NCBI GenBank assembly: GCA_024679065.1
Contig: JAGIQG010000014.1
Coordinates: 41,106,001-41,170,000, forward strand
Source of the DNA: Sphyrna mokarran
Taxonomy: Eukaryota
Direction: 5' to 3'
Length of the DNA: 64,000 nt
A program made the translations under genes and the position numbers. Numbering within the stretch: the first letter of the stretch is position 1; each line of letters starts with the position of its first letter. Below are positions 1-64,000 of this stretch, in pieces. The notes below the pieces were generated by a model. That model ran no database searches, had not been told where the DNA came from, and was given only the letters and a program-made list of their open reading frames with translations.

Positions 1-720
1 TTCAGTCTATCAAAGCTGAAAAGAGGAGTTGAAGGTAGAGGTTGTTGTGGGAGGTGAGAGTGGTTGACCCTCTCCCCCCACATACACCAGCCATTACAGA
101 AGTTAAACACAGCCCATGCTGGCATATCCAAAGTGAAGATGCTGGCATACAGTTACATCTGGTGGCCAGATATGGAAGGGACATTGAGAATGATCAAGCA
201 ATGTGAACCATGCCAATTACAGCAGCAGCTAACCCTGGTCAACCCAGTTACACCTTGGGGAGTAGCCTGATTGGCCATGTGTTCAGATCCATATTGATTC
301 TATGAGACCCTTTTTCCTTATCGTTGTTGATGTCCATTCTAAATGGGTGAATGTGTTTGTGATAAGATCCGCAGCCTCAGTGGCGGCAATAGAGAAGCTG
401 AGGTGGATATTTGTCAACAACAGTTGCTGGAGGTCCTGGTATCAAATAATGGCTCAACTTCCCTCAGTGAGAAGGTTTATTACTGCTTACACTGAAATGA
501 GCTTTGGCATATTAAAACAGCTCCTTATCATTCCCCATCATCCAACAGATTGGCAAAGAAGGCAGTCCAGACATTTAAAGCATTGATGAGAAAGCAGCCC
601 CTGGGCTCAATGCAATCTAAAGTTCTGAGGTTTCTGTCGAATGACAGAAATGAAACCTCACGCCTCCATGGGGTTGTCCCCCGCTGAATCGTTGATGGGT
701 AGACACCTTCGTGTCACATG
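1..720 (+). mobile_element. Degraded Ty3/Gypsy LTR-retrotransposon integrase remnant
   Basis: Frameshifted pieces read AHAGISKVKMLAYSYIWWPDM...CEPCQ (zinc-binding region), FLIVVDVHSKW, IEKLRWIF and HIKTAPYHSPSSNRLAKKAVQTFK, typical of the Gypsy integrase core. Confidence 0.85.
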
Positions 721-734
721 CGTGGATTTTCAAA

Positions 735-1080
735 GAAGAAAATTCAGATACAGTTAATTTTGAAAGGGAAGGGTAGGACAAACAAACCCAGAGCATCTTG
801 GATGACAAAAGAAACAGAAATTAAGATCTGCAAGGCAATATAGGCTTATTACAGATGTCTAATAGAAAATACAATTGAGAACCAGGCTGAGTATTCATGG
901 TTGAGGATGGGTGAAAAAGCAATTAAGAGAAGCAAAGAGGCATTATGAAAACAGATTGGCAGCTGATATAAATGGGAATTCCAAAGTTGTCTATAAGCCT
1001 TTTGGCTGGTAAAAGGCAGAGTAGGATTGATTCTTAAAGGGGATTTCTGCATGGAGGCAGAGGGCATTGCTTAGATATTG
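735..1080 (+). mobile_element. CR1/HER1 LINE ORF2 fragment, degraded
   Basis: Resembles the CR1 ORF2 segment also seen at about 17050-17350 (PW..KE..., GN.K.., CMEAE). Confidence 0.6.
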
Positions 1081-1081
1081 G

Positions 1082-1395
1082 ATGGCACGGTGGCTTAGTG
1101 GTTAGCATTGCTGCCCCACAGAGCCCAGAGACCCTGAGTTCAATTCAGGTGACTGTTGTAGAGTTTGCACATTCTCTCTTTGCATGAGTTTCCTTCAGGT
1201 GCTCCGGTTTCCTCCCACCCTCCAAAGATACACAGGTTAGATTGACTGGTAATGCTAAATTGCCCTTTAGTGTCAGAAGGATTAACAGCATAAATATATA
1301 TGGGGTTATGGAGATAGGGCCTGGGTAGCTTGGTTGTCAGTGCAGGTTTGATGGGCTAAATAGCCTCCTTTTTTACAATGTAGGCATTCTATGAT
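1082..1395 (+). mobile_element. tRNA-derived V-SINE (HE1-like)
   Basis: A box ggcacggtggcttagtggttagc, B-box-like gagttcaattc, V domain gagtttgcacattctc...ggtgctccggtttcctcccac, and ttctatga tail. Confidence 0.85.
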
Positions 1396-1529
1396 TTTAA
1401 CATCAAGATCATGTGCATTCTCTTAAGCAAGCAAGGTTCTAAAATGGTGGATATTTGAAACTGCATATGAAATCATAATTGGTCTCTTTTTATGTAATAT
1501 TTTGATGCAATATTACTATTTACAATTAG

Positions 1530-1679
1530 GTCTATGACAATTGGAAAGGAAAAGTATTTGGAACAAAGGGATTTATCGGTCGCCAGTATGGGGATCTTCT
1601 TGTCCCCAGCTATCAATGGAATCTACTATGGATTGCACTCCATGCCAATGGGAAACTTCAGACAGAGGCGTGCCATTGA
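1530..1679 (+). other. Candidate terminal coding exon of an unidentified host gene
   Basis: Unique sequence with acceptor ttactatttacaattag|G at 1528-1529, open frame VYDNWKGKVFGTKGFIGRQYGDLLVPSYQWNLLWIALHANGKLQTEACH*, and AATAAA at about 1758. Another frame (1534-1773) is also open, so the frame is uncertain. Confidence 0.25.
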
Positions 1680-2019
1680 AGGGACCAGAAGGTCCCACCA
1701 ACATGAAGAACTGAAAAATCTGCTCATTATAAATGCAGACATGGAAATTTGTAATGGAAATAAATTCACATGAAAGTGTGACAGATGTGTGGCAACTATA
1801 AAGTTTGGTAACTAGGACATGAATGCAGGCGTAAGATATAGAGCATAGATAAATTTAAAGCTAAGAACATTTTTATTGCCCAATATTATTGTTTAGATTG
1901 TGTGCTAAGATGCAATATTATAATAACATGGTTAATATATTAATAACTAATTAATTAAGGTTCATGCTTTTGCATTTAAACTTTATTAATTAACAGTGTT
2001 ATGTTTTGGCAAAAAATTC

Positions 2020-3130
2020 ATTGATCTGATTTGATATTGTCACATGTGTCAATATCTTGTGAAAATTATTGCTTCTTGCATGCTGTACAGACAAAGAATA
2101 CCATACATAGAGAAGGAAAAGAAAGGGTGCAGAATGTAGTGTTACAGTCATAGCTTGGATATAGAGAAAGATCAACTTAATACGAGGTAGGTCCATTCAA
2201 AAGTCTAATGGCAGCAGGGAGGAAACTGTTCTTGTAGTGGTTCATACATGATCTCAGACTTTTTTTTTATCTTTCTCCTGATGGAAGGAGATGGCACGTC
2301 CAGTGTGTATAGGGTCCTTAATTATACTGGCTGCTTTTCTGAGGCAGTGGGAGGTGTAAACAGAGACGGAGGATGGGAGGCTAGTTTGCATGATGGACTG
2401 GGCTTTGTTCACAACCCTTCATAGTTTCCTGCGGTTTTGGGCAGTGAAGGAGACATGCCAAGCTGTGATACTAATCAAAAAGTTTGCTTTCTATGTTGCC
2501 TCTGTAAAAGTTGATGAGAGTTGTAATGGACTGACAAATTCCCTTAGTATCCTGAGAAAGGAGAGATATTGGTGGACTTTCTTAACTGTAGCGGCGGCAT
2601 GGAGGGATCAGTGCAGGTTGTTGGTGATCTGGACAACTAGAAGCTTGAAGCTCTTGACAATTTCTACTTCATCCCTAATAATGTAATAGAGACATGTCTT
2701 CCACAATACCTTCTGAAGTCAATGACTATCTCCTGGATTTTACTGACACTGAAAGAAAGATCATTGTCATTGCACCAGCTCACCAGATTCTCTATTTTTT
2801 TTCTGTATTCTGTCTCATCCTTGTTTGAGATCTGACCCACTACAGTGGTGCCAATAGCAAACTTGAAAATTGACTTAGAGAGAAATTTGGCCACACAGTT
2901 GTAGGTGCACAAGAAGCATAGTAAGGAGCTAAGGACATGGCCTTATGGGGCACTGGTGTTGAGAATAATCATGGAAAAGGTGTTGTTTGTTACCTATTCT
3001 TACTGATTGCGGTGTTTGGGTTTGGAAGTCTAGGGTCCAGTAGCAAAGCAAGGAGCCAAGCTCTAGGCAACAGAGTTTGGAAATAAGTTTTGTAGGAGTA
3101 ATGGTGTTGAAGGCTGAGTTGTTATCCATG
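2020..3130 (-). mobile_element. Rex1/Babar-clade non-LTR retrotransposon, 3' fragment
   Basis: RT motifs [66 protein letters not shown]; (aaatc)n-type tail at about 2020; same 3' UTR at 25570 and 58535. Confidence 0.8.
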
Positions 3131-6100
3131 TTACGTCCACTAAAAGCTTGCTGCATTTAGTTTCATTCACATTTCTAAGTTGGAAGCTAAGTGCTCAAGT
3201 CACAATCCAAAACTTGGACATCTGAAATTATAGTTCCTAGCTATAATTGGGAAGTATGTCATTCAATAAACCAGGGCTCTAAAGTAGCTAGCATTCCACT
3301 GGAGTAGCAAAGAGAATTTGTGAGGTTAAGCTGTGCGCCAATGTCTGCTTTAATTCCCTAGGTAATTATAATCACTACACTTAAACTTAGTTCTGGATAT
3401 GTGAAATTGTACAAGATGTCTCTGAAAGATGCAAAAAGGTGCTATATGAATTCATATGTGTTCAAAACTACTAATCCTGCAGTTTAAATAAGTATGGAAT
3501 ACAATTCTGGCAATCACAATTGTAATGTGTATAAACTATATTTTTTTTACCAGTAATCTAACTGTGGCACAATGAGACTTGTGACTAAAAGGGTACTGCT
3601 AATGTTTTGTATTCATATGTCTATGCTATATCTGCCTATTTGGCTTCTTAGTTCAAGCTAGTATTTGGCCATGAAAACAGGGAGAATGTGAAGAGATACA
3701 AGTCCTTATGCCACCAACCATGTAAATCAGACTGAAGAAGACATTGACTATCAGCACTGCATCACCGGCCACAATAACAAAAGCAATTACTAGAATACAA
3801 CTCAATCATTCTACAACAAAAATAATCATTACAAAATTATCATCATCCAATTATTCTCTCCAGAGATAATCACCTACTTCACCCAAAAGGAGTCACAAAA
3901 CAAATGATGTATCAATCTAATTTCCATAGTTATAAGATCTGGCTCCTTCCATTTCTGAAAGTATGACCTTAAATATTTTTACAGATAATTGAATTACCAA
4001 CGATTCAGTGAGAAATATTTTTGAAGAACATACTTGTAGCATGCAAAGGGTTTTTTCTAATAACAAGGATAATGAACTATTCCTGTAAAATATACTCTTG
4101 CAATTCAATAAATAAACCATGGAGCACTTAGAAAGTTCATAAACTTTTAGAGATATCCCCATTGATACAAAAAAGCAACTCTAAAATCAAATTGATTATG
4201 TCCCCGTGTTAGAATATCCATTTCAGAAGGAAATTGCACTTTGAAGAGGAAATCATTGTAAGGAAATCACTGAAGAAACAAGAGACTTTTATAGATGGAT
4301 GGTTCAGGCATTCTTTACCAGATCTGATTGGATTACACTGAGCATCACAAGGTTGTGTTCTCCTCTTCCCAAACTGCTCTAGGATTATCCTAGAATGCAA
4401 ATATAGCCTTCTTAGCTGAAGAATTGTCTAAACCAAACCTCACAGAAACTTTTTAGAGACAATCCTTGAATTGGGTTTTAATAATTTCATAATTAAATAT
4501 CTGCTAATAACAAGTCCCAGACCCTTGACTCCAGATTCTCTGCTTTCTGTCCATAAAACCAGCTTTCCTAAAATCTCGTTTGGAAATCTCGGAGAAGAAA
4601 AATGTCAGTGGGTGGAAAATGTGCTGCCAAGATAAAATAGGGAAGGCAATGCAATTATCTTGGTAATTAAAGTTGTTCTTGCTGTGGATGAAAAATCCTC
4701 GTGTTGATCTTTCCCTGTTAATTAAAAAGAGCCACACATAAAAAAAATCCACTTGCTCCTCTGTGCTTCAGTATGTTGGCTGGACAACATTTATAAGTGC
4801 CAATGAATTGTGCCATTGACCACGTCCCAATATGGGGTGTCAGCTAATTTTCATGCTAGCAGCATAACAGTAATGCAATACAAGAGCAAACTGAAACCTG
4901 TTCACTGGCAACCTGCCTGGCAATTCTCAGCTTATCTCTACAGCTGGCTGCTCTGATCTAAATGAGAACGTTGGGTATACCTCAGGCCAAGAGTAGGGTT
5001 TGCAACTGGAGAAAATACATTTCTGGCTTAGTTTTCTCTGAAACGTTATTTTCAAAGTTGCAGAGGGTAGGACTGTTAATTTTAAATAGCCAAAATACAG
5101 ATGACATGAAAATAATGTCTTTATCATTATTTAATTGGACATGAATATCCTTAGGTTTTCTTGTGTTCTGCCACCATAACTTCAATGGAGGTTCAGTAGA
5201 CAGCATGTTTATAAGAGTAAAGGGGGTTTGTGTTATTGTTGAACATCACAGCATCGTTCAAAGAGTATTGTGGGACACAGGGTTTAATTCAACGGATACT
5301 AGCACCAGAACTGGCAAAAGAGGAAACTGTTCCATTGATCATTGTACACTTCAACTAATTTGGGACTAGTGTTGTGGTGAACCCTGACCAGCATGATGTT
5401 GGGACAGATTAGAATACATTGCAAGCATGGTTGGAAAGTTCAAAATTTGCTGCAAGTGGGAATTCAGTGCATAATGACTTCCAGCCTACAATACGTGTGT
5501 GTTTCATGTTACAGCTAAGTAGTTTTTTGATAGTATCAAACTTGTCTCTTTTTGACTAATAATCAAGTCAAAGCTTTTCATCTTTCGCATTTCTCGGGAC
5601 ACTTTGTAAGAATACTGATATAAGGGAAAACAATTTATGCTGGACGTGATTTTCTGACCATCTTCATGGCAGACACAAATCCCGTTATGGTCAGAAACAC
5701 TGGCAAGAGGCCAAAGACAGGATTTGTTCCAGTAGGAATTCCAAATGTGATCTTCCTTGGCCCCTCCTGTTGGCATGGTCAGGTTCATGCCAAGCGTGAG
5801 GACTTGATTAGAGTGCATTTGAATCAATTTCATTCTTATTCACAAGTTTGAACAGACTGTTTCAGCCTCTTTGAATCTTCCTGCCCACTACCAGAATGCC
5901 AAGTAGGCACAAATTACTACTGTTCATTAAAAACTTGGACCAAGCATCATGGACTCCAAAGAGGAAGGAGGTGAGTAGTGCTGACTGCTTAGTGTCAAGG
6001 TGCACAAGGGCAAAAGTAACTGCTGGCCTGATGCCAAGATGGGGTTCTTCAATGAAGCTGGAGGTTCGGGGGCTCAGCTGAGCTGGAAAGGGCCAGATCA

Positions 6101-6364
6101 GGTGTCTCCCTTGGGACTGGGTCAAGGTTAGTTGGTGCAGCCTTGAAGCCTGCTGTTTGAAACCTCTTAATAGTCCAACAGAAATTTGCAGACTATGTGT
6201 CCTAAAATCTTCTCACTGGGTAGTGCTGTTCTGTATCTTGTTCTGTAGAAAAACATTTCATAACACTAACTTTAAAGAGATTCTGAAGTAATACTTAAAT
6301 GCTTTGGCCTCATAGATCCTGTTGAGTTGTTTGTGTACTTAGCCTTTCACACGCCATTAAATTT

Positions 6365-6560
6365 CATAGATTCATAGAATCCCTATAGTGCAGAAGAAGC
6401 CATTTGCCCCATTGAATCTGCGTCAACCCTTCCAGCCCCTCGCCCCTTCCCTGTAACTGTGCATGTTTACATGGCTAATCCATCTAATCTACACACCTTG
6501 AGGTACTATTTATAATGTAATATACTATTTAAAGGCAATTTATAATGGCCAATCTACCTC
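6365..6560 (-). mobile_element. Partial V-SINE/HE1 3' half
   Basis: catagattcatagaatccctatagtgcagaagaagccatttgccc is the reverse complement of the SINE tail. Confidence 0.6.
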
Positions 6561-6959
6561 CTTACTTTCAATAAATTCTTCAGTTGCACTGATTCGCTTT
6601 GGCCTCATTGATCCAATTGAAGTTGTTTGTTTATACAGCATTTTACATCCCATTAACTTTCAAAAGATTTTGCAGTTGCAGAGCTGGGGCCTGGCTTCAT
6701 TCAGGCTTTTGTAATGGGACACTTTTCAAGCATAACGATCTGAGCACTCCGAGAGTTGTTTTGAATAGGTTTTCTTTTAAATCCCGGAAGCTGTTTTCAC
6801 TTAGACATTAAAATGAAAGAGTTTTTTTTGAAGAGCTTTTCATTGCCAATGTTGAATTTTCAGTCTATGCACCAGAAAATTGAAAAGAAGCTCACAGATA
6901 TAATTGGTCTGGGGATCTGGTGAAGCAAGGGTCATGATTTAGGGGGAGGGGAGTCATAA

Positions 6960-7625
6960 GACAGATTGCCAGCCTACTGTCACCCCCGGACAGAAGGCAG
7001 GACAATATTGTACATCTACTTTCACCTCATCCTGGAAAATGCTCAAGCTGTAGGATTCCGCAAGATCATCACGGTGCCTCGAGTCTAGGAGAATATTGAT
7101 GGAACACATGTAATCTTGAGGACACCATGGTATTAGTGAGTGCCCTTCATCAACCGATAAGCCTTCCACTCCCTGGGTCTCCAACTCATTTGTGACCACT
7201 GGTCTAACAACATGCACTTCCCAGGAAATATGGATGACAGTTTCATGCAGGTGAAATTGCAGATTCCTAAGATCTTTGAGGCCTACCCCAGTCTGGTTCA
7301 TGGGGGACAAAGAGCATCTGTTGAGATCATGACTGATGATGCCAGTTTGGAGGACCAAGGCTAAGGTAGAGTCTTGTTATAATGTGGCTCAGAGTGACAA
7401 CAACACAGTAATCAAATGGCATATAATTCTGCCGAAGATTTGTTTCCAATGTCGCAATCGCTCTTGTGGTGCTCTTCAGTACAGCCCCAAAAGTGTGTAT
7501 GACATTGCTATTGACTGCTGTGCCCTCCATAACCTGATGTAGCAGTACAGCAACAAACTGGAAGAGGAGGAGGGATGTGCCATTTCCTCTGATGAAGAAG
7601 AGGACTAGTAGGAACCACATGAAGA
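6960..7625 (+). mobile_element. PIF/Harbinger transposase (HARBI1-like DDE nuclease) remnant
   Basis: Degraded motifs NR*AFHSL, FPGNMDDSF, GDK...LMMPV and RSCGALQYSPKSVYDIAIDCCALHNL, followed by an acidic tail EEEEG...SSDEEED. Confidence 0.8.
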
Positions 7626-7829
7626 GTTTGGGGAAGGACATCTTGAAATTGACCTTCAAAAATGGAGCACAGGTTTTCCATTCAAAGGTACTGGGGAAAG
7701 AGTTAGCTGTCCCACCGGGACAGGTTTCGCCTAAACTGGGCTGCACCAGTGTCCTTACAAATCATATGACTATTCATCTAAGGAGCATGGTTGAGGCCAC
7801 AAGGGACTGTAGTGTTTCAGGTAAAGATA

Positions 7830-8280
7830 AGCAGTAGGCGTGACAGAAAAGGACAAAAGTTTAAACGGTAATAATACATCAATAAATAAAGTCAGATCAG
7901 AGAAAAATGATGAAAAACTATAACTAAATGTGCTTTATACAAAGCATTGGTAATAGGATGTATGGATGAATGGCACATACTGAGATGAATAAATATGACG
8001 CAACAACCATGCAGAGATTTGTTTTCATGGTGACTGAGGCTTAACAATAGCTATACTGTTGCAAAAGGATTTAATTGAGGAAGAAACACAGAAGCTTGTC
8101 ACAATGGCAGTACAAACGTTGCAGGAGACTTTCATTTTCACCTCAACTAGGAAAATAACATTGGCAAGCATAGTTTGGAGAGGAGGTTCATGGAATATGT
8201 TCAAGACAGTTCTCTAGAACAATTTGTTTTGGAACCAACCTGGAAGGAGGTTGTTTTCAATCTTATTTTGTGTAATGAAA
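7830..8280 (+). mobile_element. CR1 LINE endonuclease-region fragment, old
   Basis: LNVLY..IGNK, GDF.F.., F.E.VQDS.LEQFVLEPT..EVV..LILCNE pattern. Confidence 0.6.
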
Positions 8281-8319
8281 TCGATTTAATTATTTATTAA
8301 GTTTATTTATAAGATATGG

Positions 8320-8635
8320 AAGTTGCAATCAGCATTTATTGTCCATCCCTAGTTATCTTTCAGAAGGTGGTGATGAACTGGTGCAGTCCCTTAGATGTAG
8401 GCACACCCGTGGTGGTGTTAGGGAAGGAATTCTATGATTTGACCCAGCGACAGTGAAGAAACAGTGATATACTTTCAGGTCAGGATGATGAATAGCTTGA
8501 GGCGAATCTTCCAGATGGTGGTATTCCTAATATTTGCTAGCCTTGTCCTTCCAGTTTATAGTGGTTATGGGTTTGAATGGCACTATCTAAGGAACCTTGG
8601 TGAGTTCCTGTAATACATCTTGTCAGTGGTACATA
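8320..8635 (-). mobile_element. L2/CR1-group LINE 3' end fragment
   Basis: Reverse complement of the tail type seen at about 26150-26380 (gggatgggcaat...ccaccttctgaa). Confidence 0.5.
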
Positions 8636-8809
8636 TATTCTCAGTAAGGGTTCCTCTGGGAAAGAATGATTGTGATTTGAAAGAATTTCAAGTTGAATTG
8701 GGAATAACGTACATAGTACCAAAACATCAATATTTAACTTAAATAAATCCAATTACGTAGTTATAAGGTCAAGTTAGCCAAGTTGTAAATCTTGTGAAAA
8801 CTCAGAGGG

Positions 8810-10029
8810 TGGGGCCTAATCCCACTGGAGAGGCCATTAGCATAGCACTGAGCAGGCCACTGTAAAGTTATTTATTAGTCACGAGTGAGGCTTACATTAA
8901 CACTGCAATGAGGTTATTATGAAATTCCTCTAGTCGCCACAAATTGGCACCTGTTCGCGTCAATGCATCTAACCAGCATATTGTTCAGGGGGAAAACTGG
9001 AACAACTGAAGGAATACTGTGCAGACACTGGGAGAACATACATAATCCACACAGACATTGACCAAAATCAGGAATCGAATCCAGGTCCCTAGCATTATGA
9101 GGCAACAGTGCTAACCACTGTACCACTGTGCTGCCCACTGCTCATGCACCGATCTATTAGTAGTAACTGAGAGTAGTAGCTTGAAGTAGCCCGCACTGCT
9201 AGCCTCCCGATCACTAGCCAGCTCAATCGTTACCCAGCCCCATGACCATTCATGACTGACTCCCGAACATGTCCAGCCAATCTGAACTACACCTGCTCAT
9301 CCCCAGCCTAGTTCAAGCTCCTCCAACTGCATCAGCAGTGCGGACCCCTGCCCACCCAACTACAATCCCAACATTCCCTACTCCGCAGTCCCAAACCCCA
9401 CTGGCAGGCCAACCCCTCCCCCATCCCGATGCTCAGCGCCCTATCTCTGTCACTCAGTCCAAGTGCAGAGTGGCAGCGGGACACCTCGCTATCACTTATC
9501 TCCTACTTAGGCCCTGCCTCATTAAGGCCAACTCCCTTGGCATAACCTGATGCCTGGTGGGCAGTATCAAGGTGATACTGAGGCATTACCAGGGTGCCCC
9601 TTGGGCAGTATCAGGGGGCCAGGCTGGCACTGGCAAGCTGGCAATGTCAAGGAGGCTCCCCCCCTTACCTCTGAGTTCCTTGGGGGGTGGGGGGGGCTGC
9701 TCACTGGCCCACCTTCAATCCAATGCAGTTGAGCTGCCAGCTCTTGATTAATAGGGAGTTATTGTCAATCCCGCTGGAGTGAAATGGGGAGAGATTATTG
9801 CGGACCTGGAGGCTTCAGTCCCTGGCCTGCTAAGGATATGTGAAATATATTAAAATGAGGATTTGCATAAATTATGCAGCTTCACATGGAACTGATGGTA
9901 CTGGAAATTTGGCTGCCAAAGACTCAGAGGCTGTGATGTCCAGCAGGAAGCCTACTAAACAGCCTCCATGTGAGCACCCCAGTCCATTGCGCTACAACAG
10001 CAGTGCAGCAGGCTTGGAAAATTGGTCCC
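8810..10029. mobile_element. GC-rich MITE-like DNA element (Harbinger-type ends), interrupted by a SINE
   Basis: Ends ...ggaaaattggtccc; internal sequence is similar to 44590-45435 and the reverse of 24430-25530; no coding capacity. Confidence 0.55.
8865..9136 (-). mobile_element. tRNA-derived V-SINE subfamily with aagttatttattagtcac tail
   Basis: Minus-strand head gggcagcacagtggtacagtggttagcactg, B box gattcgattcc, V domain; same subfamily at 58895 and 60114. Confidence 0.85.
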
Positions 10030-11529
10030 AATATGTTTCAAATGGGTCAATTTTCAGTGTGCTAAGTAGTGGTAATTTACAACACTCTTTGCAATGCAGA
10101 AGCCATAATCTGATTCCCGCCAGTAGAGAGATGGGAAGCAGGTTGAAGATTGCTAGGTGGGTCATTGTACAGGTGCCCCTGTTAAACTCCCTCCCTGACA
10201 GACATTGTCACCCCTCCCACTAATTGCATCCCTTGATCACTGGCCCCAACCCCCTCAACTCCAAAACCTGAACATCGGCTCTGAACCCCAATCACCAGCC
10301 CATCACTTGATCACCGACCCCATGAATCAGTCCCCGTTCCCCCATGCAGACTTCCTCCTCTCCCCTTTTATAGACCCCACCCCATCAGACTCACCCCTTC
10401 AGTGCCTGCTCCTTTGGTATAGCCCAGTGCTGGATGAGAAGTGCCACGTTGCACTGCCAGAGTACCAGGTAGGCACTGCCCAAAGGGTACTTCCAGGCTC
10501 TGCCCTCGATCACCTGAAGGGCTTCAATGGTCTCCAGTTCCCCTGGTAAGTGGGGACCACCTGTAATCCTCATCAGTGAGGACATCCACCAGCAGAATTG
10601 GAAGGATAAGTGAGCCTTTCTTGATACAAGACTGATTTTGCCAGCAGAACAGGGCCAGCAATATTGTCAGAGGGAAGAAATAGGGCCTCTCACTCATATT
10701 TCCCTACTTGACTAGTGCAGTGGGATGGAAAAATCTCTCCAATGACAGTTTTCCGGGATTGGATAGACTCATCAGCTGATAGCATAGACTGCTCCCTCTG
10801 AATTTTTTTTGTTACTTTCTCTCCATACCTGTTCATATCTGTACACAACTCCCCCCTCCTCCTCCACACCCTACTCACACTCCACCATGGCCCTTCCCAC
10901 CCTTTTGATCCACATCACTTCACTTTCAAACACTCACAACCTTCTGTACATCCCTCTAGGCCTCCACACCACTCTAGTGAAATTACACCCCTGGATGTCA
11001 GTGGTCCTGCAGTCAAATATGAATCATTATTAAAGAGTTCTAGAGTAGCATGACTTTAATGAGGGGAAAGCATTTGCACAAATATATGAAACAATGGATG
11101 ATGGATACAAATTACACGCATCAATAAATGAAGAATTCACAAGAATAACACCAATAAAGATGAGTTCTACATGAGCCCAATAAATGTGACATAAATTTTC
11201 ATCAATAATATTTTATTCCTTGCTATTATTCCTTGCCACACATGCATATGAAAACAATATTCTATAAGTTTTAGAATAATACAGGTACATATATTTCCTC
11301 AACATCTTTTTATTTTTTTATCATTGAATATATTTTCATTAAACTATATATTCCACCTTCATAAATCATTAATCCTTGAGAGAAGGACATTTTATATACG
11401 TTCAATGAATGGGCAATTTTATATGCATGTATGTCAATCCTTGCAAATCAATTCACGGGGCGCTTAGGAATAATTTACACAATGACATGAAATATTTAAA
11501 CAAACTATCTTTTCTGCAACTCTCTTCAG

Positions 11530-11910
11530 CTTTATAGTTTAGCAGAATGAGGGAATGGCCTTATTAAGGTGCACGAAATTCCTCCAGGGCTCAACAGGGT
11601 AAATGAAAGAAAGATTTGGTGTGTAGTACTAGGGAATACAGTCTGAGAATAGGAGATAGGTCGTTTGGGTCGACATAAGAAGACATTCACTCAGTCAATT
11701 AATGTTTAGAATTCACAACTCCAAGAGGTCTGCAGAGGCTCTGTCTTTGTCCGAAGCAGAGGTCGATAGATTTCTGGATGCCAATGACATTCTAGGGTTT
11801 GAGGAGTAGTGCAGGGATGTGGGTGTTGAGGGAAAAGGTCAGCCATGATCGAGGTGTATGGTGAATCAGGTTCAAGGGATCAAATGCCTAGTCCTGCTCT
11901 TATGTTCCAA
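11530..11910 (+). mobile_element. Old CR1 LINE 3' end
   Basis: gagtttagcagaatgagggaatggccttatt...gaggtcgatagatttc...cctgctcttatgttcc, the CR1 ORF2 C-terminus and 3' UTR. Confidence 0.6.
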
Positions 11911-11999
11911 TGTTATGTGCCCCCAGACAACAGCTGGGGGAGGAAGTGCAAAAGGGGTGGTATTTAAAATTATCCCCATTGGAGTTTGAGAGGGCTTAA

Positions 12000-12295
12000 C
12001 AGGGGAAATGATAAGATGCTCAAGAATGTACAACTAAAGATCACAGTCTCAGCTAAGACAATGACTTTTTTGACTGTGATGAAGAGAAATGTCTTTACTC
12101 AGAGAGTTGTGAATCTTTGAACTTCCCTGCCCTGAGTGCTATGGAGGCTCACTCATTAAAATATTCAAGGCTAAGTAGAATCGATTTTGGATTCTCAGGG
12201 ATTCAGGGGATATCACTCAACAACCATGATCTTGTTAATTGATCGAACAGATTAAGAGGCTGTATGACCTATTCCTGCTCCTATTTCCCATGTTT
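12000..12295 (+). mobile_element. Old CR1 LINE 3' end
   Basis: RRNVFTQRVVNL*TSLP motif and cctattcctgctcctatttc tail. Confidence 0.6.
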
Positions 12296-12499
12296 TGAAA
12301 TTTACAACCAAGGAACAGTAAAAACCCAATGAAAATTAATCCTGTCATTTTTTTTTAGTAATTATCTTTTACTGTTTAAGTTTTTTCTATACTTTGAAAT
12401 GTAAATATGCTTATTTTTTCTTTAATCTGTTGAATTAAGATGGATGCATTATTTTACTTTCAAATCATATGCTCTTTATAATGGATGAGATGATAAATT

Positions 12500-12930
12500 G
12501 ATGGTAATGTCACTGAACTAGTAATCCAGAGCCTAGGCTAATGCTTTGAGGACATGGGTTCAAATCCCCACCATGTATGACAGTTTACGGAATTCAAACT
12601 TGATTAATTAAAAATATCTGGAATTGTAAGCTTGTCTCAGTAATGATGGCCACACAGCTATATCATAAAAACCCATCTACTTCACTAATATTCTTTAGGG
12701 AAGGAAATCTTCCATCCTTATCTTGCTCACATGTGACTCCAGGTCCACAGCAATGTGGTTGACTCTTCACTGTTCTCAAAGGAGGGTGGTGGTGGTGGTG
12801 GTGGTGGGGTGGTGGTGGTGGGGGGGGTGGGGGTGGGGGGGGTGGGGGTGGGGGGGGTGGCGGGAATGGGAGGAGGGGGATAAAAATGTTGGCTTTACCA
12901 TTGATGCCCACATTATATGAACAAATAATA
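12500..12930 (+). mobile_element. tRNA-derived SINE with L2-like tail, containing an expanded G-rich tract
   Basis: gtaatgtcactgaactagtaatccagag...gggttcaaatccc (B box)...ctttagggaaggaaatct; relatives at about 13550, 20320-20990 (minus) and 29635. Confidence 0.7.
12781..12880. repeat. (GGT)n / (GGGGT)n G-rich simple repeat, G-quadruplex-prone
   Basis: Directly visible runs; they explain the poly-Pro/His ORF at 12663-12911. Confidence 0.85.
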
Positions 12931-14265
12931 AAAATTGTTTCATTTCTTTGTATCTCTAGATAGCCACTGAATTTTTTCAGTTATCTAAAATCATATTCAA
13001 AGCTCAGATCAGACATTCTGGGCTTATTGTATTTGTGATAGATAATCAAAATCAAATTTACACATATATAGAGTTACAAAGGCTGAACAGGCATAGATTC
13101 AACAAAGTTCCATATTTAGCAGACATGCTCTTCAGAATGTAATTATGACTAAGTTACCATTTGTGTTGTGGCTTATGGAAACAGGGTATTGTACAATTTT
13201 GAATCAGTATTCCATCTGAAAAGTACTAGCTGATGAATAGAACCAGCGATGTGATGCATTAAGCCACAGAATACCCCATAAATCTGTATGCTTATTTTAT
13301 ATCATACAATCTGCTGCTTCACTATTGACATTTTACATAAGGCGCCCTGGAGGCTGTCAATAGACCTGTCTGATAATCCAAGTAAGATTGCCTTTATTAC
13401 TAAATTGTCCTGAGCAGCTTGTGGGAGACTTCCTTTAATTATTGTTAACCTCATGATGATGGTATTCCCAAAAGATGCTTGTAGATTTCAACTCAACAAT
13501 AGTGAAGGGAATAGTTGCATATATGCAAAGCAATGATAAAATAGTTTTTAATCTTACTAGATTAGTTATCCAGAGGCCTGGATTAATGCTGTAGAGGCAA
13601 GAATTCTATTCCAGAAGCTAAGTAAAGAATATGGAATTAAAATGTTAGTATCAGTCATTGGTGATCATGAAACTACCTGACTGAAAGAAAAGTCCCATTA
13701 TTTCACAAATGTCTTCTTTAGGGCTCTTAACTGGTCTGGCCTCTCTGTGACTCTACTGCCCTCTGAAATGGCCAAGCAAACCATTTGGTTGTACCCACAT
13801 TGCTACACAAACTGGATGCATCATCTGCATCAACCCAGAAAGATTTGGACATGACAAATGCACATCTTACCTGTTTAATCCTACAAAGTTATCTCCACTA
13901 ACATGTGGCACTGCATCAAATTTGGATGGTAACGTCACAGACTGGTCAATGAACAGCCTGCATAGCCTTTCTCACTGAATCATACCTTGTGGTCAATGTC
14001 CAAGACTCTCCATCATCACCCTCCAGCATGTCCTGTCACACGGCAAATTGGATTATAATTTTAGTTCCTCTTTTGGATTATCTCAGGTTAGGCTTACTTT
14101 CAAATGATCACTGTCACTGAAGGTTGAGAATCGCATACCCCACAGACATCTAAATGAGTCCTAGGAAAGGTAAGTAGTATTTTCTTAAGATTAAAATTAT
14201 GTTATCAAAAAATACCTAAGATAACCATCAGTATTTAAAATAACATTCACCTTGTATCCCTGAAT

Positions 14266-14593
14266 AGAACAAAGAACAAAAACAGCACGGGAAACAAGCC
14301 CCTCGACCCAACGAGCCTGCACTGCCACACCGATGTTCCCACCTCTACCCGTGATCCCTGTCTATGTTTATAGATCTAAGGATTGAAACCAAATTTGAGA
14401 CAATTTAGGGAGAATTTTTTCTGCCAATTAGCCTAAGAACACATCTTTGGGATGTGGGAGGAAGCCAGAGCACCCGGAGAAAATCCATGCAAGCACGGGG
14501 AGAATGCGCAAACTCCCACAGACACAGGCACAAATCCATGTATCTGCACAGCACAGCGATAGTCACTGAGCTGTCGTGTTGCCGATCAAATGG
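14266..14593 (-). mobile_element. 3' UTR-only copy of the young CR1 family at 54231-56143
   Basis: Collinear and highly similar to 54235-54570 (gaacaaagaacaaaaacagcacgggaaac...gtcactgagctgtcgtgttgcc.atcaaatggt). Confidence 0.85.
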
Positions 14594-14967
14594 TAGAAAG
14601 CTACCAAGTCTACCAATTGAGGAACAACTATCATTATTTCATGATAGCAATGAGACCTTTATCTTGAGAGAGACTGGAATGATTCCAAAATATCAAAAAC
14701 TTCTACTGTAAATCAGCATTTACACCATTAAAGAACTGAACCAACAAGAAGCATAGTGAATACATATGCTGAACAACATCCTTTGTTGGAAACTTGTTTT
14801 GAGGTCAGTGGTGAATGCTGTCACTTCAATAATCAAGGCCAATGTGATGGTTTCTTTCACACTCCTACAAATCTATGGGCAAAGAAGTTATTCAGAATTC
14901 CACACTGAATTATTCGTGATTATCATTTATGACTTCAGGTTTAGACTGCTCCACAACTGGAGACATT

Positions 14968-16530
14968 GGGCCCGATTTTACCATCAAGTTGTGCCTATTT
15001 TCAGACATGCAAATTTGGTAAAGTCAGTCATGAAATGAGTAGTGTGATCCACAGCAGCTTCCACACTGACCCCCCGTTTACCAAGGCTCAAAAATGGGTC
15101 CGATCGGGACTTCGCCGGAAACAATGTAACAGCCATTTGAATGCATTTGCATGCATTTCAATTGACTTAATGGGCTGCATGCCCAACTTTATCAGTAGTT
15201 CCTCCTGTACCACTGCGTTTACCAATCTGGAATCAAAACACACATGCTTCATAAAAATCCAATTTGGGTGCTCCATCAGTGAAGGTTAATGAGGAGGGAA
15301 GAGCACAGTGTCCGACCGCTCTTTGTTGCTCACAGGCCTCTTTGTTGCGGTCATTTTCTTTCTCGAGTTGGTGGCAGCTCTTCAAGTGTACCGTGGGACG
15401 GGGAGCTGCTGCTCAGCAGGGTCCCCCATATCCGACTTGCAGCACAAACCTGGGTTCCAGCACTGACCTTGTGCCTTCTGGTGCTGCTGGGTGCTAGTGC
15501 ACTAAGCTCATTTCCAGCTGAAGAATGTGCACAAAGCCCTTGCAAATTGCATTGATGCAACCTGTCAGCTTTGCAAGGAGCTGTGATTGTGGGGAACATA
15601 TGACTGGGGAGATTTGTGGGGGGAGGGCTATGATTTTGGGAAGCATGTGGCTAGGGGAATTAGGGGGTCTGTGGTTTTGGAGGCCATGTGGCGGAGGAAA
15701 TTGGGTGGGCTCTGATTTTGGGATGCATGTGGCTAGGGGAATTAGTTGGGAGCTGTGGTTTTGGAGAGCATGTAGCTGGGGGAATTGGGTGGATTCTGAT
15801 TTTGGAAAGCATGTGTCTGGGGGAATGGGCAGTATGGAAAGTGACTGTTGATGGGCTAGGGGCAAGCTGCATTCCTTAATCTTGACATGTATTCCTCTCC
15901 ATCTTCAGCTGCACCTCCTCCCACCTTTCAGAGTGACGTGATGGCTTTTGCAATGTAACCAATTGATCTTTCTATTCTTTTGGTTGCTGCTGGAGCTGAG
16001 GATGAGGAGCTGGAAGAAGAATTGCAGTCACAAGTGGCCCGAGCCTTATCACTTGCAGGACCAGAGACAGATGATCATGAGAGGAAGGAGGTGGCGTCCA
16101 TTCACCCAGAAGGAGGTCGCAGGAGAAAGAGAGAGTAGAAACCCCAGTAGTCCCGTGCACAAGTGTCAATGGAACAGGTGTTGGACAATGTGTGATGATG
16201 CCATCTCCGCCTCCAAAAGGAGACAGTGGAACACCTGTGCCACCTGTTGCAGCACCTGGCACCTAGAGGTGGAGGGGATTGGCACCCATTCTCAGTGGCT
16301 GTGAAATTGACGGCTGCTTTGAACTTTTATGTGACTAGCTCCTTCCAGACACCTGGCAGAGATATATGTGGCATTGCCTAGCCAGCTGTGTCAAGCAGTC
16401 ACAGAAGCTCTATATACCCATGCTAGTTAGTACATAAAACTTAATCTGGGCCAGGCCCATCAGGAAGCCTGCCGTGCAGAATCCACAGCCATTGTGGGGA
16501 TGCCTAACATACAGGAGGCCATCGACTATA
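14968..16530 (+). mobile_element. PIF/Harbinger transposon left part with HARBI1-like nuclease remnant
   Basis: Terminus gggcccgattttacca. Translation at about 16215-16390 reads KETVEHLCHLLQHLAPRGGGDWHPFSVAVKLTAALNFYVTSSFQTPGRDICGIA*PAV, matching the Harbinger V.VK.TAALNFYA.GSFQ...D.CG motif. Truncated by a CR1. Confidence 0.85.
15630..15830. repeat. Minisatellite of about 41-bp units in alternating A/B form, inside the Harbinger element
   Basis: Repeats of tgattttgggaagcatgtggctaggggaattag / tggttttggag..catgt.gc..gg.aattgggtgg. Confidence 0.75.
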
Positions 16531-16549
16531 GGCCAACCCCCTGCCAGCG

Positions 16550-17900
16550 GGTGATTGAGGAATAGATATGTAGGCAGATTTTGGCAAGCTGTAAAATTAA
16601 CAGGGTTGTTATGGTGGAAGATTTTAATTTTCCCTATGTTGAAAGATATCCACTTACTGCTAGGAATGTAGATAGGGCAGAGTTTGTAAGGAACATCCAG
16701 GAAGACTTCCTGAAACAATATGTGGATAGTCAACTGGGGAAGGGATCATACTGGACCTGGTAGTGAGAATGAGCCTGACCAAGTGATTGATGTTTCAGTA
16801 GGGGAGCAGTTCATGAACAGTAACCACAATTCAGTAAGCTTTAAGGTACTGATGGATAAAGGTGAGTGTAGTCCTCAAGTTAAGGTGCTAAATTGCGGGA
16901 AGGCTAATTACAACAATATTATGCAGGAATTGAAGAATGTAGATTGGGGGCAGATGTTTGAGGGCAAATCAACATTTGGCATGTGGGACGTTTTCAAATG
17001 TAAATTGATAGGGGTTTAGGATCAGCACATGCCTGTGAGGATGAAGAATAAGTATGGCAAGTTTTGGGAACCTTGGATAACGAGAGAAAAAGAAAGCATT
17101 TATCAAGGCTGGCTAGCTGGGAACATCTGAAGGAAGTGTCGAATACAAGGAAGGTAGGAAGAAACATAAGCAAGGAGTAAGAAGGGCTAAAAGGGGTCAT
17201 GAGAAAGCATTGGCCTCAGGATTAAGGAAAATCTCAAGGTTTTTTATTCATACATAAAAAGCAAGAGGGTAGCCAGGGAAAAGGTTAGCCCACTCAAGAA
17301 CAAAGAAGGGAATCTATGCTTGGAGCCAGAGGAAATGGGTGAGATATTAAATGAGTATTTTGCATCAGTATTCACCAAAGAGAAGGACTTGGTGGATGGG
17401 AAAGGATGTGTAAATAGTTTGAGTCATGTTGAGATCAAAAGAGACCAGGTGTTCTTGAGACACATTAAGGTAGACAAATCCCCAGGGTCTGATGGGATAT
17501 ACCACAGAATACTGAGAGAGGCAAGGGAGGAAATTAATGAGCCTTGAAAGAAATCTTTGTATCTTCGTTGGCTACAGGGGAGATTCCAGAGAATTGGAGA
17601 ATAGCCAAAGTTATTCCTTTGTTAAGAAGGGTAGCAAGATTAGTCCAGGTAATTATAGGTTGGTAAGCCTTACATCAGTGGTAGGGAAATTATTGGAGAG
17701 GATTTTTTGAGACGGAATTTATTCCCACTTGGAAATAAATGGGCGTATTAGTGAGAGGCAACATGGTTTTGTGAAGGGGAGGTCATGTCTCATTAACTTG
17801 ATCGAGTTTTTTGAGGAAGTGACAAAGATGATTGAGGCTAGGGCAGTGGATGTTGTCTACATGGACTTCAGTAAGCCTTTGACAAGGTCCCTCATGGGGC
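16550..17900 (+). mobile_element. CR1/HER1 LINE ORF2 (endonuclease end to RT start), frameshifted
   Basis: EDFNFP, QEDFLKQYVD, EILNEYFASVFT, KVDKSPGSDGIY, QHGFVKGRSCLINLIEFFEEVT, DVVYMDFSK. Confidence 0.9.
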
Positions 17901-18349
17901 AATGCAAGATAAGGCGTACCTCTCAGATGAGTCCTCTTAACTATCTGTTGAGAAAGTCAGATCCTAAAAATACTAAATGATCTGAAAGACTAACCCATCT
18001 TTCCCCTAAAGAAGGGAGCTCACAGAAGCTACTATTGTCCTCTAAATAGTTTCTTTGATTGTTTCTTCAAGGGGAATAAATGTTCCTTATCCACTCTGTC
18101 CGTGTCTCTCTCAATCTTGTGTACCTCGATCAAGTCACTCCTCAGTCTTCTCTGCTCCAATGAAAACAACCAAAGTTTCCCAAGTCAAAAGTTTCAGCCA
18201 GATTATAATGTCTTGGATATTGTTCAGGCCTGGCTATAACTCCTCTGTAATGTACTCGCCCACCCGCACCAAAGAGGTTACAGAGTTGGGCTCATGAGGT
18301 TAGTGATGCAGAAGCTTATGCAAAGCAATATAAAGTCTCAATTATACGT

Positions 18350-19990
18350 ATGTGGAATCCACAGTGCAGAAGAATCCCTTCAGCCCATCGAGTCTGCAGT
18401 GACGTATTAGACACACCTGAACTCCCATTTAATCTCATCTGCCAGCACTTGACCCATAGCCCGCTGAATGTTATGATGTGCCAAATGCACATCTAGATAC
18501 TTTAAAAAGATGTGAGGCAACCTGCCTCCATAATTTTTCCAGGCAACACATTCCAGACCATCACCACCCTCTGGGTAAAAAAGGTTTTCCTCACATCCCT
18601 CCTTAGGGTCCTGCCCCTCACATTGAACCTATGTCCCTTCATGACTGATCCTCCAGTTAAGAGGAATAGTTGATCCTCACCTACCTGTCTCACATAATCT
18701 TGTACACCCTCGATTAGGTCATCCCTCAGCCTTCTCTGCTCCAACAAAAACAATCCAAGCCTATTCAACGTCTCTTCATAACTTAAATGTTCCATCCCAG
18801 GCAGCATCCTGGTAAATCTCCTCCACACCCCCTCCAGTGCAATCATATTCTTCCAATAATGTGGCAACAGAACGGCACACAGTACTCTAGCTGTGGCTGC
18901 ACCAAAGCTCTATCCAATTCCAACATGGCTTCCTCTATGCTTCAATTGATAAAGGCAAATGTCCCATATGTTTTTTTTCACCATACTACTAACATGCCCT
19001 TCTGCTTTCAAAGATTTGTGGACAAACACACCAAGGTCTCTTTGTTCACAAAATCTCCTAAGGTCTTGCCATTCATTGAGTTCTTTCTTGCTAAATTACT
19101 CCTACCAAAGTGTATCATCTCACATTTTTCAGGGTTAAATTCGATCTGCCACTTATCTGTCCATTTGACCATTCTGTCTATACCTCCTTGCAGCTTAAGG
19201 CACTCTGCCTCACTGTTAACCACTGTCCAATCTTGTGTCACCTGCAGATTCACTAATCCTACCCCCCCCCCCCATAGTCATCATGTCATTTATGTAAATG
19301 ATGAATAATAGGGGGCCTCACACAGATCTCTGGCTTCCATCACTGAATCAGCCAACTGTCACCTTCCACTGTATCCTACAACAGAGCCAATTTTGAATCC
19401 ATTTCGTCAAATCACCCTGTGATCCAATGTGAGTTTACCTTCTTTACAGGTTTTCCATGTGGGACCTTGTCAGAAGTTTTGCTAAATTCCATATAAATAA
19501 CGTCGACTGCACTATCCTCGTCTGCACACTAATTCAATCAAATTTGTTAGGTATGACCTCCCTCTGGTGAAATCATGCTGACTATCCCTGATCAAGTTGT
19601 ATCCAGCCAAATGGAGATAGATGCTTTCCTTTAGAAGTTTCTCTAATCGTTTCCCTACCATTGATGTGAGACTCACTGGTCTGTAATTTCCTGGTTTATC
19701 TCTACATACCTTCTTAAATAATGGAACCACATTAGCTGTTCTCCAATCATCTGGCACCTTCCCCATGACTAGAAAGGAATTGAAATTTGGGTCAGAGCCC
19801 CTGCAATCTCTTCCCTTGGCACCATCCCCCCCGCCCTTGCCCCTGCATTTCCCCCCACCACCACCACCACCCCCCCCCCCCCCCCCCCCCCCCCACCCCA
19901 CAGCAGCCTAGGACACAATTCATCTGGACCTGCAGATTTATCCATTTTTTGGGCTGCCAATGCCTCAAAAACAATGCCTCAAAAAAATTT
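18350..19990 (-). mobile_element. CR1/HER1 LINE 3' part, frameshifted
   Basis: DKSAGPDELCPRLL, WRTANVVPLFKK..RDKPGNYRPVSLTS, WQIEFNPEKCEMIHFG, RRFTRMLPG, FFTQRVV.VWN.LP; C-rich insertion at about 19820-19900. Confidence 0.9.
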
Positions 19991-20440
19991 GATCAAGAAC
20001 CTCACAATCTCTCTGCCTGAATTCTATGCCGTTGTACTCATTCTTTTGGCTGAAGATGGATGTGAAGTATTCTTTCAACACTTTATCAATATCCTCTGGC
20101 TCCTCCCACAGATTGCCCCTTTGCCCCTAATGAACTATTTCTCTAATTGTCCTCTTATTGTTACTGTAAAGTGTTTTAAATAGATATTCATCAATTGTTA
20201 AAGTTGCACTTATCTTGATTTCCTGAATTAAGAGCAGAGAGCTTGTGAGGTGACTCTCCCAGTTAAGTATTATCTTCACTGAGATTTAGTAGCTATAAAT
20301 TTACCATGAATGTCTTTTTCTATTCATTCATGGATTGTGGGCTTTGCTGATTGAATCTACATTTATTGCCTATCCTTAGCTTAAGAGCCAACCACACTTT
20401 TGTGGAAATGGAGTCACACGTTGGCCAGACAAGACAAGGA

Positions 20441-20785
20441 TGGGGGGTATGGAACACGCTGCCAAGTAAAGCAGTGGAGGCAGGCACTCTGGGGTTATTT
20501 AAGAGATACTTAGATGCTCACATGAACAGAATGGAAATGGAGGGATATAGAAAACTGATTTAAAGTAGGCATTATGAGCCTCTCACATCCCAAAGATTGC
20601 TCTTAGGCTGATTGGCAGAACAAATTTTCCCTAAATTGTCCCAAATTTGGTTCTAATGCATAGATCTATAAATATAGACAGGGATGACAGGGATCATGGG
20701 TAGAAGTGGGAACATCAAGGTGGCGGCGTGGGCTCGTTGGGCCGAAGGGCCTGTTTCCCATGCTGTTTTGTTCTTTGTTCTTTGA
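20441..20785 (+). mobile_element. Internally deleted copy of the young CR1 family, inserted in an older SINE
   Basis: Encodes VWNTLPSKAVEAGTLGLFKRYLDAHMNRMEMEGYRKLI*, compared with ...GMEGYRKLI* at 54778; tail (ttctttg)n. Confidence 0.85.
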
Positions 20786-21179
20786 TGGCAGATTTCTCTC
20801 CTGAAAGGACTTTAACTGTTGTAAAGATGGGCCTTTACAACAGTTAGCAATAGTTACATGGTCAACATTAGACTTTTAATTACAGATTTTTATTGGGTTT
20901 AAATTTTACCATCTGCATTTGAACCCAAGTCTTCATATCCTGGGTCTTTAGATTTCTAGTCCAGCTATATTATGCCACTACTTCCTCAGAAGAAAGTCCA
21001 GCAAATCTCAAAAATCCAAAGTGTTCTTCAATTTTTGTCATGTTTTTGAGGCTACGTAGCTAATTTCTTATGGGAGGGTATCTGGACTGCAATTAGATTC
21101 AATCCCTTTACATTCCAAATATTGTGTAAATCATTGTTAATTTCCACATAAGGATGGCCCGTTTTGATTCCAGGAAAAT

Positions 21180-21690
21180 TAGAACATAAGAACTAGAAGC
21201 AGGAGTAAGCCATCTGGCTCCCTGAGCCTGCTCCACCATTCAATAAAATCATGGCTGATCTTTTTGTGAACTCAGCTCCACTTACCCACCTGCACACCAT
21301 AACCCTTAGCTCCTTTACTGTTCAAATATTTATCAATCCTTGCCTTAAAAACATTCAATAAGGTAGCCTCAATTGCTTCAGTGGGCAGGGATTTCCACAG
21401 ATTCACAACCCTTTGTGTGAAGAAGTTCCCTCTGAACTCAGTTCTAAATCTGCTTCTCCTTATTTTGATGCCATGCCCCCTAGTTCTAGTTTCACCTGTC
21501 AGTGGAAACAATTTCCCTGCTTCTATCTTATCTATTCCCTTCATAATCTTATATGTTTCTATGACATCTCCCCTCATTCTTCTGAATTCCAATGAGTATA
21601 GCCCAGTCTATTCAGTATCCCCTCAACTCCAAAATCAACATCATGAGTCTCCTCTGCACCTCCTCCTGTGCCAGTATATCTTTTTCAAGC
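21180..21690 (-). mobile_element. CR1 LINE 3' end
   Basis: EFRRMRGDVIETYKIMKG...FFTQRVVNLWKSLP...; agaacataagaac tail on the plus strand. Confidence 0.9.
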
Positions 21691-22204
21691 AAGTTATTCT
21701 CAAACTTACGTTATTTTCCACATAATTGTGTGAGCCTAATTGATTGTAAGGAAGCCAAGCTGCAAGGACCCCAGTGGTTAGTTAGTCAATTTTCATTTGT
21801 GTTTTAAGGTTATAATGTAATTCAAGGGTTGGGATAGCTGGTAAATATTCCAGTTGACTGCATTTTAAGATTATCAATATAAACTCATCCGAATAAATAT
21901 TGCACTGCAGTGTCTTTCCTGGCAGTTGGCAAACAAAGGACCAGCATAACATCAAGGTTTGGACAGATAAGTGAAACAACAACCATAAAAAGAATGTCTA
22001 ACTTGTCATTAAATGGTAGTACAATTGCTGCATCTCCAACCATAACATCATTAGGGCCTCGAATAATCAAAAGCTTAACTGCATCAATCACACAAAAACC
22101 TTCACTATAAGAGCAGTTCAACAGCTGCTATCTGGCAAATGACCCACTCCGGATTCCTCAAAGCCACTCTACCACCTATAAACCTCTCTACTGGTATAAT
22201 ATCA

Positions 22205-22500
22205 TAATATTCTACAGTGCAGAAGGAGGCCATTTGGCCCATTGAGCCTGCACCGACCACAATCCCATCCAGGCCCTATCCCCATAACTCCATGCATTTA
22301 CCCTAACTAGTCCCCCTGACACTATGGGGCAATTTAGCATGGCAAATCCACCTAGCTCATACATCTTTGGACTATGAGAGGAAATTGAAGCACCCAGAGG
22401 AAGCCCACGCAGAAAAAAGGAGAACGTGCAAACTCCAAACTTACAGTGACCCAAGCCGAGGCATCAAACCTGAGTCCCTGGAGGCATGAGGCAGGATGCT
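22205..22500 (-). mobile_element. V-SINE (HE1-like)
   Basis: V domain and HER1-type tail in reverse orientation. Confidence 0.85.
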
Positions 22501-22794
22501 TAAGTCATTGATCTGAAGCTGTGGTAGAATGATGATGATGATGACCTGCATTGAGGACGAAGTGATGTTCCTCTCATCCTCAGCGATAAGTCAGACTCCT
22601 GCCTGACAGAGAGCTTCACACACCTTTCCATTGAATGGGCTTATCATAGGGCTCAGAAACACAGGATGTGCAGCATCAGCTACTACAAGCATCACCCAAA
22701 TTAGAGGTCCTGATGTTCAAACCCGGGCTGGGCAACCTGTCAACAGTTTTGACAACCCTTGGCACCATGATCACGAAAGAACACTGTTAGATGT

Positions 22795-23005
22795 AATGTA
22801 TAGGTTAGGTGGATTTGTCATGCTAAATTGCCTCTTAGTGTCCCAGGATGTGTAGGTGAGCTGGATTAGCCATGGTAAATGTGTGTCATTAGTGGGATAG
22901 GGCAGGAGGGAGGTCCTGGGGCCTGGGTAAGATATTCTGTCAGAAATACGAAGGACCAAATGGCCTCTTTTGCACTGTACGGATTCTATAATCCTATGAA
23001 TCTAT
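22795..23005 (+). mobile_element. V-SINE 3' half
   Basis: ggttaggtggatttgtcatgctaaattgcc...gcactgtacggattctat. Confidence 0.75.
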
Positions 23006-24429
23006 AAGAGGGGTGCACTTTAATGGAAGGGGACAAGGGGATTCAAACTTCCATGGATGAGATTTGTTGGATGGATTCTCGGAGTGGTGGATGGAGGGGA
23101 GAAGGGGAGGGGGATTGGGGGGAGCATGTCAAAAGCAGCACCACCTCCTTATTACGTTGCCAGTGTGATACGGACATAGTATTGCCGTTCTCACACTCTA
23201 CAGGGATCAGGCGCCAGGTGAGCACAGTGGTTCCACCAAACTCGGTGGCATGAACAAAGTGAAGACTCTGTTGGTGACCAAAATGAAAGTTAATGTCAAA
23301 CATTCAAAGCAAAATGGTTACCAATTTAATGAGTACCTATATTCTGCTGCCTGACCTGTTTTGATTTTCATCTAATTTCCCCAGTGAATACTAATGCAGA
23401 GATTGTTCACAACAATATTGACATAGCAGTTCCAAATGTATATTATATCAGGGGAAAGAGAAGATAACGTAAGAAATGAGGTGTGACTTCCCCTTGAGGT
23501 CTTTAACATAACTCTTTGAAGGCATTCCTGTCAGCAGCTCACAATCCAAGACATCTTGTTTATATTGTGAGTGAATGAACCAACATGAGGTTGGCAGGGT
23601 CACGGGAAAGTTGAATGAAGAGCATCAATATATCACTCAACATACTGAGTCTGTCAAAGTTTAAGTGGAAGAAGAAAATACTCCTGGAAAATTGCACAGG
23701 ACACTAAATGGTGAGGGACATGATGGGTCTTCACTCCATTTTTCTGTTGGTTTCCACCAATTTAAGACATTTTTTTCAGGCATACTGTTGATTACTGTTG
23801 ATCACTGTTGATTAAATTTACCTTTGAATGATTCTGACTAACTTAGTAAAACAGTAACCAAGGAAGAGTTAGCAGGATTAAAAGTGTTGGGTAGCCCTGG
23901 TGGCAGTTGGTTGGATTTTCCAGATTCCTGGAAATCCAGAACATTTCTTTCAAATGAACTCCAGAATGCACTTGCATCATTATTTCTAAAAGGCATTGTG
24001 ATAAATGTATCTACTCTGATAAAGTGATATTTTAAAAGGCAAAAAATGTACTTTTTATTCTGCAGTGAATTGGCTGTCTTGAAAATGGATTGAAGAGATT
24101 TTTTATGGGAATTTTAAACCTTGAAGAGTTTCATGCTTCAGTTGCTTTGTTAAATGACTTTTTATGCAGTTAGCATACATTCATGTTTCCTATTCTAACA
24201 TGGCTATGTTAGAATTTTATAAAATTAGTTTCAGTTTTAATTTGCTGCAGTAATTTGTGTGCTAGATGCTTCAGCTGAAAGGTCTTGGAGGTGAAAAGAG
24301 TATTATCTGCTGGAAGTAGTGCAGAAAAATAATAAGGAGTTGTGCTGATCTGGAATATACTGTTATATTGTTACTGAATTTCAAGTGTAAAGTCAATGTC
24401 TGTTTATTGTCTCCACAGCCTGCCCTTGG

Positions 24430-25530
24430 ATCAATTAACTGTGGGGAGGGTAGTCAGGGGCATGGGGTTGTCAGAAGGTAGCTGGGGAATAGTTAGGTCT
24501 GGAGTATATCCGGAGGAGTGGGATGGTTAGGGGGCAAGGTGGGGACAGCGGGGAGTTGGGAGTAAGGGATAAGAGAACAGGAGTAAGATTGGGTAGTCTC
24601 TGAGGTGGAGGTGTGAGGAGGGGGCAGTTAAGTTGTGCAGAGTTTGGAAGGGAGTTGGGTGATCAGAGGAAGAGATGATGCTGTGAGGATAAGTGGGGGT
24701 CAGGACCTCATCTGCTGGAGAAACTGGTAGCCTCCCAATCGCCTTCCCCCTCTTCCAAACTGGATTACCTGTGTCTCCATCTTGACAAGCCCCAAAGACC
24801 AGCCCCTTATGGCCAACCTTGACCATTTGCCCCACGGCCAGTCCTGACCCCCCGATGGCCAAGAACAATCACCTCTTTTCTGCCTCTCTCACCAATCCTA
24901 TTGTAGAGTGGCAACATATTCCCTTCCCCCACCACCACCAATTGCCTCTTCCATATGCCTTGCCCCTCTGACCCTATCCCTTTGGCAGTGCCAGAGTGCC
25001 CAATGGGCAATGCCAGTTTTCCCAGTGGGCAGTATCACAGTGTTAGGCTGGCACCCCCCGCAACTTCACCTCCTGGGGGGCAGGGGTGGGAGGGTCCAAT
25101 AGTCTCTGTCCCCACCAGCTGGGCGAGGATGCTTGGTCTCTGTGTTGATGGGGGTTAGTTGTAAACCCCATTGGTGGGAACCTCTCCTGATGCAGGGGGA
25201 AGACACTGGCAGGCCCAGAGATTACCGTTCTGAGCAGCACAACAGGTTGAAAATCCTGGCCATAGCTTTTCTGATGCCTCTTTACATTTATAACATAAGT
25301 GATTTAAGAGATTAGAGTTAGGAGACGGGGTTATGGGGGGTGGGGGGGGTCATTTGTATATGCACTGGTTTCCTGTCTGATCTGGCCGGGAACCTGATCA
25401 GGGTCGGTAACATGGCTTGGAAGGGTTGAATTGGGTTTGGCTCAAGGCACCAAACCTGCCAACTCCCAATTCTCAAGCCCATCTTGATTTATGATCAGGG
25501 ACACCGAGCCTGAAGAATTCTCTCCCCCAG
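24430..25530. mobile_element. GC-rich MITE-like element
   Basis: G/C-skewed non-coding internal sequence shared with other MITE copies; ends gaagaattctctccc. Confidence 0.45.
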
Positions 25531-25569
25531 ATCTTCCAAATAGCTGACCACTACCATCCAGGACAATGA

Positions 25570-26150
25570 ATTTGATTTGATTTATTATTGTCACATGTAT
25601 TAGCATGAAATGAAAAATATTGGTTCTTGCACACTGCACAGACAAAGCATGGAGAAGGAAACGAGGGAGTGCAGAATTAGTGCTACAATCATAGCTAAGG
25701 TATAGCGAAAGATCAACTTAATGCAAGATAAGTCCATTCAAACATCTGATGGCAGCAAGGAAGAAGCTGTTTTTGAATCAGTTGGTCTGTGACCTCAGAC
25801 TTTTGTATCTTTTTACTGATGGGAGGAGGTGGAAGAGAGAATGGCTGGTGTGTGTGGCGTCCTTAATTATGCTAGCTGCTTTGCCGAGGCCGTAGGAAAT
25901 GTAGACAGAGTCAATGAATGGGAGGCTGGTTTGCAAAATAGATTGGGCTATTTTCATGACCTTTTATAGTTTCTTGAAGTCTTGGACAGAGCAGGAGCCA
26001 TAACAAGCTGTGATACAACCAGAAAGAATACTTTCTATGACACATTTGTAAAAGTTGGTGAGAGTCATAGCTGACATGCAAAATTTCCTTCATCTTCTGA
26101 GAAAATAGAGGCATTGGTGGGCTTTCTTAACAATAGTGTTGGCACGGAAG
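25570..26150 (-). mobile_element. Rex1/Babar LINE 3' fragment
   Basis: Same 3' UTR and C-terminus as 2020-2600; (atttg)n tail on the plus strand. Confidence 0.8.
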
Positions 26151-27408
26151 CACAATCACCTGGAATTTCCCCTCTAAGCCAATCACCATTCTGACTTAGA
26201 AATATATTGTTGCTCCTTCACAATTGCTTGGTCAAATTCCTGGAAGCAGTGTAGAAGTCCCTATACATAAAGACTGCAATGGTTCAAGAAGGCAGCTCAT
26301 CTCCACCTTTTCAAAGGTAATGAGGGATGGGCAATGAATGCTGCCTAGCCAGCAAAACCTACATCTCATAAATTAATGAAAGTAAACACATGCAATGTTT
26401 TAGAAAAGGTTCTGGCTCTGAACTGTGCACAGGTATTTGAAAAATCCAGTGACTTGTGACACGTTTTAAAATCCTGTAAAAAAAACTTTCTGGATTTACA
26501 ACTAGCATCATCTCTGCGTTGCTCTAAGATTGATTTATCATCTAAGATAGATGGTAGCTAGACAAATACATAGCACAGTTAACAAAGTAAAACATCCCGA
26601 GGCACTTTACAAGAGTGATTATTAAATAAAAGCCTTATAGCTATGGACAGGGATTTGAATACAGGAGTGAGGTATTGTTACACTTGAAGACAATGTAAGT
26701 TAGCAAGCAGAGAGGTCGTTGGGTTGAACAGCGTTTGACACAAATTAGAATATGGGCAATAGAGTTATTGATGTGCAGAAATTTATATTGATAGAAGATG
26801 GAAGACTGGTCAGAAGAGCATTGGAATAGTAAAATCCTTTAAGGCAACTTAACCTATTTGTGTTGACAAGGTATATTGTATGGGGCACATGGTTGCAATA
26901 AAAATATACATAGTGCTGGCCATTCAATCAATCATGCCAGTTTCATCATTCATAGAAATGTTGTCCAAATCTGTGTGTTTTAACTTCTGGAGTGAATAAA
27001 GACACAAAGTCAGCTTTAAATACTTAATTTTTTTTTATTCTATAGTTACTTAAATAATAGTAACTATTTGCAATACATAAAGCAAATATTCACTAACTGT
27101 TACTTAATATTGATTTCCACTTACAATTAAAACCCGGCCAGGATTTTGTTGTCACAGGGAATTAGTTTTTTGTTCTCTTCCCCTTCCAAATATTGTCTCT
27201 CCTTGTGAGCTTTCAGGTTCTTCCCACTGCCTTTCTGAACAAGCTGTTTGTGTTTGCAGAGTTAAAACTTCAAAAGTTTCCTTGGTAATCAGCTGATGAA
27301 TTGATCAGACCCCCAATTACATTGTTCGATTAGGCCAATCAAATCTAACCAGAATCTCAGACCTTATCTCTCTCGGTCTTCTAAATGCATGTTGTTTACA
27401 TTCCAATG

Positions 27409-28541
27409 ATATGAAGATGCTGGCATTGGACTGGAGTAAGCACAGTATGAAATCTCACAACACCAGGTTAAAGTCCAACAGTTTTATTTGGCAGCATTAG
27501 CTTTCAGAGTCTCAAGCTCCTTCATCAGATGAGTGAAGACTTGGTTCACAAACAGAGCATATAAAGACACAAACTCAATTAACAAGGTAACGGTTGGAAT
27601 GCGAGTCTTTACAGGTAATCAAGCCTCAAAGGTACAGGACAATGTGAGAAGAGAGAAGGCCAAGCACAGGTTAAAAATGAGTGTATTATCTCCAGCCAGG
27701 ACAGTTAGTGAGATTTTGCAAGGCCAGGCAAATCGTGGGGGTTACAGATAGTGTGACATGAAACCAAGATCCTGGTTGAGGCCGTCCTCATGTGTGTGGA
27801 ACTTGGCTATCAATTTCTCCTCCGCGATTCTGCATTGTCGTGAGTCGTGAAGGGTCATAAATATGAATACAATCACCTTACGTGAGAACACCATTCACCA
27901 GGTAGACGGTACACAGTCTTGTAACTCAGTGAATGTTGTCTACCTGATATGTTGCAGGAAAGGATGTTCTGAGGCATGGTACTTTGGGGAGACCATGCAG
28001 AAGCTATGGCAACAAATGAATGAACATGGTTAGCCAATCACCAGGCAGGAGTGTTCCCTTCCAGTCAAGGAACACTTCAGCAGTTACGGGCATTCAGCTT
28101 CTGATCTTCAGGTAAGCTTTCTCCAAGGCAGCCTTCACAACACAAGACAACGCAAAGCACAGAGCAGAAACTGATAGCCAAATTTCGCACACATGAGAAT
28201 GGCCTCAACTGGAGTTTTGGGTTCATGTCACATTATCTGTAATCCCCACAATTTGCCTGGGCTTGCAAAATCTCACTAATTCTTCTAGCTGGAGACAATA
28301 CACATCTCTTTAACTTGTGCTTGGCCCTCTCTCCACTCACATTGTCTGTACTTTTAAGAATTGATTACCTGTAATGACTCGCATTCCAAACATTATCTTG
28401 TAAATTGAGTTTGTGTCTTTATACGCACTGTTTGTGAACACAAGTCCTCAGTCACCTGATGAAGGAGATTGAGACTCCGAAAGCTAGTGCTGCCAAATAA
28501 ACCTGTTGGACTTTAACCTTGTGTTGTGAGACTTCTTACTG
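27409..28541. mobile_element. Older foldback Penelope-like element (inverted pLTRs plus GIY-YIG remnant)
   Basis: The minus arm (27409 to about 27850) carries the tail; the plus arm (about 27880-28541) reads NVVYLICCRKGCSEAWYFGET. TSD tacattccaatg at 27397-27408 and 28542-28553. Confidence 0.9.
28453..28489 (+). ncRNA. Minimal type I hammerhead ribozyme motif in a PLE pLTR
   Basis: cac-CTGATGA-a-ggag(attgaga)ctcc-GAAA-gc-TA-gtg: intact core, stem I cac/gtg, stem II ggag/ctcc. Mirror copy at about 27496-27531 (minus). Confidence 0.75.
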
Positions 28542-29634
28542 TACATTCCAATGCCTTGCTAAGGAACACTGGCTCCCAAATGTCTGTTCACAACTCTTCC
28601 CTGCCAAGGAGAAGCTGTTGAATCAGACACCTTCTGTCATTTGACAAATTTGAGGCCATTGCCAGCATAGCGAAAAAACAACTTTAACCAAAAGAAATGG
28701 TTTGCTTGATTGAAGATCTTTCAGCATATTAAAAGTTAGAACTTCATTCAGTCATGGAAGATAGAAACATAATAAATAAGAGAAGGAGAAGGCCATCTGA
28801 CTCTTCCAGCCTTCTCCACCTTGAAGTTTGGCTGAACTGTACCTCATTTCTGATTATCCACATTTCTTTTCCCAGATTCCTTGATACCAGTGCTTAAATC
28901 ACACCTATCAGTTTCAAAAATTTCAACTGACCCACGGCTTTTTTGGGGGAAGCAGTTCCCAGGTTCCCACTCTCCCTGATGTGGGAAGACATGACTTTGT
29001 TCCGATATTAAATTTATGCCTCTTTGTTCTGGATTTTCCGCCAGAGGAAATAGTTACTCTGTGCTAATTTGTTAATAATTTTCAACATCTCAATTAGATC
29101 ATTCTTCAGTTTGCTAGTCTGAATGAAATCAAAGCCTAGTTTATGCAACCTGTTCTCATAATTTAAAAAAAAATTAATCGCTTGTAGAAATGCAGCAATC
29201 TGTTGAAAATTAATGGTCTGTTCACTCAATTGCTTGACCTTTATCAAATATAATGAACTGGGCTGCTCGGGCAAACAAAATATTAATGACTTGCTCATGA
29301 AAAATGGATAGCAAACTGACTGACATGCCTGAAATTGCCTATTGTACCTTTGCATGAGTTAGTAGACAAGAAATTAAGCATTTGCCTCTGTAAATACAAT
29401 GTAGAGCTCGTGCAAATTGTGCCTCAGCCTCAAAGTAGATAGTCAAATATCTTTTGGATCTATACATTAGGTAGCTAGAAATCTGCAAAGGCTTCTGGAT
29501 CTCCTGCACTATACTTCTTAGAAGCTTGGCTTTCCTGCTGCTCTTCTTTCTCCTTAAATATATATACCATATCATGAAGAATCTCATGATTGAGATATAT
29601 TCCCTGTCGTAGCCCTAGTTATTTATTTTAATGT

Positions 29635-29995
29635 GGGACGGTGATAGCCTAGAGGTAATATTGCTAGACAATTAATCCAGAAACTCAACTAATATTCTGG
29701 GGACCTGGGTTTGAATCCCATTATGGTAAATGGTGGAATTTGAATTCAATAAAAAATATCTGAAAGTAAGAATCTAATGGTGACCAGGAAACCATTGTTG
29801 ATTGTTGGAAAAAACCCATTAGATTCACTAATGTCCTTTCGGGAAAGAAATCTGCCGTCCTTATCCAGTTTGGCCAACATATGACTCCAGAACTACAGTA
29901 ATGTGTTGAGTTTCACCTACCCTTGGGTAACTAGGGATGGGCAATAAATTGCTGGCCAGCCAGCAATGCCCATGTCTAATGAATGAATAAAAAAA
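29635..29995 (+). mobile_element. tRNA-derived SINE with L2-like tail
   Basis: gggacggtgatagcctagaggtaatattg...gggtttgaatccc...ctagggatgggcaataaattgctggcc...aatgaatgaataaaaaa. Confidence 0.8.
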
Positions 29996-30456
29996 GTTTT
30001 TTAGGGAGATTTCCCAAACAAAAAACAGTTTTGAAGGAAGTTTCTACATCAAGTTTCCAAAATAAAACACCTTTGATGAAAAACCAATCCAAAATAAAAC
30101 AGGCTGTATCTAATGGCACAGTAAGAATCAACTGTTCTCTTTTAAGGTTGCAGCACCAATCTTTCTCAGTTGATATTCTAAATTTAAAGTGGCATGTTAG
30201 GCAATTGGAAAATATGAGGTGGAGATGCCAGCATTGGACTGGTGTGGGCACGGTGAGAATTATCACAACTTCAGGTTAAAGCTCAACAAAGTTATTTGGA
30301 ATCATGAACTTTCAAAGTACTGCTCCTTCATCGAGTGAGTGGAGGTAGGTTCACAATCAGGGCATATGCAGCCAAAGATACAATTGCAAGATAATTACAG
30401 ATTGGAATGTGAAGACTGGTTGGAATGCAAGTCTTTACAGTACAAGGACAAACAGT

Positions 30457-31298
30457 GGGGGTGATTCTCCCATCGGGACCCACAAATTTTCTGGTGGGTT
30501 GGGTTGGGAGAATCACGTGTCGGCCATTTCACGGGATTTGCGCATGTGTTCCCAATGCATGCGTGTATCCCAGAACCAGAGAACTAGCACAGTTGAGACC
30601 GAACTAGAAACCAGCGTGACGAGAGGTAAGTGATTTTAATCTGTTTTAAGTATATTTCAAATGTAGTTTTAAATGTCATTATCTGGGCATTGGGTAGTAC
30701 CAAAAGGCTGGGGCGTATAGTGGGTAGGATCTAGGGGGGCAATTGCTGGGGATGAGGATTGGTATTCTGCCTGGGAATCAGTCTGGGCTGGAGGGAGACC
30801 AGCGATTAGGGTGGGCTTGAGGGAGGGGGTGGGGGAAGGTGGTCTGCTGGGGGGCGAGCAGGTATGGCAGGGAGGTCTGCTGTGGTGAGGAGGTGAGGAA
30901 ATTGCCACTGCTGGGGGAGTGGGCTAGACATCGGGACATCCGAGGTGGGGGTGAGGTGTCAGGGTTAACCAAGAATTGTCATGGGGACTGCGATCGAGCC
31001 GAGGGGGGAGGGAATGCAGAGTGCTGGAGGGGCAGCTGTGTGGGGGTCCTGAGCTGGCCAGTGATCGAGCTGGCTAGCAAACAGGGAGACTGACAGATCG
31101 GGATCACTGCACGCACGCAGATTTCCAGAACTGTCAAATTCCGACGTGAATGTGCCCCATCCTTCTGGGTTTTTAATGATATTCACGATTGTGACCTCTG
31201 CACTGCACAAAGTTTGGGAGATTCAGGTCTGAAGGTGTACTGAGAAACAATTGTGATCTGGATCAGATTTTTTTGTCAATTCAGCACTTTTCGGAGAA
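30457..31298. mobile_element. MITE-like element (Harbinger-type ends) nested in the PLE
   Basis: Starts gggggtgattctccc and ends cagcacttttcggagaa; its right end resembles 35460-35594. Confidence 0.65.
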
Positions 31299-32389
31299 GT
31301 GGAGAGAGGGATAATCACAGTTTAAAGAAATGTGAATTGTCTTAAGCCTATTAGAAGGATTTTGCAAGTACAGGCAGTATGGTGGCAGTTACAAGTAGCG
31401 TGACATGAATCCAAGATCCCATGAGGCTGTTCTCATTCATACGGAACTTGGCTATCAGTTTCTACGTGGTGATTCTGGATTGTCTTATGTTTTGAAGGCC
31501 ACGTTGGAGGATGTTTACCCGAAAATTAGAGGCTGAATGCTCTTGACTGCTGAAGTATTTCCGAACTGGTAGGGAATACTCCAGCTTAGTAATTGTTGCG
31601 CGGTGTCTGTTCATCCATTATCACAGCATGGTCTTGCAGATGTGACATGCTTCAGAACATCCTTCTCTTCAGCGAATGACGTAAGCACAGTAAGAAGTCT
31701 CACCACACCAGGTTTAAGTCCAACCAGTTTATTTGATAGTAATCCCACAAGCTTTTGAAAATGGTGTTCCTTCGTCAGGTGGTGTGGAAGGTTCAGTCAG
31801 AGAAAGGCATATAAAGACACACACACAGTTTACAGAATACTGATTAATACTCAAATCTTTGCAGCTAATGAAGTAGACAGTGTTGGCCGAGTTACATGAG
31901 TATGTACCATTTACCTGGTGGATGATGCTCCCATATATGATGATGGTATCCAGATTGATGATTTGACATATCTTGCAGAGGTTGCCATGGCAGGGTTATG
32001 TGGTAGGCTGGGTAGTTTGCTGCGAATAATGGTCTGTTTGATGTTGGGCGGTTGTTTGAAGGCAAGTAGTGGGGATGTGGGGATGGCCTTGTTGAGATGT
32101 TTATTGTCATCGATGACATGTTGAAGGCTTTGAAGAAGACGTCATTATTTCTCTGCTCCAGAGAAGTACAGGATGACAAAGGATGCTGTGTCAGTCATAT
32201 CCCGTCTTTGTTTTCTGAGGCAGTCGGTGCAGTTGTTCGCTCTGGCGCATTGGAACTGCCGATTGATGAGTCAAGTGCAATAGTCTATTCTTACGAGGGT
32301 GTCTTTCAGCATGGAGGTTTTTGTTGCATTCCTTCTTGTCTGGGCAGTTCCTGTGTATACAAAGCTTTTGGCTTTGATCTTTATTATGT

Positions 32390-33810
32390 CATTGTCTACA
32401 GGAATAGTGCCAGAAGACTGTACAGTAGGAAATGTCCCCTACTCCCCTTGTTCAAGAAGGAGAGTAGAGATAATCCTGGTAATTATAGACCACTGAGCCT
32501 TACTTCTCTTGTGCACAAAGTTTTGGAAAGTATTATTAGAGATAGAATTTATAGTCATCTAGGAAGGAATAATTTGATTAGAGATAGCATGGTTTTGTGA
32601 AGAGTAGGTCGTGCCTCACAAAGCTTATTGAGTTTTTTGAGAAGGTAACAAAAGAGGTGGATGAGGGTAAAGCAGTTGATATGATTTCAGTAAAGCATTT
32701 GATAAGATTCCCCACAATAGGCTATTGCAGAAAATACAGAGACATGGGATTGAGGGTGATTTAGTAGCTTGGATCAGAAATTGGCTAACTGTAAGAAGAC
32801 AAAGGATGCTGGTTGATGGGAAATGGTCATCCTGGAGTTCAGTTACTAGTGGTATACTGCAAAAATCTGTTTTAGGGCCACTGCTGTTTGTCATTTTTAT
32901 AAATGACCTGGATGATGACGTAGAAGGATGGGTTAGTAAATTTGCAGGTGAACTAAAGTCAGTGGAATTGTGGACAGTGCGGAAAGATGTTGCAGATTAC
33001 AAAGGGACATAGGTAAGCTGCAGAGCTGTGATGAGAGGTGACAAATGGGGTTTAATGCGGTGATTCACTTTGGAAGGAGTAACAGGAATACGGAGTACTG
33101 GGCTAATGGTAAGATTCTTGGTAGTGTGGATGAGCAGAGAGATCTCAGTGTCTATGTGCATATATCCTTGAAAGTTGGCACCCAGGTTGTTAAGAAAGCG
33201 TATGGTGTGTTAGCTTTTATTGGTAACTAGATTGAGTTTCGGAGGTCATATTGCAGCTATACAAAACTCTGGTGCGGCCACACTTGGCGTATTGCCTATA
33301 GTTCTAGTCGCTGCATTATAGGAAGGATGTGGAAGCATTGGAAAGAGTGCAGAGGAGATTTATCAGGATGTTGCCTGGTATGATGTGAAGGTCTAATGAG
33401 GAAAGACTAAGGGACTTGAAGATGTTTTCGTTAAGAGAAAAGGGTTAAGAAGTGACTTAATAGAGGCATACAAGATGATCAGAGGATTAGATAGGGTGGA
33501 CAGGGAGAGCCTTTTTTCTTGGATGGTGATGGCTAGCACGAGAGGACATAGCTTTAAATTGAGGGGCAATAGATATAGGACAGATGTCAGACATAGATTC
33601 TTTACTCAGAGAGTAGTAATATCTTGGAATGGCCTGCCTGCAACAGTAGTGGACTCACCAACATTAAGGGCATTTAAATGGTCATTAGATAAATATGGAT
33701 GATATTGAAATAGTGTAGGTTACGTGGGCTTTAGATTGGTTTTTCACAGGTCAGCGCAACATCAAGGACCGAAGGGCCTGTACTGCGCTGTAATGTTCTA
33801 TGTTCTATAC
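32390..33810 (+). mobile_element. CR1/HER1 LINE 3' part nested in the PLE
   Basis: PLFKKESRDNPGNYRPLSLTS, SVLGPLLFVIFINDLD, FFTQRVVISWNGLP; tail atgttctatgttctat. Confidence 0.92.
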
Positions 33811-34569
33811 AGATGGCTTCTTTAACATGTTTAGAGTGAAGTTGGAGAAGTGGAGCATTGTGAAATTATCCATAGGCTTGTGGTGGAGTGGAATGCTGAG
33901 GTGATCGACTTTGATGGAGATATGTGTGTTCAAGAATGCATCTGACTTTGGAAAGTAGCCCATGGTGAGACCGATGTGGGATGGAATTTGTTGGCATCAT
34001 GATATAGTCATTTCAGTGATTTTACACTGTGAGTCCAAAGATAGAAAATATCATTGATGTATCTGGTGTATAATGTCACTATGCATGCGCCAATCTCAGT
34101 GCTGATAGATCAGCGCATGTGCAATGGCGCGCTCAGTGCTATGCTGCCGGCCTCTCAAGCGGGAATAGGCCCTGCCCCCTGACTTTTTAATGAGATTCAT
34201 TCTCGTACAATCTACATTGCCTGGAGTGTGAGAGATTCATTTTGAAAATCCTGCTGAAAAAAAAGCTGTGGGATATACTCCAGTTTTTACACAAATTCAA
34301 CACTTAGAATTCTTTTGGGAGAATCCCACCTGTTAACTCTGTTTCTTTCTCCATAGGTATTCAGATCTGCTGAATTCATCCATTATTTTCAGTTTATATT
34401 TCAGACTTCCAATATCCACATTATTTTTCTTTCCTTTATTCTCTTGCTCTCTAAAAGTGAGAGTGTTTTTATTTTAGATTGCTATGCCACTTATTCCAAA
34501 ATCCTTGTGTACTCAATGGTATAGTCAATTTTTAAAGCAATGAGAAGCAAACGTGCTTATGATTAAATC

Positions 34570-34860
34570 AGAGGTTTAGGTTATGCACATATTCAAACCC
34601 AAGGGATGGTCTCTCTCTCTCTCTCACACACCCAGACAAACACATGCACACATATACGCACACACACATATACACACATGCATACATTTGCAATAAAGAG
34701 ATAAGAAAGAATGGTTTTACAACTAACTCAACAGTAAAAAGAACCACAGAAACGGGACGAAAAGAGAAAATGTTGGAAAATCTCAGCAGGTCTGGCAACA
34801 TCTGTAAGGAGAGAAAAGCGCTGATGTTTCGAGTCCAGATGACCCTTTATCAAAGCTTTC
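34570..34860. mobile_element. PLE pLTR fragments (second family) with CT/CA microsatellite and degenerate hammerhead
   Basis: The reverse complement of 34818-34857 reads agct-TTGATAA-a-gggtc(atctg)gactc-GAAA-ca-TC-agc; the aaatctcagcaggtctggcaacatctg tail is shared with 38535 and 62120. Confidence 0.6.
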
Positions 34861-34919
34861 TCAACATGCGATTGGGTACCCACTTTATCCAGATCCACAG
34901 CAGCATGGTGTGAGTGGGC

Positions 34920-35345
34920 AGCCATGTCTGTGTGTGGGGAGAGGAAGGCTAGCAATGTCTGTATGGGGGAGGGGGTTTGTAGAGACAAGCAATGTCTGTA
35001 TGACAGAGGAGGGGTTGTGGGAGCCAGCAATGTCTGTGGGGGTGAGAGGGCCAGCAATTTCTGTGTGGGGGAGGAGAGGTTTTTGGGAGCCAGTGATGAC
35101 TGTATGGGAGGAGGGGTGTTGTGGGGCCAGCAATATCTGTAAGGGGGAGGGGGCCAGTGATGTCTGTTGGGGAGGTTGTGGGAGCCAGCGATAAGGCCAG
35201 CAATGTCTGTGAGGGGTGGGGGTGTTAAGGGCCAGTGCTGAGGCCAGGAATGGTTGTGGAGGCCAGTGATGAGGTCAGCGATGTCTATATGAGGGTGAGG
35301 AGGGGGTGGTGGGAACCAGTGATGAGGCCAATGAAGTCTGTGGGG
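34920..35345. repeat. Degenerate minisatellite (30-38 bp units, gccagcaatgtctgt..ggg) within a MITE-like element ending at about 35594
   Basis: Directly visible; explains the repetitive ORFs at 34728-35203. Confidence 0.75.
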
Positions 35346-36904
35346 GCTGAATGGTAGTGATGCTGGGAAGTCTTTTCAGCAATCTCCCAGCAATGTGTGT
35401 ATGTGCAAGTTCCCGCTCAGCCTGCCCATTTCAAGTTCGAATAGGTCCAGCCCCCTGAGCTTTTAATGATATTCATGATTGTGAACTCTACAGTGCACAG
35501 GGAGAGGAGATTTGGGTCTGAAGTCGCACCGAAAAAACAGTCATAATCTATATCAGCTTTCTCACCAATTCAGCACTTTTGGGAGAATCATCTCTGCTCG
35601 AGGGGTAAGCTAATGCAGGTGCAAATGCCATCCATTTCTTTTCAATAGTTTGTTTTTGAAATTGACCCTCACAGTCCCAGATGTGAGATTCCATGAGCAA
35701 TATATCAAAGTCTCCAGTGCAATCCATATAATGCCTTAGTGGTCACCTTACAATTCCAAACATTAGGTGACACATAGCAGCCATCATTTGTTTAGCAAAG
35801 TTCATTTTTGAATAAGCAAAGAAAATAAAGTTGGATTTGCATGATTATGATTTCTTTCACATCTTAGGGATATGTCAGAAGAATGAATCTACATTTCTAC
35901 ATTGAGCAAGAATAGTCCCAACTATGCTTATGAATTTAATTTTGGGAAGATACACAAACATTAGTTGAACTAATTGCCCCAATACACTTTCACTATAATT
36001 GGCAGTCTGTATGCTTCATCTACTGAGGAAGAAAGTAGATTACAAAGCAAGCAAACAAAACTTTGCCTAATCATAACTTGGTAACCATAAAGATAGATTA
36101 AAGAATTATCTAAATTTCATACAGATTTTATCCTGATCGCAGGAGAGTTTCAGTTTTAAACATCTGTGTTCTGCTACTGTACGAGTGATGCAGGCAGTGG
36201 GAGTCAACTTTTGCTTTTTTTAAAGATTGGGCAATCATCAGAATGCTTACCTGATACCACTGAACCTGAGCAGATACTTGTGTAGACAGGAGTTCTTAAC
36301 AACCTTACACAGTCTTTCCCTCCTGTAAATACGTTCGGCTTTTAAAATCCAAACTTAACATCTTCAAATCAAAACTTGATTTGTCTCATCCTCTTCAGCG
36401 TGGTGGTACTCTCTATTATCTTTTTGGTAATCCATCTCCATTTAAAAGTTTTAAGAAAATTATTGTGTAAGGGGAGTATTCCTGTCATTTCCATGACAGG
36501 TTTTTTTATCTACCATTATTGTTGCTTCAGCTTGACCTGTTTTCTAATGTTAATAAATGTTATTTTTATTTAACAATAGTGTCATTATTGCTTTGTAATG
36601 CAGGCTGTGATACGTTAAAAAAGTTTGTTCCTGTTATTTGCATTTTTAAATTTTTCTGACAGCATTTATAAAATGTTGAGATTGTTGCATTGTTCTTGCA
36701 ATGAAATACACACAGACGATGCAGTTTTACTTAAAAATTAACACCCTGTGATAAAAACAGAGTAAAATAAGACATGCCAGCATCTTGATTTTTATTTTAG
36801 CATGACATGAGCTGAAATTGTATAATTACAGAAGATTAGTTGCATTGTTAATGCATTGCAATTAAAGGCCATATACTCCAATAACACCAAGGTATAGGAT
36901 CTTT

Positions 36905-36955
36905 TTCACCTGCAGACATTAAAATAATTAATCTATTTTAATATTTGCAGGTGAA
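36905..36955. other. Inverted repeat / hairpin in unique AT-rich sequence
   Basis: ttcacctgcagacattaaaata (36905-36926) pairs with tattttaatatttgcaggtgaa (36934-36955) at 20 of 22 Watson-Crick positions; 7-nt loop. Confidence 0.7.
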
Positions 36956-37539
36956 GAATAAATCTGTATTGCACAGTATTTTAACATTGCGTATCTTATC
37001 TGTATTTCCTACGGCAAGTAGTCCTCACAGCATGTAGCTGAGGGATACATGCTGGCAATCGTTTAAATGCCAAGGTGACTTTCAATGAGCAATGTTAAGT
37101 ACAGCTTCCATCCTTACATCAGGTCTAATTTCATAAGACACTCATTACAAGGGCAAGGCAAGAGAATACCATCTTTGGTGCGATCTGTTTAAATGATTCT
37201 GCTCATTATCATTGTTCAGGTGATTCCCCCGGGTCATTAGAATTACAATCTTTGGCATGATAAAAGAACAAATATGCAGATATCAAACATGTCCATGCAC
37301 CTGTCCACCTAAAGGTTACATTTCGTGCTGCCAAATAAAATTATGAATAATTTACAAATTTGAGTCAAAGTCAATGTCATTTTATCATTTCAAATGCACT
37401 TACTATTCAGTGACAATTAAGTTCTCAGGAGCTGGGCAACATACATACATCTAAAATTACAGTTGGATGAATTTCAGTAATTCTAACTCAAATTAGTGGA
37501 GAGAGAGAGTGATGTGCTGAAATGCCAAATATTTTAACC

Positions 37540-38090
37540 ATTTCATAGAAACCCTACAGTAAGAAGGAGACCATTTTATTTTCTGATCCAGCAAGTCTGC
37601 ACTGACCACAATCCTACCCCTGCTCCATTACCGTAACACCACATATTTATCCTAGCTAATCCTCCTGACAGTAAGGGGCAATTTAACATGGCCAATCAAC
37701 CTAACTTGCACATCTTTGGACAGTTGGGGGAAACACATGCAGATACAAGGAGAACATGCAAACTCCACACAGTCACCCAAGACCAGAATTGAATCTGGGC
37801 TGCTGAAGTTGTGAGGCAACAGTGCTAATTACTGCGCCACCAGCTGCCATCAATAAAAGCCACGTCCAAAAGAGCATCTTACCCAAGGCAATTCTCCCAA
37901 CCTGTTTCAATAACCTCTTGCATTTACTAGGGTTAATCCACCTAACCTGCACATCTTTGCATTATGACAGGATAGCAGAACACCCTGAGGAAATCCACAC
38001 AGGAAAACGTGCAAACTCTATGCAGTGACCTAAGGTCGGAATTGAACCCGGTCCCTGGCACTTTGAGGTAGCAGTGCTAACGACTACGCT
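37540..38090 (-). mobile_element. Two tandem V-SINE copies (about 37540-37840 and 37920-38090)
   Basis: V domain, B box and head in reverse orientation, twice. Confidence 0.8.
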
Positions 38091-38732
38091 ATTTCCAGTG
38101 TTACAATGTATTTTCAGAAGTAAGCATTTTGCTGTGTTGTTGCCTGAGTTCATTGTGCAAGAGCAGAATGTGTGCTTTAATCAGTTCAATTATTTCACAT
38201 TTGTTTCTGGCTGATACAACATATCAACTGAAATATTACAAACATCTTTAATGACGGAGTTCTTGGCTTAGAAAATAAAGAGAAGAAATGTAATTTTCAG
38301 GGCAATGAAATATGGAACATTAAACAAATCAGTAAATAAAGTCAATCTACCAATTTAGCTTATTTTTTAAATGTTTCTGCGATTTAACCTCACAAGTAGT
38401 CGAAATGAAATTAAATTTATTGATCAAATATTCTTCCCCATAGGTGTCAGTGATAATAACCCTAAAATTGCCAGCCTGTTAGGAGTGTTTTTTTTAATCG
38501 CTGGAGAAGGTTTTTTTTAGAGCAAGAATAGAGAATGCAGGAAAAACACAGCAGGTCTGGCAGCACCTGTAGTAAGAACTCAGTAAGAATTTAGCAACAC
38601 CAATTTTAAATCCAACCGATTTATTTGATAGTAAATTTGCGAGCTTTCGACACTCTGTGTCTTTGTCAGGCAAATGCAGTGTTCTGGTCTGCAATAGCAC
38701 ACATATCAACACAGACAGTCACAGATTGCTGA

Positions 38733-38825
38733 TTAGAGAAACTTGATGTCTGTGTCGATATGTGCAATCCTCTTGGAGATCCTCTCCACTTGGATCCGGC
38801 AGTATGCGGTGTTGATAGTAGTCAT
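38733..38825 (-). pseudogene. Probable N-terminal 30 codons of the PLE ORF, fused to the pLTR
   Basis: atctctacatc-ATG then MTTINTAYCRIQVERISKRIAHIDTDIKFL*; the ATG directly follows the PLE tail sequence and the stop arises at the fusion junction. Confidence 0.7.
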
Positions 38826-38930
38826 GATGTAGAGATGATTGCACATATCGACACAGACATCAAGTTTCTCTAATCAGCAATCTGTGACTGTCTGTGTTGA
38901 TATGTGTGCTATTGCAGACCAGAACACTGC

Positions 38931-38971
38931 ATTTGCCTGACAAAGACACAGAGTGTCGAAAGCTCGCAAAT
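38931..38971 (+). ncRNA. Minimal hammerhead ribozyme motif (G8-to-A variant)
   Basis: atttgc-CTGACAA-a-gacac(aga)gtgtc-GAAA-gc-TC-gcaaat: perfect 6-bp stem I and 5-bp stem II. Mirror copy at 38635-38675 (minus). Confidence 0.75.
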
Positions 38972-39199
38972 TTACTATCAAATAAATCGGTTGGATTTAA
39001 AATTGATGTTGCTAAATTCTTACTGAGTTCTTACTACCCCAGTCCAACGCCGGCATCTCTACATCAGCACCTGTAGGGACAAAAAGCAGATTTAATGTTT
39101 TGAGTTTGTTTGGTTCTTCTTCAGAATTAAGGAGAGGGAGAAATGTGTTTTGTTGAACTGTATCGTGAGAGATTGCAACAAGATGTAACCAGATCGACT

Positions 39200-39615
39200 G
39201 TAGACATTAGGTCTGTATGCAATGGAGTTTAGAAGGATGAGGGGGGATCTCATTGAAACTTACAGAATACTGAAAGGCCCGGAGTGGATGTGGAGAATAC
39301 CTTTCCATTAGTAGGTGAAACTTGGATCCGAGTGCACAGCCTCAGAATAAAGGGGTGACCCCTGAGAACTGAGATGAGGAGGGATTTCTTCAGCCAGAGA
39401 TTGTGAATCTGTGGAATTCGTTGCCACAGAAGGCTGTGGGAATCAAGTTATTGAGTATATTTAAGATAGGGGTAGATAGGTTCTTGATTGGTAAGAGGAT
39501 CAAAGGTTATGGGGAAAAGGTGGCAGAATGATTTTGAGAATCTTATCAACCATGATTTAACGACAGGTTCCATGGGCCAAATGTCTTAATTCTGCTCCTA
39601 TATCTTATGGTCTTA
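39200..39615 (+). mobile_element. CR1 LINE 3' end
   Basis: LGLYAMEFRRMRGDLIETYRILKG...RRDFFSQR...LWNSLPQ; tcttatggtctta tail. Confidence 0.85.
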
Positions 39616-41169
39616 CAGTCCATAAGACCATAACAAAAGACAGATGGTCTTATGCGGGAGGGAGGTGATGGGGAGGATGTGGGGGTGGTGGTGAAGGGCA
39701 GGAGGTTGTGAGGCAACATTGGACCAATACAAATTTTAAGGGGAGGATTTTCTGCATCTGTTTTCGGGGTCGGATCAGGAAACGCCATGGGAGTGCCGAG
39801 ATGCAGTTTATACTGGCAGGATTTCAGATCTGATTGATCCTTTCCCAGTGACATAATGGAAATCCAGGTATTCAACATCAAGACTCCTATCTATTATATT
39901 TAAATATCATTATCAGGTCTTTATTTCTAACATTCCCCTTTTCCTTTGTTATAATGTCCATTCATGTTACTGTGAAGGCACATAACGGGTCCCCCACGAT
40001 GTGCATCTGCTGAGCAGCATTTCTGGAGGCGCACAGGTGAATATATACCGCAGGGTAGATAAAAGGTCTTGTCTGGACAGTATCCTGGCACTGCCCCCTG
40101 GCATTGCCCCCTCCCTCCCACCATCCCCCCTCCGCCCCAGGTGCTTTGTAACAATGTGGGACCCATCCCTTGACTTTATTTTTCCAAGACCCTAAAAATA
40201 CAATGGTAGAAGCCATCCTTGAGGCTATAACTTTCACAAAGACTTCCTGCCTGCTGTGCCACTCTGCCGAAAAATTCCATGCTTACCATTTTGAATAGAT
40301 GATCCAAAATTAAATACTGTTGATCTATTTGCAGGTTTATATTGTCTGCTGGTTAACTTGATGCCTTGTAATGGTTCACTTCAGTCGTTTAGTCTGAGCC
40401 CTGCCGCCTGTCAGATAGAATTTTCCATCAAGTCAGAAAGCTTTATCATGTCCAGTTTTCACCTTTTAAATGTGGTAGCACCATCTACTGCCAAGCATTA
40501 AAAGGGAATGCTACTTCTGAAGGTGAATTTTGATACCACTTATCACTAGCTACATTGAACTGAGTTTACTGCAATGAAACTGCTCAAAAATGAGTTGAAA
40601 AATCAAAAGAAGAATCATATTCTATGTTGCAGTGTCACCTTCAATCATATAAGGCAGACACCGGAAAAAGAAACTAGGGGCTTTCAGTGTAATATTATTC
40701 AACAGCAAAGTAGTAGAGAAACTTTAGTGCCCATTCTTTTCCCCTTTGCATGACACACATTCTCTCAGTGCTGTTGGGAGTAGAGACTTCTTGTTGATGA
40801 TTGATCTATTAAAGTGGAGATAAGAGGGAGTTATCAAGAAGGGGTTGACCAAGCAGAAATGTGAATCACTTGATGACTTAACTCACCAGTGGTCTCTAAT
40901 GTGCGATTTTATTGAAATGAATTATGTCAGGAATAGCAGGCCAAGACTATCTGTGAAACGAGAAATGAACGGCAAGATTCTCTGGCCTCCCCTCAGCATG
41001 TTTCTGGGCAGCAGGAGGTGGCATGGAAGCTTCTGGTCCTGCCGCTGCCAATGGGAATTCCTATTGAAGCCACTCCATGTCACTGGAAAGCAGCAGGTGC
41101 CAGAGAAACCAGAGAATTCTGCCAGCGTGAATGGCCGGAGAAATCCGGGCAGAGGAAAATGGAAAATCC

Positions 41170-42540
41170 AGAGATGAAACAGAATTTTTAGAAAATAAAA
41201 ATGCAAGGGAAAGGGAGGTTGGGGAGAAAGAATAAAAGGGAAAGTCGCTGATAGGGTGGAAGACAGGAGACTTTAAAAGGGATGATGGGTACAAGGTAAA
41301 TGGGAAGAGGAGAGGCAAGTAAAGAACAAAAGCCATGCCTAAAGGTGGTGTAAGTGGGGAAATAGAATCATCACCAACAACTGCTGGCTAAAAGATATAG
41401 AGACAGCGCTTATGTTGTGACATTCTTGAACTCAATGTTGCCTAATTTAAAATGAGATACTGTTCTTCAGCTTATGTTGAGTTTCATTAGAACACGAAAG
41501 GCTGAAGATGTTGTGGTCAGAGTGGAAGTGCAGCAGAGAATTAAAATGACTGAAAGTTCTGAGTTGTGTGTATGGTCTGAATCGAGGTGTTCCACAAAAT
41601 GGCCATCAAATTTTCTTTTGATTTACTTCAGTGTAGGGGAGATCACAGGAAATACTATATAATAAATTGAAAGGAGTATATGCATATTGACATTTTACCT
41701 GAAAATAATTGCTTGGAGCCCTGAACTGCAAAAAGGGAGTAGGTAAAAGGGAAGCTGCCAGATTTCACAATGGGAAGATGCTACAGAAACCTGAAGAGTG
41801 CTGCAGTTGGCTGAGGAGAGAGCCAGAATGTTGTGGAAAGAATTTTCCTTTGGAATGTTGAAACAGGAGACACGGGGCAGATGTGTTAGTGGTAACATCA
41901 CTCTGAGGGTAACAGAAAAGGTGATGAATGATCTGTTGAATGGGGATACCAGTGGCACAGAAGGTGGAGGGAGTAGGGAGTGATGGTTGTAGAAGTACTG
42001 AAAGAAAGAACAAGCACATTCAAGGACCATGTCAACCACAGGGGAGGATGAGTTGTTGATAAAGAAAGACATCAGAAACATCGGATTGGCATTCTCAAAA
42101 TAGGTGAAACGAAGACAGATGAGCTGGGAGAATACATTAGAGTTCATATAGGGAGTAGGATGGGAATAAAGGTAGCCAAGACAGTGATGGGAATGAGTGA
42201 AATTATTGGTTGAGCTTATTGGAAGTTTTCCAATCTGTGCCAAGAGCAGGACATAGCTCTGATACATTCATCAGGATACTAGGAAGAAGAGGCGAGGGAG
42301 AAGATTTGAGTAGAACTGGAACAAAGTATGTTCCACATGTCTCAATGAAGGGCACTCATTTCCAGGACTTATTTGGGTTTCCATAGCAACACCTTTTATT
42401 TGGAGCGGGTGAGTTGAGTTAAGGAGAAGTTATTTGATATGAAAACAAACCCAGCCAGATGGAGGAGGGGTCGAGTTGTGCACCTATTCAAGGAAGAAAC
42501 TGAGAGATCTTAGGCTGTCTTAGTAAGGGATGCAGGGGTA
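41170..42540 (-). mobile_element. Old Penelope-like element (different family), degraded RT/EN
   Basis: GVAMET..SP..CP..HVE at about 42390, and THSHHCLGYLYSHP..NSNVFSQLICLR..MSFFIN, matching the PLE RT C-terminal SHP...PFSQ.LRLR motif; G/A-rich pLTR at about 41170-41350. Confidence 0.7.
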
Positions 42541-43219
42541 AAGGAAATACAGTGGCACTTGTTTCCTTCCTTCTTTCCTTGGTTAAAATTTCATAACTTT
42601 GGACTGAAATTTGCTCCTCCCCTACGGTAGATTTAAAGCTGTTGAAAGTATCAGCAGTGGCCTCCCCACCATATATGAAATTTTAGGGTGGGGGATGGGG
42701 GTGCTCTGTGGAGGGGAGGATGAGAGATGCGGTAAGTGTGTGGCTAGAGATGATGGGTGTTTGGTTCACCCTTGGATTCATTGAATGACTAACAAATGGC
42801 CATCAGCTGCTCTTGTCACTATTTTACCTACGGTGGGGAACACTTAAGTCAGGAAATCCAAAAGTTTTTTTGATGAGCAGATGTCAGGAAAGAAAGGGGG
42901 ACCTCCTTTTCAGGTTTCCTGTGCCCATTGAAGACATGCTTCCCCCAAAATCACACTACTCCCCTCTTACCCTACAGGCCACCAACCGCTCCCCCCCCCC
43001 ACCCCCAACACCACCACCACCTTCCACCTTTGCCTCTCAAACTAGAACCTGTTGGCTGAGGTTTGTCACCTGAGCCATGTAGAATAACCCCACCCTCTCC
43101 CCCATTCATCTTGGTATCTTGCTCCAGCAAAGATCTCCATTGGGAATTGGTGATTACCCCAGCAATACCTTCCACTCCCACTTAACATTGCTGGGACTAC
43201 AGAACGTCCCATTCCTGGG

Positions 43220-43530
43220 AGACATAAGAACATAAGAAATAAGAGCAGGAATAGGCCATCTAGTCCTTCAAGCCTGCCCCGCCATTTAATAAGACCATGG
43301 CTAATCTGAAATGGATCTGTTCCACTTACCTGGCTACTCCCCATAACCCTTAATTTCCTTATCGATCAGAAATCTATCAACCTGTGACTTAAACATATTC
43401 AATGAGGTAGCCTCCACCACTTCAATGGACAGAGATTCCAGAGATTCACTACCCTCTGAGAAAAGAAGTTCCTTGTCAATTCTGTTCTAAACTGCCCCCT
43501 GTCTTATTTTGAGGCTGTGCCCTCTAGTCC
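43220..43530 (-). mobile_element. CR1 LINE 3' end
   Basis: acataagaacataagaaataagagcagg tail, then FFSQRVVNLW on the minus strand. Confidence 0.85.
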
Positions 43531-44589
43531 TGAGAGGCAAAAGCCTAGAGACTTCCAGTTCTAGAGACAGAAGTCCTGCCTTCAGCCTGTTGACAGCTGA
43601 TTGGCCATTAAGTGATACTGAAGAGGAGGTGGTTAGTTAATGGAGACTTGTGTCCCGTAAAAGTTAGCCCTCTGTATTTCTCCTTCCACAGCAACTAGAA
43701 CCCAGTAGAGTGTTTTCAACAATTTGTTTATTTGTTTCAGATTTGCAGCATTCGCAGTATTTTTGCTTTGGAATTACATCAGTGATGCCGGGGTTAATTT
43801 TAATGAATGCCGAAATAATCTACCATTTGTGTGCATCACTGAGAATTAGCAGAAACAAATTCTTGAGCTGCAAAGATTTCCTGAGGTGGAACCAACAACA
43901 ATTTTCAACTACGTGCTGTCTTCAGCACAGTAAAACTTCCCAAGGCGCTTCACAATATGGTAATCAGGCTAAAGAATTAAACTGAGACAAAGGAGGAGCT
44001 ATTAGGAGAGGTAATTAATGAGGTAACCTCTCACTAACATATAATTGTGTATTTATGAATAAAATAAATTAATATTTTCACAATAGCACAATTAAATTAA
44101 TGTGCGTATATTGTATGTAGATATAGAACAACAGAAGTTTATAAGACCATTTAATATATTCAGTGTGCAGTGGCTTTATGCCAGAAAAGTCCAAAACTAA
44201 TTTCTTTATTGCCCCACAGCTATTTATCATTCTCTGATTCAAATTTTATCCAATTTCTGTTTTAAAGATGCAATTGTCGCTGCCTGCCTTAATCATCTCC
44301 TGTGGCAGATCTTTCCATGCACTAACAACTCTCTAAGATATTTCGAGAACTTGCTGAGCAAAGATATTTTCTTAATCATTCTCCAAATTATTCACCATTT
44401 TAAATTGCTGACTCCTTCTCACTTAAACACCCGACATAATTTTCCCTATTTATCCTGTGAATATTTAACAATTGCTTCTTTGCCTTTTCTAACAAGAACA
44501 CGCATAACATCTGCAGTCCCTCCTTGCTATTGAAATTTCCCACACCAAATATAGTTCTGGTGAATTTTCACTGTATTCTCTCTATGATA

Positions 44590-45435
44590 CCCCCAGCTCG
44601 ATCACTGGCCAGCCGTGCGACCCCTACATTTTAGCCCCCGACATCTGCACGAATTGATTGCTGATCTCTCACCCCCACTCCCCGCCCCTACCACCGCCTG
44701 AACATGCCTGGGCCAGCTTCGCAACCCTGTCTCTGCTTGCCTCAAAATACCCCCCTCCATAACCTCGGTATTCTGTTATCCTCCCCTGCAGTCTTCCTGC
44801 AGTCCTGACTGTCCACCACTGGCAGCACCAACACCCCAACCCCCAACCCCACCTCCCAAAAGGCTGGCCTCCCTCCCTCTGTCACTCAGCCCAAATGCAA
44901 AATGGCACTAGGAGCCCCCTTCTCCATTGATTGCCCTGCCCCTGATTAGGGCCCGCACACTTGGCACTAGCCTATGCCTGGTGGGGAGTGTCAAGGCTCC
45001 TCCAGGCATTGGTATTTTGCCCCTTGGGCAGTGTCGGGAGCGCAGAATGGCATTCCCAAGGTGGCAATGCCCAGGGAGCAACCCCTGCCCCGGTGCTCGA
45101 TCCTCTATGGAGCTTTGATGCCTGCACTCTTCACCCCAGGAGGGGTTGAGCTGCTAGCTCCCCGCAAGTGGAGAGCTATACTAAAGCCTGTTGGAGTGAA
45201 ACTCTCCTGGCGAGGAGGAAGACGCTAGCGGACCTGGAGTCTTCAGTCCTTGCCTTAAATTGTATTAAAATTAGAATTTAAATAACGTTTGCTGATTTCT
45301 GGCATGGAGCTGACGGCCCCAGAAACCTGGCTGCCAGGGATGCGCAGAGGCTGTGGCATTCAGTTGGGAGCCCACAAAATGGCCTCTGCTGCAGTCTCCC
45401 AAGCCGCTGGGAGACTGGTAGGGAGAATCTCCCCC
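44590..45435. mobile_element. GC-rich MITE-like element
   Basis: Similar to 9200-10029; ends gggagaatctcccc. Confidence 0.6.
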
Positions 45436-46955
45436 TTAAACTGTCACAAACCGTACTAAATTTGCCTTACACAACTTGTCATTAATAGCTAACTGTTCTA
45501 AAGTAAACAATGCATTTCGAAATGTTCACTAATATTATCTTGAATTATTCATTCTCAGTGTTGTGCACACCTGAAATTGGTATTAGCAACAGTTAATTAT
45601 TCTCCCTCTACTTTGAACAGAATTGTTACATTACAACATTGTTACATTGAATTGCACAACTTCCATTGTTGGATTGAAATGTTGTGCCCAGAATTTTTGC
45701 CTTTTTTCAAAAAATATTTTTACAATACATGTTGAAACTTAATGCAAATTAAATTAACAATGCCATAAGGTGTTTGACAAACTATAATTATATAACAATT
45801 TGAGTTATACATTCTTAAACTCAACATCTTGAGAGTTGTTTGTGAAATTTAGCAACTGGTTGCCAAGCTTTGGAATATTCATCCTTCATCATTTCACCAC
45901 TCTACCTCATTTTCCTCCTTTAAGAAATACCTTAAAATTTATTTCTTTGACTAAGTTGGTCATCTGACCAGTTAGTATCTCCTTTTGTGGCTCAGTTTCA
46001 CATTTTGTTTTATAAAGCTTCCCTGAAGTGCATTAGGATGTCTTGTTACTCTGAAGTTTTTGCTTATGAGCGGCAAATCTAAAATCTATGTGAAAAAGTG
46101 TTTTAATATCCAAACATTAAACATTGGCAAAAAAGTGCAAATCTATCGGGACATTAAAAACTAAGGAATTGTGAGTTCTTCGCTTGTCCTAACCATCTAG
46201 TTTCATGATATAAAGTTAATATTTTAGAGGTAACTTTTAGTTTTATAGAGATTAAATTAATAAAGGCAATGTAACGAAAATTCTGAACTCGAGAAATTGC
46301 CAATCCACCTTCAGTAATAGCAGTTCAAAATTTAATCATTAAGGTTAACTGGGTTGGAAATGAGGAAACATTATCAATAGTTGCCCCATCTCTGAGCTTG
46401 GTAGATTACTTCAACAAGGAATTTAAATCATCATGCAGTTCCCAGAGCAAAGGTATAAAAGCACCTTTGTAAATAAGTAGGTTTCTTGGTGGAACCAGCA
46501 AGTCTGGATAAAGGGGCTATTAACTCCATTAGGAATATAAATTAGTCGTGCGGATCACAGAATCAAAAGAGTGTTTTTAAAGTAAAATGCATTAATTTAC
46601 ATTTCTGTTTGGATCTTCCTCAGTCGGTTGCCCTGTTATGGATATAATCAGTAAGAATTTAGCAACACCAATTATTAATCCAACCGATTTATTTGATAGT
46701 AAAATAGCGAGCTTTCAACACTCCCGTGTCTTCATCAGGCAAGTGCAGTGTTCTGGTCTGCAATAGCACACATCAGCACAGACAGTCAGAGATTGCTGAT
46801 TAGAATGCGAATCCTTACATCTAACCTGCTATTCAAGTGTTAAAGTGGCTAACAATGTGTGTGAAGGGGATCCTGAGCATTGTTAGAGAGTTGTGTATTT
46901 TCTCCAGACAGCACAGTAAGTGAGGTTTTTTGCTAACCCAGGCAAGTTACGGGGG

Positions 46956-48494
46956 TTACAGATAGTGTGTCATGAAGCCAAGATCCCTGTTAAGACCGTC
47001 CTCATGTGTGCGGAGCTTGGCTATCAGTCTCTGTTCAGCGACTCTGCGCTGTCGTGTATCACGAAAGCCCCCTTGAAGAACATTTACCCGCAGGTCGGAG
47101 GCCGAATGCCCATGACTGCTGAAGTGTTCACCCACAGGAAGGGAACTGTTTTGCCTGGTGATTGTTGAGCGATGCTCATTCATCCGCTGTCGTAGTGTTT
47201 GCATGGTCTCCCCAATATACCATGCTTCGGGACATCCTTTCTTGCAACGTATTAGGTAGACAACGTTGGCCGAGTTGCAAGAGTATGTACCGTGCACCTG
47301 GTGAATGGTATCCTCACGTTTGATGATGTCGTCCATGTCTATGATCCGGCATGTCTTGCAGAGGTTGCTGTGGCAGGGTTGTGTGGTATTGTGGTCACTG
47401 TTCTCCTGAAGGTTGGGTAGTTTGCTGCGAACAATGATCTGTTTGAGGTTGTGCGGTTGTCTGAAAGCAAGAAGTGGGGGGGTGGGGATGGCCCTAGCGA
47501 GATGTTCATCGTCATCAATGATATGTTGAAGACTCCGGAGAAGATGTCGTAGCTTCTCCGCTCCGGGGAAGTACTGGACAACAAAGGGTACTCTGTCCAC
47601 CGTGTCCCGTGTTCGTCTTCTGAGGAGATCAGTGCGGTTTATCGTTGTGGCACGTTGGAACTGTCGATCGATGAGTCGAGCGCCATATCCTGTTCTCACG
47701 AGTGCATCCTTCAGTGTCTGGAGGTGTCTGTCACGATCCTCCTCATCTGAGCAAATTCTGTGTATACGGAGGGCTTGTCCATAGGGAATGGCTTCTTTAA
47801 CGTGTCTAGGGTGGAAGCTGGAGAAGTGGAGCATTGTGAGGTTGTCTGTCGGTTTGCGGTACAGTGAGGTGCTGAGGTGACCGTCCTTGATGGAGATGCG
47901 TGTGTCCAAGAATGCAACTGATTCTGGAGAATAGTCCATGGTGAGTCTGATGGTGGGATGGAACTTGTTGATATCATCATACAGTTGTTTCAATGATTGT
48001 TCACCATGAGTCCAAAGGAAAAAGATGTCATCAATGTATCTAGTATATAACCTTGGTTGGAGATCTTGTGTGGTGAAGAAGTCTTGTTCGAACCTGTGCA
48101 TGAAGATGTTGGCATACTGAGGTGCGAATTTGGTCCCCATGGCTGTTCCGTGTGTCTGGATGAAAAGCTGATTGTTGAAGGTGAAGACATTGTGGTCCAA
48201 GATGAAGCGGATGAGTTGTAAAATTGCATCTGGAAACTGGCAGTTGTTGGCATTGAGTACTGAGGCAGTTGCAGCAATACCATCGTCGTGGGGGATGTTG
48301 GTGTAGAGCGCCGAGACATCCATTGTGACAAGGAGTGTCCCTGTTTCCACTGCTCCATGTGTGCTGAGTTTCTGCAGGAAGTCCGTAGTGTCAAGACAAA
48401 AGCTGGGGGTTCTTTGTACGATGGGTTTCAGGATGCCCTCGATATAGCCGGAGAGGTTCTCACACAGGGTCCCGTTGCCCGATACGATGGGACG
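46956..48494 (-). CDS. PLE reverse transcriptase + GIY-YIG endonuclease, 5'-truncated, uninterrupted frame
   Basis: The frame is open from RPIVSG (48494) through MDVSALYTNI, GTAMG, RYIDD, the linker PCHSNLCKTC, NVVYLIRCKKGCPEAWYIGET and RMNEH to EDGLN; the track ORF starts at an internal GTG (48350). Confidence 0.93.
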   Translation of the reverse strand, partial: RPIVSGNGTLCENLSGYIEGILKPIVQRTPSFCLDTTDFLQKLSTHGAVETGTLLVTMDVSALYTNIPHDDGIAATASVLNANNCQFPDAILQLIRFILDHNVFTFNNQLFIQTHGTAMGTKFAPQYANIFMHRFEQDFFTTQDLQPRLYTRYIDDIFFLWTHGEQSLKQLYDDINKFHPTIRLTMDYSPESVAFLDTRISIKDGHLSTSLYRKPTDNLTMLHFSSFHPRHVKEAIPYGQALRIHRICSDEEDRDRHLQTLKDALVRTGYGARLIDRQFQRATTINRTDLLRRRTRDTVDRVPFVVQYFPGAEKLRHLLRSLQHIIDDDEHLARAIPTPPLLAFRQPHNLKQIIVRSKLPNLQENSDHNTTQPCHSNLCKTCRIIDMDDIIKREDTIHQVHGTYSCNSANVVYLIRCKKGCPEAWYIGETMQTLRQRMNEHRSTITRQNSSLPVGEHFSSHGHSASDLRVNVLQGGFRDTRQRRVAEQRLIAKLRTHEDGLNRDLGFMTHYL

Positions 48495-48940
48495 TATCTC
48501 TGCAAGATGGACGATCGCTCAACAATCACCAGGCAAAACAGTTCCCTTCCTGTGGGGAACACTTCAGCAGTCATGGGCATTCGGCCTCCGACCTGCGGGT
48601 AAATGTTCTTCAAGGGGGCTTTCGTGATACACGACAGCGCAGAGTCGCTGAACAGAGACTGATAGCCAAGCCCGCACACATGAGGACGGTCTTAACAGGG
48701 ATCTTGGCTTCATGACACACTATCTGTAACCCCCGTAACTTGCCTGGGTTAGCAAAAAACCTCACTTACTGTGCTGTCTGGAGAAAATACACAACTCTCT
48801 AACAATGCTCAGGATCCCCTTCACACACATTGTTAGCCACTTTAACACTTGAATAGCAGGTTAGATGTAAGGATTCGCATTCTAATCAGCAATCTCTGAC
48901 TGTCTGTGCTGATGTGTGCTATTGCAGACCAGAACACTGC

Positions 48941-48982
48941 ACTTGCCTGATGAAGACACGGGAGTGTTGAAAGCTTGCTATT
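48941..48982 (+). ncRNA. Minimal hammerhead ribozyme motif in the pLTR
   Basis: acttgc-CTGATGA-a-gacac(ggga)gtgtt-GAAA-gc-TT-gcta; the mirror copy at about 46703-46744 (minus) has GAAA-gc-TC. Stem I is imperfect. Confidence 0.7.
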
Positions 48983-49112
48983 TTACTATCAAATAAATCG
49001 GTTGGATTAATAATTGGTGTTGCTAAATTCTTACTGAGTTCTTACCACTCCAATCCAACGCCGGCATCTTTACATCATGGATATAATCTGCAGGGAACAA
49101 CTCTTTTTCATG

Positions 49113-49320
49113 TGATGTGGAGATGCCGGCATTGGACTCAGGTGGGCACAGTAAGGAGTCCCTCAGCACCAGGTTAAAGTCCAATAGGTTTATTTGGAAT
49201 CATGAGCTTTTGGAGCACTGCTCCTTCATCAGATGAGTCCTACCTCTCCACTCACCTGGTACTCCGAAAACTCGTGATTCCAAGTAAACCTGTTGGACTT
49301 CAACCTAGTGTTGTGAATCT
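49113..49320. mobile_element. Very short foldback PLE pLTR remnant
   Basis: A minus arm with tail (tgatgtggagatgccggcattggact...) and a shorter plus arm (actcacctg...aaacctgttggacttcaacctagtgttgtga); both hammerhead cores are damaged. Confidence 0.75.
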
Positions 49321-50663
49321 TTTTTTGTGTGGTTTATCTGTGCAATTTTGGTCACAAAAACAAACTATTCAGCTTGGGAACAGGCTGAGAGTTGAGGATG
49401 CAAAAAAGGCATGCACCTTTAAACAGGTGCACTAGTTTATCACACAAAATGTGGATGGGGATATGTGCTCAATTTTGAGACAATCCTTGAGGGGAAAAGA
49501 TGCCAGAAGAGTTGGCTGGCTGAATAATGAAATCTACAGTAATGCTTATAATAAAAAGCAGTCCAGTTTGGAGAGGTCAGAATGTTTTGGAAGTTTTATG
49601 GAGAAACTGTTTAGTTTAGTTTGGTGTGATTGAAGTGGAGTGAACAGCTCTGCAAGGTCCAAAATGGCAGCTCGAATGACAAGCCTCAAACTGCCCACTC
49701 CACATGCTTTTGGCGTATGCATGGCATGACTTCACACATGCCTTTTCAGTCAGGGCATGCTGCACGGTCTGCACTGGAAGTGCCCACCAATGTTACTTGA
49801 AGTTTTGGTCTTCCATAATACTAATGCTAGTGATGCTACAGATTCAAATCTTAGGGCCACCATGAGTTAAAATGCAGCCGCATCTCAGATGTAACTACAT
49901 TCTTGTCTAAATTGTCTTGCAGTTTGATAGGAGTTTGTGTGGATGACTGTTGTGATATGTGACAGGAATTTGTGCTTTTAATTGAAAATGTGAATTCTTA
50001 GTAAGTGTAACAATTCAATTATTCGAATGGACCTGATAATTTTTCACATCGCATCTGCTGCTCATAGCTGCTTCACTTGTATTATAGAATTGACATGCAC
50101 AAGTTATAGCCCAGTTTTATATAAAATTTCTTCTTATTCAAACATTTATTGAAAATTTACAAAGATAACAGGGACACATATGGTGGAAATGATTAAATTG
50201 GCGAGACGCTATTGGACATGATGGAAAAATAATGTCAGAATACACATAAAGATCTATCATTGAATGGCAAAGGATCCATTTTTGAGATATTGAAATGATA
50301 GGACTATGACCAACCTTACTCCTCAATTGGAGCCATGAGGAGATACTAATCTTGTCAAATAGTTTAAAATATCAAAAAGCAGTGGAATGATTCAAATTAT
50401 TTTGCACTTGGACTGAAATTACTCTGGTAAGTTATCTGATCAGGCACATCTCTTATTCATATTTCAGCATATTGGATGTTTCACAATCCAGTTCAGGAAA
50501 TAATTAGAAACAACATTTTTTAAAAATCAGAAAAATACACATTGGTTGATGAATATTTGAAAGAACATTTGGGCACATGAGCAGCACAGGCTTGGAAGGC
50601 CAAAGGCCTGTTCCTGTGCTGTATTGTTCTTTGTAACAGTCAAGCTCACGTTTGGGTATCATT

Positions 50664-51005
50664 GGGGCAGCATGGTGGCACAGTAGTTAGCACTGCTGCC
50701 TCACAGTGCCAAGGACCCAAGTTCATTCCCAGCTTGGGTCACTGTTTGTGCGGAGTCTGCACATCTTCCATGTGTCTCCATGTGTTTCCTCCAGGTGCTC
50801 CAGTTTCCTCCCAAAGACCTGCAGGTTAAGTGTATTGGTCATGCTAAATTGCCCCTTAGTGTCCCAAGGTACACTGATTACAGGGATTAGGAGGGTAAGT
50901 ATGTGAGGTTATGCAGATAGGGCCCAGATAAGCTGCTCTGTCAAAGGTTCAATGCAAGACCTGATGGGCCAAATGGCTCCCTCTACACTGTAAGGATTTT
51001 ATGAT
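50664..51005 (+). mobile_element. V-SINE (HE1-like)
   Basis: gggcagcatggtggcacagtagttagcactgctgcctcacag head, B box, V domain and tail. Confidence 0.88.
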
Positions 51006-54000
51006 TGTATTTGCATCTGAAATATTAACCTCCCTGTTCTCTTTTGGATAGTGATGTACGTGCTGTTGTCTTCACCATTTGTCCACTATTTTATTTAGAT
51101 TCTTCTGGTAGAATTGGAATCAAGTTTCAATCCCCAGTATTGCCCTGGGCTATATTCTATTTGTAAATTAGTTTGATTCAAATGGAGGAACTTCCCTGTT
51201 TTTTCACAATAAAGGTATAAATTGATTGAAATTATAATCTCCCATAACACCACTCCAGTGTGAATGCAAGAGCCAGTCCAGCCTTTGACTGATTTTTGAC
51301 ATAATCTTGCAACACGTGGCACATTCCAGAATACCTTGACTCAGTCAAATTAGTTGAGAGAGCTATTGGCCCCTATCGATTGAATCAAACCTTGTTTTGG
51401 GCCAATATTAAGTTGTAAATGCACTTGTCTTGCCCTCAAAGTTGTCCTAGCCTCCCTTTATCTGCCAGGTTTTCTGAGGCTAGGATAACTAGGCCTAGTC
51501 CAGATTAAACCCACATCCCGGGAATTGGTTGGCCGTCCCTCACCCACCTGTTCCACTTGCGTTTATAGTGGAAGTGGGTCGATAACGAATGGAGGTCTTG
51601 TTTGCAGTTTTCAAAATTTTTTACATCTCGTCTGTCTCCAACTCTTTTTTGAATAAACTAATTAAACCAAATCAAATAAATTGAGGGATAAAGTAAAAGT
51701 AAAATCAGAGAAATACACATTGGTTGATGAACGTTTGAAAGATCAGTCAAGTTAATGTTTGGCTATAGAAGAGATACTGCATTCAATGGAAACAAATCAC
51801 AAATGCATTTAAAGGCATCAAACTAAAAGATGATCAAAGCAGTTGATAAGGCACCCCTGTCCCTATGGGTCCCAATGGACATGGAAGGTCTCAATGCCAT
51901 CTATGGGGGAACCACATGCTCCCTCTCCAGGTACAGGTCCCCAGTGTTAAGGAGGAGGACTCCTTCATAGAGTTACCTTGCCTGTCTCCAATTCATATAT
52001 TTTTGGGTGGTTCATTTTGCTTGAAATAATCTTCCAATTATTCCAATTCTAATTAAAACTTTGGAGACATGAATCTTTTAAAAGTCTTCTTCCATGTGAA
52101 TGCATTGGAAACTGAGTTTTTGAAATTTAAGAACTGTGCCAAAATATACACATCACTGCCTCATTCACCCAAAAGAACATTTGGCCATTCATGTGAAACT
52201 TGAGGAACATTAATAATTATATCACAAAATTTTCTTTCTTGCTTATGCTCATTAGTTGACCCTTCTCTGTGAAGACTATGTTAGCTAGACATTCTTTCAG
52301 CAGGAGAAGTATTTGCTTCATGTCACTTCTTCTTCTTGGTACGCTGCATTGTCATTACTTGAGGACGATTCTCTCGAGTGCCAATAATCTTTGCACCATT
52401 TCAAGATACAGCATGTCAAACCCAACAACCATTAGTAAAATGGGTCAATGATGTTTTATCATTAGCCAAAAACTCATGTTCCTCAGCCTTTGGATGGAAT
52501 ATTCCACTCCAGGTCTACATCCTGTGGCAAGAAGAGAGTACATTTTCCATTATGGAAAATTCTATTTGAATTCTGCAAGCTGGATTTTCCAGCCACACAC
52601 ACCCCAAGACCAGAAAACCACACCTGAATTGAATGGATCTTTAAGTGGTCCACCAAATTTTTCATCCCGCCAGCTATGGTCTCCATGACGGGCACAATAG
52701 GTAATTTCCAGTTTATATTTTTCAAATTTTATACTGGATAAAAACAACTTAACTGCTAGACAGTGACTCACTGCAGCAAGAAGTTCTGTTTGGGGCATTG
52801 AAGCTTGTGAATTTAATTTTTCATACCTGCTAAGTGTCTTGACAGTTGTGTTGCTGGTGTTAAAAGCTCCTGACGCCATTGTGAGATGGTAACCACTCCA
52901 TTAAAGGCACAGAATGACAAGTGAAAATCCACCCTTATGTGTAGTTGGCAACTGTTTGTTTTCATAGAAACTTCCGAGAATTATCTTTGATTTTATTTAA
53001 ATCAAAAATAAAAAAGATAAAATATCTTTCTAAAAAGAGGGGCATAAAGCACGTAACATGAAAGTATGTATCGTTCTGCTTTGAAGCTTCAGCATTCCTT
53101 GTAAATTATTTTCCTTGTTGGCTCAGACCCATCTACATTGCAAATACTATGTAAAATTGATGTGTTCACTCAAGGATTGTAACTACTGAAGCCTTCAGAG
53201 ATAAAATTTACATTATTGAATGAATATATTACTCCAACTTGCACTGCAAGAGAAAGATCAGTTGTACAACAGCAAAGAATCAATAGGTTCTGATACGTGA
53301 GAGCAGAGAAAGGGCATATTGGAAGAGTTAGAAATTAAGAAGCTGTTTACTTCTGTAATGCCAGGAAAGATTAATCAATTAGCTCTGTGCTTCTCCATTG
53401 GCAAAATATGTATGTGCCATAAAATAAATGAAAAAATTCATGAATAAGTGTAATCTCTTTAAAGGTATGATGACCTGAATGAATGTGATCAACTCCCGTG
53501 AGGCTGTGTCTAATCCAGACATAACACATGGTTACTGGTTCTTGAAGTGGAAATAGGAGATGACTTCCCCTAAAGTTCAAACTATTATTCACAGCAAGAA
53601 CAGATCATGTAGGGTTGGTGTTCCTTTGATTCTATTCCACATATAAGATGTGCTCCTCTCACAGAGGGAGGTAAGCACTAGAAAATCTTGATATAACTTT
53701 GCTGAATTGTTGGTTTCTCCCTTGTTATTTTCAGTTGTCCTTGATGAAACTGAGTTTATTCTGCAAATTAACTTTTGTCTATTAATTGTAAATGATATTC
53801 CCTTGGTAGATACAAGTGACTCCTGTACTGCCAGGCTACTTTTTAAGATATTTTGAGTCTTCAGTCCCACTGAACACACATTCCTTTATCTGAAGCACTT
53901 TGATTTCAGGGATAATATTTTCTTTAGTACCTTTTGTATTAGTCATTTCATAAAGAGAAAGATTACCTTGAGCAATTATTTCCAGAATATTTTTTACAAC

Positions 54001-54230
54001 ATGCTTATGATTTTGTTCAAAAGTGTGAACATAGAAAATCTTCTCTTGTGTTGAAGATGTCACCAGCAGTAATCACCAGAAAAGAATTTGCTTGGAAATA
54101 TACAAACGCATCAAGTTGAGTTATCCTGTTACCGGGTGAATAGTGACAGAGCAGCAATACTTCACATCAGTGTGAATCTATAATCCACAGCTCTCCTTCA
54201 GTGGGCTTCTCAGCATCTGAACAACTATAG

Positions 54231-56143
54231 AACAAGAACAAAGAACAAAGAACAAAACAGCACGGGAAACAGGCCCTTCGGCCCAACGAGCCCGTGCCGC
54301 CATCCTGATGTTTCCACCTCTATCTGTGATCCCTGTCTATGTTTATAGATCTATGGATTGAAAACCAAATTTGAGACAATTTAGGGAGAATTTGTTTTCC
54401 CAATTAGCCTAAGAGCACATCTTTGGGATGTGGGAGGAAACTGGAGCACCCAGAGAAAACCTACGCAAGCACGGGGAGAATGCGTAAACTCCCACAGACA
54501 GAGGCCCAAATCCATGTATCTGCACAGCATAGCGATAGTCACTGAGCTGTCGTGTTGCCCATCAAATGGTCCAGGTCAAGTGTACACTACTGATGTGAAG
54601 CACTAGGATACTCTCGAACAAAAAAATCCAAGAGCAGCCCTCTCACAATCCATCGTGTATATGCCCCTTGTTAGACAACAAGGTGGACCAGAACACCTGT
54701 AGGATAAAAACAAGTACATCAATATCATCGTCTATTTACACACTTCCCAGGGACTCCCAAGGCTCATGATCCCTATTTTAAATCAGTTTTCTATACCCCT
54801 CCATTCCCATTCTGTTCATGTGCCCATCTAAGTATTTCTTAAATAACTCCAGAGTACCTGCCTCCACCACTTTACTTGGCAGCGCATTCCATACCTCCAC
54901 CACCCTCTGTGTGAAAAAACTCCCTCTAGCATCCAAATTATACCTTACCCCCCTCACCCTAAGCCCATGACCCCTTGTGCTATTCGAGTCCATCCTAGGA
55001 AAAAGCTTAACCCTGTTTACTTTATCTATTCCCCTCATAATCTTGTACACCTCTATTAGATCTCCTCTAAGTCTATGTCTTTCTAAGGAAAACAGTCCTA
55101 ATTTGCCTAACCTCTCCTTGTAACTCAGACCTTCCATACTGGGCAGCATCCTGGTAAACCTCCTCTGCACTCTCTCCAGAATCTCCACGTCCTTCCGGTC
55201 GTAAGGCGACCAGAACTGGACGCAATATTCCAAATGAAGTCTAACCAACGTTTTATACAACTGCAACGTTAAAGGCCAGCTCTTGTACTCTACATCCCTT
55301 CCTATAAAAGCTAGCATACCATATGCTTTCTTCACAACCTTCTCCACTTGCTCTGCCACCTTCAGAGACTTGTTCACCTGCACCCCCAGGTCTCTCTGCA
55401 TTTCTATACTCTTAACAGGTCTACCCTTTATCATATACTCTGCCTATATCCTTTCTCCTGAAATGCATCATCTCACACTTATCAGGATTGAATTCTATCT
55501 GCCATCTATCTGCCCAAGCTACCTGCTTATCTATGTCCTGCTGCATCGCCTGACAATGCTCCTCACTATCTGCAAGTCCAGCAATCTTTGTATCGTCTGC
55601 AAACTTGCTGATCACTCCACTTACTCCCTCTTCCAAGTCATTTATATACATTACAAATAGAAGAAGTCCCAGTACCGCGCCCTGCGGCACACCACTAGTG
55701 ACCGACCTCCAGCTAGAAAAACACCCTTCCACTACAACTTCCACTATTACTCTCTGTCTCCTATTACTAAGCCAGTTACTTATCCATCTAACTACTTGTC
55801 CTTGTATCCCATGAGCCTTAACCTTCTCAACTAACCTCCCATGTGGGACTTTGTCAAAAACCTTACTGAAATCCATACAGACGACATCAACGGCTCGCCC
55901 TTCGTCCACCGTTTTCGTCAGCTGCTCAAAAAATTCTACCAGATTTGTAAGGCACAATCTCCCCTTAACAAATCCATGCTGCGTATCCCTAATCAGATCG
56001 CAACGCTCTAAATGCCTATACATCCTATCTCTAAAAATCCCCTCCAACAGCTTCCCTACCACTGACGTCAAACTCACCAGCCTATAATTCCCAGGGTTAT
56101 CCCTACTACCCTTTTTAAACAATGGTACAACATTAGCTGTTCT
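54231..56143 (-). mobile_element. Young 5'-truncated CR1/HER1 LINE with long SINE-containing 3' UTR
   Basis: RT and C-terminus lie in two ORFs (55421-56122 and 54778-55434) separated by one frameshift: GNYRLVSLTS, QHGFVKG, DFSKVFDKVPH, GVPQGAVLG, KFADD; (ttctttg)n tail. Confidence 0.95.
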
Positions 56144-56289
56144 AATAATCCACTGAATTGTTTCACTTTTGGGAAAAAGATAACCATTGTTCTGATGCTG
56201 CCTTTAAAAACCTTCAGTCAGCTGATGGTCAGTTTCAAAGCAGCAGGAACAGAGCCAAGGGCAACACACTAAATTAGCAATTCTTATGA

Positions 56290-56790
56290 GAATATAAGGA
56301 TGTGGAGGCTTAGGAGGAGATACAAAAAAAATTACTAGAATGTTACTTGGTATGGAGGGCATTATCTATAGGACACGTTGGAGAAACTTGATTTGTTCTC
56401 ACTGGAACAACAGAGATTGAGGGGTGACCTGATAGAAGTCTACAAGATTATGAGAGATGTGGACAGAGTGGATAGTCAGAAGCTTTTTCCTAGGATGGAA
56501 GATTCAAATGTAGGGGTCACAAGTTTAAAGTGTGAAGGACAAAGTTTAGAGAAGATGTATGAGGCAGATTTTTTACAGAGAGTAGTGGGTGCCTGGAACT
56601 CGTCGTGGATGTAGTGGAAGCGGATACGGTAGTGATTTTTAAGATGCTTCTTGATAAATACATGAATAGGCTGGGAATAGAGGGAAGAATAGGGATTTTA
56701 GTTCAGTCAGGCAGCATGGTCAGTGAAGGCTTGGAGGGTCAAAGGGCCTGTTCCTGAGTTGTAATTTTTTTTGTCCTTTGTTCTTGGTCT
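56290..56790 (+). mobile_element. CR1 LINE 3' end
   Basis: LDLFSLEQQRLRGDLIEVYKIMR...QRVVGAWNS; ttgtcctttgttct tail. Confidence 0.85.
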
Positions 56791-57249
56791 TTGCTCATAT
56801 ATAAAAAAACCTGCCAGTGACTTCTACTCATAATTCATTCTGTATTTATCAAGGCAGCTTACTGACCATTTACTAAATTAGTTATTTTGGCCAAAGAGAG
56901 CAAACAGGTGCTAAATGGGAACTGTGTTAATAAGAAATGCCTGTGTGAAAGTCTGGATTTAACAGACAGTTTTTAAGCTAATTGATAACGATTATGATGC
57001 ATAGCCCTCAAATGCTGCTTCCATTCATTTCCCAAGAGTGGTATTTGTAGCCTGAAATCACTTACTTGCACTGCAAGTCTGGAATGTGACAGTGGCAGTG
57101 TGATAGTGGGAGTGGGAGTGCAATGGTGGGAGATAGATAGAGAGAAATATATTCTTATTAATAAACATCCCTTACTGGTGAGGATGATTGTCTTCCCTTA
57201 GGCCAATGGTGGTTAATGGCAGATTCTAAATCTGCAGACTTTATGGAAG

Positions 57250-58330
57250 CAGTGTCCCACATGGTCTGCCACATCCTTGTTCAGTCCTAGGAATTGACAT
57301 CAATGTTTCATTTCCTTCGTTTGGCTATTCAGTACATCCTTGAAGCACTTGTAACTTCCTCAGAGGCATCTGCCCGCACTGCACTTGGAGAAAAAGACCT
57401 GTTTTGGGAACTTGGCATCTGACATCCAAATTGTATGATCACCCCTACAAAGCGATGGAGGCTGATTATAACCTTGATGTTTGTGAGAGGGTGCTGACAT
57501 TAGTGTGTCTTTGAAATCATATCATAGAAACCCTACTGTACAAAAAGAGACCATTTGGCCCATCAAGTCTGCCCCGACCACAATCCCACCCAGATCCTAC
57601 CTTCATGTCCCAATGTATTTACCCATTAATCGCTCTAACTTACGCATCTTAGGACAATTAAAGGCAATTTTAGCATGGCCAATCTATCTAACCCACACAT
57701 CTTTGGACTGTGGAGGAAACCAGGGCACCCAGAGGAAACCCACACAGACACGAGGAGAATGAGTAAACTCCACACAGACAATGAACAAAGCCAGGAATCA
57801 AACCCAGGTTGCTGGAGCTGTGCTAACCACTGTGCTACCGTGCCGTCCTCCCAGTTAGATATTCTGCAGGCAGCATTGATGGTATGACTCCAATGTTTTG
57901 AGGTGCCTCCTGGACATTGTCCATGTTTCAGCACCACATTTTAAGGAAGGGATTACCACCTCATGGGAAACCGTGAGCTTGGTTTTGGTTTTGATGTTGT
58001 CATTTTCAGACACTCACTTCCTGAGGTGGCCAAAGGCTGCATTAACAGATTTTAGGCAATACTCCATTTCTACGTCAATGTCAGCCTTCCGTATAAGGTA
58101 GCTTCTACGGCACTGGAAATGTGTCACAATTTCCAGGCACTCATCATGAATCCTAATCAAAGGAGTTAGATGTGTGCATTTGGAGCTTGCTGATGGAGGA
58201 CTGGTTTTCTCAATGTTGAGTATAAGTCCCATCTTCTCCTGTGCCTGAGTGTGGAGATCTGTTTCCTGCAGCACAACAGCACACTTCTGAGGTTTTTTCA
58301 CCTTAATTATTAGTTGCGACACAAGGAGCA
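57250..58330 (-). mobile_element. RTE-clade LINE remnant interrupted by a SINE
   Basis: MGLILNIEKT...IHDECLEIVTHF...RKADIDVEMEYCLKSVNAAFGHLRK...NIKTKTKL, the RTE RT C-terminal pattern. Confidence 0.7.
57517..57848 (-). mobile_element. V-SINE (HE1-like)
   Basis: Reverse head acggcacggtagcacagtggttagcac, V domain and tail. Confidence 0.88.
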
Positions 58331-58534
58331 TTCTCTGTAATCTAGAAGTCAGCCTTATAAAATTATGTTGGGGTTCAGTGGGATGAACATATCAACATAT
58401 TATGACAGCTTCTCAGACAATGGACATTTACCAGCAGATAACTATCAGTAGCTCCACATAAGCAGCTCAATCAGGGAAGTAGATTCACTTCCTGCCCCTG
58501 AACATGTCAGATTTTAAGTAGGAGAATTTCTAAA

Positions 58535-58890
58535 TTTGATTTGATTTATTATTGTCACATGTATTAACATACAGTGAAAAGTATTGTTTCTTGCGTGCTA
58601 TACAGACAAAGCATACTATTCATTGTGAAGGAAAGGAGAGAGTGCAGAATGTAGTGTTACAGTCATTCCTACAGTGTAGAGAAAGATCAACTTAGTGTAA
58701 GATAAGTCCATTCAAAAGTCTGATGGCAGCAGGAAAGAAGCTGTTCTTGAGTTAGTTGATACGTGACCTTTGTATCGTTTTCCCAATGGAAGAAGGTGGA
58801 AGAGAGTATGCCCAGGGTGAACAGGATCCTTAATTATGCTCGCTGCTTTTCCAAGAAGCGAGAAGTGTAGACAGAGTAGACGGATGAGAG
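58535..58890 (-). mobile_element. Rex1/Babar LINE 3' UTR fragment
   Basis: Matches 2020-2380 and 25570-25925. Confidence 0.8.
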
Positions 58891-59089
58891 GCTGTGTAGT
58901 AGTGGCGCCTGTTCGGGTACACTGAGGAAGAATTTAGCATAGTCAATGCATCTAACTAGCACGTCTTTTGGACTGTGGGAGGAAACCAGAACATCCGAAG
59001 GAAACCCATGCAGACATGGGGAGAACATGCAGACTCCGCACAATCAGTGAACAAAACTGGGAATTGAACCCAAGCCACTGTGCTGAGAG

Positions 59090-60570
59090 ACCATTTGACC
59101 AAAGATACCAAGACACAGTCAGATGCCATTCAGATCTGTGAACCTCTGAAATTTCTGTGTAATAAAAACATCTTAATCAACATGATTCCTACAATCCTGT
59201 CAAATCTGAGTACCCTCTACCACTAGGAATGAGATACAGTCAGTTGTCAGAGCTTAGAAAGTCACAATGCCACCACCTCACACCTCAATTCCCACCATTC
59301 CTTATCCAACAGGGCAAGATTGTCAGAAGTGACAGCCTGAAACACAACTGATAAATTAAATGCTACTGTGACTTTGACTGGTCTTTGGTCATGTAAATGA
59401 AGGAATGGTTGAAGACTGACTGGAAAGGGTTTCTTGCTGAGAGCTCTCCTACAGCAGTTGGTGCTGCCTTTCCTAGCCTCATCTCATCCTCCAAATTCTC
59501 ATGCATGCCAAGAACAACCTCAAGCAAAATGCCCAAAATGGAAATATGCCTTCCTGCTGTTGACTCCTGCAAGATCCAGTAACACATCACTCAGTCTTCA
59601 TGTGAAAAATTGAGAAAATATTCAGGAAGAACAGGTGAACGTTGGTGAAATCTTAACAAACATCAGCTACAGGTTGATCCTGCATTCATGGGATGGTTCC
59701 CTTGCTTGGATGTGATCCACATGTTTGCGGACTACTTGTTCTCAACTTAAACTCAATCACAATGGGCCCCTTTTTGAAATTATGGATTCCAGAGTCCAGT
59801 GTGGTCAACTTCCAAAGTCCTGTACGTACACAGGGTGGCCTACATTGAACGTATGAGCCTTGCTATGCTTAACGTGGTTTTGTTTCTGATTACTTTCTTT
59901 CTGCGTCACCCTCCCCTCCAAGTTGGGAAATAGCAAATCCAGACATGTAGATAGATAATGTTTCCTCAGCAGTCCTATAGGCATAGAGTGACACAGCTCT
60001 AGTAACTGTCTTTGATGTTGTGTGGTAATCCAAGAGGAATTTGGAAAGACAAGATTCCAAAGTGCACCTGGGCAACTTTTTCCTATAAGGATCTGGAAAG
60101 CTCTTTCAGAAAGTTTATTTATTAGCGTCACAAGTAGGTTTACATTTCCACTGTAATGACGTTATTGTGAAAATACCCTAGGTGCCACACTCCGGCATTT
60201 GTTCGAGTATTGAGGGAGAATTTAGCATGATCAGTACACCTAACCAGCACGTCATTAGGACTGTGGGAGGAAACCAGAGCACCCAGAGGGGAAAAGGGGA
60301 AAATGTGCAGACTCTGAATAGAAAGTGACCCAAGATGGGGATCCAACCTGGGTCTCCAGTGCTGTGTAGCAGCAGTGCTAAGAACTGTGCCACTATGCAG
60401 AAAGATCATTTGACCAAAGATACAAAAAGACAGTCAGATGCTATTCAGGTCCGTACATCTCTGAAATTCTGCGCTGGTGTAAGCTGTTCCATTGCCAGAG
60501 ACAATGACCTCAAGCAACCCATGTACACTAGAAGAGTGACACAGCTTTTCAACAGTTGTAGCTGATGTTA
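59090..60570 (-). mobile_element. Gypsy integrase remnant with inserted SINE
   Basis: SNDL|SERAFQIL...LSTCLDLLFPNLEGRVTQK...TFNVGHPVYVQDFG; the SINE at 60114-60397 is flanked by a cagaaag duplication (60107-60113 and 60398-60404). Confidence 0.7.
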
Positions 60571-62059
60571 GCATCTTTACTTTTAGGCATGATGGTTACA
60601 ATGCTGCCTCACAGTGCCAGGGTCCTAGGTTGAATTCCAGCTCTAAGGCTCTAAGGAGAGTTTGAAATACTGAAAGTCTTGCTTAGTCCTGTTCAGTTGG
60701 TTGCTATTAAGAGCGTTTGTTAAATGAAGTATGACCTACCAAAATGGCATGCAGCTTCTCTAATCAACATCATAAGCAACTTAATTGTCAAATATTCCCT
60801 TCACAGTTTGCCAATCGTTCCCAGCGTGCAGTCCAAATCCTTTAATAACCTGTTCTCTTGCCCTAAATGTGGGTTAAACTAGCATTGCAACTGATGACCC
60901 CACATTGACCATCTTTATCCCTAGTATCTAAACTAATACGTTAAAATAATTCCTGAATGTTGTCAACATTCTAACTTCTCAGGAACAAATTTATTTTTCT
61001 CGAAACAGTTAACCACTTCGATGGGATCTTTTTCAATTTTTTTATGCTAATTTCTTAGTATACTTAAGTTATGTTCAGTCTAGTCAGCAAAAACTAGCTG
61101 AACATCAAAGCTTTTCAAAGGATTTGGCTCATCTCACATTCCTTAAAATCAGTGTTTTTTTTGTTTGAAAATCTAAAAGTACTTATTGTCCTTGTATATT
61201 ATTGATATATTTCCAGTATCCTGGAGTGAATCTGAAAATGGATATGCGTCACAACTGAAGTTAAAAGTTTTATTTAATCTACAGTCATACTTCAGAATGT
61301 AGTATGCGAATAGAGGAGTTAAAGAAAGGACAATGTTTGATATGAGCTTAGGAAGTTTCACTTTCTCACTCTCTAGTGACCACTCAAAGTAAATCAAGGA
61401 CAATAATTTTCAGTCTGCAATTTGCATCCTTTATCTGCAAGCAGAAAAAGGAATGTCTGTTGCAATTAAGAAGTGAGGGGAGGGAAGTAATTTTCGCATC
61501 CCACCCACCACAGGAATTGGAGTGGTGAGGGTGAGGTGGGTAAGAGCATGCAAAGGTACATTGACCTCAGGTAGAATTTTCCACTTCTGGGGCGAGTGTG
61601 GCAGAAAATCCCACCCATGAAGTCTATCATTCTTTCATTCATTATGCAGAATATAAAGCTTCCCAAAAGTGAAACAAATTTGCAGTAAACAACTAACAAA
61701 AAATAGTAATTAGCACCTCAGGATATAAATGCATCTAAAACAAAAATTATTGTTTTGAATTGCAGAAGTGATTGGAAGAATTAAACAATACGATCCTCGT
61801 TCCCCCTGCCTTTCTAACTAGAGTGGTGTGCTGTTGGTTTTGTGGAAAGATATGCAGCAAGGATTATTACCTCCTTACTAGTTCAATGGATGGTAAAGGA
61901 AGTGGCTGGTTTTAGAGACATTGTCTGGAGTGTCGGGAAGATTCCTGTGACATTAAAGGTGAGATTTGCAGTACGCTGCAGATGGTTGATCATCCTTGCA
62001 TTTTATTTGTAAGCTGATGACATCAACGAGTTGTGGATTCCTCAGGCTTTTTTGATGTA

Positions 62060-62185
62060 ATTATTTTGATGAAAGGTCACAGACCTGAAATTCTAACTGT
62101 ATTTCTCTTTCCATGGTTGCTATCAGACCTGCTGAGTATTTCCAGCACTTTTAGATTTTCAGCATTCACATCATTTTGCCTTTCT
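62060..62185 (+). mobile_element. PLE pLTR tail remnant with degenerate hammerhead
   Basis: TTGATGA-a-aggtc(aca)gacct-GAAA followed by ...cagacctgctgagtatttccagcac. Confidence 0.6.
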
Positions 62186-62644
62186 AACATACTCTTGTAG
62201 TTAACATCTTAACAGTAAATGGGAAGGGGTGAGGAGGAGATAATACCTGCTGCAACTCTACACCTTCTGAACTGCTACAGCCCCTTATCCCAATACACTG
62301 TAGTCAATTGCCAATTACTGTTAAATCCAGGCTTATAGTCACAAAGCTTTAATTCTATGAACAGTTAGTCCTTGACAATTACTTCTTATTCTTTGCATTT
62401 ATAATCATCATGTTTATGCCAGCTCTGAAATGCATTTTTACGTGCATTAGATATTGCACAATACTGTATTGGTTGAACCATGGCTTGAAAAACTTCACAC
62501 TACTTTCTTTGCAACATTTTGCTAGTACTTAATGGCCAGAGTACAAGTGATTAATCTGATGCCACCATTTGCTATTTGTCTTATCATTTTATAATTGTAT
62601 GCATATCAACATTTTCACAACATGAAAAGAGGAATGTCAGTCAT

Positions 62645-62945
62645 CATAGAATCACAGAAACCCTGCATTACAGAAGGAAACCCATTCGGCCCATTGCGTC
62701 TGCACTAACAACAATCCCACCCCAGGCCCTATCCCCACAACCTCACACATTTACCCCGTTAACCAAAACATCCTGGGACACAAAGGGCAATTTAGCATGG
62801 CCAATCAATCTAACATGCATATCTTTGGAGGAAACCGGGGCACCAGGAAGAAATCCACGCAGACAAGGGAAGAAATGTGGACTTCACACAAACAGTGACC
62901 CAAACCAGGAACTGAACCCAAGTCCCTGGAGTTGTGAGGCCATGG
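62645..62945 (-). mobile_element. V-SINE (HE1-like)
   Basis: catagaatcacagaaaccc tail, V domain and B box in reverse orientation. Confidence 0.85.
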
Positions 62946-64000
62946 GTATCATGGCGTTGCTGTTGAAACAAAACGTGGACTGATTTTCTCTTCACTACAT
63001 AAATTTCTTTAAAGCTTCTCCTCCAGTTGTTTTATTTTGTTATAGTGTTACATTTTTGAAATGTGCCCACAGCATTATTTTCCTTCACAAATAAAGATTC
63101 TAGCAGCCCTGTGAAAGGTCCCAATAGTTTTGTCAGGTCTTTGAATTTCTGTTGGTCTCTCAGCAGCATCTTATTCACATATCTTTCTTGTTGATATTTT
63201 GGAGGAGTTTCTCAGGCATTGTGACAGGAATCAGCATGCTGTACTGGATTCCAAAATCAGTGAAGGTACAGGCCTGAAGCACGAAACCTTTACGCTGGAT
63301 TTGCGTTGTGCTCTAACCAGGCCACAACTTGAACCTTGTGCTTAATCATGGCAGGGAGCACAAGGGAAACCTTTGGAAGTAAAACAAAGAATGACCACAA
63401 AGCTAAAGCCACGCATTGGAGAACTAAGTTATGAGGGAAATTTAAAAAAGTCATATGAAAGGTTACAAAATCCCAATGGTTTAATAGGACATGAGTCTAG
63501 CTGGGTGGAGCTGAGGAGTTAATGAGGAATTACAAAAATTTACGGAGGAGAGGCTTCGCAATTTATTTATATTTTGCTCTCAGTTCTTCTGGAAATGATA
63601 TTATATAAATGGGAATCAAATGAAAAATTTAAACCACAATAACAAGTCCCAGGTCCCGTTATATCCATTATTGATCTGATCATATCACTACTATTACTGT
63701 AAGATAAGGATAAGTCAGGCAATTGAAGCAGCTTTATGCTATAATATTAAACGTGAGTTGCTATGTTTCATAGTGATGTTAGAAAAAGGTGTAGGACTTT
63801 ATTTTGGATTGGGTTTTTGCAAGGAAATAGTTTTGCTTGTTATCCTGGTGACTCCAAACTTCATTTTGAAAGTTGATCTTGGAACAGATTCAATTAAAGC
63901 AACCCATTTTCTTACATTCTAGCATAACGTTAATATCTCGTTCACCAGGACAGCCATTGCATCACATTAGACACAAGAACAAGGCAGTTGAATGAAAAGA

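Follow-up and report, generated by a model that had tools for sequence, protein, structure and literature searches.

In vertebrates, only Neptune and Poseidon have been reported among the PLEs, and trees and co-occurrence have already been used to argue that animal retrozymes originated from PLE pLTRs, retrozymes being present in the single chondrichthyan that was sampled (bioRxiv 10.64898/2026.07.22.740005). PLE hammerheads represent a minimal form of type I, in which helix III is palindromic and an additional A occurs (PMC4209133), and a foldback layout with an inverted arm has been described as typical of PLE insertions (PMC3846280; PMC8557442; PMC8969392). The one-sided tail of such insertions is explained by the use of two RT start sites on both target strands: in vitro, the protein of the Poseidon element PAc of Anolis cleaves both strands and extends them, beginning at two sites that delimit the tail, a process that depends on RNA downstream of the start site but not on the hammerhead (PMC11167929). 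Mobilisation in trans based on the pLTR has also been put forward, and non-coding, pLTR-bearing derivatives presumed to move in this way include an internally deleted Pen2 derivative of Adineta with inverted pLTRs and TSD (PMC3846280) and MRC1 and other non-autonomous Chlamys elements of Chlamydomonas (PMC8557442), the reported similarity of these derivatives to the autonomous family being at the 3' end. The non-LTR retrozymes of metazoans are small, self-pairing units of low GC with a type I motif, show homology to pLTRs and are likely to use the PLE machinery (PMC7229834; bioRxiv 10.64898/2026.07.22.740005).

The insertion described here lies at 38561-39076 of the window, by which we mean the whole 64,000-nt stretch of Sphyrna mokarran DNA that was analysed. 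It behaves as PLE derivatives of the known non-autonomous kind do, and is referred to as the mini-PLE in the following. Current criteria do not make it a retrozyme, so that this reading went too far; the part worth following is a predicted helix between ORF and pLTR. The features of the locus and of a related insertion downstream are:

38561..38572, plus strand: left TSD, 12 bp; its last 4 nt also match the template at the upstream RT start site
38573..38837, minus strand: inverted arm, 265 nt, with tail end, ORF start, junction and tail-less pLTR
38635..38677, minus strand: minimal type I hammerhead motif, core CUGACAA, position 8 being A at 38664
38736..38825, minus strand: codons 1-30 of a PLE ORF of Neptune type, by protein homology
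38826..38837, minus strand: final 12 nt of the tail of an upstream unit, abutting the ATG (partial tandem); the order tail, then Met is also found in P0124
38833..38837, no strand: apex joining both arms, with imperfect microhomology AGATG versus AGAGG
38837..39064, plus strand: direct arm, 228 nt, with codons ~20-30, junction, pLTR and tail
38841..38859, plus strand: ORF strand of the predicted ORF-pLTR helix (AHIDTD codons); minus-arm copy at 38765-38747
38868..38870, plus strand: ORF/pLTR junction with 1-2 nt overlap; minus-arm copy at 38738-38736
38889..38909, plus strand: pLTR strand of the predicted ORF-pLTR helix; minus-arm copy at 38717-38697
38929..38971, plus strand: minimal type I hammerhead motif, position 8 being A at 38942, predicted cut after 38965
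39038..39064, plus strand: PLE tail, present in the plus arm only, stopping just short of the ATG position
39065..39076, plus strand: right TSD; its first 2 nt match the template at the tail end/ATG
46638..49088, no strand: sister-subfamily Neptune insertion, a foldback with 12-bp TSD and a 520-codon RT/GIY-YIG fragment on the minus strand

A perfect 12-bp TSD, CAGCACCTGTAG, flanks the mini-PLE (38561-38572 and 39065-39076), and its arms (38569-38769 and 38837-39037) match over 201 bp with a single mismatch (38600/39006), four of these base pairs (38569-38572) overlapping the left TSD. The insertion is young. Its minus arm starts with 12 nt of tail end (38837-38826), followed by the ATG at 38825, 30 codons (MTTINTAYCRIQVERISKRIAHIDTDIKFL) and a TAA stop (38735-38733) that was created by the junction, and is pLTR from 38737 onward. 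As deduced from arm symmetry, the unit measures 285 nt from the ATG to the tail end, with a GC content of 41%, and consists of ORF nt 1-88/89 fused to the element's terminal ~197 nt, with the tail piece preceding; no RT or EN sequence whatever is found in it. TSD, arms and a unit length of about 290 nt had all been read in this way in the first-pass annotation. The pLTR part (38869-39066) is 90% identical to 48881-49077 of the neighbouring insertion, and the tail of 27-28 nt is slightly below the quoted PLE range of 30-40 nt.

The foldback itself had been taken for a special trait of the locus, a view that does not hold, as the same layout recurs in two other insertions of the window and is typical of PLEs (PMC3846280; PMC8557442). 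The PLE insertions examined in the window were the mini-PLE, the neighbour (46638-49088), PLE2 (27397-28553) and the pLTR pieces c30 (around 30212-30451), c31 (around 31684-31861) and c49 (around 49113-49346), and perfect 12-bp TSDs were found in three of these six: the mini-PLE, the neighbour and PLE2, all of which combine a tail-less inverted arm with a direct arm that carries the tail. At the older copies c49 and c30, a search for TSDs gave nothing convincing. The neighbour is likewise a young foldback with 526-bp arms that differ at three places (two 1-nt gaps and one substitution at hammerhead position 17), a TSD starting with ATGG, an uninterrupted 520-codon RT/EN fragment and an apex with ~17 nt of filler, 10 nt of which match its own ORF at 47363 (a borderline match). 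PLE2, from a PLE lineage that is more distant, is a foldback of greater age, having intact hammerhead cores with a cut triplet that ends in A, and c49 is a small decayed pLTR foldback of another lineage beside the neighbour, in which the GAAA box of the hammerhead is mutated. The three perfect TSDs (38561-38572, 46638-46649 and 27397-27408) agree with the template at the tail end/ATG in their first 2-4 nt and with the upstream RT start site in their last 1-4 nt, hinting at priming by short homology, unlike the non-homologous priming reported for PAc (PMC11167929).

By protein homology, the 30 codons encode the beginning of a Penelope ORF of Neptune type, an assignment that stands as first proposed. 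Among 120 listed relatives of the neighbour's ORF, the two best matches of the peptide lay at the very N-terminal ends of P0005 and P0007, both full-length ORFs, residues 4-30 aligning with residues 4-30 of P0005 (E 6.8e-5). A peptide search of 1.84 billion representative proteins returned four matches, the top one of which, P0121, was discarded because it is a tandem repeat of 53 aa in which no single stretch was significant alone; the other three, P0122-P0124, are close relatives with 67-77% identity to the peptide, which have IAHIDTDIKFL in common and then continue into the ORF, and a stop after KFL was seen in none of these three N-termini. P0123 also contains a piece of the RT thumb that shares 77% identity with the ORF of the neighbour, and P0124 carries a translated tail immediately ahead of the Met, like the mini-PLE. 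Neither the 46-aa frame between stops nor the 51-aa frame spanning the junction gave a match in word-based searches of proteins, a weak result as the former missed P0122-P0124 too. We also considered the 30 codons as an inverted copy of the pLTR, to which 19 nt are complementary, but this is ruled out by the protein homology. In the predicted protein P0123, the N-terminus is followed at once by a short piece from the middle of the ORF and by the RT thumb, which suggests either that internal deletions are common in the lineage or that a gene model was joined there.

The neighbour's ORF, whose best named relatives are shark proteins (83-88% identity), contains RVT_1 and, at its C-terminus, GIY-YIG, the latter scoring 22 bits, just below the cut-off of 22.6, and its linker CHSNLCKTC is CX4CX2C, fitting the CX2-5CxxC type that is common to Neptune and Nematis (PMC8557442). 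Linker motif and vertebrate host thus point to the Neptune clade, as had been suspected, the assignment being one from motif and host. With EN+ PLEs of this clade the mini-PLE shares the ORF N-terminus, a pLTR with a minimal type I hammerhead, the inverted 5' copy, the one-sided tail of ~28 nt and the TSD, but it lacks RT and endonuclease, its ORF ends after codon 30 and the G8 of its hammerhead is lost. It resembles the Adineta derivative (PMC3846280) and those of Chlamydomonas (PMC8557442) in being non-coding and pLTR-bearing and in its presumed mobilisation in trans, and the former also in its inverted pLTRs with TSD; unlike them as described, it retains the 5' end of the ORF as well, which is predicted to pair with the pLTR, and it is known from a single locus. 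PAc belongs to another clade, yet the two RT start sites bounding the tail and the priming of both strands are alike; in PAc, hammerhead and tail lie inside the ORF start, whereas the tail of the mini-PLE ends just before the ATG (PMC11167929).

A 21-mer spanning the junction between ORF and pLTR occurs twice in the 64-kb window, once per arm (shuffle mean 0.01), and the identity of the junction in both arms is as originally noted. The first-pass annotation had further proposed that RT and EN were lost at a TTCT-type microhomology. The unit is indeed devoid of both, but a clean TTCT join predicts a product 2 nt shorter than the one observed and was rejected. The residue after Leu30 is Q in two of P0122-P0124 and L in the third, so that ORF and pLTR can overlap by 1-2 nt; such an overlap fits the sequence of the junction, which may also involve slippage or a differing parent sequence. 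Splicing was discarded as a source of the junction, the acceptor side being checked in the neighbour, where no AG is found directly 5' of the pLTR breakpoint. The neighbour had been regarded as a close relative 8 kb away; it starts at a distance of 7.6 kb, and is a member of a sister subfamily rather than the parent, given ~20 differences in 197 nt. No full-length PLE and no second ORF start were found in the window.

Next to the junction, 38841-38859 is complementary to 38889-38909, and the two are predicted to fold into a hairpin whose loop contains the junction (z = -4.24; none of 200 shuffles as good). When the ORF piece was paired with the whole pLTR, equal pairing was reached by 5 of 500 shuffles of this piece for the pLTR of the mini-PLE and in 2 of 500 for that of the neighbour, while the longest unbroken stem was reached by 1 and by 161 of 500 shuffles, respectively. 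With 45-nt segments of the pLTRs, the ORF window starting at +50 to +54 was the best partner in five of six (mini-PLE, neighbour, both arms of PLE2, and c31, for which 0, 1, 1, 1 and 0 of 18 control blocks paired equally well), and pairing failed for the segment of c30, where 8 of 18 control blocks were as good. The control blocks were taken from the neighbour's ORF and scanned at step 2 versus step 1 for the test, slightly favouring the latter; the pLTRs of other lineages, whose own ORF starts are absent from the window, were paired with the ORF of the mini-PLE, and c49 was left out. Since these other pLTRs are only 64-68% identical to that of the mini-PLE, it seems that the complementarity has been conserved and is not a product of the deletion.

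The predicted helix involves ORF codons ~21-28, with the breakpoints lying ~10 and ~20 nt beyond its strands. In a full-length RNA, pairing of the ORF start with the 5' pLTR would close a domain of 285 nt, while pairing with the 3' pLTR would span the entire ORF. As the breakpoints are situated just beyond the helix in both cases, the junction need not reflect a deletion of RT and EN, a backward jump inside the 5' domain being just as possible. We found no earlier description of such a helix in the literature covered (subscription journals and Repbase/Dfam entries were outside its scope).

Hammerheads were located by pattern, which gave eight matches in the window, six in PLE pLTRs and two chance-like, and an Rfam scan of the whole window with E up to 1 returned no hammerhead model, its sole match being mir-297 (chance). 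The motif of the mini-PLE has a helix I of 6 bp, a helix II of 5 bp, a palindromic AGCU helix III and an extra A after position 9. The motif recognised earlier is thus present, but that position 8 of its core is an A had been overlooked: both arms read CUGACAA, with A replacing G8 and C3 unchanged. G8 is kept in all five other aligned pLTR lineages, and the core of the neighbour is intact. Positions 7-8 are CG in c31, TG in the four other lineages and CA in the mini-PLE, a pattern that suggests CpG decay of G8 in a genomic source. The exchanges G8C and C3G abolish cleavage by a PLE hammerhead, and such mutants insert normally in vitro (PMC11167929), and the natural A8 variant of hammerheads is paired with U3 (PMC4209133). 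By analogy with these cases and from general hammerhead biochemistry, a hammerhead combining C3 with A8 is probably inactive.

With modest confidence, we favour an origin of the insertion from a mini-Neptune that is non-autonomous and was mobilised in trans, the junction being present in the template beforehand. A genomic source copy would have carried both the junction and the CpG-type loss of G8 and would have been transcribed as a linear RNA longer than the unit, to which the RT-GIY-YIG protein of an autonomous sister element would bind in trans. Both strands of the target would then prime reverse transcription, at the two start sites known from PLEs, one at the tail end and one ~28 nt upstream, the two cDNAs becoming joined at the apex microhomology, and no ribozyme cleavage would be required. 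The junction itself may have arisen when the ORF start paired with the pLTR segment, holding the breakpoints together for the RT to jump across, and the retained ORF piece might best be viewed as RNA structure and not as a peptide gene. The arms of the mini-PLE each end at a different one of the two start sites, which, together with the PAc data, suggests that they are independent cDNAs; in that case the RNA template already had the junction. Against this reading stand the single locus seen in 64 kb, the continuation of all three related N-termini past KFL, the two word-based searches without a match (weak negatives), the failed pairing of c30 and, for the neighbour, a longest unbroken stem no better than in shuffles. 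This copy has no tail that is followed by an ORF start, and given the requirement for downstream RNA in PAc it is probably not itself a competent source.

A plausible though less probable course is that the template jump, one-off or recurrent, took place during this very insertion, with no mini source and with the present copy as a dead end. The RT would start at the internal site on a full-length RNA, reach the start of the pLTR, possibly near the 5' end of the RNA, hop to ORF position +88 as held by the helix and run through the ATG into the tail, whereupon the cDNA would snap back and copy itself, hence the presence of the junction twice. The helix would bring the breakpoints together in this case too, and self-priming has been proposed for PLEs (PMC3846280); the apex microhomology equally permits snap-back copying of one cDNA, since the apex can pair with the arm at the imperfect AGATG/AGAGG, but the predicted duplex amounts to merely -4.1 kcal/mol. 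The 5' end of the unrelated solo pLTR c31 lies ~13 nt upstream of the same point, and the ~17-nt filler at the neighbour's apex indicates that irregular jumps occur in the lineage. However, the tail would have to derive from a second cDNA, so that two primings and a snap-back are needed where two independent cDNAs from a junction-bearing template are simpler, and a template with a damaged hammerhead is less expected of an actively spreading autonomous master.

It is quite improbable that the mini-PLE is a true non-LTR retrozyme, in which tandem 285-nt units would be cut by dimeric hammerheads and circularised and the circle reverse transcribed by a PLE protein. Its length of 285 nt, its GC of 41% and the above-chance self-pairing of its minus arm (z = -4.1, 100 shuffles) lie within what is described for retrozymes (~150-450 nt, GC below 45-50%, high self-pairing; PMC7229834), it combines pLTR homology with the absence of RT coding capacity, and its minus arm enters a second round of the tail, as from a circle; moreover, the predicted cut site and helix I are intact, so that an intact partner could in principle cleave it in trans. 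But a complete type I core is present in neither arm (A8 with C3), and breakage of the 3-8 pair abolishes cleavage by a PLE hammerhead (PMC11167929), the natural A8 variant having U3 and not C3 (PMC4209133). An array of at least two head-to-tail hammerhead units exists neither at the locus nor elsewhere in the window, just 12 nt of a second unit being found, and the junction is not located at the ribozyme cut site. The motif is of the minimal PLE type, versus the canonical type I of coral and axolotl retrozymes (PMC7229834), and the mini-PLE further differs from metazoan retrozymes in its recognisable ORF start and in being known from DNA alone. The retrozyme-like status claimed in the first-pass annotation is not supported by way of an active hammerhead, with G8 lost in both arms and no tandem.

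Inverted repeats can be misassembled. Assembly problems have been noted (PMC8557442), but an assembly artefact or a DNA rearrangement after insertion is hardly credible here, since the TSD is perfect, the tail is one-sided and the arms end where the start sites predict, all of which is shared with two other insertions, and a post-insertion deletion would need identical hits in both arms.

The locus bears on how a unit-length repeat first comes about and on the RNA that the PLE protein requires in cis. If the helix is real and the junction recurs, it names a concrete mechanism and offers a 285-nt candidate minimal template for use in the in vitro system that has been published. A unique junction would make this one more broken PLE copy, with the helix alone being of interest. 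It is tempting to extend the favoured trans-mobilisation reading to a tentative and rather doubtful proposal, namely that in Neptune RNAs of the shark type a conserved and hitherto undescribed helix between the pLTR and codons ~21-28 closes a domain of ~285 nt containing hammerhead, tail and start codon, and that RT jumps at its foot excise this domain, spawning multi-copy mini-elements independent of the ribozyme, which would represent a missing step from PLE to retrozyme as well as a natural minimal PLE template.

Further remnants of mobile elements are found in the window. A decayed PLE ORF with an internal deletion occupies 31350-32400, and c31 (31684-31861), a tail-less solo pLTR with a 14-bp duplication containing two mismatches, is inserted in its endonuclease region in the same orientation, its 5' end being ~13 nt upstream of the point that corresponds to the junction of the mini-PLE. 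A dispersed SINE-like repeat family was identified at 22245-22471, 37579-38014, 57551-57806, 58923-59072 and 62682-62904, along with several decayed LINE RT fragments (e.g., at 54778-56203 and 17203-17547); these may be CR1/L2-like.
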